Shown: piece after piece, positions 1 through 64,000 of the stretch
How positions within the stretch are numbered: position 1 is the stretch's first letter
How the letters are laid out: the number at the start of each line of letters is the position of its first letter
Assembly: GCA_038087875.1 (NCBI GenBank)
Contig: CM075988.1
Location: 12,278,001-12,342,000 of the forward strand
From: Malacoraja senta
Taxonomy: Eukaryota
DNA: 64,000 nt
Direction: 5' to 3'
Position numbers and translations under genes: made by a program
The notes under the pieces: model-generated
Told to the model about the DNA's origin: nothing
The model's database searches: none
Seen by the model: only the letters and a program-made list of their open reading frames with translations

Positions 1-507
1 GGAGAAAAGGAATAGGTGACGTTTTGACCCGAAACATCCCTATTCCTTTTCTCCAAAGATACTGTCTGAACTGCTGAGTTACTCCAGCATTTTGCGTCTA
101 TTCTCATGGATATATCTGCAATTAGGATTGATGAGTTGCAGGCTATGGTAATGCAATGTAATAATCCTTGCAAATAATTTTGAACTTTTGCACACATAAT
201 CTACAATTTTGAGATATTATTGCTTTTTTGTCCATTGGATGATAAATAATTGGTGTCTTGAGGTACAGACTTTGTAGAACTTTTTAATACCTAACTCCAG
301 TTTCAGAAGGCCTGAAGGCAATGTTTAGCTGGAAGCTATCTAAATATTGGAATGTTCTACATGCTGTTGAAAGGAGAATAGCTTTGTATTTTCAGCACAT
401 TGGTCTGAAGATCAAATGTTGATTCCTCTTGACAAATCAGCTGCAATGCATAATTTGACAGCTACCATAGGATGAAAAATAAGCAACACCACATGCCATA
501 TGGGTTG

Positions 508-652
508 TCTAAGAAGGAGCTGTAGATGTTGGTTTAAACCGAAGATAGACACAAAAAGCTGGAGTAACTCAGCGGGACAGGCAGCATCTCTGGAGAGAAG
601 GAATCTGAAGAAGGGTCTCGACATGAAATGTCACCCATTCCTTCTCTCCAGA
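508..652. mobile_element. Penelope-derived partial palindrome
   Basis: Left arm followed by CTGAAGAAGGGTCTCGACATGAAATGTCACCCATTCC. A similar centre occurs at 1-105. Confidence 0.75.
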
Positions 653-993
653 ATTCCTCCAGATTTTTGTGTCTATGCCATATGGATTGTTTCTCTTCCC
701 ACCCAACACTTATTTCACAGACAATATGTATAGAATATACACTATTCAGAACAATTTACATGCCAGTGTGTGATTTTTATTTCATGATCCTAATTGGTTC
801 TCACAGTTCACAAGCAAGTCATGTATCATCCAAATTAATATTTTCATTCCACCAAACATAATGATGCTTTGGAGCATTTCAGAATTTTATTTAACAGGTC
901 AGTTTTCTTTGCGTCAAAATAATGCAAGGCAATGAGTTATTTGCAGATCAAAACTATTGCTCATAAAAGCTAACAGCACTAACATTAAGGTCT

Positions 994-1119
994 TAGTTTG
1001 AAGACCTGAATAAGGGTCTCGACCTGAAACATCACCCATTCCTTCTTTCCAGAGATGGTGTCTGACCCGCTGAGTTACTCCAGCTTTTTGTTTAAGCCAG
1101 CATCTGCAGTTCCTTCCTA
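994..1119 (+). mobile_element. Penelope-derived mini-copy with TSD
   Basis: Direct repeat AACATTAAGGTCT at 981-993 and 1120-1132. Confidence 0.8.
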
Positions 1120-1719
1120 AACATTAAGGTCTCAATGGTGTGAATTTTTCAAAACATATTTTTCATTCTGCAACATAAACTAAAGGTCCAATAGCTATTC
1201 ACTGGACATGATTTACTAATATCTTCTATCCTGTAAATTTAATCTTCATGTAAATGTGATTTATTGTTTTGTAATAGCCTTATGTCCAGTCATTGGTACA
1301 AGCTTTATGGGTTAAGACAGTTTTTTATTTAATTCTGTAGTGGGTTAATTTAAGTCACCGGTAGTGCCATTTCCTTGGCATTAGCCGTGATTTACAATGG
1401 GAACATTAGTAATAGAGTTCACTTGAAATCTGTTGAGTGTCTGTGCGATGACATCTGTCAAGGGCATAATTGTACTTAATTTCACTACTTGCTGCTATTC
1501 ACTGGTTGACAAACACTGATGCATGATTATCAATGTCAAACCAAATGTTTTTCTGCTAATATTGAATTGAATTGAATTGAATTGAATTCTGCACCTAGTT
1601 TTCAATGCCTTTAGAATAGGAAAGAAAAAACTGTTTTGTAAATTCGAAGTATGGTGGAGTGTGTTACAGCATTGTGAATAGACTATCATGGTGATAAAAT
1701 GAATGCATGTTTCTGAATA

Positions 1720-1985
1720 ATTTTAGAGATACAGTATGGAAACAGACCATTCAGCCCATTGACCATCGATCACTTGTTTACACTAGTTTTATGTTTTCCC
1801 AGTTTCGCATCCACTCCCTTCACATTGGGGGCAATTTTCAGAGACCAATTAACCTACAAACCTGCACATCTTTGGGTGTGGGTGGAAAATGGAGCACCTG
1901 GTGGAAACCCACATGGTCACAGGGAGAATATACAAACTCATAACAGACAGCATCCTAGGTCAGGATCAAAACCAGGTCTCTGGTG
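1720..1985 (-). mobile_element. HE1-type SINE
   Basis: Reverse complement of the same family; head truncated. Confidence 0.75.
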
Positions 1986-3139
1986 TGATACCCACAATGG
2001 CAAATTCAGTATGAAGAGACGTTCCGACCCAAAACATTGCCTATTCCTTCTCTCCAGGAATGCTGCATGACCTGCTGAGTTACTCCAGCATTTTGTGTCC
2101 ATCTTCGCATTATGGAAATGCAAGTTATGCAGGACGACCTGCATATTCATCAATATTTAAACATTTCACATTGAAAATCTAAAAGGCTCTAATATTTGTG
2201 TCACTGGTTACCAACCATCCCAGCCACAACCAATAGCTGGTCATTTTCAGTGAATTATTGTTAACAATACCTGCCATCTATCAAATAGATGCACACTTTT
2301 GCTGACCAAGTCTGACAGTGATGAAAGTCCCCTCGTGCAGGAATTATGTTTCCGTTGACCATTTTTTCCAAGAAATAATCGCATGATATACTCAATAATT
2401 TAACATTAAATCACCCGAACACAATTTCTTTTTCAACCTTACAGCGCTTGAATAATAGCTGTCGGTGACATGAAAAGAAATGTAACTAGAATCAAATATT
2501 TAAGTTGAGCAGAACCAAAACTATTTAAATATAAACCATGTTCTAATGATCACATATATAGTATTTGATAATGAAGGTCCTTTGAATATTTCCGTTGGCA
2601 GAGATGGGGATATGCAAGCAATCATTCATATAATCTGTTTTTCATCCTCTCCACTGAACTAATGGGCATCATAATGCATCAATATGCCCTTTGATGTTAT
2701 TTTTGGTATTAAGGGAATTGACCAAAGTATTTTACACCACAGTGATTGTTTTTAATGTGGCTTTTGACAATAGTTAGATGGTGGAAGTAAAGGCAGTGGC
2801 TATCATCTTTGGATTGTGGATTCAAGCCAAAAAAGGAAGAGATTAGACCAGATGCTAATTTTGTTGTGGCTACAGTGTAGATCTATGGGGATTGATGCTT
2901 TGTAGAGTGAAGCTGTGCTGAAAATTTCTGTGATTGTAGGAAATGGAGATTTACATCAATAACATTCTCTGATTGCCTGCCTGTGTGGACGGCTTTTGAA
3001 AGATTTTTCATGCATTGCTGCCTCTGGAACTACAGATAAAGACACAACACATAACTTTGTTTGAGAAACCAGAACAGAGACATGGTTAAAGGAGAGAGGG
3101 GAAGAAATGGTTGGGAAGATTTTCATAATTTTTGTACCA

Positions 3140-3437
3140 TGCAGTGAGTGGCACAGCGGTAGAGTTGCTGCCTTACAGCGCCAGAGACCCGTGTTTAATC
3201 CTGACTATGAGTGCTATCTGTACGGAGTTTGTACGTTCTCCCTGTGATCGTGTGGGTTTTCTCCGGGTGCTCCGGTTTCCTCCCACACTCCAAAGACGTA
3301 CAGGTTTGCAAGTTAATTTGGCTTCGGTAAAAAGTATAAATTGTCCCTAGTGTGTAGGGTGGTGCCAATGTACGGGGTGATCGCTGGGCGGTGTGGACCC
3401 GGTGGGCCCAAGGGCCTGTGTCGCTGAACTATACCAA
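3140..3437 (+). mobile_element. HE1-type tRNA-derived V-SINE
   Basis: TGGCACAGCGGTAGAGTTGCTGCC head, V-domain GGAGTTTGTACGTTCTCCC...GGTTTCCTCCCACA, CR1-like tail GGGCCTGT. Confidence 0.85.
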
Positions 3438-3461
3438 ATAGTCTCACCGCTCCCGCCTGAC

Positions 3462-3475
3462 CCGCCCTCTGCTGG
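3462..3475 (-). promoter_or_regulatory. Candidate CTCF core motif
   Basis: Minus strand CCAGCAGAGGGCGG matches CCASYAGRKGGCRS at all 14 positions; motif match only. Confidence 0.4.
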
Positions 3476-3549
3476 TGGCACAGAAGATTACATTCCAATA
3501 TCTCCCAGTGTGATGCGACTCAATAGATACTTGCAGCTCACCAGATGGT

Positions 3550-3645
3550 AGATAGACAAAAAAAGCTGGAGTAACTCAGTGGGACAGGCAGCATCTCTGG
3601 AGAGAAGGAATGGATGACGTTTCGGATCAAGACAGCTACCAAAGT
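3550..3645 (-). mobile_element. Penelope-derived mini-copy with TSD
   Basis: Direct repeat GCTCACCAGATGGT at 3536-3549 and 3646-3659. Confidence 0.8.
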
Positions 3646-3929
3646 GCTCACCAGATGGTCGGCTAAGAGAGAACCTGGTTCAGGCATGTTGGCACTAAGT
3701 GAATAAGAGTCTCATTATCCCTCTATCAGTTCGTTGCCTGCTTTGAGAAGGGATTGAAGTCTATCCCCAGGCATTAATTGTTAATCAGCGTGCTTTGTCC
3801 TGACCTGCACATTTTTCATTATGATTGAGGTCTGAGGTGTTTCCGTAAGTTATTTGCAGTTTCTTCTTTGATTCATTCAATTTCTAAAGTTCCATCTCTA
3901 CTTTGGCGCCATCAATGTCTGTGTGTGTA

Positions 3930-4446
3930 CAGATTCACTTTTCGAAGCCAATCGTAATCTCCTCTGTCTTGCTGACATTGAGCGAAAGGTTGTAGTCTTG
4001 GCACCAGGTGACAAGGTTCTTCATCTCCTTCCTCTACTCTGTCTTGTCATTATTTAATATCCAACCCTCTAGGGTGGTGTCATCTGCAAATTTGTAAATC
4101 CAGTTGGATTTGTGTGTGGCTGCACAGTTGTGGGTGTAAAGAAGGGGACTGAGAATGTATCCTCTTGGGGCACCAGTGTTGAGAATTTCCGTGGGGGATA
4201 ATTTGTCACCGATCATTACTGATTGTGGTCTGTTGGTCGGGAAGTCAGAAGCAGGTCCAGTTGCAGAGATGAGTGCTGACTCCAAGTTCTAGTTTAGTTT
4301 ATTGTCACGTGTATCGAGGTACAGTGAAAAGCTTCTGTTGCACGAGTTTGGAGGTGAGCCTGGATGGGATAATGGTATTGAAAGCAGAGTTGTCGTTCTA
4401 TGAATAGGAGTCTGATGTAAGTGTCTCTCTTGTTCAGGTGTTCCAG
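3930..4446 (-). mobile_element. Older, degraded Rex1/Babar RT fragment; host of the young Rex1 and of a short Rex-type 3' tail (about 4290-4345)
   Basis: Minus-strand ORFs give LNTGAPRGYILSPLLY...KFADDTT and LEHLNKRDTYIRLLF. Confidence 0.8.
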
Positions 4447-6087
4447 GAATAGAATAGAATAGACTACGTTTATTGTCATTGCACAATACTGTGCAACGAA
4501 ATTCCATTGCATCTCCTCCGGTTAAAAAATACAAACACGACAACCATTGACACATATGTACACTTATTAGTAAAAATAATAAATAAGTATTTAAAAATAA
4601 TTTTAAAAGAATGTTGCATTTCTTGGAATTACATTTTGCTTCCCCAGAGTTCTCTGTTGGAATTAAGTTATTTTATCGCACATGGGTAGAAACTATTTTA
4701 ATCGCCTCCCAGAGGGTAGCAGAGTGAAAAGGTGGTTGGCAGGGTGGGATGTGTCCTGCTTGATGTTTATGGCCCAGCGCAAGCATCGGGCCCTATATAT
4801 ATCATCCAAGGAGGGCAGTTGAGCGTTTGTGATGCTCTGTGCAGTTTTTATAACTCTCTGCAGCGCCCTCCTCTCAGCCACAGTGCAGCTAGCAAACCAC
4901 ACCAGGATGCCATAGGAGAGGATACTTTCCACGGTGCATCGGTAGAAGGACAGCAGCAGCGGCTGTGAGACGTTTGCTCTCCGCAGAGACCTCAGGAAAT
5001 ACAGCCGCTGCTGTGACTTCTTCACGAGAGTGACGGTGTTCATTTGCCATTTGAGGTCCTGGGAGATGTTTATTCCCAGGAATTTAAAGCCAGTGACTCT
5101 CTCCACCATGTCTCCTTTGATGTATAGAGGAGCAGGTTCCTCTCTCCTCTTCCTCCTGAAGTCAACGACCAGTTCTTTTGTCTTTGATGGGTTGAGTACC
5201 AGGTTGTTTTTGGTACACCAGACAGTCAGTTTTTGGACTTCATCTCTGTAGGCAGACTCGTCATTGTTGTTTATCAGTCCCACCACAGTCGTGTCGTCCG
5301 CAAACTTGATGATCCTGTTTGTACTGTGTGTTGGTGTGCAGTCATAAGTGTATATTGTATACAAGATGGGACTCAGCACACAACCTTGTGGCGCTCCTGT
5401 GCTGAGCGTCAGGACTGGGGAGTAATTGGACCCCATCCTGACAGTCCGTGGGCGATCTGTTAAGAAGTCCTTAATCCATCTGCATGTGTTTGCATTAACA
5501 CCCAGATCAGACAGTTTGTCCACCATTCTGCTGGGGATGATGGTATTAAATGCAGAACTAAAGTCTACAAATAACATCCTCACATATGAGCCAGGGCGCT
5601 CCAGATGTGTCAGTGCGGAATGTAGAGCTATGTTGATGGCATCTTCCGTTGACCTATTTGCTCTATATGCAAACTGATGCTGATCCAGGGTGGATGGGAG
5701 TGAGGACTTAATGTGGACCAGGACCAGCCGTTCAAAACACTTCATCACAGTTGAAGTGAGAGCAACAGGTCTGTAGTCATTCAGGCAGGTAATGGATGTT
5801 TTTTTGGGTACAGGCACGATAGTAGCAGTCTTGAAGCATTTAGGAACAGTGCACGTTGACAGAGAGAGGTTAAAGATGTCGCTAAGAACCTCCGCTAACT
5901 GGTCTGCACAGTCCCGCAATACTCTCCCTGGGATGCCATCTGGGCCAGCAGCCTTCCTGGGGTTGACCCTGCGGAGTGCTCTTCTGACATCCTCCGTACT
6001 CACAGTGAGTGCCAGGTCATCAGTGCTGGGTGCGGCTGCAGGTGCAGGCTCCGCCTCATTCAGCTCAAAATGGGCGAAAAACGACAA
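4447..6087 (-). mobile_element. Young 5'-truncated Rex1/Babar-type LINE with an uninterrupted RT-domain ORF
   Basis: ORF 4693-6087 (464 aa) contains [39 protein letters not shown] and KFADD. (TTCTA)n-type tail at about 4447-4463. The C-terminus is frameshifted/deleted before the NSFYP motif. Confidence 0.9.
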
Positions 6088-6589
6088 ACATCAAACCCTG
6101 GATGAATGAAGACAATGAAATTCTCTGGATCAAACTTTCCACATTGCTTCAGCAGAGTGAGATGGTCTGTGGCATGAGTGGGCTGTGAGATCCATCCAGA
6201 GGCTTGTGCTTATTATTTCCCATTCTGAACAGATTCTGAGACAGCTTAGTGAAGCATGTGGAGAAACAAAAGGCTCACATTGTTAGACAAGGGCCATGGC
6301 AACGTTGCTTACAGTCAAATGAAAAAAAGCGTGATTGATTTTTATAGCATCGAGCCTTGATTAATCTATCATGTTTCGTGGATTTCGAGTGGATGACATT
6401 GGGTTTCACATTATTTTGGAGTTGTCATGGTTGACTCTTCCATGAAGCTTTCATCATTACTGCCTTTTTATTGCTGCACTGCAGATTAAACGGCCTCTGT
6501 TGCTTGGCCGTTGCCTGCCTTTTCAATGTTTTTTACATCTCCAATACCTTCAGTTCTTTTCTGCTTATTTTTGGTCCTGATGCTGGAGG

Positions 6590-7125
6590 TCAGATCCCTT
6601 GACCAATATCATCAAGAGAGCCAACTGCTTCAAGTTCCTGGCCGTGGATATCTCTGAAGATCTGTCCTGGCTCCAGCATGTTGATGTATTCACAAAGCAA
6701 GTGCATCAATGCCTTTACTTCTTTAGATGATTGCGGAGATTTGGTATGTCATCGAATACTCTATCAAACTACTGCAGTTGTACGGTAGACTGCATCTACT
6801 GACTGGTTGCATCCCTGGTTTGGTAAGTTGAATGCCGAGAGACAAAGGAGCCTGCATCCCATCGGGCAAAAGGCCTGGAAGTGTGACAATGCACACCTCC
6901 AGATTCAGGGGCAGTTTCTTCCCAACTGTGTACCTCGGTACATGTGACAATAGACTAAACTACACTACTTCAGTTTTGCAATATTATTGTTGGTTACTTG
7001 GTATTATATGTTATTAATTTATTATATCGATTATTGTACATTTATTTGTTGAGTTTTTACATTAATAGGGCCTGTGAAGCTACAGCAAATAAGAATGTAA
7101 TTTCACAATTAAACCCTCTTGACTC
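6590..7125 (+). mobile_element. Degraded Rex1-type LINE 3' fragment
   Basis: FKFL..DISEDLSW and TSRFRGSFFP remnants followed by an AT-rich 3' UTR. Confidence 0.65.
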
Positions 7126-7374
7126 TTTATTCACCTTCATTCTACCTTGCATTGACTTCCATTAATGGGTGCATCAAATAATTGAAGTAATAAATTTCAA
7201 AAGATGAAGTCATGATGCAATTACTTAATAATTAACATTGGAGAATCCAGTTAGTCATGTCATGATGCAAAGAATGTTTATTCTAACTAAAAAATGATAG
7301 ACGTTTTGACAGAGTCTAAAAAGCAAGAAGATGTCAACATCCACAAGGTTAAGACTTTCCATTCCAAGGTTGAA

Positions 7375-7810
7375 CTGGAAAAACTGGGGTTGTTCTCCTT
7401 CGACCCAAGATTTTTGAGAGGATGTTTAACAATGTCCATGACTATTTTAGATGGGTGAGAGGAATAGATCGGGTAGATGCACAGAATCTGTTGCCCAGAG
7501 TAGGGGAATCGTGGACCAGAGGATATAGGTTCAAGGTGAAGGGAAAAAGATTTAATAGGAATCCGAGGCATATCTTTTCCACACAAAGGGTGGTGGGTGT
7601 ATTGAACAAGCTGCCAGAGGAGGTAGTTGAGGCTGGGACTATCCCAACATTTAAGAAATAGTTAGACAGGTACATGGATAGGACAAGTTTGGAGGGATTT
7701 GGACCAAGTGCAGGCGGGTGGGACTAGCGTAGCTGGGCCATGTTGGCCGGTGCAGGCAAGTTGGGCCAAAGGGCCTGTTTCCACATTGCATCACTTTATG
7801 ACTCTATGAG
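7375..7810 (+). mobile_element. CR1 LINE 3' fragment
   Basis: GIDRVDAQNL...TRGYRFKV...QRVVGV.NKLPEEVVEA; TATGACTC tail. Confidence 0.85.
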
Positions 7811-8754
7811 TAGTAGGAGGGAAACCATCCCCCTTGGTGGATATATTCAAGTGCCAGGGTAAATGGATTTAACATTTCTGAGAATAAAGATAAAGGCAAT
7901 AGGAAAAACCTTTATACTCAGTGAGGATTTCAGATCTGTAATTCAATGCTTGCACAGAGCTGGAGAGAGATTAATCAGTGTCTTCAAAGGAGCTCAGAGT
8001 CTTGAGCGAAAAGAGATTGAGAATGAAGCTGATGGGTTTTCTGTCCAGGGGCAGGTATAAGCTCAATGGGCAGAGTGGCCTTATCTACATTCCTGTTGTA
8101 TGGCTTCATTCAGCAGGAATGATTGAAAATTCTGCATGGGTTCCATGAATATTGACATTTCTAGTCTGTCTATTTTAAATAACTGTGATGGAAGCAATGT
8201 TTCTGTGTTCATAGATCAAATTACTTTCCCCAATGTTTGTTCGAGGTTATTTAAATATGTTACAACTTATCCCTTAGGCTGATGATTACACATTGGTGCT
8301 GAAAAAATTCCTTCATAAAATATCAGTGTCCTTGTTCTTCACAGTATATCATTTCTGGCAAACTTCCTCAGAGAACATTGGCACAGACTGAGCACATTTA
8401 ATGCAGTCTTGTTTAAATTTCACCTTGCTTCGTGTCCTGCCTTTACTGTGAAAAATCTTGAACGATCATTTGTAAAGTTTCAGATGCAATCTCAGGCACA
8501 GTTACATCGTGTCATTTCTCATATTTGCTACATCAGGTGGAAACTAATGGGATGGTAATTTAAGATCTGGTTACTGGAAGGCATTTTTTTCTTATTGTCA
8601 GCGAGTTTCGGTTGGTAGAGCATTGATCTGTAATAACATGTCTGTCGGACTGGTAGACCGAGGAATTTTACCATGCAACCCAGATGAAGAACTTAGTGAC
8701 TGAGACCAGAGGTCACTCAGTGCACATATAGCCTTTCTTACCATCTGTGTATCA

Positions 8755-9010
8755 GGGCAGCATGGTGGTGCAGCGCAGAGTCACTGCCTCACAGCTCCAG
8801 TGAGTGACCTGGGTTCAGTCCTGTCCTCTTTCGCTGTCTGCGTGGAGTTTGCGGCATTCACAGTTGACGACAATGTGTGAGGAAAACAATTCAATTAGTG
8901 GAGTATTGGTGTTAGTGGGTGCTTGATGGTAGGCACAGACCCGGCGAACTGAAGGCCCTGTTACCGTGCTGTATGAATCAAGTGTGCATATATCAATTAG
9001 TTCAATTTGA
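8755..9010 (+). mobile_element. HE1-type SINE, degraded
   Basis: GGTGGTGCAGCG..CTGCCTCACAGCTCCAG head and GAAGGCCCTGTT tail. Confidence 0.65.
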
Positions 9011-9184
9011 TACAATTGATATCAAGTAGATTCTGGTAAAGAAGGCATATGCAAGAGCTCATGATGCAACTTTATATGACTTTGAGTAGACCACATAAAG
9101 GGTTTTCTCCCATGCTCCAAAGATGTATAGGTTATTTGGATTGGTGAAATGATAAATTGTCAATAGTGTTGGCAGGAGAGTCTT

Positions 9185-9558
9185 TATAATAATAATAATA
9201 ATAATGGATGGGATTTATATAGCGCCTTTCTAATACTCAAGGCGCTTTACATCGCATTATTCATTTACTCCTCAGTCACACTCGGTGGTGGTAAGCTACT
9301 TCTGTAGCCACAGCTGCCCTGGGGCAGACTGACCGAAGCGTGGCTGCTAATTTGCGCCTACGGCCCCTCCGTCCACCACCAATCACTCACACACATTCAC
9401 ACACATTCACACACATTCACACACATTCACACGCAGGCAAAGGTGGGTGAAGTGTCTTGCCCAAGGACACAACGACAGTATGCACTCCAAGCGGGATTCG
9501 AACCGGCTACCTTCCGGTTGCCAGCCGAACACTTAGCCCATTGCGCCATCTGTCGTCC
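9185..9558 (-). mobile_element. tRNA-derived CORE-type SINE with an L2-type tail, inserted into an HE1 SINE
   Basis: Minus strand: A box TGGCGCAATGG, B box GGTTCGAATCC, CORE-like GTGTCCTTGGGCAAGACACTT, (GTGAATGTGT)n, tail TGTAAAGCGCCTTGAG...GCGCTATATAAAT and (TTA)n. Confidence 0.85.
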
Positions 9559-10421
9559 GTTTGTGTGCGGGGATCGCTGGGAGGCGCAGACTCGTTGGGC
9601 CGAAGGGCCTGTTTCCATGCTGTATCTCTAAACTAAACTAAAACTTTGGGCTAATACTTTCCAACATTGGAGTGATGCTTTTAGCACACTTGCAGCCATC
9701 TTTGATGCAGGGCTACAGAGGTAATGTCTCATAAGATCATAAGATCATAGTGATATGAGTAGAATTAGGCCATTTGGCTCATCAAGTCTACTCTGCCATT
9801 CAAACATGGCTGACCTATCTCTCCCTCCTTACCCCATTCTCCTGCCTTCCCCCCCATAACCTCTGACACCACTCATCTTCATTGAAACTGCCCAGGACTG
9901 GATGATTAGACTTCATCTCTGCAAGTGCAGACCGCTAACTTCACAGTGGTGGATGTGGCAACAATCCAGTGGTCAGACATTCCCAATGTATCATCTCCTC
10001 TGGAAGCCCCAAAGCTCTCATGAACCATGTCTATATCCTCTTTCAGGATAGAAGCATTCACAATAAACACCACCTCAACTCCAGCATTGCTCTTGCTATA
10101 AAAAAAAAAAAATTTAACTGCAGATTCCAGCAATCTGAAAATTAAAAAAAAAAATTCTGGTGAAGCTCAGCAGTCAGGCAGCCTCTTGTGAAAAAGACCC
10201 CAGGTTCGAAATGTTATGACTTTCACTTTCCACAGATATTCTCTAACCTCCTGAATTTTTCCAACATGTTATGTTTTTATTGCCCTTGATGTTGTCTATT
10301 AGTCCTGACTATGGACACTCATACTGAAGAGATGTGGTCTGAAGTTGGGGCTTCTGGATCCAGAGCTACTGGATGTTCATCAAGGCCATAAGAAGCCTCC
10401 TCTAATAATCTTACACCTTGT

Positions 10422-10886
10422 TGGGCCTATCCCACTTAGTCAATTTTTTAGGCGACTAGACTGTCGCCACATGGTCACCGGGGTGTCGCCTGTATGGTCG
10501 TGAGTCGTCTCCTCAGTCGCCCAAAGCGTCGTAGCGTCTTTCTGTTCGCCGCTGGATTTTCAACATGTTGAAAAATTTTCAGCATCAGTGACAGTGGGTT
10601 TGATGCCAATGAACGTAGCTTGACTTCTCCTGACGTAGGTGCTGTTGTAGGTTGTCGCCAGGTTAACGCAGGTTATCGCCAGGTTAATGTAGGTTGTCGC
10701 CAGGTGACGCACGTTGTCGCTGGTGCTGACTTCGATTTTTTGTTGTTAAAGTGATGATTCTTTATAGATTTATTGTAGACAATTTCAAATTTTATGTCGT
10801 CCAGTCGCCGTTTTTTCAACGACCTGCGACTACGACTATGACAATCGCCGGTAGTCGCCTAAAAAATAGCCTGTGGGACAGACCCA
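10422..10886. mobile_element. MITE, family 1 (GGGCCTRTCCCACT termini), PIF/Harbinger-like
   Basis: TIRs GGGCCTATCCCAC and GTGGGACAGACCC; internal GTCGCC/GGCGAC repeats; the reverse complement of 22959-23546. Confidence 0.8.
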
Positions 10887-11811
10887 TTAGACTTTCACGC
10901 TGTGAAGAAGCCCCTTCACGAACTAACCTTGTCGTATCTAGAAGCTAAGATGAGAAATCCCATCCTTAATATAGTCTTTCAAAAACCATGTACAAGATGA
11001 TGTTATTTAATGGTCTGTTTGTAAATGTCAGATGGGATAATTCAATTAATATTACCTCATTCTACACCTAGAGCTGTCATCATGAAATAAATAACAGACT
11101 GGAACAATGATCTTTAGATTCCCAATGTTTGACAATCGAGTGAACGATCTGTAAAGAGCCAATTAATTTGAAAGAAAACAACAAAAGCAGAAATATTGGC
11201 TGTTTTAGTTTGGTTCCTTATTGTCACGTTTACCGTGGTTCAATGAAAAGTTGAACCAGTCAGCGGAAAGACTACAACCTCAGTATCAGTCAAAATTAAT
11301 TTGCTATATATGTCATTTCAGTCATTTCTTTGGGCTAATCCCTTCAAAAACGCCATGAAGATGTGTTGTTTGCAAAATAACCAAACAAATCAATGTAAAT
11401 AGCCTAAGAGAGGAGAGACACTCAGCAAATTAAGAAACTGCATTTACAGACTTGGATCACTCTTTCCAATCACTCAGGAGCAATTCTCTGGGAAAATAGC
11501 AAGCAACATGGTTACAAACAATTATTGGTGTTGGCTTTAAGCCATGAGTTGTCTTAATTAAAACTTCAGTTATTACAATTTTAAATAAGAAGACATCTGC
11601 TTTGCTTGAATATTGGATAAGAAGATTTAGGTTCTTCATAACTTTGTACTAATTCTTCAGCTGCAGGATAAAACTCTGTTAGTGCATAATACTACTTCAC
11701 ACTTTGATCAAATACACCTCAGAGCTAATTTTAATCTTGAGCTCAGAAGTGCTGTATTTGTAATTAAAAGGAAAATAAATAGGTTCCCCAAACCACAGTG
11801 AATGTTATGAT

Positions 11812-12330
11812 GCATAGGAAGGAACTGCAGATGTTGGTTTATGCCAAAGATAGACACAAGATGCTGGAGTAACGCAGTGGGTCAGGGAGCATCTCTGACG
11901 TTTTGGGTCGAGAACCTTCTTCAGACTGAGAGTCGGGGGGGGGGGGGGGAAGGAAACTAGAGGCATGAAAAGTTCAGCACAAATTAGAACTGCCACTAAT
12001 GACCAAGGGAAGATGGAGCTCACAATGGCCCATTGTTGGTTGTGGAGGAGGTGTTAACAAAGGGATATATGGATGTGAACAGTGGAACTGGCAGGATGAC
12101 TTGAGTGGCGGAGGGGCGGAGATAGAGGGATATAAGGTTTACTTGAAATTAGAGAAATCAATACTCAAGCAACTAAACTGCCCAAGCAAAATATAAGGTG
12201 CTGTTCCTCCATTTTGCATGTGGCCTCCCCCTGACAATGGAGGAAGCCCAGGACCAAAAGTATGGGAATGGGAAGAAGAGTTGAAATGTTTGACATCCAG
12301 ATGACATAGGCCAAGGCAGACTGAGCATAG
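11812..12330 (-). mobile_element. Penelope-like retroelement 3' end
   Basis: Frameshifted VLGFLHCQ..KMEEQHLIFCLGSL..SIDFSNFK followed by the same terminal repeat as 31565-32085. Confidence 0.75.
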
Positions 12331-12994
12331 AATTCAATGATGCATCCAGTATGGATTTGTGCAAAAGTCTGCCCTTATTTGACATGATCCTTCAGTCCTC
12401 CAGGAAAATCTATTCAGAGCTTGAGTGGGTGCTCTGGTCAGTTTTATAATACATTTTTTTCTTGTCACTGTTGCCTCAGCTGCAGAAAACAAAATTTAAG
12501 ATGAACGAGGTATTGTGCATTGAATGATTCTTGAACTTAGCCACACCTTGATCTTGCCTTGACAGACTCTGGGTTCCCGAATATCTTCAGGAAGAGAGAT
12601 ATATTGAATATGTTAGGCTTTTGTTAACTCAGATCCATCAGTTCATTGGGACTTTCCTTATCTAGGTGCATAAGATAAGCTTTTTTCTCTGGCCAATTTA
12701 ACTTGCCTAACTTGTCCAAAGTTTGCTGAATTTAACTGATTTAGCAGATCACAGTGGTGCAATAATAATACAGGCCAATAACTTTCTATTTTGTCTATTC
12801 AGAAAATGCTGCTCAGTGGGGCTAGGGAACCTTTAGTATACAGTTAATGAAACAATTACTGTCAAGGTACTTCAACAATTATGTTTTGGCACACTTTAAG
12901 TTTTACCTCATTTATAACCAAAAGAGATACATTGCAACTTAAATTGAATTTGGAACCCTTAAAAAAACATATAATCCTTTAAGGACAATATTTA

Positions 12995-13420
12995 TGACAC
13001 CAAAATTAGTGATGTGGTGAACAGTGAAGAAGGTTGTCTCAGACGATGGAAACTAGGTCAACTGGAAAAGTGGGCTAAGGAATGGGAGATTAAATTTAAC
13101 GGAAAAGTGCAAAAATTATACATTTTAGGATGCATCTTATTGAAACATGTTAGTGCAGGGTGGGACATACATTACACAGTCAATGACAGGGCATGGGGAA
13201 TGTTGCAGAACAGAGTGACATAGGGCCAATAAACATAATGCCCCAAAAGGTATAACAGTGGGAGGCAAGGTGGTGCAGAGGGCATTTGGCAGATGCATTG
13301 GTCGGAAAAAATGTAGAAAGATTTGAGCCCAATACAGGCAAATAGGACAAGAGCAGGAGGATGCCTTGGTTAGCATGAGTGACTTGGGCTGAAGGGCCTG
13401 TTTGCATGCTGTTTCACTCG
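12995..13420 (+). mobile_element. Degraded CR1 remnant
   Basis: DTKISDVVNSEEG...LEKWAKEWEIKFN; GAAGGGCCTGTT tail. Confidence 0.6.
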
Positions 13421-15079
13421 ATGATCACAGTCAAGAAGTCAGTAAATGGCGCTGAGAAGTAAGAACACTGGCTGATAGACATAATCCACCACTGACATAA
13501 ATTATCATGCAGCAACTGCACTTTTGGTTGAGATTCATGAGGTTATCATAGACAATGACTTGGGTCCTTTGCTATCTGCTTGGTTCAGCTGCTTGCTGGA
13601 TAAATTTGCTATTATGAGATAACTGGGGGACTACTTTGTATTCAGCTTTTCCATTTGTTGTGAAATTGAAGCTGAAATGACATTGAAAAGTTGGAGTACA
13701 ATCGTACGATGATCAAAATCAAGTCTCTCACTGCCGCTTTCTAGATCTGCTGTGCATTAAATACTTGTACTTGTTTCTTGCCTATTTGCCCGGGGGGAAG
13801 AGGAGTATCTGTGCAAACGTCAACCGCTGGGTTTGTACTCATTGACTTATCTGTTCCATCTACATGTGTTGTGGTTAATTGTCACACATCAATTGCTTCC
13901 CAGCTGTGAACAGCTAACTAATCAAAGATAACAATTGATCCTGGGGCTTTTGTTGACTTATTTGGTTTTGGTACGCTGGTTAGATTTAAGTGTCCATTAG
14001 GGAAAAACTTACTATGCATGTGTCGAAAAGTAAAGACGTCGCTGAATTCAATTCTTTCTCTTGTACTTTTACCACTATAATTCTAGCCTTCAAAAACATG
14101 CATTGATTTTTCCCATTGAACAATACATGCACTTACTTGTTTTTATAAAAGTTAACACATATTGCCATTGCTGTCACTTTTTGACAGGTACTTTTTTTTC
14201 ATTTAAATGTTGGAAATACTTTACTTCTAATCCTGTAAACTGGTATTAAAAGAATGCACATTTTGCCTGTCATTACAGTTTAATCTGCAGTTGAGGAAAT
14301 TTCACGGTCAGTGACAGATAAGCATTTCATCTACATTCCTGTGTCATATTGTCACCAATGAATATTTCACAAGGTGTGTTGAAGCATGCATAAGAAAATA
14401 AAAAAACTGTGAATACCAAAGCTGCCTCAAAGGTTGAAAACTGCCTTCCCAATTCAAAATAAATTCTAATTATCAGCCAGAAATCAAAATGCAGTTTTAA
14501 TAGAGATAAAGTATGAACAGCCTACTGCAAAGCTGCACTGATGAATTGTCGGATGCAAATTTGGTTTTTAATGGAACTTGCATTATTTAATCTCCCCCAG
14601 GCCTTTTCATTGTACATTGCACAATTTTATTAAAACTGATATAGTAGGCTGTTTTTGTGAATTAAATTGGATGGCTGTCTGCAAAAGGCAGATAAGTGCT
14701 TGGTCAGAGTTAAAGGAAATGGAGATTTTACTTATTCTATCTTTAAATAACAGTTGTTGACAATGTATTTGTGTGTACAGTAATAATAATTGTGTTCATT
14801 ACCACAGTGCTCCCTGTTGCAAATAGAACTAGAATCTCTGATAATCAAATAAAACTTGCTACTCAATAGCAATTATCAATAATCTTATCAGTGAGTAATA
14901 ATATTGTATGTTGTTGTGCTGAACTATAATATTAAAAACATACTTTAATTTAGAAGAAACTTGAAGGATACAAGCATTCATAGATTAGCAATAGTGAAGA
15001 GATGTAATCAGAAAGTCTGTTAGATTATATTTATTTGTCATTTTGAATGACGCTTTGAACATGCCTGACACCACTCTTT

Positions 15080-16240
15080 AAGTCAAGTCAAGTCAAGTCA
15101 CTTTTATTTCTATAGCACATTTAAAAAACAACTCTCGTTGACCAAAGTGCTTTACATTGGTGGAGGTACTAACGTTATACAACAGTGGTTCATAGATTAA
15201 GTACATACATAAATACATATGTATATAGCCCTCCCTCAGAGGACGTCAAGAAAGGCTTGAGAGTAAAGATGAGTTTTAAGTCTCGACTTAAAAGAGTCGA
15301 TGGAGGGGGCAGTTCTGATGGGAAGAGGGATGCTGTTCCACAGTCTAGGAGCTGCAACCGCAAAGGCACGGTCGCCCCTGAGCTTATGCATAGACCGTGG
15401 GATGTTCAGTAACCCCAAGTCGGCCGATCTGAGGGACATGGAGGTGGTTTGGTGGGTAAGCAGACTTTTGATGTAGGTGGGGGCAAGCCCGTTTGGGGGT
15501 TTATAAACAAAAAGAAGGACCTTGAAATGTATTCTGAAACCACACAGGGAGCCAGTGGAGAGAGGCCAGAATCGGAGTGATGTGGTCCCTCTTTCGGGTG
15601 CCCGTCAGGAGTCTCGCTACGGCGTTTTGGACCAGTTGCAGGCAGGACAGGGAAGATTGGCTGATGCCAGTGTAAAGGGAGTTGCAGTAATCGAGGCGGG
15701 AGGAGATAAATGTGTGGATGATCTTTTTTGAGGTCGTCAAACTGGAGGAATTGTTTTATTTTAGCTATCGTCCGAAGCTGGAAGAAGCTAGCTTTTACCA
15801 CGGCATTGACTTGTTTGTCAAATTTCAGTGCTGAGTCAAATATCATGCCAAGGTTTTTGACGTGAGGTTTGAGTAGTGGGGTAAGGCTTCCAAGGCTGCC
15901 TGCTATCATTTTGATTGAGTCCGAGGGGCCGAGAAGGATGACCTCAGACTTATTCTCATTTAGTTGGAGGAAGTTCTGGGCCATCCAACACTTTATATCC
16001 TCGAGGCAGTGGATAAGGTTAAGTAGATTTGATCGGTTGTTGGGCTTCAGGGGGAGATAGAGTTGTGTATCATCTGCATAGCAATGGAAGGAAATGCCAT
16101 GCCTTTGAATGACTTGGCCTAAGGGGAGCATATACAGGGAGAAGAGAATGGGGCCACGGATGGAACCTAATGGAACCCCACAGCTAGCTGGGGAGGAGAA
16201 AGAGTTCCTATGTTAGTAGAGAAACTCCTACCTTTTAGCT
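15080..16240 (-). mobile_element. L2-clade LINE, 5'-truncated (copy A)
   Basis: FHCYADDTQLY, NFLQLNENKSE, SRLDYCNSL, HITPILASLHWLP and GDRAFAVAAPRLWNS; (CTTGA)n tail; frameshifted. Confidence 0.92.
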
Positions 16241-17269
16241 ATGACGTTGCCATTATTGTAAAACCTGTTGTCTATTTAGTTCTCCATTTCTGGCCTTGTA
16301 AATGCAAGGTGGTAAGCATAGCATGCATGCTGCAATTCCTGAGGCATCTCAGCAAAACCAGGAAGAATAAAGGTTCACATATTTAACATGGAGATGGAGA
16401 GGAATTTGGGTTTGTATCTTTGGAAATTTCTTCCTGGAAAACGTTAGAGAGTGAATCAGTGAACATATTCAATGTTGATGTTTGGTCTATAGCAATGTCA
16501 AGGCTGAGGGACCCTAAAGTCCAAAAGCAAGAAAACCGGACTTTGATCCATTTGAATCCATACTGACCATGAAGCAGCCATCTACATTAATTGTGCTGAT
16601 CCCATTTAGTTCACTCCTTATTCCCAACAACTGCCCCATATTCCACCACTCCATTTCACAATGGGCACAATGTACAACAGACAATTAACCTATCATAAGC
16701 TAATGGTGTATTCCCGATCTTCTAATCCATCTCATTGCGGCCCTGGCACTTTTTTAAATCTGCACTTTCTTTGTAGTTATTGCACGATATTGTGGGTATG
16801 GTAAGAAACCAGAACTGCCAGGGGCAACTCGCATACAATCACAGAAACAAAGAACTCCACAGAGAAAGCACAAGAGATCAAGATTGAATGCAGGTTGCTG
16901 GAAATGTGATGCAGAGGCTCCGTGATCCGCACAAGTGCCATACACATCAGGGTCAGAGATAAATATGAGGCTGAGGATATGGTCAGATCTGCAATTATCT
17001 TATTGAATGGCAGACAAGGGTTGTACAACCATACAATCAACTGGGGCAAACATTCATATGCAGGCACTGGTGTTTTGCCTCACAGGTGAAGCAGTTAAGC
17101 AGAATCACTAAACTGCTCCACGATGTGGAATAGAGCAAAGTTGGAAAAGTCAGTTTCCTCTGAGGTATTGTCAGATATGATCGCGTCTAATTGGTCACTC
17201 AGTGTTAGCCGATATTAATTTGGCAGACGTAAAAAATGCAGATGTAATGGGCACAGCCCAGTCTATCAT

Positions 17270-19190
17270 TTACTCTCCCCCTCCCCACCATGGACTCCAT
17301 CTACACCTCATCATTGCCTGTGGCAGATTGTGTTTTCTCAGCTACCGCAGAAAGTACATCCTCTGTTGGGCCTTTCTGATGGTGACTGCCCATTTAAGGT
17401 CCCTGGAGATGATGGTTCCAAGGAACTTAAATGACTCCACAGATGTGATTCTGGTGTTGTTGATGGTGAGTGGGAGGAGGGGAGGAGGAGCTCTCCTAAA
17501 GTCTACAATCAATTCCACCATCTTAAGAGCATTGAGCTCCAGGTTGTTGCGATGGCACCAGGGCGCCAGCTGTGTCACTTCCTGTCTGCAGGCAGATTCC
17601 TCCCCATCCTGGATCAGTCCATTCTGGGTTATGTCATCCGCAAACTTGAGAAGCTTGACAGAGGAGTCTGTGGAGGTGCAGTCGTTGGTGTAGAGAGAGT
17701 AAAGGAGAGGGGAGAGTACGCAGCCTTGTTGTGCTCCTATGCTGAGGGTCAGCGGGTCCGAGATGTGCTTTTCCAGCCTCACATGCTGCCTCCTGTCTGT
17801 CTGGAAGTTGGTGATCCACTGACGGAGAGGTTCAGGCACAGTCAACTGGGAGAGTTTGCAGTGTAGTAGCTCTGGCACAATGGTGTTGAATGTAGAGCTA
17901 AAATCCATGAACAAAATCCTTGCATAGGTCCCCTGGCGGTCTAGGTGCCGGAGGATGACGTGCAGGCCTAGGTTGACTGCTTCATCCACTGATCTATTGG
18001 CCCAGTGTGCAAACTGCAGGGGGTCCAGCACATGTCTTTTAAGGGTCATCATGATTACAGAGGTCAATGCGACAGGCCTGTAGTCATTAAGACCAGTAAT
18101 CCCTGGAAACAGGAACAATAGTGGAGACTTTGAAACAGGCAGGGACAGTGCAAGTTTGCAGGGACTGGTTGAAAATGTCTGTGTGGACTGGTGCCAGTTG
18201 TTCGGCACAGAGCTTGAGGGTAGAGGGGGAAACATTGTCCAGTCCTGGAGATCGGTGTGAAGTGGTGATTGGGGAAGAGTCGGTGGGGAAGGGTCCAGTC
18301 TTTGCAGATTGGAGTCAGGCTGTGAGTAGATGTAAAATGGTGATAGGGGAAGAGTGGGCGGGGGCGAAGGGGTACCAGGATTATGTTTCTGCCCATTGAA
18401 CCTGGAGTAGAACTCGTTCAGGTTATTGGTCAGCTGACGATTGTCCAAAGTGCGGGGGGTTTTCCTCTTGTAGCTGGTGATTTCTTGAAAATCTTGCTCC
18501 TCAACTTCTCAGAGTACCTTTCCTTGGCAGCTCTGATTCCTCTTCTCAGCTTGTACTTGGCCTGTCTGTGGAGGTCTTCATTTCCGCTCCTGTAGGCCTC
18601 ATCTTTAGACTGGCGGAACTGTCTGAGTTCTGCTGTAAACCAGGGCTTGTCAATGTTAAACCTGATCCGGGTCCTAGTGGGAATGCAACAGTCCTCACAA
18701 AAGCTGATATATGATGTCACAGTGTCTGTATATTCATCGAGGCTTGTGGTTGCTTCCTTGAGCACATTCCAATCAGTGCACTCAAAACAGGACTGTAGGT
18801 TTTCAATGTCTTCGCTTGTCCACTTTTTCATTGTTCTGACCACAGGCTTAGCAGATTTTAGTTTCTGCCTGAAGGTCAGAATAAGGTGAACTAAACAATG
18901 ATCAGAGAGTGCCAGAGCGCACGGGGAACAGAGCGATATGCGTTCTTGATTGTTGTATAACAATGATCGAGTGTTCTCTCCCCTCTAGTGGGGCAGCACA
19001 TGATGTCTGTATTTTGGAAGCTCTCGGCTGAGGTTAGCCTTGTTAAAATCCCCCAGAACAATGACCATGGAGTCCGTGAAGTCACTCTCTACTCTTATTA
19101 CCTGGTCAGCGAGTTGCGTTTGCACCTCACGTACGCAGACTGGTGGGGGGGGGGGGGGGGGGGGATGTAAACTCCAGCGAGAATAAAAGA
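17270..19190 (-). mobile_element. Degraded Rex1/Babar LINE with APE-endonuclease end and RT
   Basis: [65 protein letters not shown] and KFADD across several frameshifted ORFs (17342-18448, 18430-18963, 18891-19085). Confidence 0.88.
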
Positions 19191-20109
19191 AACAACTATG
19201 GTAAAAAAATCAATTTATTTTTGCTTTCTTACATGGCCTTTTGAGGTGAAAATACATTATATTGTACTTTGGAGATATAGAATAAATTAAGTAGAACAGG
19301 AACATATAAAATTATAGTTGTATTGTTCAATGCTGTTTTCAGGCTTCAATGAAGACACTGATTAAAGTTTATACTCACCTGCGCAGCAGGATTTTTTAAG
19401 TCCGCTAATCGCTTGGCAGGAAGGAAGAACAGCACAAAAGTTCTGATAAATACATCTGATAATTGCTATTCTATATTTTCAACTTCATATGCGAAAATTG
19501 AATTTCATTTTTAAGAGCAAATATCAGTACGTTCACCATAGGAACAGAGGCTGAAACAAATTGTAAGGTTAATTAGTCTGGATTGACATTTCAATCTGCT
19601 TGGCGAAATGTCGTTTCCAATCAGCAAAGGACTAACTCATAATTTGTTAGACTTCCAAACAATCTTTGTCAGACGTTCCACATGAAAAAGTCTGTAACAT
19701 TAAGGTTATGAATATTCACAGAGTAAAAAAAAGGATTAGATAGGAAATTGGATGGAATTTTAGAAACTTTGACGTCTAATGAGGAGAGTGCAAATGAACA
19801 GTGGGTGGAGCTGTAAGGGAAGACACTGACATTATTATTTTGACCCTTGTCTTCTGTAAATTGGATAACATCTTGACTTCACAATTCAGTCCAAACTGTT
19901 CAGTGTCACCATCAAGATTACAAACTGTCATTTTGCATCGTATGAGTACAAGTGTCAAAGGAAATTTAGAGGAGTTGCAGGTTCTGAGAGGTAATGTTTA
20001 GAACTCCTTTCCCAGTCACTGTGGCCCTGTTTCCCATGCTCCTTCATCACTTAACGGGGCTCTTGTTTCCCTGCTCCTGGTCATTCTCTGGTCTCCTGTT
20101 CCCCTACAT

Positions 20110-20500
20110 CATCCATCGCTGGTAACTTCCAATCCAATGGTATGAACATTGAATTCAACAAGTTTAGGGAACAATTTCCGCCCCACTTTTTTTCCCCCTC
20201 TCTTTTCATTCCCCCTCTCTTCATTGTAACCCAACCTCCCCTTTTCCCATCACCTTTTCCCATCACCTTTTCCCATCCCCTTTCCCCCATCCCCTTTCCC
20301 CCATCCCCTTTACCCCATCCACCCCCCAGACCCTCCCCCCTCCCCCCGGTCCCCATTCCCCCTTCCACTTTCTCCTTCTCCTTTCCCCACCCTTCCCCTT
20401 GACCCTGACTGAAAATAGGTCCCGAAAGCAAAAATCACCAATCTATGTCTTCCAGATATGCTGCCTGACCCTCTTGAGTTACTCCAGCACTTTCTGTTTT
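20110..20500 (+). mobile_element. Penelope-like 3' fragment with an expanded pyrimidine tract
   Basis: QSNGMNIEFNKFR, a C/T-rich tract, then a degenerate terminal repeat (ATGCTGCCTGACC..GAGTTACTCCAGCA). Confidence 0.65.
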
Positions 20501-20963
20501 TTTCTCTTCTGTTGCCCAGTGGAGCCTGTATTAGTGCAACATTTATTTTAAGACTATGCAACATTTAATAAAAAATTAAAAATGTGCTGTAGTAGTCAAA
20601 AATATACCCTCCCCCCCCTATAATATGCCCTGTAGAATAGCCTATAAAATCTGTTCAAATAGCATCATTAAAATCCCAATTTTGATGGATTATATGGGGT
20701 TTACCGTACCATACAACAAACTGTACACTTTGAGAAGGAAAATAATCTTTCTTCTGGATTGTTGTTTTCTCAACAGACCACAGGAATTATTGTGCTCTGG
20801 TCAACAATAAAAGTGAATGATCTGAGCATTGGGAAGGTGCAGATTAGAGTTACGAGACCAATTTCACAGGTCGGTGTTATAAAATGGAAAGCAGATGATA
20901 TTTTATCAATTGCATGGATAAGGCGAGTTTGACACACATCAAATGAAACAGTGGCCATCAGAA

Positions 20964-21057
20964 GATAGACACAAAATGCTGGAGTAACTCAGTGGCTCAG
21001 GCAGCATCTTTGGAGAAAAATAATAGGTGACGTTTTGGGGGTCAAAACCCTTCTTGA
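20964..21057 (-). mobile_element. Penelope-derived mini-copy with TSD
   Basis: Direct repeat GGCCATCAGAA at 20953-20963 and 21058-21068. Confidence 0.8.
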
Positions 21058-21573
21058 GGCCATCAGAAAACAGTAAGGTATTTAGAAAATGCATTTCTAG
21101 TAATTCAGATTGGAATGAATATTCATATAAAAGATATCTCTTGGTGTGGTGCAAATACTGTGAACTATTTCAGAAACAATCAATATCAGAGGCTTTAAAA
21201 GTGGTAAGAATTCTGTTGTGACTATCTCAAATAAAAAAGAATGGATGCTGTGAGAATCTCAGAATTGGTGAAAGGTAGAGGCAGAATGTTGCAACCTGTC
21301 TTCTGTATTGACGTTGGCAGAGTTACCACAAGTTTTGAAGTGCGTACCCTTCAGATTTGATGAAATTTCGCAGCCTGTTTTAAGTTCCGGAAGTTTTTGT
21401 TTGTTTTTGTTGTTGCTGTGTAGGTATGATTTTGATTCTTCATGGGCATTGATCTATAATGAGACAAATTGCCTTTTCTCGTCAACTTTGATCATGCAAA
21501 GAACCCAATGCTGCAGTCAGGAACATACAATGTTACCACAGCCTTTTTCTGTTGCCAACTGTGCATCAGTTTG

Positions 21574-21876
21574 GGTGGCATGGTGGCGCAGCAGTAGAGT
21601 TGCTGCCTTACAGCACCAGAGACCCGGGTTTGATTCTGACTATGGGTGCTGTTTGTATGGAGTTTGCACGTTCTCCCCTTGGCCTGTGTGGGTTTACTCC
21701 GGGATCTCCTTTGACTTCTTCCCATGCTCCAAAGATGTGCAGGTTAATTCACTTAGTATAATTGTAAATTGTCCCAAGTGTGTAGAATCGTGTTAGTGTA
21801 TGGGGATCGCTGGTCAGTGTGGACTCGGTCTGCCGAAAGGCCTGTTTCCGTGCTATATCTCTAAACTAAACTAAAC
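21574..21876 (+). mobile_element. HE1-type SINE, full length
   Basis: A box TGGCGCAGCAG, V domain and (CTAAA)n tail. Confidence 0.85.
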
Positions 21877-22688
21877 AGTTTCCGAACAAACTTTAAAAAT
21901 GAAGTTTTTAATCTTAAAGGTTTCTGAAGCTTGGTTGGAGTAGTGTTATAATTCTGTTGAAAGAAAATTATGTATTTACTTGAAAATGGAAAAAAAACTA
22001 CAGCCACTGGGAGAGAACAGTGTGGTTTGACTAATGGGTTGGTTCTTTCGGGGAGCTACTGGATGTTTTCAAGAGATAGTTAGATTTAGCTATTAGGGCT
22101 AAAGGAATCAAGGTTTATGGGGAAAAAGCAGGTACGGGGTACAGATTTTAGATGATCAGCCATGATCTTATTGAATGTCGGTGCTGGATCGAAGGGCTGA
22201 ATGGCCTACACCTGCACCCATTTTTCCATGTTTCTACCCAGGAACATTGGGTTAATTGACTTCCTCCTGTGCTTTCTGGCCATGGTCCATAAATCAACCA
22301 TGTGTTTGAACAGAGGTATCCTTTCAAAATATAACAAAGTCTCTTGCCCTATTTCCCTTTTCAGGTGTCACAGACTTATTGTTTGAGTTTTTCTGGTAAC
22401 ATTGTAAGTTTCTGACTACAGTCTTTGGTTCATTGCATGATCAAAATTGATGAAAAGCAATTACCCTAATCCCTTAGGTCAATGCCTATGAAGAATCAAT
22501 CAGTCCACATAGGCTGATGCTGTAAGAAAAAACAAAATTGGGTATTCATTTTTTTTGTTTTTCAGATTAAGTATTGGAAATCTTGGCTGCTGAAAATGTG
22601 CTTAGTTTTTTATCTTGACATGCCTACAACTTAACTACTTTTGCAGTCTTCTTGCATTTCAGCTTTGAACTATCATTGAACAAAGATC

Positions 22689-23584
22689 AGTTTAGTTTAG
22701 TTTAGAGATACAGCGTGGAAACAGGCCCTTCGTCCCAATGAGTGCTCAACACTGCACATTAACACTATCCTACACACTAGGTACAATTTACATTTATGCC
22801 AAGCCAATTAAACTACAAACCTGAAAGTTTTTGGAGTGCGGGATGAAACCGAAGATCTCGGAGAAAACCCACGGGGTCAAGGGGAGGACGTACAAACATG
22901 GTACAGACAGCACCTGTAGTCAGGATCGAACCCGGGACCCGGATGTCCGGCACTGTAAAGGGCCTGCCCCACCTATGCAATTTTTTCGGCGACTGTCACA
23001 GTCATAGCAGGCCGCCGAAAAAGCGGCGACTGGACCCCCCTATGACAATGTCTACGACAGCCTACCGCCTAGCGCAATCTACCGATAACCGGCGATCCAA
23101 TCGTCGCAACGTAGGACGTCCACCTCTAACCACAACCAAAGTCAACCTACGTCCACGTGACAATCAACGACGAGCAACGACCCTGTTGGCGACAACTGAA
23201 GGCAACTGAAGACAATTAAGTTGCCAGTACCTGTTGCCGGTTGACGTATGTAGTTGCCAATTGAATTCATCGAAGTCAGCACCCAGTTACGACCAACGTC
23301 ACCTGGCATCAACCTGCGTTATCCTGGTGACAACCTGCGACAACACCTTTGACAGGAGAAGACAAGCTACGTCAAGCCCATAGTCGCCGAATTTTTTTGA
23401 ATATTTCAAAATCCAGCGGCGATCAGAAAAACGTTAGAACTCTTTAGGCAACTTGAGGAGACTACTCACAACCATACAGGCATCACCCCGCGATCATGTG
23501 TAAACAGACTAGTCGCCAAAAAAATTGCTTAAATGGGACAGGGACATTAGGCAGCAACTTTACCACTGTGCCACCATGCTGCCC
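22689..23584 (-). mobile_element. HE1-type SINE interrupted by a MITE
   Basis: (TTTAG)n tail at 22689; the head resumes at GGCAGCAACTTTACCACTGTGCCACC after the MITE. Confidence 0.82.
22959..23546. mobile_element. MITE, family 1, inserted into an HE1 SINE
   Basis: TAA|AGGGCCTGCCCCAC ... ATGGGACAGGGACA|TTA. Removing it restores the SINE sequence CACTGTAAGGCAGCAAC. Confidence 0.82.
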
Positions 23585-24602
23585 CACTGCATCAATCCCT
23601 TCACTACAAGCTTGCATCCTGGCTTTATTTGTTCTAATCTAAACTCACACTGAATAGATGCAAGGATTGGTATTGTGTCAGTTTTCTTTGGCGCTGCGTT
23701 CTCTGACAGAGCCACCCTCAAAGAAAGAGGAGGGGATTCTCTGCTCCTGTGTGAATTGTACAAGAGTTCTATCCTGCAGCAGTTTATCAGGCTAGTGTGA
23801 AAATCAGTCTCTTTCATCAGCTTTCAATATGTAACTGTCAGAACTAGCTGTCAAACTGAATATTTCAAGTTTGAAAGAAAGGTTGCTCCAGGGACCCAGT
23901 TTGGTGCAACACTATAATCATTTTCCCTCGGTTGGAACAGTGTATTCATAAGCGCTTTGGGGCTCACCCAGTGCTCTGATGACACGAGCAGAATCAGTGA
24001 AGATTACTTGAGTGTGGCTTTGAATTTCTCAGGGTTTGGATGAAAGGTATTAAAAGCAAGCCTGCATTGAAGGCTTTTGGTGGATTCCAACGTATTATCG
24101 TAAACGTGTTTAAACAGAATAAATAATGAAACAAAAATTTGATCCTACAAATAATTTGGATAAGTCCCAAGACTTTTGACAAGAGATCCGTTCCTTCATA
24201 ATGTGAACTGGTCTCCCGTGCCGTTTAACTGCTGCACGATATCTTAGTGTATGCATGCCTCAAAACCCATTTAAGATTTAAAAAAACGTGTTTTCTTTCT
24301 CCAGAAATGCAAAAGGTGATGAGGCGCATTCATATGTTGGTCAGTGTTGCTTCTTGAGGCAATTTCTGCATCATCTCCCTGGTATGATGTTGTTCCCCAT
24401 TCAACTCCCTTTTTGAATCATTTCAGTGGAAGTTGAACAACGAGTGGCCTCACGCCCAGGGACAATGTGCTCTCCCCAGTGTCAAGTGCTACCTTCTACC
24501 TTTTTGCTTTGCCCATTCTCCTCTGTGTTGATGACCTTGCAATCCTCGAGTTCGTAGCCCCACCCCCCACCAAATCTGCACCCAACACCCACACATCACA
24601 CT

Positions 24603-24905
24603 AGGTGGTACAGCGGAGTTTGGTAGAGTTGCTGATTCACGCCGCCAGAGACCCGGGTTCCATCATGACCTCGGGAGCTGTTTGTATGTCATTCGCATGC
24701 TCTCACTGTGACCGCGTGGGTTTCTTCCGGGTGCTCATGCATCTTCCCACATTCCAAAGATGTGCGGCTGTGTAGGTTAATTTGCCCCAAGAGTGTAGGG
24801 AGCGGATGCAAAAGTAGGATAGTGTGAATGGGTGATCAAAGGTCAGCACAAGCTCGGTGAGCCGAAGGGCCTGTTTCCATGCTGTACCTTTCAATCAATC
24901 AATCT
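24603..24905 (+). mobile_element. HE1-type SINE
   Basis: CGCCAGAGACCCGGGTTC head, V domain and (TCAA)n tail. Confidence 0.78.
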
Positions 24906-25239
24906 GTCTGTGACTAATGACCAAATGGTTGTCAGTGCCCTGCTGCGAGTCCTTTAAGCACACTGCTGAAAATGGACTGAAAATTCCGGCCAATATTCCC
25001 CTGTCTCATAATATTGATTACAATTCAATGCCTGTTGCACTTGCCTATTAAGTCAATTATACTTGTTGAGGTAACATACCAATTTAAGCTTTTATCAGAT
25101 TCTTCGCGGCACCCAAATTAAAAGACTACAAAATGGGAAAATAACTCACTCCTGGTATTCATTTTGACCACTGACCCTTCACCTATGGGCAATGAGCTGG
25201 AATGTACTGAGGAATGAGAAGATGATTTTCACCATTTAT

Positions 25240-25453
25240 TGTAGGAAGGAACTGCATATTCTGGTTTCCACCAAAGATGGACACGAAAAGTTGGAGTAAC
25301 TCAGCAGGGCAGGCAGCATCTCTGGAGAGAAGGAATGGGTGACGTATCGGGTCGACTCTGAAGAAGGGTCTCGACCCGAAACATTGCCCATCCCTTCTTT
25401 CCAGAGATGCCGCCTGTCCCGCTGAGTTACTCCAGCATTTTGTGTCCATCTTC
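25240..25453. mobile_element. Penelope-derived fold-back palindrome
   Basis: Left arm GTAGGAAGGAACTGC...GAATGGGTGACG and right arm CTGAAGAAGGGTCTCGACCCGAAAC...GTGTCCATCTTC are reverse complements. Confidence 0.85.
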
Positions 25454-25454
25454 A

Positions 25455-26085
25455 TAACAAGAGGATTTCAGTATAGGAGTAAAGAGGTTCTCTGCAGTTG
25501 TATGGGGCTCTGGTGAGACCACATCTGGAGAATTGTATCCATTTTTGGTCTCCGAATTTGAGGAAGGACATCCTTGTGATTGAGGCAGTGCAGCGTAGGT
25601 TCACGAGATTGATCCCTGGGATGGCGGGACTGTCATATGAGGAAAGATTGAAAAGACTAGGCTTGTATTCACTGGAGTTTAGAAGGATGAGGGGGTATCT
25701 TATAGAAACATATAAAATTATAAAAGGACTGGACAAGCTAGATGCAGGAAAAATGTTCCCAATGTTGGGCGAGTCCAGAACCAGGGGCCACAGTCTTAGA
25801 ATAAAGGGGAAGCCATTTAAGACTTAGGTGAGAAAACACTTTTTCACCCAGAGAGTTGTGAATTTGTGGAATTCCCTGCCACAGAGGGCAGTGGAGGCCA
25901 ATTCACTGGATGGATTTAATAGAGAGTTAGATAGAGCTCTAGGGGCTAGTGGGATCAAGGGATATGGGGAGAAGGAAGGCACGGGTTATTGATTGGGGAC
26001 GATCAGCCATGATCACAACGAATGGCGGTGCTGACTCGAAGGGCCGAATGGCCTCCTCCTGCACCTATTTTCTATGTATCTATGT
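25455..26085 (+). mobile_element. CR1 LINE 3' fragment, relatively young
   Basis: LVRPHLENCIHFWSP...VQRRFTRLIPGM.GLSYEERL..LGLYSLE.RRMRG.LIETYK...TRGHSL; (CTAT)n-type tail. Confidence 0.9.
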
Positions 26086-26994
26086 TTCACCATTTATTGC
26101 CGTAGATGAAGCGTGTATCTGGGATATTTCAGGAGCCCGAATCAGAGATCTTGGCAGGCGTGGGAATGTCACGTTGACCTGAGCTGCACATGACAGCAGG
26201 CAGACGAGGCCAATCATTAGACCTGTGGACCTGTTCCCAGGGCTGTGTGCCACTTTGTGATCATCTCCCAGAAATGATGGCAGTTGGTGCGTGCGCCCAC
26301 TGACACTACTCCAAGCATCTTCTGAACAGATGGCAATAACAAATCACGTCCGGTGTTCTCCATTATTGCCCCCACAGCAGAGTTTCACATTAGGGCCTGC
26401 AACACTTAATTGGAGACAAATGTTTCTATGATGGCTGAGTGAAGTTTAACCTTTCGGTTCTATCCTCTTTGGTTGCAATCATTTTTTTAAATTAGATTGA
26501 CTTTTAATTGCCCTCTGAATTGGCCCAGTAAGCCACCCAGTTGCAAAAAATAAGCCAATTACAACTGGCATACTAAACTACGAACCAAATGGAACAAGAA
26601 TAAAGAGGTATATAATGTTTGGCATGACCACGGTGGCTGAAAGGGCCTGTTTCTGTACTGCATGAATATATCCCTGCATGAATTTAAAAAGCCCCACTCT
26701 GCACCCTTTACCCAGTGGACCAAGTGTACCCTTGGGGCAACCAGGAGTGGACGTTTCCAGCAAAGCCCAGACTTCGAATGAATAAGATACTGAAGAAAAA
26801 GGCTTCTGTCTGAGCTTTACAAATTTTTTAATAGTTGGAAATCGTTTATTATAGAAACATAGAAACTAGGTGCAGGAGGAGGCCATTCGGCCATTCGAGC
26901 CAGCACCGCCATTCATTGTGATCATGGGTGATCACAAAATTATGCAAAATCTCTTTTCTTCTGCTTTCTCAGCTGCACTGTTCAGTGTGCTTGT

Positions 26995-27657
26995 ATGTGG
27001 GACTGTCTTCTGTGTGTGTGTGACTGTCCCCTGTGTTTGTGTGCATGTGTTTGTGTCAGTCCCCTGTGTGTGTGTGTGTGTTTGTGTGTGTGACTGTTCT
27101 CTGTGTGCGTGTGACTGTCCCGTGTGTGTGACGGTCCCTTGTGTGTTTGTGTGACTGTCCCCTGTATGAGCGTGAGACTGTCCCGTGTGTGTGTGTGACT
27201 GTTCCGTGTGTGTGTGGGACTGTTTCATCATTGTGTGCGTGTGTGTCTGTTCTGTGTGTGTGTGTGTGACTTTCTCGTCGTTGTGTTTGTGTGTCTGTTC
27301 CCTGTGTGTGTGTCTGTGACTTCTGTATGTGTGTGTGTGGGACTGTTTCGTCATTGTGTGTGTGCGTGTGTGTGTGTGAGTGTGTCCCCTGTGTATGTGT
27401 GTGTGACTGTTCCCTGTGTGTGTGTGTGACTGGTCCCCGTGTGTGTGTGTCTGTGACTGTTCTGTATGTGTGTGTGTGGGACTGTTTCGTCATTGTGTGC
27501 GTGCGTGTGTATGTGTGAGTGTGTCCCCTGTGTATGTGTGTGTGACTGTTCCCTGTGTGTGTGTGTGTGTGACTGGTCCCCGTGTGTGTGTGTCTGTGAC
27601 TGTTCTGTATGTGTGTGTGTGGGACTGTTTCGGCATTGTGTGTGTGAGTGTGTCCCC

Positions 27658-27688
<31 letters not shown>

Positions 27689-27727
27689 CTGGTCCCCATG
27701 TGTGTGTGTGTGTGTGTGTGACTGTTC

Positions 27728-27758
<31 letters not shown>

Positions 27759-27875
27759 CTGTGACTGTTCTGTATGTGTGTGTGTGGGGCTGTTTTGTCA
27801 TTGTGTGTGTGAGTGTGTCCCCTGTGTGTGTGTATGTGTGTGTGTGTGTGCGACTGGTCCCCGTGTGTGTGTGCA
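26995..27875. repeat. Compound (GT)n satellite with higher-order units
   Basis: Recurring ordered spacers GGGACTGTTTCGTCATT, GAGTGTGTCCCCT, GACTGTTCCCT, GACTGGTCCCC and GACTGTTCTGTAT. Confidence 0.9.
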
Positions 27876-27914
27876 TGTCAGAAATGGCAAGCAAGATACA
27901 AGTTTATTACCAAA

Positions 27915-28100
27915 ATAAGGTACTGCAGATGCTGCTGTACAAAAGAAGACAGAGTTGTGGAGTAGCTCAGCGGATCAGGCGGCATCTCAGGAGAACATTA
28001 ATCTGAAGAAGAGCCCCATCCCAAAACGTTGCCTATCCATGTTTTCCTGAGATGCTGCCAGTCCCACTGACTTACTCTCGCATTCTGTGCCTTCTACACT
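27915..28100. mobile_element. Degenerate Penelope-derived palindrome
   Basis: CTGCAGATGCTG left arm and CTGAAGAAGAG...CAAAACGTTGCC right arm. A similar degenerate palindrome lies at about 46120-46335. Confidence 0.6.
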
Positions 28101-28710
28101 CAATTTGTTGTCGCGTATTGTCTTCTGGCATTGCTGAACATCGCCAAATCCAATGAATGAATAAAAATAAATCAATAAGCCAATAGCCCTGCCAACTGTT
28201 CAAGTCTTAAGTGATCCCAATGGTATCATTGCACTTTAGTCTGTTTTATTATTACTAGCTCTGCGTTGTCAGACGATTAGAGGATGTTGGATGAGATGGA
28301 AGGTGTAATGTGTTGCTGGATGTTGGCCGTATATTTCTTTCCTTTCCTTGTGATCAATTCAGTTTTTAGCATCATAGTTGGGACAGAAGGATTTTATTAC
28401 TTTTATTGCTGCTTTCAAATAAAACCCTTGCATTTTCTTATGAACCAGTACTATCTTTGTGACCTTGATTTAAATACAATGCAAAGGACTGTCACCTGCA
28501 CCATGATTCTGCATCCCAGATGAGTATAAAGGTCACTTAAATAATAATATAAGCACACTGAAAATGCTGAATGTCATTTTGAATTGTATCAAATTGTGGA
28601 CAAGCCACCAGAATTACACAGATGAAAGGGAAGCATCAGAAAGTACCTTTGGAAAATCTTCACCTTCCCTTAGCAGCAGGAGTTGCTATGTTGTGTGTAA
28701 TTTATATATA

Positions 28711-30299
28711 CAGTGGCTTGCAAAAGTATTCATACCCCTTGAACTTTTCCACATTTTGTCACGTTACAACCACAAACGTAAATGTATTTTATTGGGATTT
28801 TATGTAATAGACCAACACAAAGTGGTGCATAATTGTGAAGTGGAAGGAAAATGCTACACGGTTTTCAAATTGTTTTACAAATAAAAAACTGAAAAGTGTC
28901 GCGTGCAAAAGTATTCAGCCCCCTTTACTCTGATACCCCTAAATAAAATCCAGTGCAACCAATTGCCTTCAGAAGTCACCTAATTAGTAAATAGAGTCCA
29001 CTTGTGTGTAATCTAATCTCAGTATAAATACAGCTGTTCTGTGAAGGCCTCAGAGGTTTGTTAGAGAACATTAGTGAACAAACAGCATCATGAAGCCCAA
29101 GGAACACACCAGACAGGAGAAGTTTAAAGCAGGGTTAGGTTATAAAAAAATATCCCAAGCTTTGAACATCTCACGGAGCACTGTTCAATCCATCATCTGA
29201 AAATGGAAAGAGTATGGCACAACTGCAAACCTACCAAGACATGGCTGTCCACCTAAACTGACAGGCCGGGCAAGGAGAGCATTGATCAGAGAAGCAGCCA
29301 AGGTAACTCTGGAGGAGCTGCAGAGATCCACAGCTCAGGTGGGAGAATCTGTCACAGGACAAATATTAGTCGTGCACTCCACAAATCGGGCCTTTATGGA
29401 AGAGTGGCAAGAAGAAAGCCATTGTTGAAAAAAAGCCATAAGAAGTCCCGTTTGCAGTATGCCACAAGCCATGTGGGGGACACAGCAAACATGTGGAGGA
29501 AGGTGCTCTGGTCAGATGAGACCAAAATTGACGTTTTTGGCCTAAATGCAAAACGCTATGTGTGGTGGAAACCTAACACTGCACATCACCTTGAACACAC
29601 CATCCCCACTGTGAAACATGGTGGTGGCAGCATCCTGCTGTGGGGATGCTTTTCTTTAGCAGGGACAGGGAAGCTGGTCAGTGTTGATGGGAAGATGGAT
29701 GGAGCCAAATACAGGGCAATCTTGGAAGAAAACCTGTTAGAGTCTGCAAAAGACTTGAGACTGGGGCGGAGGTTCACCTTCCAGCAGGACAACGACCCTA
29801 AACATACAGCCAGAGCTACAATGGAATGGTTTAGATCAAAGCATATTCATGTGTTAGAATGGCCCAGTCAAAGACCAGACCTAAATCCAATTGAGAATCT
29901 CTGGCAAGACTTGAAAATTGCTGTTCACAGACGCTCTCCATCCAATCTGACTGAGCTTGAGCTATTTTGCAAAGACGAATGGGCAAAAATGTCAGTCTCT
30001 AGATGTGCAAAGCTGGTAGAGACATACCCCAAAAGACTTGCAGCTGTAATTGCAGCGAAAGGGGGTTCTACAAAGTATAGACTCAGGGGGGCTGAATACT
30101 TTTGCACGCGACACTTTTCAGTTTTTTATTTGTAAAAACATTTGAAAACCATGTATCATTTTCCTTCCACTTCACAATTATGCACCACTTTGTGTTGGTC
30201 TATCACATAAAATCCCAATAAAATACATTTACGTTTGTGGTTGTAACATGACAAAATGTGGAAAAGTTCAAGGGGTATGAAAACTTTTACATGCAACTT
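28711..30299 (+). mobile_element. Full-length Tc1/mariner DNA transposon, Passport-like IR/DR type, defective
   Basis: TA at 28709-28710, then CAGTGGCTTGCAAAAGTATTCATACCCC. About 210-bp inverted repeats (28711-28923 and about 30086-30299) with an inner direct repeat GCAAAAGTATTCAGCCCC. A transposase lies between them. Confidence 0.93.
29090..30081 (+). pseudogene. Tc1 DD34E transposase pseudogene
   Basis: ATG at 29090 (MKPKEHTRQ...GLGYKKISQALNISRSTVQSII), in-frame TGA at 29198-29200 and small deletions in the N-terminal half. The catalytic part is open: WSDETK...QQDNDPKH...PDLNPIENLW, with 34 residues between the second D and the E. The expected stop after GGSTKY reads AGA. Confidence 0.92.
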
Positions 30300-30307
30300 A
30301 TATATAC

Positions 30308-30372
<65 letters not shown>

Positions 30373-30452
30373 TGTGTATGTATATATCTATATATCTATC
30401 TATCTATCTATATATATATATATATATATATATATGCGTGTGCATGTATATA
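30300..30452. repeat. (TA)n/(TCTA)n microsatellite
   Basis: Directly visible. Confidence 0.95.
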
Positions 30453-31245
30453 TCTATATAATTAAAAGTCTCATCCTGACCACTTCCTGTTTGCACTGCA
30501 TATTGATTTTAGAAAAAAAAACGCTACCGCTTACGGCTGTGATTTTTGGCCATCTTACTCAGTCCCCCTCTGTTGCGCACGACAAGAGGATTTTTCCCTT
30601 CGATGAAAAATAAAAGAGTTATTAATGTTTAAAAAATGTTGAGATTATCTCTCCTGTCATGACTGCCATGAAGGCCACGCCCCTTCTGGTGGGTGGGGGG
30701 AGGGACTATAAAACCCAGAAGAGTGGGTGTGGCTCTGTCTCTGCAAGATCGGGGAGGGAGAGGTCACCTTGGTGGCATTGCACCCTGTTTGAAATGGTAG
30801 GAAACTGCTTTTGAATTTGCTGTCCTTGCACCCTGCTTGAAATGGTATGAAACTGCTTTTGAATTTGGTGGCCTTGCACCCTGCTTGAAATGGTATGATA
30901 CTACTTTTGAATTTGGAGGCCTTGCACCCTGCTTGAAATGGTAGGAAACTGCATTTGAAGTTTGTGGCCTTGCTCCCTGCTTGAAATGGGAGGAAACTGC
31001 ATTTGAATTTGGTGGCCTTGCACCCTGCTTGAAATGGTAGGAAACATCATTTGAATCTGGTGGCCTGCACTCTGCTTGAAATGGAATTTCAAGGAATAGT
31101 CGTGAGTCAACTGCCTGGCCACCAGCCGTGAGTGAGTGAGCTGCCAGCACACCAGGCTTGAGTGACTGAGCTGCCAGCCCAAGAATCCATTCAGCCCACA
31201 ATGTCCATACTAGCCTTTTGGAAACCAGTCCCTTCGGCCTGTGTA
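30453..31245 (+). mobile_element. Putative Helitron 5' portion with an internal minisatellite
   Basis: A|TCTATATAATTAAAAGTC start inside a (TA)n tract, typical of Helitron 5' ends. No 3' CTAG end found before the (CA)n tract. Confidence 0.55.
30775..31085. repeat. 48-bp minisatellite, about 6.5 units
   Basis: Unit approximately GAATTTGGTGGCCTTGCACCCTGCTTGAAATGGTAGGAAACTGCWTTT; shows up as a 16-aa periodicity in the minus-strand ORF. Confidence 0.9.
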
Positions 31246-31271
31246 CACACATATGTATATGTGTGTGCATG

Positions 31272-31545
<274 letters not shown>

Positions 31546-31564
31546 AGCGATACAGGTGTCTGTG

Positions 31565-32085
31565 TGTGTAGGAAGGAACTGCAGATGCTGGTTTATACCG
31601 AAGATAGACATAAAATGCTGGAGTAACTCAGCGGGACAGGCAACATCTCTGGTTCGAAGGAATGGGTGGAGTTTCGGGTCTGGACCCTTCTTCAGACTGA
31701 GAGTCAGGGGAGAGGGAGACACAGAGATATGGAAGGATAAGGTGTGAAAGCGAGACATCAAAGGGGACGAGGCTCACATAAAAAATGTTGAATAGATAAT
31801 TGTTAGCTAGGGATGGTGACAACAAAGCATACAAAGATAAAAATTAATCAGGAGTTCAGTCAGACTCGTCGGCGATTTAGAATGGGGGAGGGATAGAGAG
31901 AGGGAAAGTAAGGGTAACTTGAAGTTAGAGAAGTCAATATTCATACTGCTAGGTAAGCTGCCCAAGCAAAATATAAGGTGTCGTTCCTCCAATTTGCGCT
32001 GGGCCTCACTCTGACAGTAGAGGAGGTCCAGGACTGAAAGTTCAGTATGGAAAGGAAGGGGAAGTTAAAGTGTTGTGCAAACTGG
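31565..32085 (-). mobile_element. Penelope-like retroelement 3' end: GIY-YIG C-terminus plus terminal repeat with a hammerhead-like core
   Basis: Minus strand reads VLDLLYCQSEAQRKLEERHLIFCLGSLPSSMNIDFSNFK, then CTGAAGAAGGGTCCAGACCCGAAAC (about 31695-31671), ending GCAGTTCCTTCCTACAC. Confidence 0.8.
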
Positions 32086-34039
32086 GTACACGCACAAAAT
32101 GCTAGAGTAACTCAGAGGTTCAGGCAGCGTCTGTCTCCAGTTCCTTCCTACACTATTCATCACCTTTGATCTGTCTAGGAATAGCAGTACCACTATATCT
32201 AGTATTTTGAGAACAATAGGACAGTAACTCTCCAGACCACATTTCAGTGCACTTCCTCTTTCGAGGAAAATAAAGAGAATGAGTGGAACACACTCAGAAA
32301 GTAGGAAATGGCAAATAGAAAGTAGTCCAGTGGGGGCATTGAGGCTTTAATTTCCATTGTGATAAATGCTACCATTTATGAACATTAAAGCATCTGAGGC
32401 TATTGAAAATGTGAAGCCTTTGTCACTTAGAGTAGTTGAAGAGGAAGTTTGTACAATATTAAGGTGATTACATTCAGTGAAAGTATTCAGCATTAACCTG
32501 AGGGTGGCAAACATTCATCCAAGGCTTAGTTTGACTTATCCCATGTGAACACTAGGACTCTTGCTCAGCGTGGTTTAGAATGATAAACACGGGGCAGGTT
32601 TATGGCATTAAACAGCTCGATACTATTGATGTAAATCTGTCAAATAGGTCTATATAATTGACTGATGCAAAATGCTTTTTTCACCAAGTTAGACCCTAAA
32701 AGGTTCATTAAATGCCCACTGACCAATAGTGAAATGGGTAGTTATCTATTGAACTTAGGAGCTAAGCTGGGATTTGTATATTTTTAAAGCACTCACATTT
32801 TCTTAAAATTTGCGTAAAAATAATGGTTTATAAATACACAGCGATTCTCGATTTCCCAACAAGCCATGTTTTATCAGATAGATCTATCTATTAGATAGAT
32901 ATATTCTTGATTAGTACAGGTGCAGGAGAATGGGGTTGAGAGGGAAAGTTAGATCAGACATTATTGAATGGTGGAGTAGACTTGATGGGCCGAATGGCCT
33001 AATTCTGCTCCTATCACTTATGAACTTATGTTTTTGGAAATGATATGAACAATAGAAACAGACCAGGATAAATCAAAATGTTATCATCTCAAACAAAAAA
33101 TGGAGTTCTGTTGTTTGTGGAGTTAGTCCAAGATTCAGAAAAAGGTCTGCAATCACCAGATTTCACAATGAAATGATACCACAGCTCCTATTACAATAAA
33201 ATAGTAAAATACAGAGGAGGATTGGTTGGTGATAACTAGGAGGAGGTTCACAGCCATACAGCACAGAAACGGGCCCCTTGTCCCAACTTGCCCACCATGC
33301 ATGTTGCATCCGAGTCCCTTTTCCCTAGTGTAGGAAGGAACCGAAGATAAACACTAAAAGCTGGAGTAACTCAGCGGGAGATGCTGTCTGACCTGTTGAG
33401 TTTCTCCAGCTGTTTGTGTCTATCCCTTTTCTCCTTGTTTAGCCCATATCCCTTTACACCTTTGCTATCTATGTACCAGTCCAAGTGTCTTTTAAATGCT
33501 GTAATAGTATCTGCCTCAACTACTTCCTAAGGCAGCTCATTCCATATATCCATCACCTCTGTGGGAAAAAGTTACCAAGTTCCTACCAAACGTTATCCCT
33601 CTCTCCTTAAACCTAAGTCTTCTGCTTTTGATTCCTGTATCCTGGGCAAAAGACTGTGCAATCTCAATATCTATGCCCCTCATAATTTTATACACTTTGC
33701 TCATGATGGTTTGCTACTCTATGGAGTCCACAGTCGATGTTGAATGCATCAAAGGTTACTACCTCCTGGGTACGCACCACTGAGTTACTCCCCTCAGGAT
33801 CCTTTGTCCTGCTGGAGGGGACAAGATGAATCCCGATGCTGTGATGAAGGAGTATCACAAGTTGGGCTGAAGGGCCTGTTTCCTTGCTATATGACTATGG
33901 CTAATATAGTATAGTCTGGACAGTATGTCTCTGACTGTGTTGGGTTGATGCTTGGCCAATCTGTGCAAATGTCCTTTCAATTTATAAACCAGTCTTCAGA
34001 TGCTTGGCAAGAGGTTTTTGCACGATAGGCTAAGTTGTG

Positions 34040-34380
34040 AGTAACCTTGGTAGGTCTGTATGTACACATGCACACATACGAACACATAAACAACAAACAA
34101 ACAATAATAGTGCAATAATAACCTTAATAGTCTTTGTTGTTCAGAACTTATTTGAGGTTGTAGTGTTTAATAGACTAATGGCTGTAGGAAATGGAGCTGT
34201 TCCTGAACCTGGATGTTACTGTTTTCAGGCTCCTGATGGCAGGCATGAAATGAGTGTGGCCAGGCTGGTGTGGGTCTCTGATGATACTGGCTGAGGCAGC
34301 AACTCTGGTAAATCCCTTTGATGGTGGGGAGGTCAGAACCCGTGATAGACTGGGCAGTGTTCACAACTTTTTGCAGTCTT
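34040..34380 (-). mobile_element. Rex1-type LINE 3' fragment
   Basis: TAQSITGSDLPTIKGIYQSCCL followed by the 3' UTR. Confidence 0.6.
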
Positions 34381-34767
34381 CTTCTGATGAGTTACTCCGG
34401 CATTTTGTGTCTATCTTCAGTGTAAACCAGCACCTGCAGTTCCCTTCTGCACATCAGGTAGATACAATTTTGTCTATCTGCTTTAATTTATCCTCTGCTT
34501 GTTTTGGGCAGTAATGACACAACTGAATGTTTTGCTCAGCTATTTCAGAAGGGATTTGATGGACCTGTAGTCACATATGGGTCAGATTAGGCAAAGATCA
34601 CTCTGTAATTCCCTGTTGGACATCAATGAAGCTCCATTAACATCCTACACAGGGAAGTACACTGCCAACAACAGTTTTGAATGCGACAATGACTTTGTTT
34701 TAACTTATTTTGAATGAATAGACAGTCTAGTGCGATCTGAGCTCAGCCTCTCGGTTGCTACGTTGGT

Positions 34768-35969
34768 AACATATTGACCGTCTCCGGTATGGGGTTGGTA
34801 TTGATGGCACTGCCCTGAGCTGGTTCATCTCCTACCTCAAAGGTAGGAGTTTCTCGACTAACATAGGCAACTCTTTCTCCTCCCCAGCTAATCTCTGCTG
34901 TGGGGTTCCACAAGGTTCCATCCTTGGCCCATTCTCTTCTCCCTGTATATGCTCCCCTTAGGCTAAGTCATTGAAAGGCACGGCATTTCCTTCCATTGCT
35001 ACGCAGACGATACACAACTCTATCTCCCCCTGAAGCCCAAAAACCAATCAAATCTGTTTAACCTTACCCACTGCCTCGAGGATATAAAGTGTTGGATGGC
35101 CCAGAACTTCCTCCAACTAAACGAGAGTAAGTCTGAGGTCATCCTTCTCGGCCCCTCGAACTCAATCAAAATGATAGCTGGAAGCCTTACCCCACTACTC
35201 AAACCTCAAGTCAAAAATCTTGGCATGATATTTGACTCAGCACTGAAATTTGACAAACAAGTCAATGCCGTGGTAAAAGCTAGCTTCTTTCAGCTTCGGA
35301 CGATAGCTAAAATAAAACAATTCCTCCAGTTTGATGACCTCGAAAAGATCATCCACACATTCATCTCCTCCCGCCTAGATTACTGCAACTCCCTTTACAC
35401 TGGCATCAGCCAATCTTCCCTGTCCCGCCTGCAACTGGTCCAAAACGCCGCAGCGAGACTCCTGACGGGCACCCGAAAAAGGGACCACATCACCCCGATC
35501 CTGGCCTCTCTCCACTGGCTCCCTGTGCGGTTCCGTATAAACTTCAAGATCCTCCTCCATGTCTACAAAGCCCTCAATGGGCTTGCCCCCACCTACATAA
35601 AAAGTCTTCTCACCCACCACTCCACCTCCAGGCCCCTCAGATCGGCCGACTTGGGGTTGCTGAATCTCCCACGGTCTAGGCATAAGCTCAGGGGCGACCG
35701 CGCCTTTGCGGTTGCAGCCCCTAGACTGTGGAACAGCATCCCCGTTCCCATCAGAACTGCCCCCTCCATCGACTCTTTTAAATCAAGACTAAAGACTTAT
35801 CTATACTCCCAAGCCTTTCCTGACGTCCTCTGAGTGAGGGCTACATGTATATATGTATGTAGTTTGTTTTGTTTGTGCTATTCTTATAACAAATGTAAAG
35901 CAATTTGGCCAATGAGAGTTGTTTTTTAAATGTGCTATATAAATAAATGTGACTTGACTTGACTTGACT
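34768..35969 (+). mobile_element. L2-clade LINE, 5'-truncated (copy B, same subfamily as copy A)
   Basis: GVPQGSILGP and YADD motifs; open 245-aa C-terminal ORF 35096-35833; AATAAA then GACTTGACTTGACTTGACT tail. Confidence 0.92.
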
Positions 35970-37224
35970 AACTTAATAGTTGCTGGTCCACCATGCTTGT
36001 CCACTGTTGATCAGATCCATTCTAACATCATTAAAATCTAAATTATTCTTTCTGGAATTTCACCAAAGTGGAACAAAGGCAATGTTTGTTGTGACCAATA
36101 AGTTACCTGATTGCCTCATGTTGATCAAAAGCCTATTGTCATTTGTCCTGTGTTGAACCGTTTAAAGGAGATAACGAGAAGATACCTCTAATAAAAGCTT
36201 AGCAATCACCAAAAATTCACACATGAATACAAACACCCTAATTTTGGTAACTGCGTTTAATGATCTTTTTTAGTAATGAGCAGTATATAAATACGCACCA
36301 GTTAAAATGAATCTATTCTCTGTTACCCTCTCATATGATGATTTGCATTGTATGGAGCAGGAACATGATCTTGCATACAACTGGGGAATAGCTCTCCTTG
36401 GTTTATAAAGAGTTTAAGTGCCAATTTCAACAACAACAAAAATAATAGATACATAGGATGACATGGTATTTATATGGTGTTGTGTTCCTTTCTCCATATT
36501 GTCAGTTTCTATCCAAGTAATGTGCCTGTTTCTTAAAACAGCATAATAGGTTGGTGAATAGATTGTTCATATTTGACGATTGTGCATTCTGAGCTCTTTG
36601 AGTCATTTTTAACTTTGAGAATTAGGCAAGGACAATATCTAACAGAGATGATTAGCATAGAGCATTTTAACATCATGAGGTGACAGGCAAAATTGTTTGT
36701 TTCTGTGATTCTCTAATGATAGCATTCAGGATTATTTACTTAAAAAACACATTTATAGCTTCACTTATGCAGAAGCAGAGGCTGAATTTGTGAGCCAGGG
36801 TTTGGAAACTATCAATTTAAACAGTATTTTGTCAAAATAATGTATCTTTCTCAGGAATGCATCTCCTTTTATTTTCTGTTTAATTGGCCTTTAATGTGCA
36901 GTTGCAGCAACTTCATAAAACTTATGGTAAGTTAAGGGCAATCTGTCATCCATGTGTGAGAGGCAATGTGGAGCTTTGCATTTTGCAGAGTATTTATTCT
37001 CAGCTGGAGGATGCTATGTATTTTGCACATGAATAACAAACAGTATCTTCAACTCATTGTTAGTTTCCACAGTAGATTTTTGAGGGATGCAAGATCATTA
37101 ATGTGCCAAACATATACTAAGTTACCACTCTATTTATTGTCAAATCACTTGTCCCAAATGTTTGCTTTTATTGTAGTGCATTTTGCTGAGTTATATTGTT
37201 TGGCAAGATCAAGGGACATCCTTG

Positions 37225-37670
37225 CTCTCCCCTGTCCTCCCTCTCCCTCTCCTCATTCTCCCCCCCTCTCACTCTCCCCCACCTCACTCTCCCCCCCTCG
37301 CTCTACCCCCTCACTCTCCACCCCCCTCGCTCTCCTGTCACTCTCCCTCCTCCTCGTTCTCCCTGCTCCATCTCACTCTCCCCCCTCGCCCTTCTCCTCG
37401 CACTCCCCGTCCTCACTCAACCCCTCCTCCCCCCCCCCTCGCTTCCCCTCCTCCCCCCCCTCGCTTCCCCTCCCCTCGCTTCCCCTCCTCACTCACCCCT
37501 CCGTTCGCCCCTCCGTTCTCCCCCTTCCTCGCTCTCCCCCCTCCCACTCCTCGCTCTCCCCCCCATCACCCTCCCCCTCGCTCTCCCCCCTCACACCCGC
37601 CTCGCTCTCCTCTCCTCGTGCTCTCCCCTCCTCTCTCTCTCTCTCCCTCTCCCTCTCCCTCGCTTCCCCA
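37225..37670. repeat. C/T-rich low-complexity tract
   Basis: Directly visible; produces spurious Pro/Ser-rich ORFs. Confidence 0.9.
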
Positions 37671-37689
37671 AGGAGTGGAGCAAAGCCTG

Positions 37690-38335
37690 CCACATGAGAG
37701 GTGGATACAGTGGAGGGGGTGTGTTCATAGCAGATTGTTGGGGGATGTGAGGGAGGGTGGTCACATTTGTTTACCTACAGTTAGATAACTCAATGTCAGG
37801 GGTTTGAAGCCTACCCAAGTGGTCTCTTGGGTATCTTACAACCCAATATACTAATACATAAATAACCCTCCATGCCTTTTCTCCCCACCTCTTCCCCCCC
37901 CCCCCCCGCCCTCTCCCTTCTCTCTCTCTCCGCCCTCCCTCACTTTCTTTTCCCCCACCTGGATGTGCAACAACTTCTCCCTATCCCCTCGCCCGTCTGC
38001 CCTTCCACCTCCAGCTCCGTCTCTGGCTCCTAGCGCCTCTTCTATTGTTAACTCCTTATTTCACACTTCATTGTCTTATTATCTCTGGCGTTAATACAAC
38101 CATCTGCCTACCAACCCCCCAAACCCCCAACCCCCCCCCCCCCCCATCACTTGCCAGACTTTGTTCTGCCACCACCTCTCTTCCAGCTTTCTCCTCACAA
38201 CCACAATCAGGCTCTGAAGGCCTGAAAAAAAATGCCTATCTGTTTCTCCAGAGATGCTGCCTGACCCACTGGTCTAATCCAGCACTTTGTGTCATTTGTG
38301 GTAAACCAGGATCTGCAGTTGCTTGGGTCGACAAT
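37690..38335. mobile_element. Penelope-like fragments: an inverted piece and a + strand 3' terminal repeat
   Basis: CCAGAGATGCTGCCTGACCC...ATCTGCAGTT end, preceded by the family's pyrimidine-rich UTR. Confidence 0.55.
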
Positions 38336-39212
38336 CAAACAAACGTTTGTTAGCTTGCTTGTTTCATAGATACCTCAAGCCATGATTGAATGGCGGAGTA
38401 GACTTGATGGGCAAAATGGCCAAATTCTACTCCTATTCCTTATGACTTATGACCTTATACAATACAACCTCCGTTGGCTGAATGAACTGCCAGACTCTAG
38501 CAGCATCTTCTTTTCTACTGATATTTTGAATTTGCAATGACAATAATTTTGTTACCTTTATCAAACTTAAGTCTTCAGGGTCTTAAAATGTGGCATTTGC
38601 TGGCGCAAGGGAAACAATTGGCAGGTTTAGGTAAGTGATGGTGATTGCAATTCACTGAAGTGCCCTCATTACACTGCTTTGGGATTGGTTTTATAGCCTT
38701 TGGTCTCCGTTTCAGTACTTTGACTGTAGTTAATGACTTTCCCTGGCATTCGTGGATGCTATTTCCATTCAGAACAGTTTTGCAAGTTTGAATATTAGGT
38801 TTTCAGTTTTGACTGACTCGGTTCACCTACTGAGTAACATAAGATCTGAGAAGGCACTGATATTTCAATAGGAGAATAATTTCTTCAAGAAACATTGCAC
38901 TCACTGATTATCTCATCCTGCTTTTGGCATCTTGTCCTAAACTTACAGCTTTCAACAATTTCTGATGGTGTTGGATTGCAGTAATCATCCAGTTTCTTCA
39001 CAACATCATTAAGTAAGACATCTTTTCCCTTGTGTGTCTGAAAGAAATTGTCAGCATGCCATATGCTTCTGGCCTTATCTCTGTCAGGAGTATTGCTTTT
39101 CTCTGCTTGCCTAAGACATCATTCTTACAGAATTTTGGGTTCTTGTTAATTGAACTGAGGAGTATTACATAAGAATCGTTGCAGGAGGATCAGTAAAACA
39201 TGGAGGATAACT

Positions 39213-39253
39213 ATGTGTGAGACATTATCTGTGTGTGCGTGTGTGTGTGTGGC

Positions 39254-39287
<34 letters not shown>

Positions 39288-39590
39288 ATCTCACACACCA
39301 AACTCACACACACTCACACACACTCTCACACACATTCACTACACACACACTCACACTCTCACACTCACACACTCACACACATTCTCTACACACTCAATCT
39401 CGCACACACTCTCACACACCCTCTCTCACACACACACACATAAATATAAAAAGTGGCATGTATATTGTGACACTGTGTATGTGTGTGTATATTTGTTGAT
39501 GTATGTAAATATATATGTGATATATATGCTTGTTTATGCATGTATGAGTGTATACATACACACAAATATATTTATGTGTGTATATAATGT
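39213..39590. repeat. Mixed GT/TA/CA simple repeats
   Basis: Directly visible. Confidence 0.9.
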
Positions 39591-39894
39591 CACAATTACA
39601 TGTACCACAACACTGAAGCCACCATTGCCCTTAAAGCAGCACACATACAATTTAAATAGATATGCACATACCACGTTGCTTTCTCCTTAATAAGAACACA
39701 TACAGATTTAGTCGCTTCTCTGATTTCCTTATTCGTTGAGAGCTCTTCAAAGGTGTTGGTTTGTTGCCTTTGCTGAACGTCCCCTGGAGGTGGGGGCGAT
39801 TACTACCTGACCAACCATATCTGATTTACTGATATTATCTTTCTGGCCTGCAAGCCAATAAACATCTTTAGTCAAAACGTTAACTCGTCTGCTG

Positions 39895-40375
39895 GCTACA
39901 GTTTTGGTCACCATGCTGCAGGAAGAACAGAGGGAAAGAGCAGAAGTGATTCACCAGGATGCTGCCTGGCAATGAGGGTTTGGCTAGGCTAGATTTATTC
40001 TCACTGTAATGAAAGAGACTGAGAGGTGACCATACAGAGGCTTATAAAATTATGAGTGGCAATAATTAGATATATTGATTCCTTTCCCCAGGGCACATTT
40101 GTTTAGAGCGCAGGTTTAACGTGAGAGAGGAGATATTTAAAAATCTGAGGTATAGCTTTTTTACAACATTTTTACTAATGTTGATTATCAGGAATAAGTT
40201 GGCAGAGGAGATGGTGGAGGCAGATAGTATTATGACAATTCATATACATTTGGACAGGTATATGGACAGGAAAGCAATAGAGGCATACAGGCCTAAAACA
40301 GGCAAATGTGATTCTTATGGACAGGCATCACAGTTGGCAAGTGCTGTAAGAGCCTGCTTTTGGGCTGCACTTTTC
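39895..40375 (+). mobile_element. Degraded CR1 3' fragment
   Basis: TTCACCAGGATGCTGCCTGG and CTGAGAGGTGACC..AGAGG..TATAAAATTATGAG motifs. Confidence 0.6.
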
Positions 40376-41189
40376 CACAAATTCACTAGAAATCTGATTT
40401 CCTCGATTGATTTTCATGTCTCAACCTCCCTTTGAATTATCTCATGTCCTTTAATGGATCTCTACAGTATGGTTCTGATATTTTCAAATTATGACAGTCA
40501 ATTTTTTATGTGTAGGAAAGAACAAAATGACACAAAATGCTGTGTCTCCCTTCGATTTAAACCAGCATCTGCAGTACTTTCCTACACACTCTGTAGTTAC
40601 AATGTTGTATTAGAATTAAAATTGAAAGAAAAGTATCTGATTGAACTACTGACTTACCCTATGACCCATTGGTCCAAGATAACTATTTCACTTCATCTTT
40701 ATAACCCAGTGATATCTCCCAAATGTTTTTATTGTATAATGTTGATACCAATGAAATATTTGGACAGAGGACAACGTTTGGTCATTGAGGAAGCAGTAAC
40801 GTAAAGGAGAAATGGGTGCAATAAGTGAATTCCAGCACTTAGGATCTGGAAAGATAATGAATTGGAAATTAATGTCAGGGAGATATTTGAGACACCAATT
40901 AGAAGAGTAGGAAGATCGAGGAGGATAGTAGACCTGATAGTGACAATGGAGACGGGAACAAAAGCTTTTCACTGTACCTTGGTACACATGATAATAAATT
41001 AAACTAAATTAGAACTAAATTAAAAAGAGACTATGGAGGGTTATTAAAAACAGAGTGGGACATTGTTTATTAGGATGAGGTGAGGGGTGGAGGGATTAAA
41101 TTTTAAAAGCAACTGGGTAAAAGATAGATCTCAGAATTCAGAATTGTCTGGAGGGTAGGCTAAAGATTGGTGTTAAGGTTGGTAATTCA

Positions 41190-42814
41190 CAGGGCCGGAT
41201 TTAGATGAAGAGAGGCTATTCCACTTGTGAGGCCTCTCCCAATCCCCCACCCCCATGACGAGAGGAAGATGGAAGAGTCCACCAGATTGACACCGATGTG
41301 CAGCCGAGCGTGGCCAATGAGATAAGGGCTGGAAAGCTGCACTTTTTATTTATTTATTTATTGCCAGTGCTAGTGTTGAGTTATTGGCTTAAAACACTAT
41401 TATTCTGAAATGGAGGGCAAGGAAAATTACTGAAGTGTTGTTTAGAGACTACAGTGCGTTGTGACAGCATATGTAAGAAAGGCCTATGACAGTCAAAAAT
41501 ATTATACACCAGGCCCGAAGCTTTTCAAAAAGGGGGGTGGCATGGCAGGATTTCAAAAATTATATGTAAAATAAGTGCACGCAGCGCATATCAAATGCGC
41601 AATGCTCAAAGTCCCTTGCGGCCGAGGTCCAGGGCCCACTTAAAGGCCCTGGAAGCTCTGGGGTTTTAAATGCTCTCTATTGCATTCTGAGCCTTATTTT
41701 GGAGCATTTTTGCACCAAATTTATGACCAATATTTCAGAATTAATTTTGGTTGAGACAAGAGTAATTAGTGGTTGGAATGGGATGATTGGAGTCATTGTT
41801 GTATACATTTTTTTAAATCAAGAATTAAAGTTGTCCTTTTAATAATCAAGTTGTACTGTAAAATGTTATGTAAAATGATATAAAGGAGCATGCAAACTGC
41901 AGATAAAATACTGTAAGTTTTTGCAGTAAATAAAACCTTTTTTTAAGAAAATGTTTTGTGTGTTGATTTGATTGCCTGTTACTGTTCGACTGTGTTAGTG
42001 TGTGCACATTAAAAATATGATGCAAAAATTCGCAAACTATGGAATTCATATTTTTCAGTATAGTTATCAAGGAAAATAAAGCAGTTCCAATTGTTTGATA
42101 TTATTCATATGGAGGAGAAAATATAATTGCTCTAAAACTTACCATAATTTTGCAAACTCACTAAAGATAATCCCCCTTTCCCACTCCCCCTCCTCCTCCC
42201 CCTCCCTCTCCCTCTCTCTCCCTCCCCATCTCTCTCCCCCCTCCCCCCTCCCCTCTCTCTCCCCCTCCCCCTCTCTCTTTCTCCCCCTCCCCTCCCTTTC
42301 TCTCCCCCCTCTGTCTCTCCCCCTCCCTCTCTCACATCCCCCCCTCTCTCTCCATCCCTCCCCCTCTCTCTTCCTCCCATGCAGCGAGGCTCCAACTCCG
42401 CGCTGCAGACACTGCAGCACCCCCTAGCCTGGAGAAACGGGCACTCCTGCAACGCAATATTCCACTACTTACCTAGAGTAGACACGAGGCATTGAGGTGA
42501 TTGTGTGGAGTGCAAATGGAGATCTGAACCCGCCCAGACCCACTGCGCAGAGAGACAGCATCATTTTGCATTGCTACTGCGTCACCAGCTTCCCCCAACT
42601 GCGCAGGCGCGGATGGTCGCAATTTTTCCCCCCAAAACTTCCAGCAGGCCCGAACCAGAATTTTGGGTAATTTCCGTCAAAGTGGAAACGCTCCAATTTT
42701 TTTTTTCTCGGGATTCTTTTTACTCTGGGGGAAAAAAAAATCTTGGCCGGTGGCCCCCCAGATTTTGAGGCCCTAGGCTTCAGCCTATGAAGCCTATAAG
42801 TAAATCCAGCTCTG
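41190..42814. mobile_element. Non-autonomous hAT-superfamily DNA transposon
   Basis: Perfect 8-bp TSD GTAATTCA at 41182-41189 and 42815-42822. TIRs CAGGGCCGGATTTA and TAAATCCAGCTCTG. No transposase ORF. Confidence 0.85.
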
Positions 42815-43799
42815 GTAATTCATTGTATGTAAGCAATGTGAAACGAATAGATAGCCAGCAAGGAGAGGACGGAGGAAGAGAGCAAGAGCAGTATCTTAAC
42901 TGTCAGTGATTATTCTGCAATACTGTGATAACATATCAGGCGAAGAAGAAAACAAGACTGTTGCTGTTCTTTCTTATTCGGTGTTCAAGGTGCCTTTTTA
43001 TGTCTGGTGATAGTCAGCCTGTGTGCAATGGTTTAGTGTCAGTTTGAATCTACATATTTGTAGAGAAGTTGTTAAAAACAAGAAGCCAAGCAGTTTATCA
43101 ATGTGCCAATCTACTGCTGGGACCAGCTGGGGTCTAAACCAGAATAATAAAGCTTTGACAAATTTACAGCTTCTTGCTAAAAGTTTTTTATTTAGTTTCC
43201 AAGGACGGCAGACTATGTCATGGTCATTGTTTTGTGCCTCATACTTGTTTCTTTTTAATGAGCAATAAACTAACCTTCACTTCACGAGACATTGGAAATC
43301 TTTGGGTTTTGTGGAATTTTTGTAGCTTCTCTATGGCAATGATCCTTTGCGTTTCTTGACTTAAAGAAGACAAGAATAATTTTGAACTATAAATAACTTT
43401 GGTGCATATGTGTTGCTGCAGAAGAGTTTTTTTTTTTTAACAACACGTGGACAAGAGAAATTGGAAGGAATTATCATGTTTGCATAAACTTGTAATGAGG
43501 TCTAAGTATGTTAAGAGGGCAAATAACCACTTGGAAGAAGCCAGTGAAATAGTTGTATTGGAAATAAGAATGAAGCTTTCAATTTTTAGCTTTTCCACCA
43601 TTTTTTTCCACCAAACATTCTCCAGTTGGGTGCATCAGCATGACGGACAACTAATTTGTAAATATTTCCTTACAGCATAGAAAGAAACAATTCAATCAAT
43701 TCCATTTTGCTAATTCCCCAATCTCTCTCACAAAACCATCACATTATTACTGCCTCATCCCTGATATTCATGCAACCCACTTGTACTCAGTGGGTAATT

Positions 43800-44845
43800 C
43801 ACAGTGGTGCAGCTGGTAGAACTGCTATCTGGCAGTGCCAGAGGACCAGGTTCGATCCTGACCTTGGCTGCTGTCTGTGTGGAATTTGCACGTTCCCCCT
43901 GTGATCACGTGGATTTCATTTAGGAGCCCCAGTTACCTCCCACATCCCAAAGATATAAAGGGTTTGTAAGTTCATAAGATCGTAAGTCATCGGAGCAGAA
44001 TTAGACCATTCGGCCCATCAAGTCTATTTCGCCATTCAATCATGGCTGATCTATCTCTCCCTCCTAAGTTATTTGGCCTCTACAAATTGCTCATGGTGTG
44101 TAGGCTCCCCATTGGATTGCAACCTTGTCATGGTTGGGGAGCTTGTGTGTCTCAGTGACCCCTAGAGCTATGCCAGCAGGAGATTCGTCTCCTGTTAGGG
44201 TCCCCTATGCTGGACAGGTCGAAGGGTAGAGGCGAAACAAAGAGCGATCCACTGGTCCTCCAGGTTGGAGGTTGAGCACAGAGCTAACAACCCTGTCTTG
44301 TAAAACAAATATGTTACGGAAACAGCAACTGAAGGAATCAACACTACTGAGTGGAGGACCTTCGTTGCTGCCCTACATGCCAGGAGTCATAATAGGCAGA
44401 ATGATGATGAAATGATGTGTAGGGAGTGTAAACATAGAATTAGTGTAAATGGGTGATCGATTGTCAGTGTATTGGTACCTGTGCAAAGTACTTATGATAC
44501 AAAGTCATTATATATCATAACAAGTACTTTAATTTGTATACATACAGAGACCATCGAGATGAGTACTGTAGGCTCCGAATCGTAAGTTAAAACTAAAAAA
44601 CAACATGGCTGCCCGCTTGCCACAAGGTGGTGGTGATGTGGAAAACCTGACATGGATTATGGATCAGGTCATCAGCAGCAAAAACAGACATGGAACAAAT
44701 CAGCAATACTGTTTGATCTACATCCTCCTTCTTGGGCTTTTGCCCAAAGGGCAAACAAAAAAACATGCAGGAGTCTACAATACCAAGTCAGACTCGGTGG
44801 GCCGAAAAGCCAGTTTCCATGACTTGTCTTTCAATTCAATTCAGT
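43800..44845 (+). mobile_element. HE1-type SINE split by three insertions
   Basis: Head 43800-43970, middle pieces at about 44067-44104 and 44412-44470, tail GACTCGGTGGGCCGAA at 44791. Confidence 0.7.
44105..44411 (+). mobile_element. Bipartite non-autonomous RTE element (5' UTR fused to the extreme 3' end)
   Basis: TSD ATG(G/A)TGTGTAGG at 44093-44104 and 44412-44423. RTE-type 5' UTR motifs (CCTTGTC.TGG...GGGAGCTTG...GAGCTATGCC; GGTTG...CTAACAACCC...GTAAAA). The 3' end encodes WRTFVAALHA and ends in (ATG)n. Confidence 0.75.
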
Positions 44846-44999
44846 TCAAAATTAACCTGTTAACCAGGATGTCTGTAGAATGTAGCAGGAAACCAGAGAA
44901 AGAGAGGACCTACGGGGGACCTGCATATTCCTAATTGACGACAGAGGTCAGGATTGAAGCTGGGTCTCTGGATTAATTAAGCTGTAACACTACCACACT

Positions 45000-45292
45000 T
45001 TTTTGTTTTAGAGATTCAGCGGTGAAACAGGCTGTTCAGCCCATCGAGTCCACACTGACCATCGATCACCCATACACTAGTTCTCAGTTATCCCACTTTC
45101 ACTTCTGACACATATGGGGCAATTAGCAGAAGCCCACAAATCAGCACATCTTTGGAATGTGGGAGGAAACCGGAGCATCCAGAGGAAATCCACGTAGTCA
45201 CAGGGATCGCGTCCAAATTCCACGCAGACAGCACCCATAGTCAGGATCGAACCCGGGTCTCTGGCGCTGTGAGATAACAGCTCTATCACTTT
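45000..45292 (-). mobile_element. HE1-type SINE
   Basis: B box GGTTCGATCC on the minus strand and V domain. Confidence 0.8.
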
Positions 45293-47049
45293 GCCTCTTT
45301 GGCAGACACATAGAATAGAACTTCAAATGACCTGGTACAAATCTTTTCCTGTGTGCAGATAGCCCTCTGGGACAAACGGGGAAATGAAAGTCTGACACGG
45401 GTGTAATATTGGACATCAGCCCCGATAAGAATTATAGAATGTGACCATCTCTGTACATGATGATGTTGTAAATGGTTCGGTGCAGAACTGATCAGAACTG
45501 ATCTGTGCAAATGACTGTTAGGCAATTGTCCTTCACTGAACTTTGCAACCCTTAGTGGTGCACCTTTCCTCTTAATCATAATCACTATTTACCTGTATCT
45601 TAGAGAGGCTGGTTAAGACAGAAAAGAACAGATAATGTCCCAGTCGATGATTCACTGTAAATTATACTGTTGTATCATCTGTTGTCCAATGCTACAATAG
45701 CTTCATCTATGAGGTACTGATAACACAATAACATTGTTTTGTGATTGAAAGATGCTATGACAGATGCCTGACAACATTGTTATGGAAGTTGTATTTTGAA
45801 TAATCTGTCAGAAAATTATTCTTTATCACTGAAAACATCACTTGTATTGTGATGCAGGTTTAATATTCTATTATTCATAACTACCATTTTTCATTTACGT
45901 TTTATTTTCTCTTTGCTGCGTGTTGCCTTATTTTCTTTCTTCCAGGAAGCAATGTTAGGTGAGATAAGTGGTTCCCATGAAAATCCTTTCTCCCTCATTA
46001 TATCTGCTTCGTGACAATTGAGAATGCCATCCAAGGGATGACTTTACTCAGGCACTGCTGCGGCAACATTTGGAAATAAGTCTTCATAGGAAACATAAAC
46101 CATGTGGAATTTATTTTGAAAAAAAGTCAGTGCTGGAGGAACCCCACAAGTCAGGCATCATTTGTGGAGGTAACTGGACAGACAACATTTCGGGTCAGGA
46201 TTAGTCTGAATATGGATCCCATGCTGAAACAGTGTCAGTCTATTGCCCTCACAGGTGCTGTCTGAGCCACTGAATTCCTCCAGCAGTTTGCTGTTCACAC
46301 AAGCTTCTAGCATCTGCAGTTTCTTATGTCTCCATGGTAACAACATAAGTTTAATAAGTGAGCTCACAATATATAACATAATATATTTTGTTGTAAAAGA
46401 GTAATATTTAGTCTAAATTAACTTATCTCTGGTTAACAAACCATGATGGATCTTTCTCTCGACTGCAAACATAGTTTGAAGTACATCATTTAATTGCTTC
46501 GAACTGTTATGGAATAGCAGTATTATCTTCAAAGGTTGAAAGGGTTTATTGATAATAAATTAATCCTTGGACCATTTGCAACATATTTAAAGAGTGAGGT
46601 GAGATTATTTGTTGGATGAGGAGATCAGCTGAATAAATATTATTAAATGTCTTTCAGTTAAGCGCATTTTAGGTTGAGGGTGTGAGTCTTGGGAAGAAAT
46701 CACATTGCATTGTAATATGTCATGCAGCCACTTATATATAAAAAAATAAAACTGCAGCCTCTGAGACCTTTCCAGCGATGTGAAAAATGTCATAATACTT
46801 CTTGCCAAAGAATACAAAGTTCTATTAAAAAAATGTTCTTGCTAACTGCATTAATAGAACATCTACCAAAGGTCAATGGAAGTATTGCTGTGTTGGACAC
46901 ACAGCAAAGTCCCAGGAAGTTGACAAAGGGTTTTGAAGAAAAATTGCGGTAATATGCTTTAATTTGTAAACAAGCATGGAATTGGATTCACTGGTCATGG
47001 AACAGGTGTTGTACAATGTATCATGAGATGAACAAGGATTGGTTGAAAA

Positions 47050-47186
47050 TATGACAGAAAGTGCTGGAGTAACTCTGCAAGGCAGGCAACATCTCTGAAG
47101 AACATCGATAGGTGATGTTTCTGGTCGGGACCCAAAACCTCTGAAGAAGGGTCCTGACCTGAAACGTCACCTCTCCATGTTCTCCT
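47050..47186. mobile_element. Penelope-derived palindrome split by an HE1 SINE (resumes at about 47479-47560)
   Basis: CTGAAGAAGGGTCCTGACCTGAAACGTCACC at 47141; the arm continues GAGATGCTGCTTGACC after the SINE. Confidence 0.7.
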
Positions 47187-47189
47187 CGG

Positions 47190-47478
47190 GGCGGCACAGT
47201 GGGGCAATGGTGCAGCGGTAGAGTTGCTGCGTACAGTGCCAGAGACCAGGGTTCAATCCCAACTACGGGTGCTGTCTGTATGGAGTTTGTACATTGTACA
47301 ACTCCGGGTACTCCAGTTTCCCCCACATCCCAAAGATGTGCAGGTTTGTAGGTTAATTAGCTTCTGTGAAAATTGTCCCTCATGTGCAGGATAGTGCTAG
47401 TGTTCTGAGTGATTGTGGACTGGTGTGGACTCGGTGGGCCAAAGGGCCTGTTTCTGTGCTGTATCTCGAAACTAAACT
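47190..47478 (+). mobile_element. HE1-type SINE
   Basis: GGTGCAGCGGTAGAGTTGCTG head and AAACTAAACT tail. Confidence 0.8.
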
Positions 47479-49514
47479 GAGATGCTGCTTGACCTGCTGG
47501 ATTACTCCAGCACGTTGTGTCTTTTTTTGTAAACCAGCATCTGCAGTTCCATGTTCTACATTTTGGTTGAAAAGATCCCGCTTTTGTTCTTCAACAGGGT
47601 GAAGTGTTCATGAGAGGTTTGGAGCTAAACAAAGGTTGAGACCAGTAACACACTGTGACTGGGTAATGTTTTCTTTTTGTGGGATCTACTGACTGGTGCG
47701 CATGCTTCTAATAAATCTGACTAGTCTGCCAACTGCTCAGTATTACTCCAGCATCATATTAAGAATGGGAGGGGAATCCTCTTGGAGAAAGCCTTTGGTC
47801 ATACTTAGAAAAACCTTAGTTCCCAAAAACCTGGCACACAGCATTAAACCGACTAATGAGATTTTTTTCCCCTTGAAAAAGCTTAAAATATTACAATTCA
47901 TATCGCGTTTCTGCAGCCTAACAGCTTTGAGTGTCCAGCTAATGTGATCAGTAAATCTAATTTTTGAACATTAAAAATGTGCGCTGAAATATAACTCATG
48001 GAATATCAATGTAATTTTGAACAAGTTAACAGAATCCATTTTGATGCCAAAGGAAAATCAACCAGAAATTAAGGAGACAAACTATATAGATGGAAATTAG
48101 ATTTTAAACTACTGTCACATATCATTCAACATGTTTTGGATACCTGGAGCCTGTCATTCTAGCAGCAATATCTTGATAATGGGAATATTTAATCACAAAA
48201 CTAATGGAGCAAGACAGATTGTCCAACAACTTGCAACATAAAGTTTAGAGCTTGCTCTAAATGAATTGGAGGATATTCTCTTCAACTTTATTCAGCACAA
48301 ATGATATTCTGTTTCTACCACTGCATTTGAGAACTGGTTGGGAAAAATAGGGTAAAGTGGTGCTTTGATATCATTGAAAAGATCTTTGACGAGTCAGAGC
48401 AGCTCTCAGTAAAATAAGAACTATGATTTGAAAGGTAGGACTGTTTCACTTCTCATCAGACTAATACACCAGAGTAATCATTACTTCCAAGGAGCCGTAC
48501 TACAGAGACTACAAGTTGCTGATATCAATTACTATTTAAAATGTTTACAGGATGTATATTCACTCTTTGGTGAAATGTTGGGAAACAGAGAAAAATGGTC
48601 AAAAGTGAAGAAGATGCATCGAAGTGAAGAGATTTGCAAAGAAATGCTGGAAAAATCTGGGACTAATTAGATAGCTCATTCGAAGCACTGCTACCACCAC
48701 AGATGTCTGTGGAGCTGTCTTCTCAATTGTGTGCTTTTTTTTGTGAGCATTTTCTAAATCATGAACGAAGATGAATTGTTTCAATAAGCTCTGAGGACAA
48801 AGTAATTTCTAGACGTCCAGCATGTTAAGGTGGGAATCTCATCGTGACGAATGTTTTCAGCGAGAAGCAGACACAGTTAAAGCTGCTTTAACATGTGGAT
48901 AGCACTGCGGTAATGTCTGAGAGTTTAAAAGATAGACCTGCAAGTAGAATTATGTCTGTGGATGGCTGGCTTAGGAAAATGAATTCCTCAGTCGAGAATT
49001 GAGTCAGATGTTTACTCAGTAAAAGCTGTACTGACTGAAATTGTGAATTTGTTTAGTGGGTATGGACTTAACAGAAGAATAGGAGATTAAATTAGTTGCA
49101 GTTTTATTGAGCTGCATGTTGGTTATTGTGAGCGACACATAGGTAGAAAAATTGAATTACGTGGGGAGCTCTGCATTGTGGACATCACTTTAGATCTGCT
49201 TTTATCCTATTACGTGATTTATCAGAGTGCAGCTGCAGACAGCAAGAATGAGAGGCAAATGCTGCAAACTATCTGATGGCATGAGGGCATGCTGTGGGTA
49301 AAATGAATCCAGGAGAACTGACATAGAGTGAAGTGCTGAATTGATTGCACTCACTGATTTTGCTGATGTTCCGATAGCCAAGTGACAAAAGTGCTGCAGT
49401 TGCATCTGCTTCAGCCACATCTTATCTTGCATCCAACAAAAACACATGTTTATAAACCAAGCTTGAGGTGTCAAGCCTCTTGTGTGGCCTTTTTTATAGG
49501 GGGGATTTCTCTCT

Positions 49515-49834
49515 GACGGTGGCAGAGCTGGTAGAGCTGCCACCTCACAGCGCCAGGGACCTGGTTTTGATCCTAACATTGGGTGCTGCCTGGGTGGAGT
49601 TTGCACATTTTCCTATTGGCTGCACGGATTTCCTCTCAAGCCTCTGGCTTCCTGTCACATCGCAAAGAGACGTGCGGGTTTGTAGGTGAATTGGCCTTGG
49701 TAAATTGCTGTTTGTGTGTATGAAGTGGATGAGAAAGTGGGATAAAATATAACTAGTGTGAACGGGTGATCGATGGTTGGTGTGGACTTGGTGGGCGGAA
49801 GGGCCAGTTTCCATGTTGTATCTCTAAACTAAAC
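49515..49834 (+). mobile_element. HE1-type SINE
   Basis: Same head, V domain and CTAAACTAAAC tail. Confidence 0.78.
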
Positions 49835-50239
49835 ATATGCCTATCGAGTTTGTATTGAGTGCAGGGTGTGATCAATTGGCCCATTGTTTGCTCTGGGTGA
49901 CCACATTCATAAACAAAGGAGGTTAGACCACTTTGTCCATGTTTGTTTGGATCCTGATTAAAACTGCCCACTTCAGTGTACAGTGGTGAAACCTGGGAGT
50001 CTTGAAGTTATATACACAGTGCTGGAGTAACTTAGTGGATCAGGCAGCTTCTTTGGTGAACAGCGATAGGCAACGTTTCAGGTCCTTCCTCTACATTCCT
50101 TCCTCTAGCTTCGCAATTTGCAATTATTCGATTCGATCTAACACCTTCTATCTTTGCATCTCTGGCCTCTATTCAATCATCTGCCCATCATAAAACCCTC
50201 CTCACCTGTACTGCTAAGTTAGGTGGCAGATGTTGGCAA

Positions 50240-50575
50240 GCATGGATAGAGTGGATGTGGAAAGGATGTTTCCACTGATGGGAGAATCTAGGACCAGAGG
50301 TCATAGCCTCAGATTTAAAGGGAGCTCTTTTAGAAAGGAGGTGAGGAAGAACTTCTTCAGTCAGAGGGTAGTTAATCTGTGGAACTCATTGCCACAGAGG
50401 GCTGTGGAGGCCACGTCGGTGGATATTTTTAAGGCAGAGATAGACAAATTTGTGATTAGAATGTGTGTCAAGGGTTATGGGGAGAAGGCAGGAAAATGGG
50501 ATTAGGAGGCAGAGATCTGCCATGGCGGAGTAGACTTGATGGGCTGCATGGCCTAATTCTACTCCTATAACGTGT
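50240..50575 (+). mobile_element. CR1 LINE 3' fragment inserted into a Penelope remnant (about 50005-50765)
   Basis: DRVDVERMFP..ESRTRGHSL...FFSQRVVNLWNSLP. Confidence 0.85.
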
Positions 50576-51829
50576 GAACATGAAGCTTTGCCCTGCCCCT
50601 CCTCTTTTCCAGGTTTCTTTTTCCCCTTACAATCAGTATGAAGAAGGGTTCCAACCGAAACATCACCCCTCCATGTCCTCCAGAGATATTGCCGGACCCA
50701 CTGAGTTACTGCAGCACGTTGTGTATTTGTTATTTAGTAAACCAGCATCTGTGGCCCCTTGTGCCCAGCCTTGAAGTTAAGTTTGAATGAGTTCTTGTTT
50801 CCGGCCCATGCTTTATTCCGTTCTTCGTCGGTATTGAATCTGTTGAGTCTGACGTGTCTATGAACAGCTGTTTGTTGTGTCAATTCAGAAGGCTTTTACA
50901 GTTCTCATTCCACAGGTGTATATGTCAGGAAAATGCAAAGCAATTATCAGTGCACTCGAGTGAACCTGCTTGGGACTGGGATTCAAGAAAATAAACTTGT
51001 GGTTTATGTTCAGATGCATAAACATTGTCTTCAACACAATCACCCAATTGGACAGGTTTATATTGCAGTTGCCATTTAAGACCTGCAATTAAGGAAGCAA
51101 TGTTGGAATATAATTGTACTGATATGTAAAATAGCTGGTGTTTGATGGTCTAATTATAAGAATAGTCTAATTATTGAGAATAGTTCTGCTTGGAATAATA
51201 TGCAATATATGCCTGACTTACTTGAAAATTGAGGTGTGGTGCTTGCAATATTGGCTAAAGTAATGTAATTGAGAATTAAGCTCAATCGGTACAGATGCTG
51301 CATCTTCAGGGGTAACTCCAATAAGATATTGGCCAGATGTAGGACTTTTGTTGATGTCCACATTGTGCTCATTGGTCTTCGTGGGGCTGTACAATATTGG
51401 GTCCAATGCTAAAGGTAGATGCAGTCTGACTAGTCCTTCAAAATATGTTTGTTAAGAAAGGATTTGATGAATGTGCCAGACTTAATTAATTCTTGTTAAA
51501 TTTTGACAAAGTGGTGGCATTACTCGACCTACAAGAGAACAGCAGTGGCGTGGTGCAAACTAATTGCTGCTTTTGGCACTTTGGACCCTTCCAACTTTGC
51601 ACAGCCTGCCAATTAACATGTCTGCAAAGTTACAGCCAGTTAAGTGGTTCCATTCATCGGCAAGGGACCAAGCAGTGGGAGAGGATGCCGCCTTTTAAGG
51701 CCAGCCAGCGCTAATTAAAACCTCTTAAAAAGAGAGATACCTTGTAGTTGGAGCCAGTGGCAGATATTGACGAGGACATTCATATTGAGACTCAATCATC
51801 CCACTCGGCACTGCGGAATGGTGGCCCTA

Positions 51830-52075
51830 TGGGCGGAACGGTGGCGCAGTGGTAGAGTTGCTGCTTTACAGTGCCAGAGACCCGGGTTTGATCCAGATTA
51901 TGGGTGCTCTCTGTATGGAGTTTGTGCGTTCTCACCGTGACCACGTGGGTGAATTGGCTTCAGTAAAAATTGTAAATTTTCCCTAGTCTGTAGGATGGCG
52001 TTAGTGTACTGGGTGATGGCTGGTTGATGGGACATAGGGCCTGTTTCCACGCTGTATCACTAAACTAAACCAAAC
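51830..52075 (+). mobile_element. HE1-type SINE with an internal deletion
   Basis: GGTGGCGCAGTGGTAGAGTTGCTG head and CTAAACTAAAC tail. Confidence 0.78.
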
Positions 52076-52674
52076 ACTCCTCGTTCCTCACTGGATCTCA
52101 GGCAGGCAGGATCCTTCCACCACAATCTGACCAGAAATGGCCTCTTATTGTTAAAAAAAAACGTTTCTCATTCCCAGCGTAGCCTTTGCATTCTTCCTCT
52201 TTTATAGTTTGTCCCTATTCTGTGTATTCATCCATATTTATTCCCCAAGTTACATGATACATGCAGGGATTACTTTTAGTGCATTCATATCTGAGCAACT
52301 GATTTGTGTACAAGTCTAGAGGTCAACACAAAGTCCTCCTTCATTTGTCATACCAGCCTCTGAGTTTATAACTGGAGAGAGCAGAACACACTTGCTTGAT
52401 CAAACCAACTACCAGTTGTGATCAATCAGCAACTCACATGAAAGTGGTTGATAATTCCTTCAAATGGGGACGAGAGAGAGAGAGATTGAGTATCCTCTGA
52501 TGAATGAATGCTAGATTTTGCATAATTAAGTGGAGATATTAGTTGGAGAGATGAGCTCTAAAATAGCAGTGCTTTTGTCAAATCAACTCTGTTGACTGAT
52601 TGACAATATGGTTGAAGCTAGGAAATAAATTGCAGGCCACCTGGTAGAGGTGTTTATTCCATTGATAGCCATGG

Positions 52675-54105
52675 GTGAGGTGCCGGAAGACTGGGGGGGG
52701 GGGGGTGACTAATTTTGTGCCGCCATTTAAGAAAAGCTACAAGGACAATAAATGGGAACTGCAGACTAGTGAGCCCAACATCATTGATGGAAAAGTAATT
52801 GGAGGGGATTCTGAAAGGCAGGTCATACATTGCAAAGGCAAGGACAGATTGAGCATAGTCAGCATTGCCTCGTAGTGGGAAATCATGCCTCACAAATTGC
52901 ACAGAGTTTTTTTGAAGAAGGTCGATGAGAGCAGTGCAATGGATGTTGTCTTGGACTCCAGCAAGCCTTTGACAAGGAACTGCATGAGGCTGATCTGGAG
53001 GGTTAAATCACATGTGATCCAGGCAAGATAGCCAATTGAATACAACATTGGCTTGAAGGTAAGAGACTGAGGGTGATAGGAGAAGGTTGTTTTTTAAGAG
53101 ATATCTACTGAGTTGTTCCCCTTGGATTGCTGATGAGTCCACTGCTGTTTGTTATTTATTTTTATGTTGGATGTGAATGAAGTTGGTATGGTTAGTAAAT
53201 TTGCAGAAGACACCAACATTGTTGGTGTAGTGGACTGTAAAGAATGTTAGATTCCAATGAGATCTTGATCAACTGAGCCGATGACGAGGAAAGACAGATG
53301 GAGTTTAATGCAGCTACACGTGAGGTGTTGCATTTTGCTAAGCCAAACCAGGGCAGGACTTGCACAGTAAATGATAGGGGACCTGGTGAGTGCTGGGAGA
53401 CCTTGGGGTACAGGTGGATGGTTCCATGACAGTTAGACAGGGTGATGAAGAAGGCTCTCGACCTGAAACGCCACCCATTCCTTCTCTCCAGAGATTTTGC
53501 CTGTCCCGCTGAGTTACTGCAGCATTTGTGACCATCTTTGATGAAGAAGCTGATTGGCATGCTTGCCTTCATCGGTTAGTGTCGTGAGTGCAGGAGTTGG
53601 GACTTCATGTTATTACTGGACAAGATGTTGGTAAGGCCAAATATGGAGTACTGTGTGCAGTCCTGGTTGCCCTGCTATGGGAGGTATGACATTAAACTGG
53701 AAGAGGTGCACACAAGATGTATGAGGATATTACCGGCTCAAGAAGGTTTGAGTTATGAGGAGAGTGAATAGGTTGGGTGAATTTTACCTGAAGCAGAGAA
53801 TGCTGAAGGGTGACCTTATAAAGATTCGTAAAATTTTGATAAGGTAAATATCCACAGGGTAGGGGTGTCTAAAACTAGAGGGCATAGATTTAAGGTGAGA
53901 GTGTAAAGATTTAAAAGGGACAAAGGTTAGTGTGTATATCTGCGCTGCCATACGAAGTGGTGGAGCTGGGTGCAATTACAGCATTTAAAATACACTTGGA
54001 AAGGAAAGGTTTGGAGGAATGTGGTCCAGGTACAGGAAGTGGAACGGGTTCAGTTAGGCCACTTAGTGAGCATGACTGAATTGGGCCATAGGGCCCATTT
54101 CCACA
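52675..54105 (+). mobile_element. Degraded CR1 LINE, RT region to 3' end
   Basis: Remnants of ANV.P.FKK, GKSCLTN, D.SKAFDK, SKFAEDT and EYCVQSW.P. Confidence 0.75.
53454..53538 (+). mobile_element. Penelope-derived mini-copy inserted into a CR1
   Basis: Direct repeat TGATGAAGAAG at 53443-53453 and 53539-53549. Confidence 0.75.
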
Positions 54106-55004
54106 CTGGGTAGCTCCGAGCCTGTCACACCATTGTCTGCCTACCCTGCAGACTTCAGGCAGGGTAAGCTGTAAAGCACGATTAGGAATCCGTGTTAACT
54201 TGTCCCCCAATTGCGAGCCTGTGTCAGCTGCCCTTTGGGGAATCATAACCACAGTTTCCAGATCTGCTTCTTGCACCTTATGTTTTTCAAATTGTGCCTT
54301 CCAGTGCCTTGAAGTGATTTGGCCAAAAATCAAGATGTCAATAGCGAGACGGTTATCCAAAGATAATGAGCTCAAGTGTTCAAGAGCCTCAACCAGTCAT
54401 AATATACTGTGCTTTTTTCACGCTTCTGCCTGCCTTTCTGTTCACCTTATCAGCTTCTCACACATTCTCTATGTCATGTAAATGTTTTATTTTTTTTATA
54501 TCTGCTGCAATGTGCTTTTTTCCTGTTCTCCAATTGTAATATAATTCCACCTTTTAACCATCTCCATCTCCTCTATGTTAATTTTTCTTTTCACATAAAA
54601 ATGTTACCATTTCTATTTTTTTGCTGTGCATTTGTGTCTGTTTGTCGATCGCTTTTAACACCTTTAACTCAGGACTTGTCCAAGATCTTTTCCAGTCATG
54701 AGTCTGCCTGCTTTTCCTGATTCCATTGGCAATCACAGTCAGGTCTGATGTCACAGATGTTAGCATTGAGCTAGAATTGACTACAAAATCCCAGTGCAAT
54801 TCGTTGTTTATTTTAATGAACCTAACACCGTTCAGCTTGCTCCAGACATTTAGGTACTTGACCAAATGCCAGATATTTTAGAAAATGCTACTTGAATTTG
54901 AATTGCACCAGTGAACATCGCACTCCTTCCAGTTGAATTGAATCGGTGATGCAAGGCTGGGAGGTTATTCTACATTGCTTACACCCATTGGGACAATATG
55001 GGAG

Positions 55005-55450
55005 ACACAAGGAATTGCAGATGCTGGTTTATAAAAAAAGACACAACATACTGGAGTAACTCAGTGGTTCTGGCAGCATCTCTGGAGAACACGAATAGGT
55101 GACATTCAGACTAAATGTGGTGTTGGGGGGGGGGGGGGGTAGGGTATGGGGAGTCGGGGGGTTGGAAGAGAAGTTTGGGCCTGAACAAAGCCTGCGAAGT
55201 GACAGATGATACAGGTGAGGGGTGGATGGTTGGACACAGGCCAGAGATAAAAAGACAAGAAGTCTAAGAGAAGGAAGTAAGTATAGGAGAGGCATGAAAT
55301 GTGAAGCCAATGGAAGGAATACGAGTGGGAAGAGGGAGAGGGGGGGGGAGCGAGTCTTGGTGGGACACAGGGAAGATATGTGCAAAGAAGGGGTGGGGGA
55401 GGGGGGGCGGGTTGTTTGTAGGTTAATTACCTAAAATTGGATAATTCTGT
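55005..55450 (-). mobile_element. Penelope-like 3' fragment
   Basis: GGAATTGCAGATGCTGG...GAGTAACTCAG...GCAGCATCTCTGGAG arm, purine-rich UTR, and TTACCTAAAATTGGATAATTC (ORF end). Confidence 0.6.
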
Positions 55451-56170
55451 ATGCCGATTTGTGCATTGCATTCTATTTTAGACCACAGCAAAGCACTTTG
55501 GATACACTTTCATTTCTATATTCATGTCCTAGGTGTGGAGCCCACAGTAGGTTGGAGACCATCTATTTCTGTTTCTATCTTTTGAACAGCTTTGTCTTAA
55601 TTACAGATCAACATCATTCCTGGTACTGCAAACTAACTTTCAGGAATTGTTTTCCCACAGGTGTTAATCTTTATTGATTGTTTTCTCCCTCTTAATATCA
55701 ATTTTTATTTCCTTCTCTGATTGAACAAGCATTGAATATTTCAATATACTCTTCCTGGTCCTGCCTCTGTGTTGAAAGTTAACAAATGTTGAGTGTTATT
55801 GTTTAGGTTAAGTACAAGTTATTTAGCCAGTCAGACTAGTATCGGATTTCCTTAAGATGGCATTTCAAACTTGGGTCTCTAATTTCCAGAGGAAAACAAA
55901 ACATAGACACTTAAATGGACTTGGTTACATGTACGGAACAATATTCCGGTATCTGTTCCTTTCTTTCTGAAGATGCTTGACCTGTGCATTTTCTATTTGC
56001 TCCCTTGAGAAAGACATTTTTCAATTAATGCCTCTAATAATTATCCATTGGATGAAATATTTGATACTCCCTCCAACTCTTTAAAAAAAATCTTGATTTT
56101 TTTTTATGGAGGTGCTATAGAATGGAGATAAACTTGCTTATGATAGACACAAAATGCTGGAGTAATGTAA

Positions 56171-56854
56171 AGGGCCTGTCCCACTTGCGTGTCCTTGGCA
56201 CGCAAATTACGCGACCTCGTGGTCGCGTTGAGCCGCGACGGTCCTGTGCGATTTCATGCATACACACAGCCGTCTGGAGCGTGTGACGTCATTTGAAGAT
56301 GGAAACAAAGCTGGAGTAACTCAGCGGGACCGGCAGCATCTCTGGAGAGAAGGAATGGGTGACGTTTCGTGTTGAGACTCTTCTACAGTCTGAAAAGAAG
56401 GGTCTTGACCCGAAACGTCACACATTCCTTCTCGCCAGAGATGCTGCCGGTCCCACTGAGTTAATCCTGTATTTTGTGTCCATCTTCAATTTTCTTGGCC
56501 CCGCTCTGGGAGTAGAAATGGGGGCAGATACGGACCGCAACGGCCGTGAGCCCCAGGCCGAGTTCGGCGATCGTTTGCCTGCTTCTGCTGCTGTTGGAGG
56601 TGAGACGTTGCGTCGTGCCAGTGTCTTGGGCCTGACCCACTTTGGCCATCAGTTACGCGACAGGCCATTGGCGCGCAAAGATTTTGTTCGCTACAAATAT
56701 TTCGGACCCCTGCGCGATGTCGCGCACAACTACATACCCATCCGCGCTTCTAAGTGGGACCGGCCCCGCGCGGCCATACGATGCCCATGCGCCTCAACGC
56801 GACCACGAGGTCGCGTAATTTGCGTGCCAAGGACACGTAAGTGGGACAGGCCCT
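56171..56854. mobile_element. MITE, family 2 (about 60-bp near-perfect TIRs) containing a Penelope-derived palindrome
   Basis: AGGGCCTGTCCCACTTGCGTGTCCTTGGCACGCAAATTACGCGACCTCGTGGTCGCGTTGAG is mirrored at the right end; TAA/TTA flanks; CpG-rich. Confidence 0.88.
56293..56489. mobile_element. Penelope-derived fold-back palindrome inside the MITE
   Basis: TTGAAGATGGAAACAAA...GGGTGACGTTTCG / CCCGAAACGTCAC...GTGTCCATCTTCAA. Confidence 0.85.
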
Positions 56855-57152
56855 TTACAGGACAGGCAGCATCTCTGGAGAGAAGGAATGGGTGGTCTTG
56901 TATTACTGCAGAAAGGGGATTCCTTCTGCAATTGTTATAATCATTTGAGAAGTGATATATTATTCTATAAATGCTAAATTATGAAAATGGCAGGTCGGGT
57001 GGTATCAAGAGTGAGTGAGAGTTACCGGTTCATGTGGATGATCAACAATATTTTGATGCTTGCACTCTTGTAACAAGAGGTGCAGTGTTGTTAATTTCCT
57101 GACATCTGCACTTTGTTAAGTCTTGTCCCTCTCTCTCCTGGTTTAATTGTAG

Positions 57153-57385
57153 GTGTCTAATTGACAGTGGTGTGACACGTGTGGCGTGGCTGAACCGCTC
57201 CAGCATACTCTACGCAGGGAAGGATAAATGGTCACTGGACCCTCGAGTGATTATCGTGACAAACAGCAAAACAGAATACAGCATTCAGATCATGTCCGTG
57301 GATGTGTACGATGAAGGCCCTTACACTTGCTCAGTCCAAACTCTCAACCATCCCAGGACAACCCGGGTGCACATAATTGTACAAG
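57153..57385 (+). CDS. NTM/OPCML: Internal coding exon (233 bp) of an IgLON cell-adhesion gene, NTM/OPCML clade; first Ig (V-type) domain
   Basis: Polypyrimidine tract and AG at 57151-57152; GT donor at 57386. Reading from 57154 gives [77 protein letters not shown]. This matches the [31 protein letters not shown] signature of neurotrimin and OPCML rather than NEGR1, LSAMP or IgLON5. Phases are 2 (start) and 1 (end). The paralog cannot be resolved from this exon alone. Confidence 0.93.
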
Positions 57386-58472
57386 GTAGGAGCCACTTTC
57401 AATTGTTTGGGACCATTGTTTGCAACTAAATATAAAGATGAAATTAATTACATTTTAAAAGATCATCCAAAATAGCAGAGGTTTAAAATCCCTGCATTTG
57501 TTTCGGTAGCTTGTTTAAACAACCTGAAATAAAATTGAATCAAGCTGATTTTTTAACTTATAACATGTAACATTCAGTTGTGTTGCTTTAGAAATCAATT
57601 TTTACTTTAAATCTCTTTTTACCGAGGAAATACATCAAACCATTTTAATAGCTGCATGATTATTGCCAACTATGTTTGAAACTCATCTCAAATGCTAATG
57701 TGTAATAGAGATGTTTTGTTTCGGTAATGAGCAACTTAGTTCTTTCAAACTGTAAAATGTGCACATCAATATGCTAATTGATTTTTCCAGATCTGATATT
57801 GGAAGCAGTATGTCATTCCAAGATAATGCAGGCGCTTTGAATGCCTTGTCTTCAGCTCCTGCAGAGTTCAGCCATAAATGACATAGTTTCACTTCAACCA
57901 ACACTGTTGTTGGTGCACGACTGTTACTTTACAATGAGGAAAGCTCACAAAGGCCTTGGACATGGACAGGATCAGGTCTGGCTCTGATCCTCTTCACAGT
58001 CGATCAGCCAGCTAACGAACATTTCCTCAATTCATACAACTTGATGAAGTTCTGGAGAGCTTGTAAGACCTGTTGGGCAGGCCTTCACAAGACAAAATAA
58101 TGTCTTTATCAAATCAACACTACCTTTCCTGTTATCTTCTTTCTTTACCTTGAACATGTGTACTTGCAGGTACATTGTTGTGGAGCATAACGATACTTAT
58201 TTCAAGGCATTTACAAATGCATACATTGGGACTACCACACGTAGGAAGGTTTGAGGAATGTTCATGTGGGAGTGTGAAGCAAAGTCATGACATGAAATAT
58301 TACCAGTTATTGTGTTGTGGTCGAGTAATTTTAGGGTAAAATAAACAAAAAGGTGCCAATGGGGGCCTTTAATATACATCCACATCACGCGACTAGAAAA
58401 CAAAATAATAATGGTGAACTTTTTTAAGGGGCCAATCTGGGGTATGGCATGTACTGTAACAAAAAAAAGCAA

Positions 58473-58682
58473 TCTGTAAAACACAAGGGAGGATTGTAAT
58501 TGATAGGGAGGTAATTGATTGTAATTGATAGGGAGGCTCCCGAGCTATGATCTTTGCTGAGGAGTGCTCGAATCTTACCTTTGGCAACGGGTTGAATTGG
58601 AGGACCACGCCTCCCGTGAGGACTACGGGTTGGGGACGGGTGCGTTGGGGGAGCAGACCCAACGGGTCTGCACTTGGTCTAG
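58473..58682 (+). mobile_element. Short Helitron or Helitron 3' terminus
   Basis: Perfect hairpin GCAGACCC-AAC-GGGTCTGC (58653-58671), then 7 nt, then CTAG|T (58679-58683). The 5' boundary is uncertain (possible A|TC at 58473). Confidence 0.7.
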
Positions 58683-59300
58683 TGAAATATAAAAACAGGT
58701 GTCAGCCATCCAGTTCCTTGCATTTGCAGCATATTTGATGCATACTGTGTTGTAATTCTTCAATTTATTTCTGGACTGCTATCAAGCCTATTGATGTAGT
58801 TTCCCAATCAATCACAGCCAACTCATGTCTCATGCCTTTATTTAGATTTGAACCCTAGTTTTTGATTGAACTGCATCATATTCAGTCTTAACATAAAATT
58901 CCATGGTATTCTATGACCACTTTTCCTTCCAGGTCCTCAACTATATTATTAATGAAGGGGTAGGACACTCACAGTGAATGGTAGGGCTCTAGGGAGTTTT
59001 GCATAATAGAGAGACCTACCAATACAAGCACATAATTCCCTGAAAGTGGCATAACGGACAAACACAGCCGAAAATCTCCCAGCTTTCTTTCCCGTACAAG
59101 TATGGTCCTGATCTGTAAAATTGCCAATTCATGGCCACCAGAGATGCTACCTGACATTTAAGTTACTTAGCACTTTGTGTCTTTTTTTGCAACCCAGCAT
59201 CTGCAGTCCCTTGTGTTGCACTGGGTACCCGGTTGGAATTATGTAAGTATCTGTAAGATTGGGGTGAAGGAATGCTTGGGTGGGTAGGCACTAAGTGCAG

Positions 59301-59433
59301 GAAGGAACTGCAGATGCTGGTTTACACCGAAGATAGACACAAACTGCTGAAGTTACTCAGCGGGACAGGCAGCATCTCTGGAGAGAATGAATGGGTGACG
59401 TTTCGGGTTGAGACCCTTCTTCAGATTGAGCAG
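59301..59433 (-). mobile_element. Penelope-derived mini-copy with TSD and an intact hammerhead-like core
   Basis: TAAGTGCAG at 59292-59300 and 59434-59442; core CTGAAGAAGGGTCTCAACCCGAAACGTC on the minus strand (59424-59397). Confidence 0.8.
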
Positions 59434-60769
59434 TAAGTGCAGTTGTGAATGAGGGTAGGCTCAGGTGGAACAGGTTTAGTCAGTTGTTTCTCAGAGGTCA
59501 CAGGCACCGCCAAAAAAAGTTTCAGTCCGTTTGTTTGAGCAGCTGTTTTTGGAGGCATGTGTGAGTAAAAACAATGTGAAATCTTTGAGTTCTCTGCATC
59601 CTACCACCCTGTTTGCCCTGGGAAAATAGTAGTGCATCATTGCAGCATCAATAGCTTCAGCCCAGTTTGGGACATCCGTCTCCCTCTGGATACACACGTA
59701 ACAATTAAATGAAACAAATTCCAAGAAAATTTAAAAAAAACGAATAATAAATCTTGCGATAAAATTACAATGATAACATAGCAGTTATCAATTGCCCTTT
59801 AGGAATATCTCCGTTTTAGAATGTGGGGAAGGTTGACTGTCAATACGTGAAATACAGGCTACTGATGATAGACAAGATGAAAACAAGGCTGACAGCACTG
59901 CTGTTTATGAATAAAAGCTTGTTGTCATGAAACCATGTCCCAAGTGGTCAATGGTCATATATGGCTTTGCACTTTTGTGATGGCATTATTTGAATTTTGC
60001 AAATAAATGTAGTGGTGAACTTTTGAAAGTCCTTTCTCATTTCAAAAGTCTCCTGGATTTGTTTGTGAAGATTTAGAGGAATCTAATTTATCAAACAATC
60101 CAACTGAAATTGTTTTTCTGATATAGGCAGGTACATTTAAATTTATTTACCTTGGGGGGAGGGGGGGGGGGGGGACAGATCACTGTTAGCCCGAGGTTTG
60201 AAGAGGATAATAAAATAAACATAATCTTCTCCGACATATCCCATATCAATTTCAGAAGAGCTCAGGACATGACCTCGAGTGTTATGTAAATATTAAAAAT
60301 TGTTAAAAAGAATACTATCTAATGAGAGTTTCATTTCAAACTGCTGATGGCTATTGATTTTGTGGGAATAAAAAAATGAAACATCTGTAACTTTACATAT
60401 TGGGCCATTCGCTACTAATTGGGTGATAATTCTTCAGTCCAACTTTGCACATTGATGGGTAAAGTTCTCCGGAAGATTATTCCAGTTTTTGAAAAATTGT
60501 CTCCACCTTATGTTGTAATGCTGGTGATTGAGGAAGCAAAGAATTTGATGGTGTCGCTCACATACTAACAGATATACAGTAAAGGCTTAATTAAAGTACA
60601 TAGAACATTGACGAGTACAACACAGAATAGGCCCTTCAGCTCACACTGTCCATGCCGAACATGATGCCATGTTAAACTAATCTCCTTTGCCTGCACGTGA
60701 TCCATATCCGTCCTTTCCCTGCATAGCAGAAACTGTTCTTGCAGCAAACATATAGAATAAGTTCATAGC

Positions 60770-61490
60770 TTACTAAAGGTGGCAAGCACAAATATATAGG
60801 ATGGTTAAGAAGGCAGAACAATGTCTTCATTGCCAGGGTACAAGGGTCAGCAAGTCATGATGCAGCTCTATAGGAATTTGGTCGAGTCATAGAGTGATAC
60901 AGTGTGGAAGCGGGCCCAACTTGCCCACATCGACCAACATGTCCCAGCTACGCTAGTCCCACCTGCCACATTTGCCAAGCCACATTTGGAGTATTTCATG
61001 CAGTTCTCATCACCCCATTACAGGAAAGAGATGGAGGTTTTGGAGAGGGTGCAGAGGTGGTTTACTAGAATGCTGCCTGGTTCGAGGCTTTCAGCTACAG
61101 GGAGTGGTTGGATAAACAGATTGTTTTCTCTGGAATGACGGACGTTGAGGGGCGACGATAAAGTATATAAAATTATGAGTAGCATCGAAAGGGTAGACAT
61201 TCAGAACCTTTATCCCTTGTGTGGAAAATGTCCAATACTAAAGGGCATAGTTATAAGGTGAGAGGGGGAAGGTTTAATGGAGATGTGGGTGAAAGTGTTT
61301 TTACATAGAGTGATGGGGGCCTGGAACACACTGCCAGGGGTGGTGGTGGTGGAGGCAGATATGATAGTAGTCTTTGGGAGGCATGGAAGTGCAGGCATAT
61401 GGATCATGTACAGCCAGATGAGATGAGTTCAACTAGGCATCATATTTGGCACAAACATCAAGGGTTGAAGGGCCCATTCCTGTGTTATAT
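60770..61490 (+). mobile_element. Degraded CR1 3' fragment with an inverted CR1 tail inserted at about 60885-60965
   Basis: PHLEYFMQFSSPHYRKEMEVLERVQRWFTRMLPG. Confidence 0.75.
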
Positions 61491-61568
61491 CTTAAAAGCG
61501 TTCACGATAAAACTCGGATTTTATCTATTTTACCCAGAACCAAGTGTTGCAGCTTGGCAGTGAGGAAT

Positions 61569-61708
61569 AGTGTAAGAAGGAACTGCAGATGCTGGTTTGA
61601 ACCCAAGATAGACACAAAAAGCTGGAGTTACTCAGCGGGACAGGCAGCATCTCTGGAGAGGAGGAATGGGTGATGTTTTGGGTCAAGACCTTTCTTCAGA
61701 CTCAGACT
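61569..61708 (-). mobile_element. Penelope-derived mini-copy
   Basis: Full terminal arm from GTGTAAGAAGGAACTGCAGATG to CTTCAGACT, with AGGAAT on both sides. Confidence 0.75.
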
Positions 61709-62689
61709 AGGAATTTAAACTCAATGACAGTTTTATTTTTGGAATAATGGTCTGCTTGGCTGCTGAAAATGTTGCGATTCTAAAAATACATGCGTTTGGA
61801 CCCAGTGGGTGAGACCCATATTTTAATGCTAAATGTGTTTCTTAATGCAGTAAATGTGCCAAATGAATAGTTTCCATGTACTAAGCCCTGCATCGCTCTC
61901 AATATTGATGTCAATACCAGTCCAATTGTTACTATGCTCATCGGCGATCAATATGAGGTGCCAAAATAGCTTTTTAAAGATTCCCGGCATATGTAGAACC
62001 GTTTCAACTAATATGAACATGTAGAGTGATAACTTCAACTTCATAAATTCTGCCAGGCTCATTGAGGCAAAGCCAGCACATGAAGTAACAAAATGGATAA
62101 AATGAATCGGAGAATAGCTTTAGGAAGCTAAAGCAATGACACTCCCTAAGTATGCCACTTTTCAAATCTCTGCCTCCAAAATTTCAAATGTTATTCAGAT
62201 TTGTAAGTACTGACATTTTTATCCTACAATCCAAATGTTGAAAGGTTTTGTGTTCCAGCATGTTACGAAGTCATTTGAACTTCTCATTGTACTTGTCAGA
62301 GCCGTTGTTCATTTTCAGGCAATAGGGCTCGTTATATTTGGAGTTGTAACTTGGCTTTATGCATGTCCCCCCCCCCCCCCCCACCAGGTGTGCAAGAATA
62401 TGCACCATGTTGTGTTGCTGTTGGATTTTTCCATTGTGTGCAAAATATTGCGCTCTGCATTACTGCTGCACCAGTAACAAAGCCATGTTGCTGCATGAGT
62501 TTATGAATGTATTTGTAGGTAATGCTGCAGTCCATTGGAAGCATAGTGGGATAACACAGCAGCTTCACTGGTGTGAAGACTTACAGATGCAAAGGAAGAT
62601 GTGGCAATTTGTCACATGCTCATTCACTCAAGATGTGAGTTTAAGGTTGTTAAAGTAATGGAGCAAATTGAAGGTCTTGCATGAAGAAA

Positions 62690-63050
62690 TGTCAGCCAGT
62701 CCCAAAGTGCTTTTAACCAATAAATAACTTCTCAGTGAGTTGTTCTCTGTTTTAGGGAATTGTTGCAGATGATTTTTGTACTGCATACTCTCTCAAATAT
62801 TGGAATAAAAACCACTCAGCCTATTGGTTGAGAGGCACGTACTGACAACCACACAACAACCCTTTTCTAATCCAAATTGGTCAGTGAGACATTGTGTTCC
62901 CTCTTCAAGGTTAAAGGTGCCTTGCTTTAACATTCTATCTGAGGGAGAGTAGCACCTCTGTGTATGCAACTCTCCAGTGAAGCGTTGGCCTCAATTATGC
63001 GCTCCATGCTGTGAAATGAAGCTTAAACTCCAATGACCTTGGAGTTGGCA
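62690..63050 (-). mobile_element. Ancient DeuSINE (SacSINE/AmnSINE-like) remnant
   Basis: TCCCAAAGTGCTTT.A.CCAAT tail, GGTTGAG and TTTAAC.T.CTATCTGA...GCACCTCT resemble the reverse-complemented Deu domain; recognised from memory only. Confidence 0.45.
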
Positions 63051-64000
63051 AGAAAGCTTTTGCAATATCAGTCCTGCCGATACAGTATGTGGAACCAGAC
63101 TGAGGAATCTAAACTGAGGTGATGTAGAACATAGACAATAGAAAGGTACAGCACAGGACCAGGGCCTTTGGCCCACAGTTAGCCTTTGGTGACATGGATG
63201 TAAAATTAGAATTGAGAGACTTTAGCAGGAAGGCAAGATATTTTTTTTATGTAGAGGCTACTGAGTGTTTATTAGAGTGTCTACTAAAGATGGCCAGGCA
63301 AAGGGAAGCTGCTATCTTTAGTGAAGTAGGGGATTGGGGGTCCTGGAATCCTAGAATGGAGACAGCAGGGAACAGCAGGTATGTGGATTTGTAGTAGAGA
63401 TCGAGTGTGTTGGGTAGTTTTTCAGTGTAATATCGTAGCAGGGACAATGTGGGTTTGGTGACTGATTTTTTTTTTTGTGAAAACTGCTGATGTGGGTGAT
63501 TTGAAATAAAAAGAGAAAATTCTGGGAGCACTAATACTGGACCTTATTGTAACAATACTGCAGCTCATAGACCAATGGGTTAGAGTGGGAGTGGGTCAGA
63601 GAATTAAAGTCAAAGACAATGGGAAGCTCAAGGTGACACCCATGGATTGACTATGTATTCGACCAAGCAATCAGCCACTCTGTGTTTGTTTTTTTCAATG
63701 CAGAAAAGGTTGTGAGAGCAAAAACAAATGCAATGCCATCATTGTTCGAGTTATGTGGAAATAATGTGATATAATCCAGTACAAAAAGGGCCCAACTATA
63801 CTGTATTCTGAAGTGGACTTTACTGCCCACAGTCATAACCAGGGTGTCCAATTTCTTCTGAAATTGCTTCTTCTAGATTAGGACTGCATACAATGTCTCT
63901 CTCAAAGGGCATATTACCCCTTCCAAAATTAAATTAGCTCTGCTCGTTTTAACATAGTAATGTTTTAATATCTTCCAGTGTGTGTGTTTTGTTATATTTT

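Follow-up and report, generated by a model that had tools for sequence, protein, structure and literature searches.

A minimal hammerhead motif with a short helix I in the terminal repeat of a high-copy Penelope-like element, likely inert at its copies in introns of an IgLON-like gene

Introduction

Hammerhead motifs in the terminal repeats of Penelope-like elements (PLEs) were described in 2014, with thousands of motifs per genome (PMC4209133). The minimal form defined there comprises a CUGANGA box, one extra nucleotide, a G10.1-C11.1 pair, a GAAA box, a palindrome, an NUH triplet and a helix I of 3-7 bp, and the accompanying descriptor allows a helix II of 3-7 bp with a loop of 3-10 nt. The alignment of 56 motifs in that paper is without cartilaginous fish. 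In a 64,000-nt stretch of the Malacoraja senta genome (hereafter the window), a first-pass annotation made from the letters alone had recognised a similar core in an abundant repeat, on both strands of introns of a neural gene, and had named the copy at 59424-59397(-) first among the clearest. The question raised by this locus is whether the core is a true PLE hammerhead motif, and whether the copies scattered in the introns could be active.

Results

The repeat family in the window

The named copy, 59424-59397(-), reads CTGAAGAAGGGTCTCAACCCGAAACGTC and has one mismatch from the consensus given by the first-pass annotation. With at most three mismatches this pattern matched the window nine times, against no match in 100 shuffles, and an edit-tolerant scan gave 14 matches at up to six edits; the claim of more than a dozen copies thus holds only loosely. 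An nhmmer profile, built from four copies, returned 41 rows at E<=1 (34 with E<1e-5), compared with two rows (E 0.34 and 0.71) in the reversed window. The strong hits represent 34 fragments of a repeat unit of about 135 nt and occupy 3,120 bases, or 4.9% of the window (Table 1).

The repeat shows the signatures of a PLE, namely an optional 35-nt tail, head-to-head inversions and target duplications. Duplications of 9-16 bp were found at 7 of 27 loci, the 13-bp duplication of the named copy included, where the 3' end of the insertion overlaps the duplication. Four further candidates, a low-complexity 11-mer and three 7-mers, were discounted as attributable to chance. The long copy has a pyrimidine-rich UTR of about 220 nt, and its core, at 31695-31668, has a mutated triplet. 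The insertion that splits one arm of the 47045-47553 pair (47186-47478, +) is GC-rich and SINE-like, and the interrupted arm continues in register from about 47479. Another head-to-head pair, older and diverged, lies at 46129-46325; its bases after the triplet are unlike those of the main family and may record an earlier helix I.

Table 1. Coordinates of the features in the window.
Feature	Position	Strand	Description
Minimal hammerhead core	59397..59424	-	CUGAAGA, extra A, helix II of 4 bp with tetraloop, GAAA, ACGU palindrome, GUC; helix I 1 bp
Named insertion, a solo short PLE repeat unit with tail	59301..59429	-	Begins 5 nt upstream of C3
Target-site duplication, 13 bp, one mismatch	59288-59300 and 59430-59442		Flanks the named insertion
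Long copy	31565..32154	-	Inverted tail end, partial repeat, endonuclease C-terminus (5'-truncated), UTR, core, tail
Optional PLE tail, 35 nt	31565..31600	-	Between the two common 3' ends
GIY-YIG endonuclease C-terminal remnant (P0001), 50 residues	31915..32064	-	Identified by homologues
Second long copy with endonuclease remnant	11815..12330	-	9-bp target duplication; 17-nt deletion right after GUC
Head-to-head inverted pair	507..676		16-bp target duplication; one arm tailed; + arm starts 1 nt before CUGA
Head-to-head inverted pair with the 25358 core	25240..25453		Profile matches
Head-to-head inverted pair with the 47141 core	47045..47553		+ arm split by ~290-bp insertion, 47186-47478
Head-to-head inverted pair	56295..56487		Junction inside CAG-T-CTG near-palindrome at core start
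Host-gene exon, first Ig domain of IgLON	57153..57385	+	Neurotrimin E 1e-37, OPCML E 1e-36

Core structure and helix I

Among the six copies singled out as clearest, both boxes and helix II are intact only in those at 25358, 47141 and 59424. The copy at 31695 has no cleavage triplet, that at 605 has helix II and the palindrome broken, and that at 56390 carries a 2-nt insertion within the CUGANGA box. Furthermore, 25358 is without the ACGU palindrome and helix II of 47141 is closed by a G-U pair. The palindrome and GAAANNUH are intact at 59424 and 47141, and in the family majority too.

Helix II had been drawn as five base pairs (GGGTC/GACCC) around a 2-nt loop, which is not foldable, and the PMC4209133 descriptor requires a loop of at least 3 nt; in the copies it consists of 4 bp with a 4-nt loop. 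Across 14 aligned copies 85.5% of helix II cells are paired, with 10.1-11.1 being G-C in eight and G-U in four. The covariation that the annotation had proposed to look for was not found, with no compensatory change in the 14 aligned copies of the window, a small and mostly decayed sample. The extra nucleotide after CUGANGA is an A in 15 of 18 aligned copies. The annotation had cited its tolerance in the CChMVd viroid hammerhead; that precedent is unneeded, this nucleotide being a hallmark of the PLE minimal hammerheads of PMC4209133. Non-CpG core positions were somewhat more conserved than those downstream (234/256 vs 1595/1903), a difference confounded by alignment-edge bias and subfamily mixing.

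Compared with the >80% consensus of the 56 published PLE hammerheads (PMC4209133), the core fits in all respects but helix I. In the family majority helix I has 2 bp (U-A, G-C) followed by an A-C mismatch, in agreement with the annotated value of about two; in the named copy, where the upstream bases are AAT, it has 1 bp, and the same holds for all three core-intact copies. A second large subfamily in the sequencing reads likewise has ACC after the triplet (loose end at 31652). Our own implementation of the PLE descriptor (PMC4209133) accepted no window copy at a helix I of at least 3 or even at least 2 bp. Variants with a 2-bp helix I have been published for D. virilis, Culex and Oikopleura, and these contain two G-C pairs (PMC4209133), unlike the U-A and G-C pairs seen here. 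A distal extension of helix I was considered and is not favoured, the predicted probability of two closing pairs being <=0.0001.

Where the 31695 copy is mutated, the family majority in reads has the triplet and the loop restored, with G and T at 31670 and 31669; the counts at 31669 are 1,754/1,982 and 2,110/2,370 (among the 40/334 difference rows listed). At positions 17 and 1.1 most copies have CA, about 6 of 25 have TG and none has CG, a pattern suggestive of two master lineages that became fixed from an old CpG.

A positive control in metagenome contigs

Could the likeness to a hammerhead be chance within an ordinary repeat? The absence of covariation within the window would fit this, as would the hammerhead-model search proposed at first pass, in which an Rfam scan of the window gave no hammerhead among 69 matches at E<=10. 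As a control, metagenome contigs in about 12 of 64 parts of the collection were scanned with the core pattern and no requirement on helix I, which gave at least 127 matches in at least 122 loci; viral contigs gave none. Among the matches listed, helix I was at least 3 bp in 100 of the 123 that could be scored; 2000 permutations of the 3' flanks gave 36.2 on average and never more than 53. Since many matches are relatives, distinct contexts were also counted, and among the matches listed 59 of 80 had a helix I of at least 3 bp and 8 of 80 one of 2 bp. A GIY-YIG endonuclease lay upstream on the same strand in 33 of 127 of the matches listed (any hit, 37/127). No chondrichthyan-like relative was present among the metagenome loci listed, where blastn hits were core-length only.

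Because the metagenome matches have a helix I of at least 3 bp beyond the null and an upstream endonuclease, the core is, as judged from sequence, a true PLE hammerhead motif, though the Rfam models miss it. The same core occurs with a covarying helix I and an upstream endonuclease across many unrelated families, and in the window it fits the published consensus of PLE hammerheads (PMC4209133); the control refutes a chance likeness, which we regard as exceedingly improbable. The annotated identity of the motif, a minimal type I hammerhead in the terminal repeat of a high-copy PLE on both strands of neural-gene introns, is accordingly supported.

The active double hammerhead was predicted at -6.1 kcal/mol for the family majority and +0.1 kcal/mol for the named copy, compared with a control median of -12.8 kcal/mol; among the matches listed, the predicted dimer was worse than the majority in 11 of 80 controls and worse than the named copy in 2 of 80.

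The endonuclease link and the PLE clade

The core had been placed just downstream of a GIY-YIG-type C-terminus, and homologues confirmed this position, with C3 of the hammerhead about 220 nt downstream of the endonuclease end in the long copies. A HMMER search of 1.84 billion proteins with the remnant P0001 gave 32 hits, and predicted proteins match the remnant with 55-72% identity over 44-48 aa. The top hit, P0002, was set aside as a repetitive protein, and a word-based protein search found no homologue among 16 candidates. In three of the eight homologues examined (P0004, P0016 and P0030; E 1e-12 to 8e-9 against the window remnant) a GIY-YIG core lies directly upstream of the matching stretch, the Pfam GIY-YIG matches in the homologues having E values of 0.001-0.008, under the curated cut-off.

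In P0016 and P0030 a CX3-4CxxC motif precedes the GIY-YIG core, a region that is absent from the window. In its account of the clades PMC8557442 gives a CX2-5CxxC motif for Neptune and Nematis, and not for Penelope or Poseidon. The element is therefore likely of Neptune/Nematis type rather than Penelope/Poseidon, as inferred from its homologues only. Like the EN+ PLEs of the Neptune/Nematis type in PMC8557442, it shows partial tandems, an inverted 5'-truncated copy and a tail at one end; its homologues P0016 and P0030 have a C-terminal GIY-YIG with the upstream cysteine motif, a linker that Poseidon as described there lacks. As with the PLEs of PMC4209133, the hammerhead lies downstream of a GIY-YIG endonuclease, copies are mostly dispersed and truncated, and pairs occur on opposite strands. 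No RT of this PLE was seen in the window, where every copy is truncated within or after the endonuclease. Older and more diverged PLE endonuclease C-terminal remnants occur at 63477-63650 (-) and 20120-20200 (+).

Abundance, 3' ends and the optional tail

Four sequencing runs were aligned to 31546-32090 at 80% likeness. The sequences placed on the long copy amounted to 199,497 contigs (X1), 182,671 contigs (X4), 4,052 contigs (X15) and 17,563 reads (X21); these are not copy numbers, and they show the great abundance of the family.

Loose ends with unrelated flanks were found in contigs at 31565 and 31600, 35 nt apart. Among the 26 window arms best aligned to the long copy, 3' ends fall at +92 to +99 in 11 and at +127 to +130 in 8, the latter being the reference copy's own end. 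In six of the seven clear head-to-head pairs wholly inside the window, the tail was present (by eye) on one arm only. The 35-nt segment is the optional tail of 30-40 nt described for PLEs in PMC8557442 and PMC11167929.

The host gene and RNA evidence

The neural gene of the first-pass annotation is confirmed, by homology of its Ig-domain exon on the + strand, as a neurotrimin/OPCML-like IgLON. Because that exon lies on the + strand, the named copy is antisense to the host pre-mRNA.

The idea of intronic copies acting on the IgLON pre-mRNA, by cleavage or by regulation of another kind, can point to the repeat making up about 5% of the window and to several cores on the + strand, the sense strand of the host. 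The core-intact sense copies, 25358 and 47141, have a 1-bp helix I, and each belongs to an inverted pair with arm-to-arm complementarity over the GAAA-GUC segment; the antisense orientation of the named copy and the absent covariation also speak against it, and we consider such regulation very unlikely. The suggestion that intronic copies are plausible active ribozymes is not supported: no copy combines an intact core with a helix I of more than 1 bp, covariation is absent and the named copy is antisense to the host gene. The original caveat that a short helix I leaves activity unassured has become the main result.

In the pairs at 507-676, 25240-25453 and 56295-56487 the arms would form long pre-mRNA hairpins, which are possible editing substrates. 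No clear excess of A-to-G over other changes was found in the runs aligned to 31546-32090.

RNA ends did not pile up at the cut site in the 17,563 placed reads of X21, a fragmented polyA RNA-seq run from a related organism and hence a weak test of cleavage. In the same library, of unknown strandedness, the strand ratio is about 1.0 downstream of the cut site but 0.82-0.84 at the site itself and upstream of it, a dip of 10-18%.

Is the master element still active?

Our preferred explanation, in which we have good confidence, is that a very high-copy EN+ PLE, likely of Neptune/Nematis type, carries a minimal hammerhead core with a short helix I in its pLTR, and that the intronic copies are likely inert, since helix I is down to 2 bp in the family and to 1 bp where the core is intact. 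An alternative is that only the scattered copies are dead and that the master hammerhead is still active despite its 2-bp helix I, either as a protein-assisted dimer in a tandem transcript or through splicing at CAG that improves helix I. Consistent with this, the family majority retains every catalytic base and the palindrome, and the hammerhead of PAc (Poseidon, Anolis carolinensis) is reported to cleave only with its protein (PMC11167929), so that folding energies cannot exclude activity in a master element. A role for splicing would be in keeping with the D. virilis intron end that abuts helix I (PMC4209133) and with the finding that in four long copies a pyrimidine tract terminates in CAG 1 nt before C3. 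Position 1.1 is A or G, both of which pair with U2.1 (7 UA and 3 UG of 14), and the X21 strand ratio drops at and upstream of the cut site.

However, A or G at 1.1 accompanies C or T at 17, which equally fits decay of an old CpG, and solo copies retain the AG/CAG that a spliced template would lose. The predicted active dimer is poor, and the X21 signal is weakened by the unknown strandedness and the missing pile-up of RNA ends. An active master is a possibility worth keeping in mind, though an unlikely one. A spliced-template origin of the short copies was itself rejected as unlikely, the short copies keeping AG.

5' ends at the core

Arm 5' ends fall at -6 to +3 relative to C3 in 9 of 35 cases (p=0.003, with the interval chosen post hoc), with two more at -7, and the target duplication of the named copy places its 5' end at -5. 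Contigs have joints at 31697-31700. Six arms also seemed to begin at the cleavage site (p=0.06), but this grouping was discarded, as four of them owe their position to alignment against a reference copy that has a deletion there. Unrelated PLE families (L057, L117, L035 and L037) likewise have inversion junctions or 5' ends positioned within a few nt before CUGA, and clustering of 5' ends at this place may be general among PLEs.

The TCAGT before the core can be read as an initiator-like start, as a splice acceptor after the pyrimidine tract or as half of a near-palindrome. On the first reading, transcripts would start at TCAGT, 3-5 nt upstream of CUGA, short copies would be run-off cDNAs of the RNA 5' end, and the core would be kept as a promoter-proximal or RT-binding element once helix I could be dispensed with. 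The clustered arm starts and the contig joints would agree with such a start site, and Inr-like sequences are known in pLTRs (PMC3846280). Yet subfamily divergence immediately upstream confounds the contig/read signal at 31700, and the TCAG-T-CTGA near-palindrome or microhomology could equally focus the junctions, palindromes at PLE inversion junctions having been described already (PMC3846280); in D. virilis, moreover, transcription is reported to start well upstream of the hammerhead (PMC4209133). We find a start site at TCAGT doubtful. More speculative and improbable still is an extension in which this PLE rose to very high copy number after loss of a workable helix I and with its catalytic core retained, with a transcript from TCAGT and with the copies of about 100 and 135 nt being a strong-stop-like first cDNA, made from two RT starts to the RNA 5' end. 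If true, it would supply a step still missing from the picture of PLE replication and demonstrate that cleavage is dispensable in vivo.

Discussion

The preferred explanation, a PLE hammerhead with a short helix I, connects what is directly established (the core, the endonuclease link, the 35-nt tail, the inversions, the target duplications and the short helix I) through a mechanism modelled on anole PAc (PMC11167929). Reverse transcription would have two internal start sites, located some 95 and 130 nt past C3, and the RT-endonuclease, as for PAc, would nick both target strands. An uncut RNA template would be copied back through the hammerhead, with the cDNA often stopping just upstream of CUGA, and the outcome would be solo units of about 100 or 135 nt. 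Head-to-head pairs would arise when both target strands are primed. With both strands nicked, two internal starts and RNA left uncut, one would thus expect two alternative 3' ends, persistence of the hammerhead and head-to-head pairs. To cleave, hammerheads would have to dimerise through the ACGU palindrome with helix I closing the structure, and in this PLE family such dimers are predicted to form poorly.

The likeness to PAc as described in PMC11167929 includes a hammerhead near the 3' end of genomic copies that is retained uncut, two 3' termini 30-40 nt apart (the tail) and no RNA-seq ends at the cut site. In contrast, the PAc ORF starts at helix II, and there is no ATG at that place here. 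Non-LTR retrozymes (PMC7229834; Li et al., 10.64898/2026.07.22.740005), as characterised in those sources, also consist of short non-coding type I hammerhead units related to pLTRs; unlike them, the present family has a minimal rather than a canonical hammerhead, and its copies are solo or head-to-head with target duplications. A tandem array of the unit with hammerheads, a retrozyme trait, was not present among 51 TRF rows in the window; some contigs elsewhere contain tail-to-start joints with further sequence in between.

We place the family among the known PLE hammerheads, as a member with a short helix I that is likely inert at its intronic sites. We found no published description of this PLE family in cartilaginous fish, although Repbase, Dfam or the supplements of Li et al. 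2026 (one chondrichthyan) may hold it. As a catalogue entry it adds little to the thousands of motifs described in 2014, and its value is modest, given that the role of PLE hammerheads is treated as open in PMC8557442 and PMC11167929. The combination of a near-perfect core, a 2-bp helix I and very many copies offers a natural test of the need for cleavage, and the 5' ends clustered beside the core are an inexpensive starting point for locating the end of PLE cDNA synthesis.

Other elements are present in the window. LINE-type RT remnants, not PLE-type by appearance, occur at 4693-6090 (-), 15236-16212 (-), 17342-18984 (-) and 34967-35833 (+), the first with a 465-aa open frame (RVT_1, E 2e-30). 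A Tc1/mariner-type transposase open frame of 292 aa (HTH_Tnp_Tc3_2 and DDE_3) lies at 29257-30135 (+), and a tandem repeat at 30769-31084 (48 bp x 6.6 copies, 89% matches). ARAGORN called a tRNA-Ala(GGC)-like sequence at 9482-9556 (-), which is probably a SINE head.
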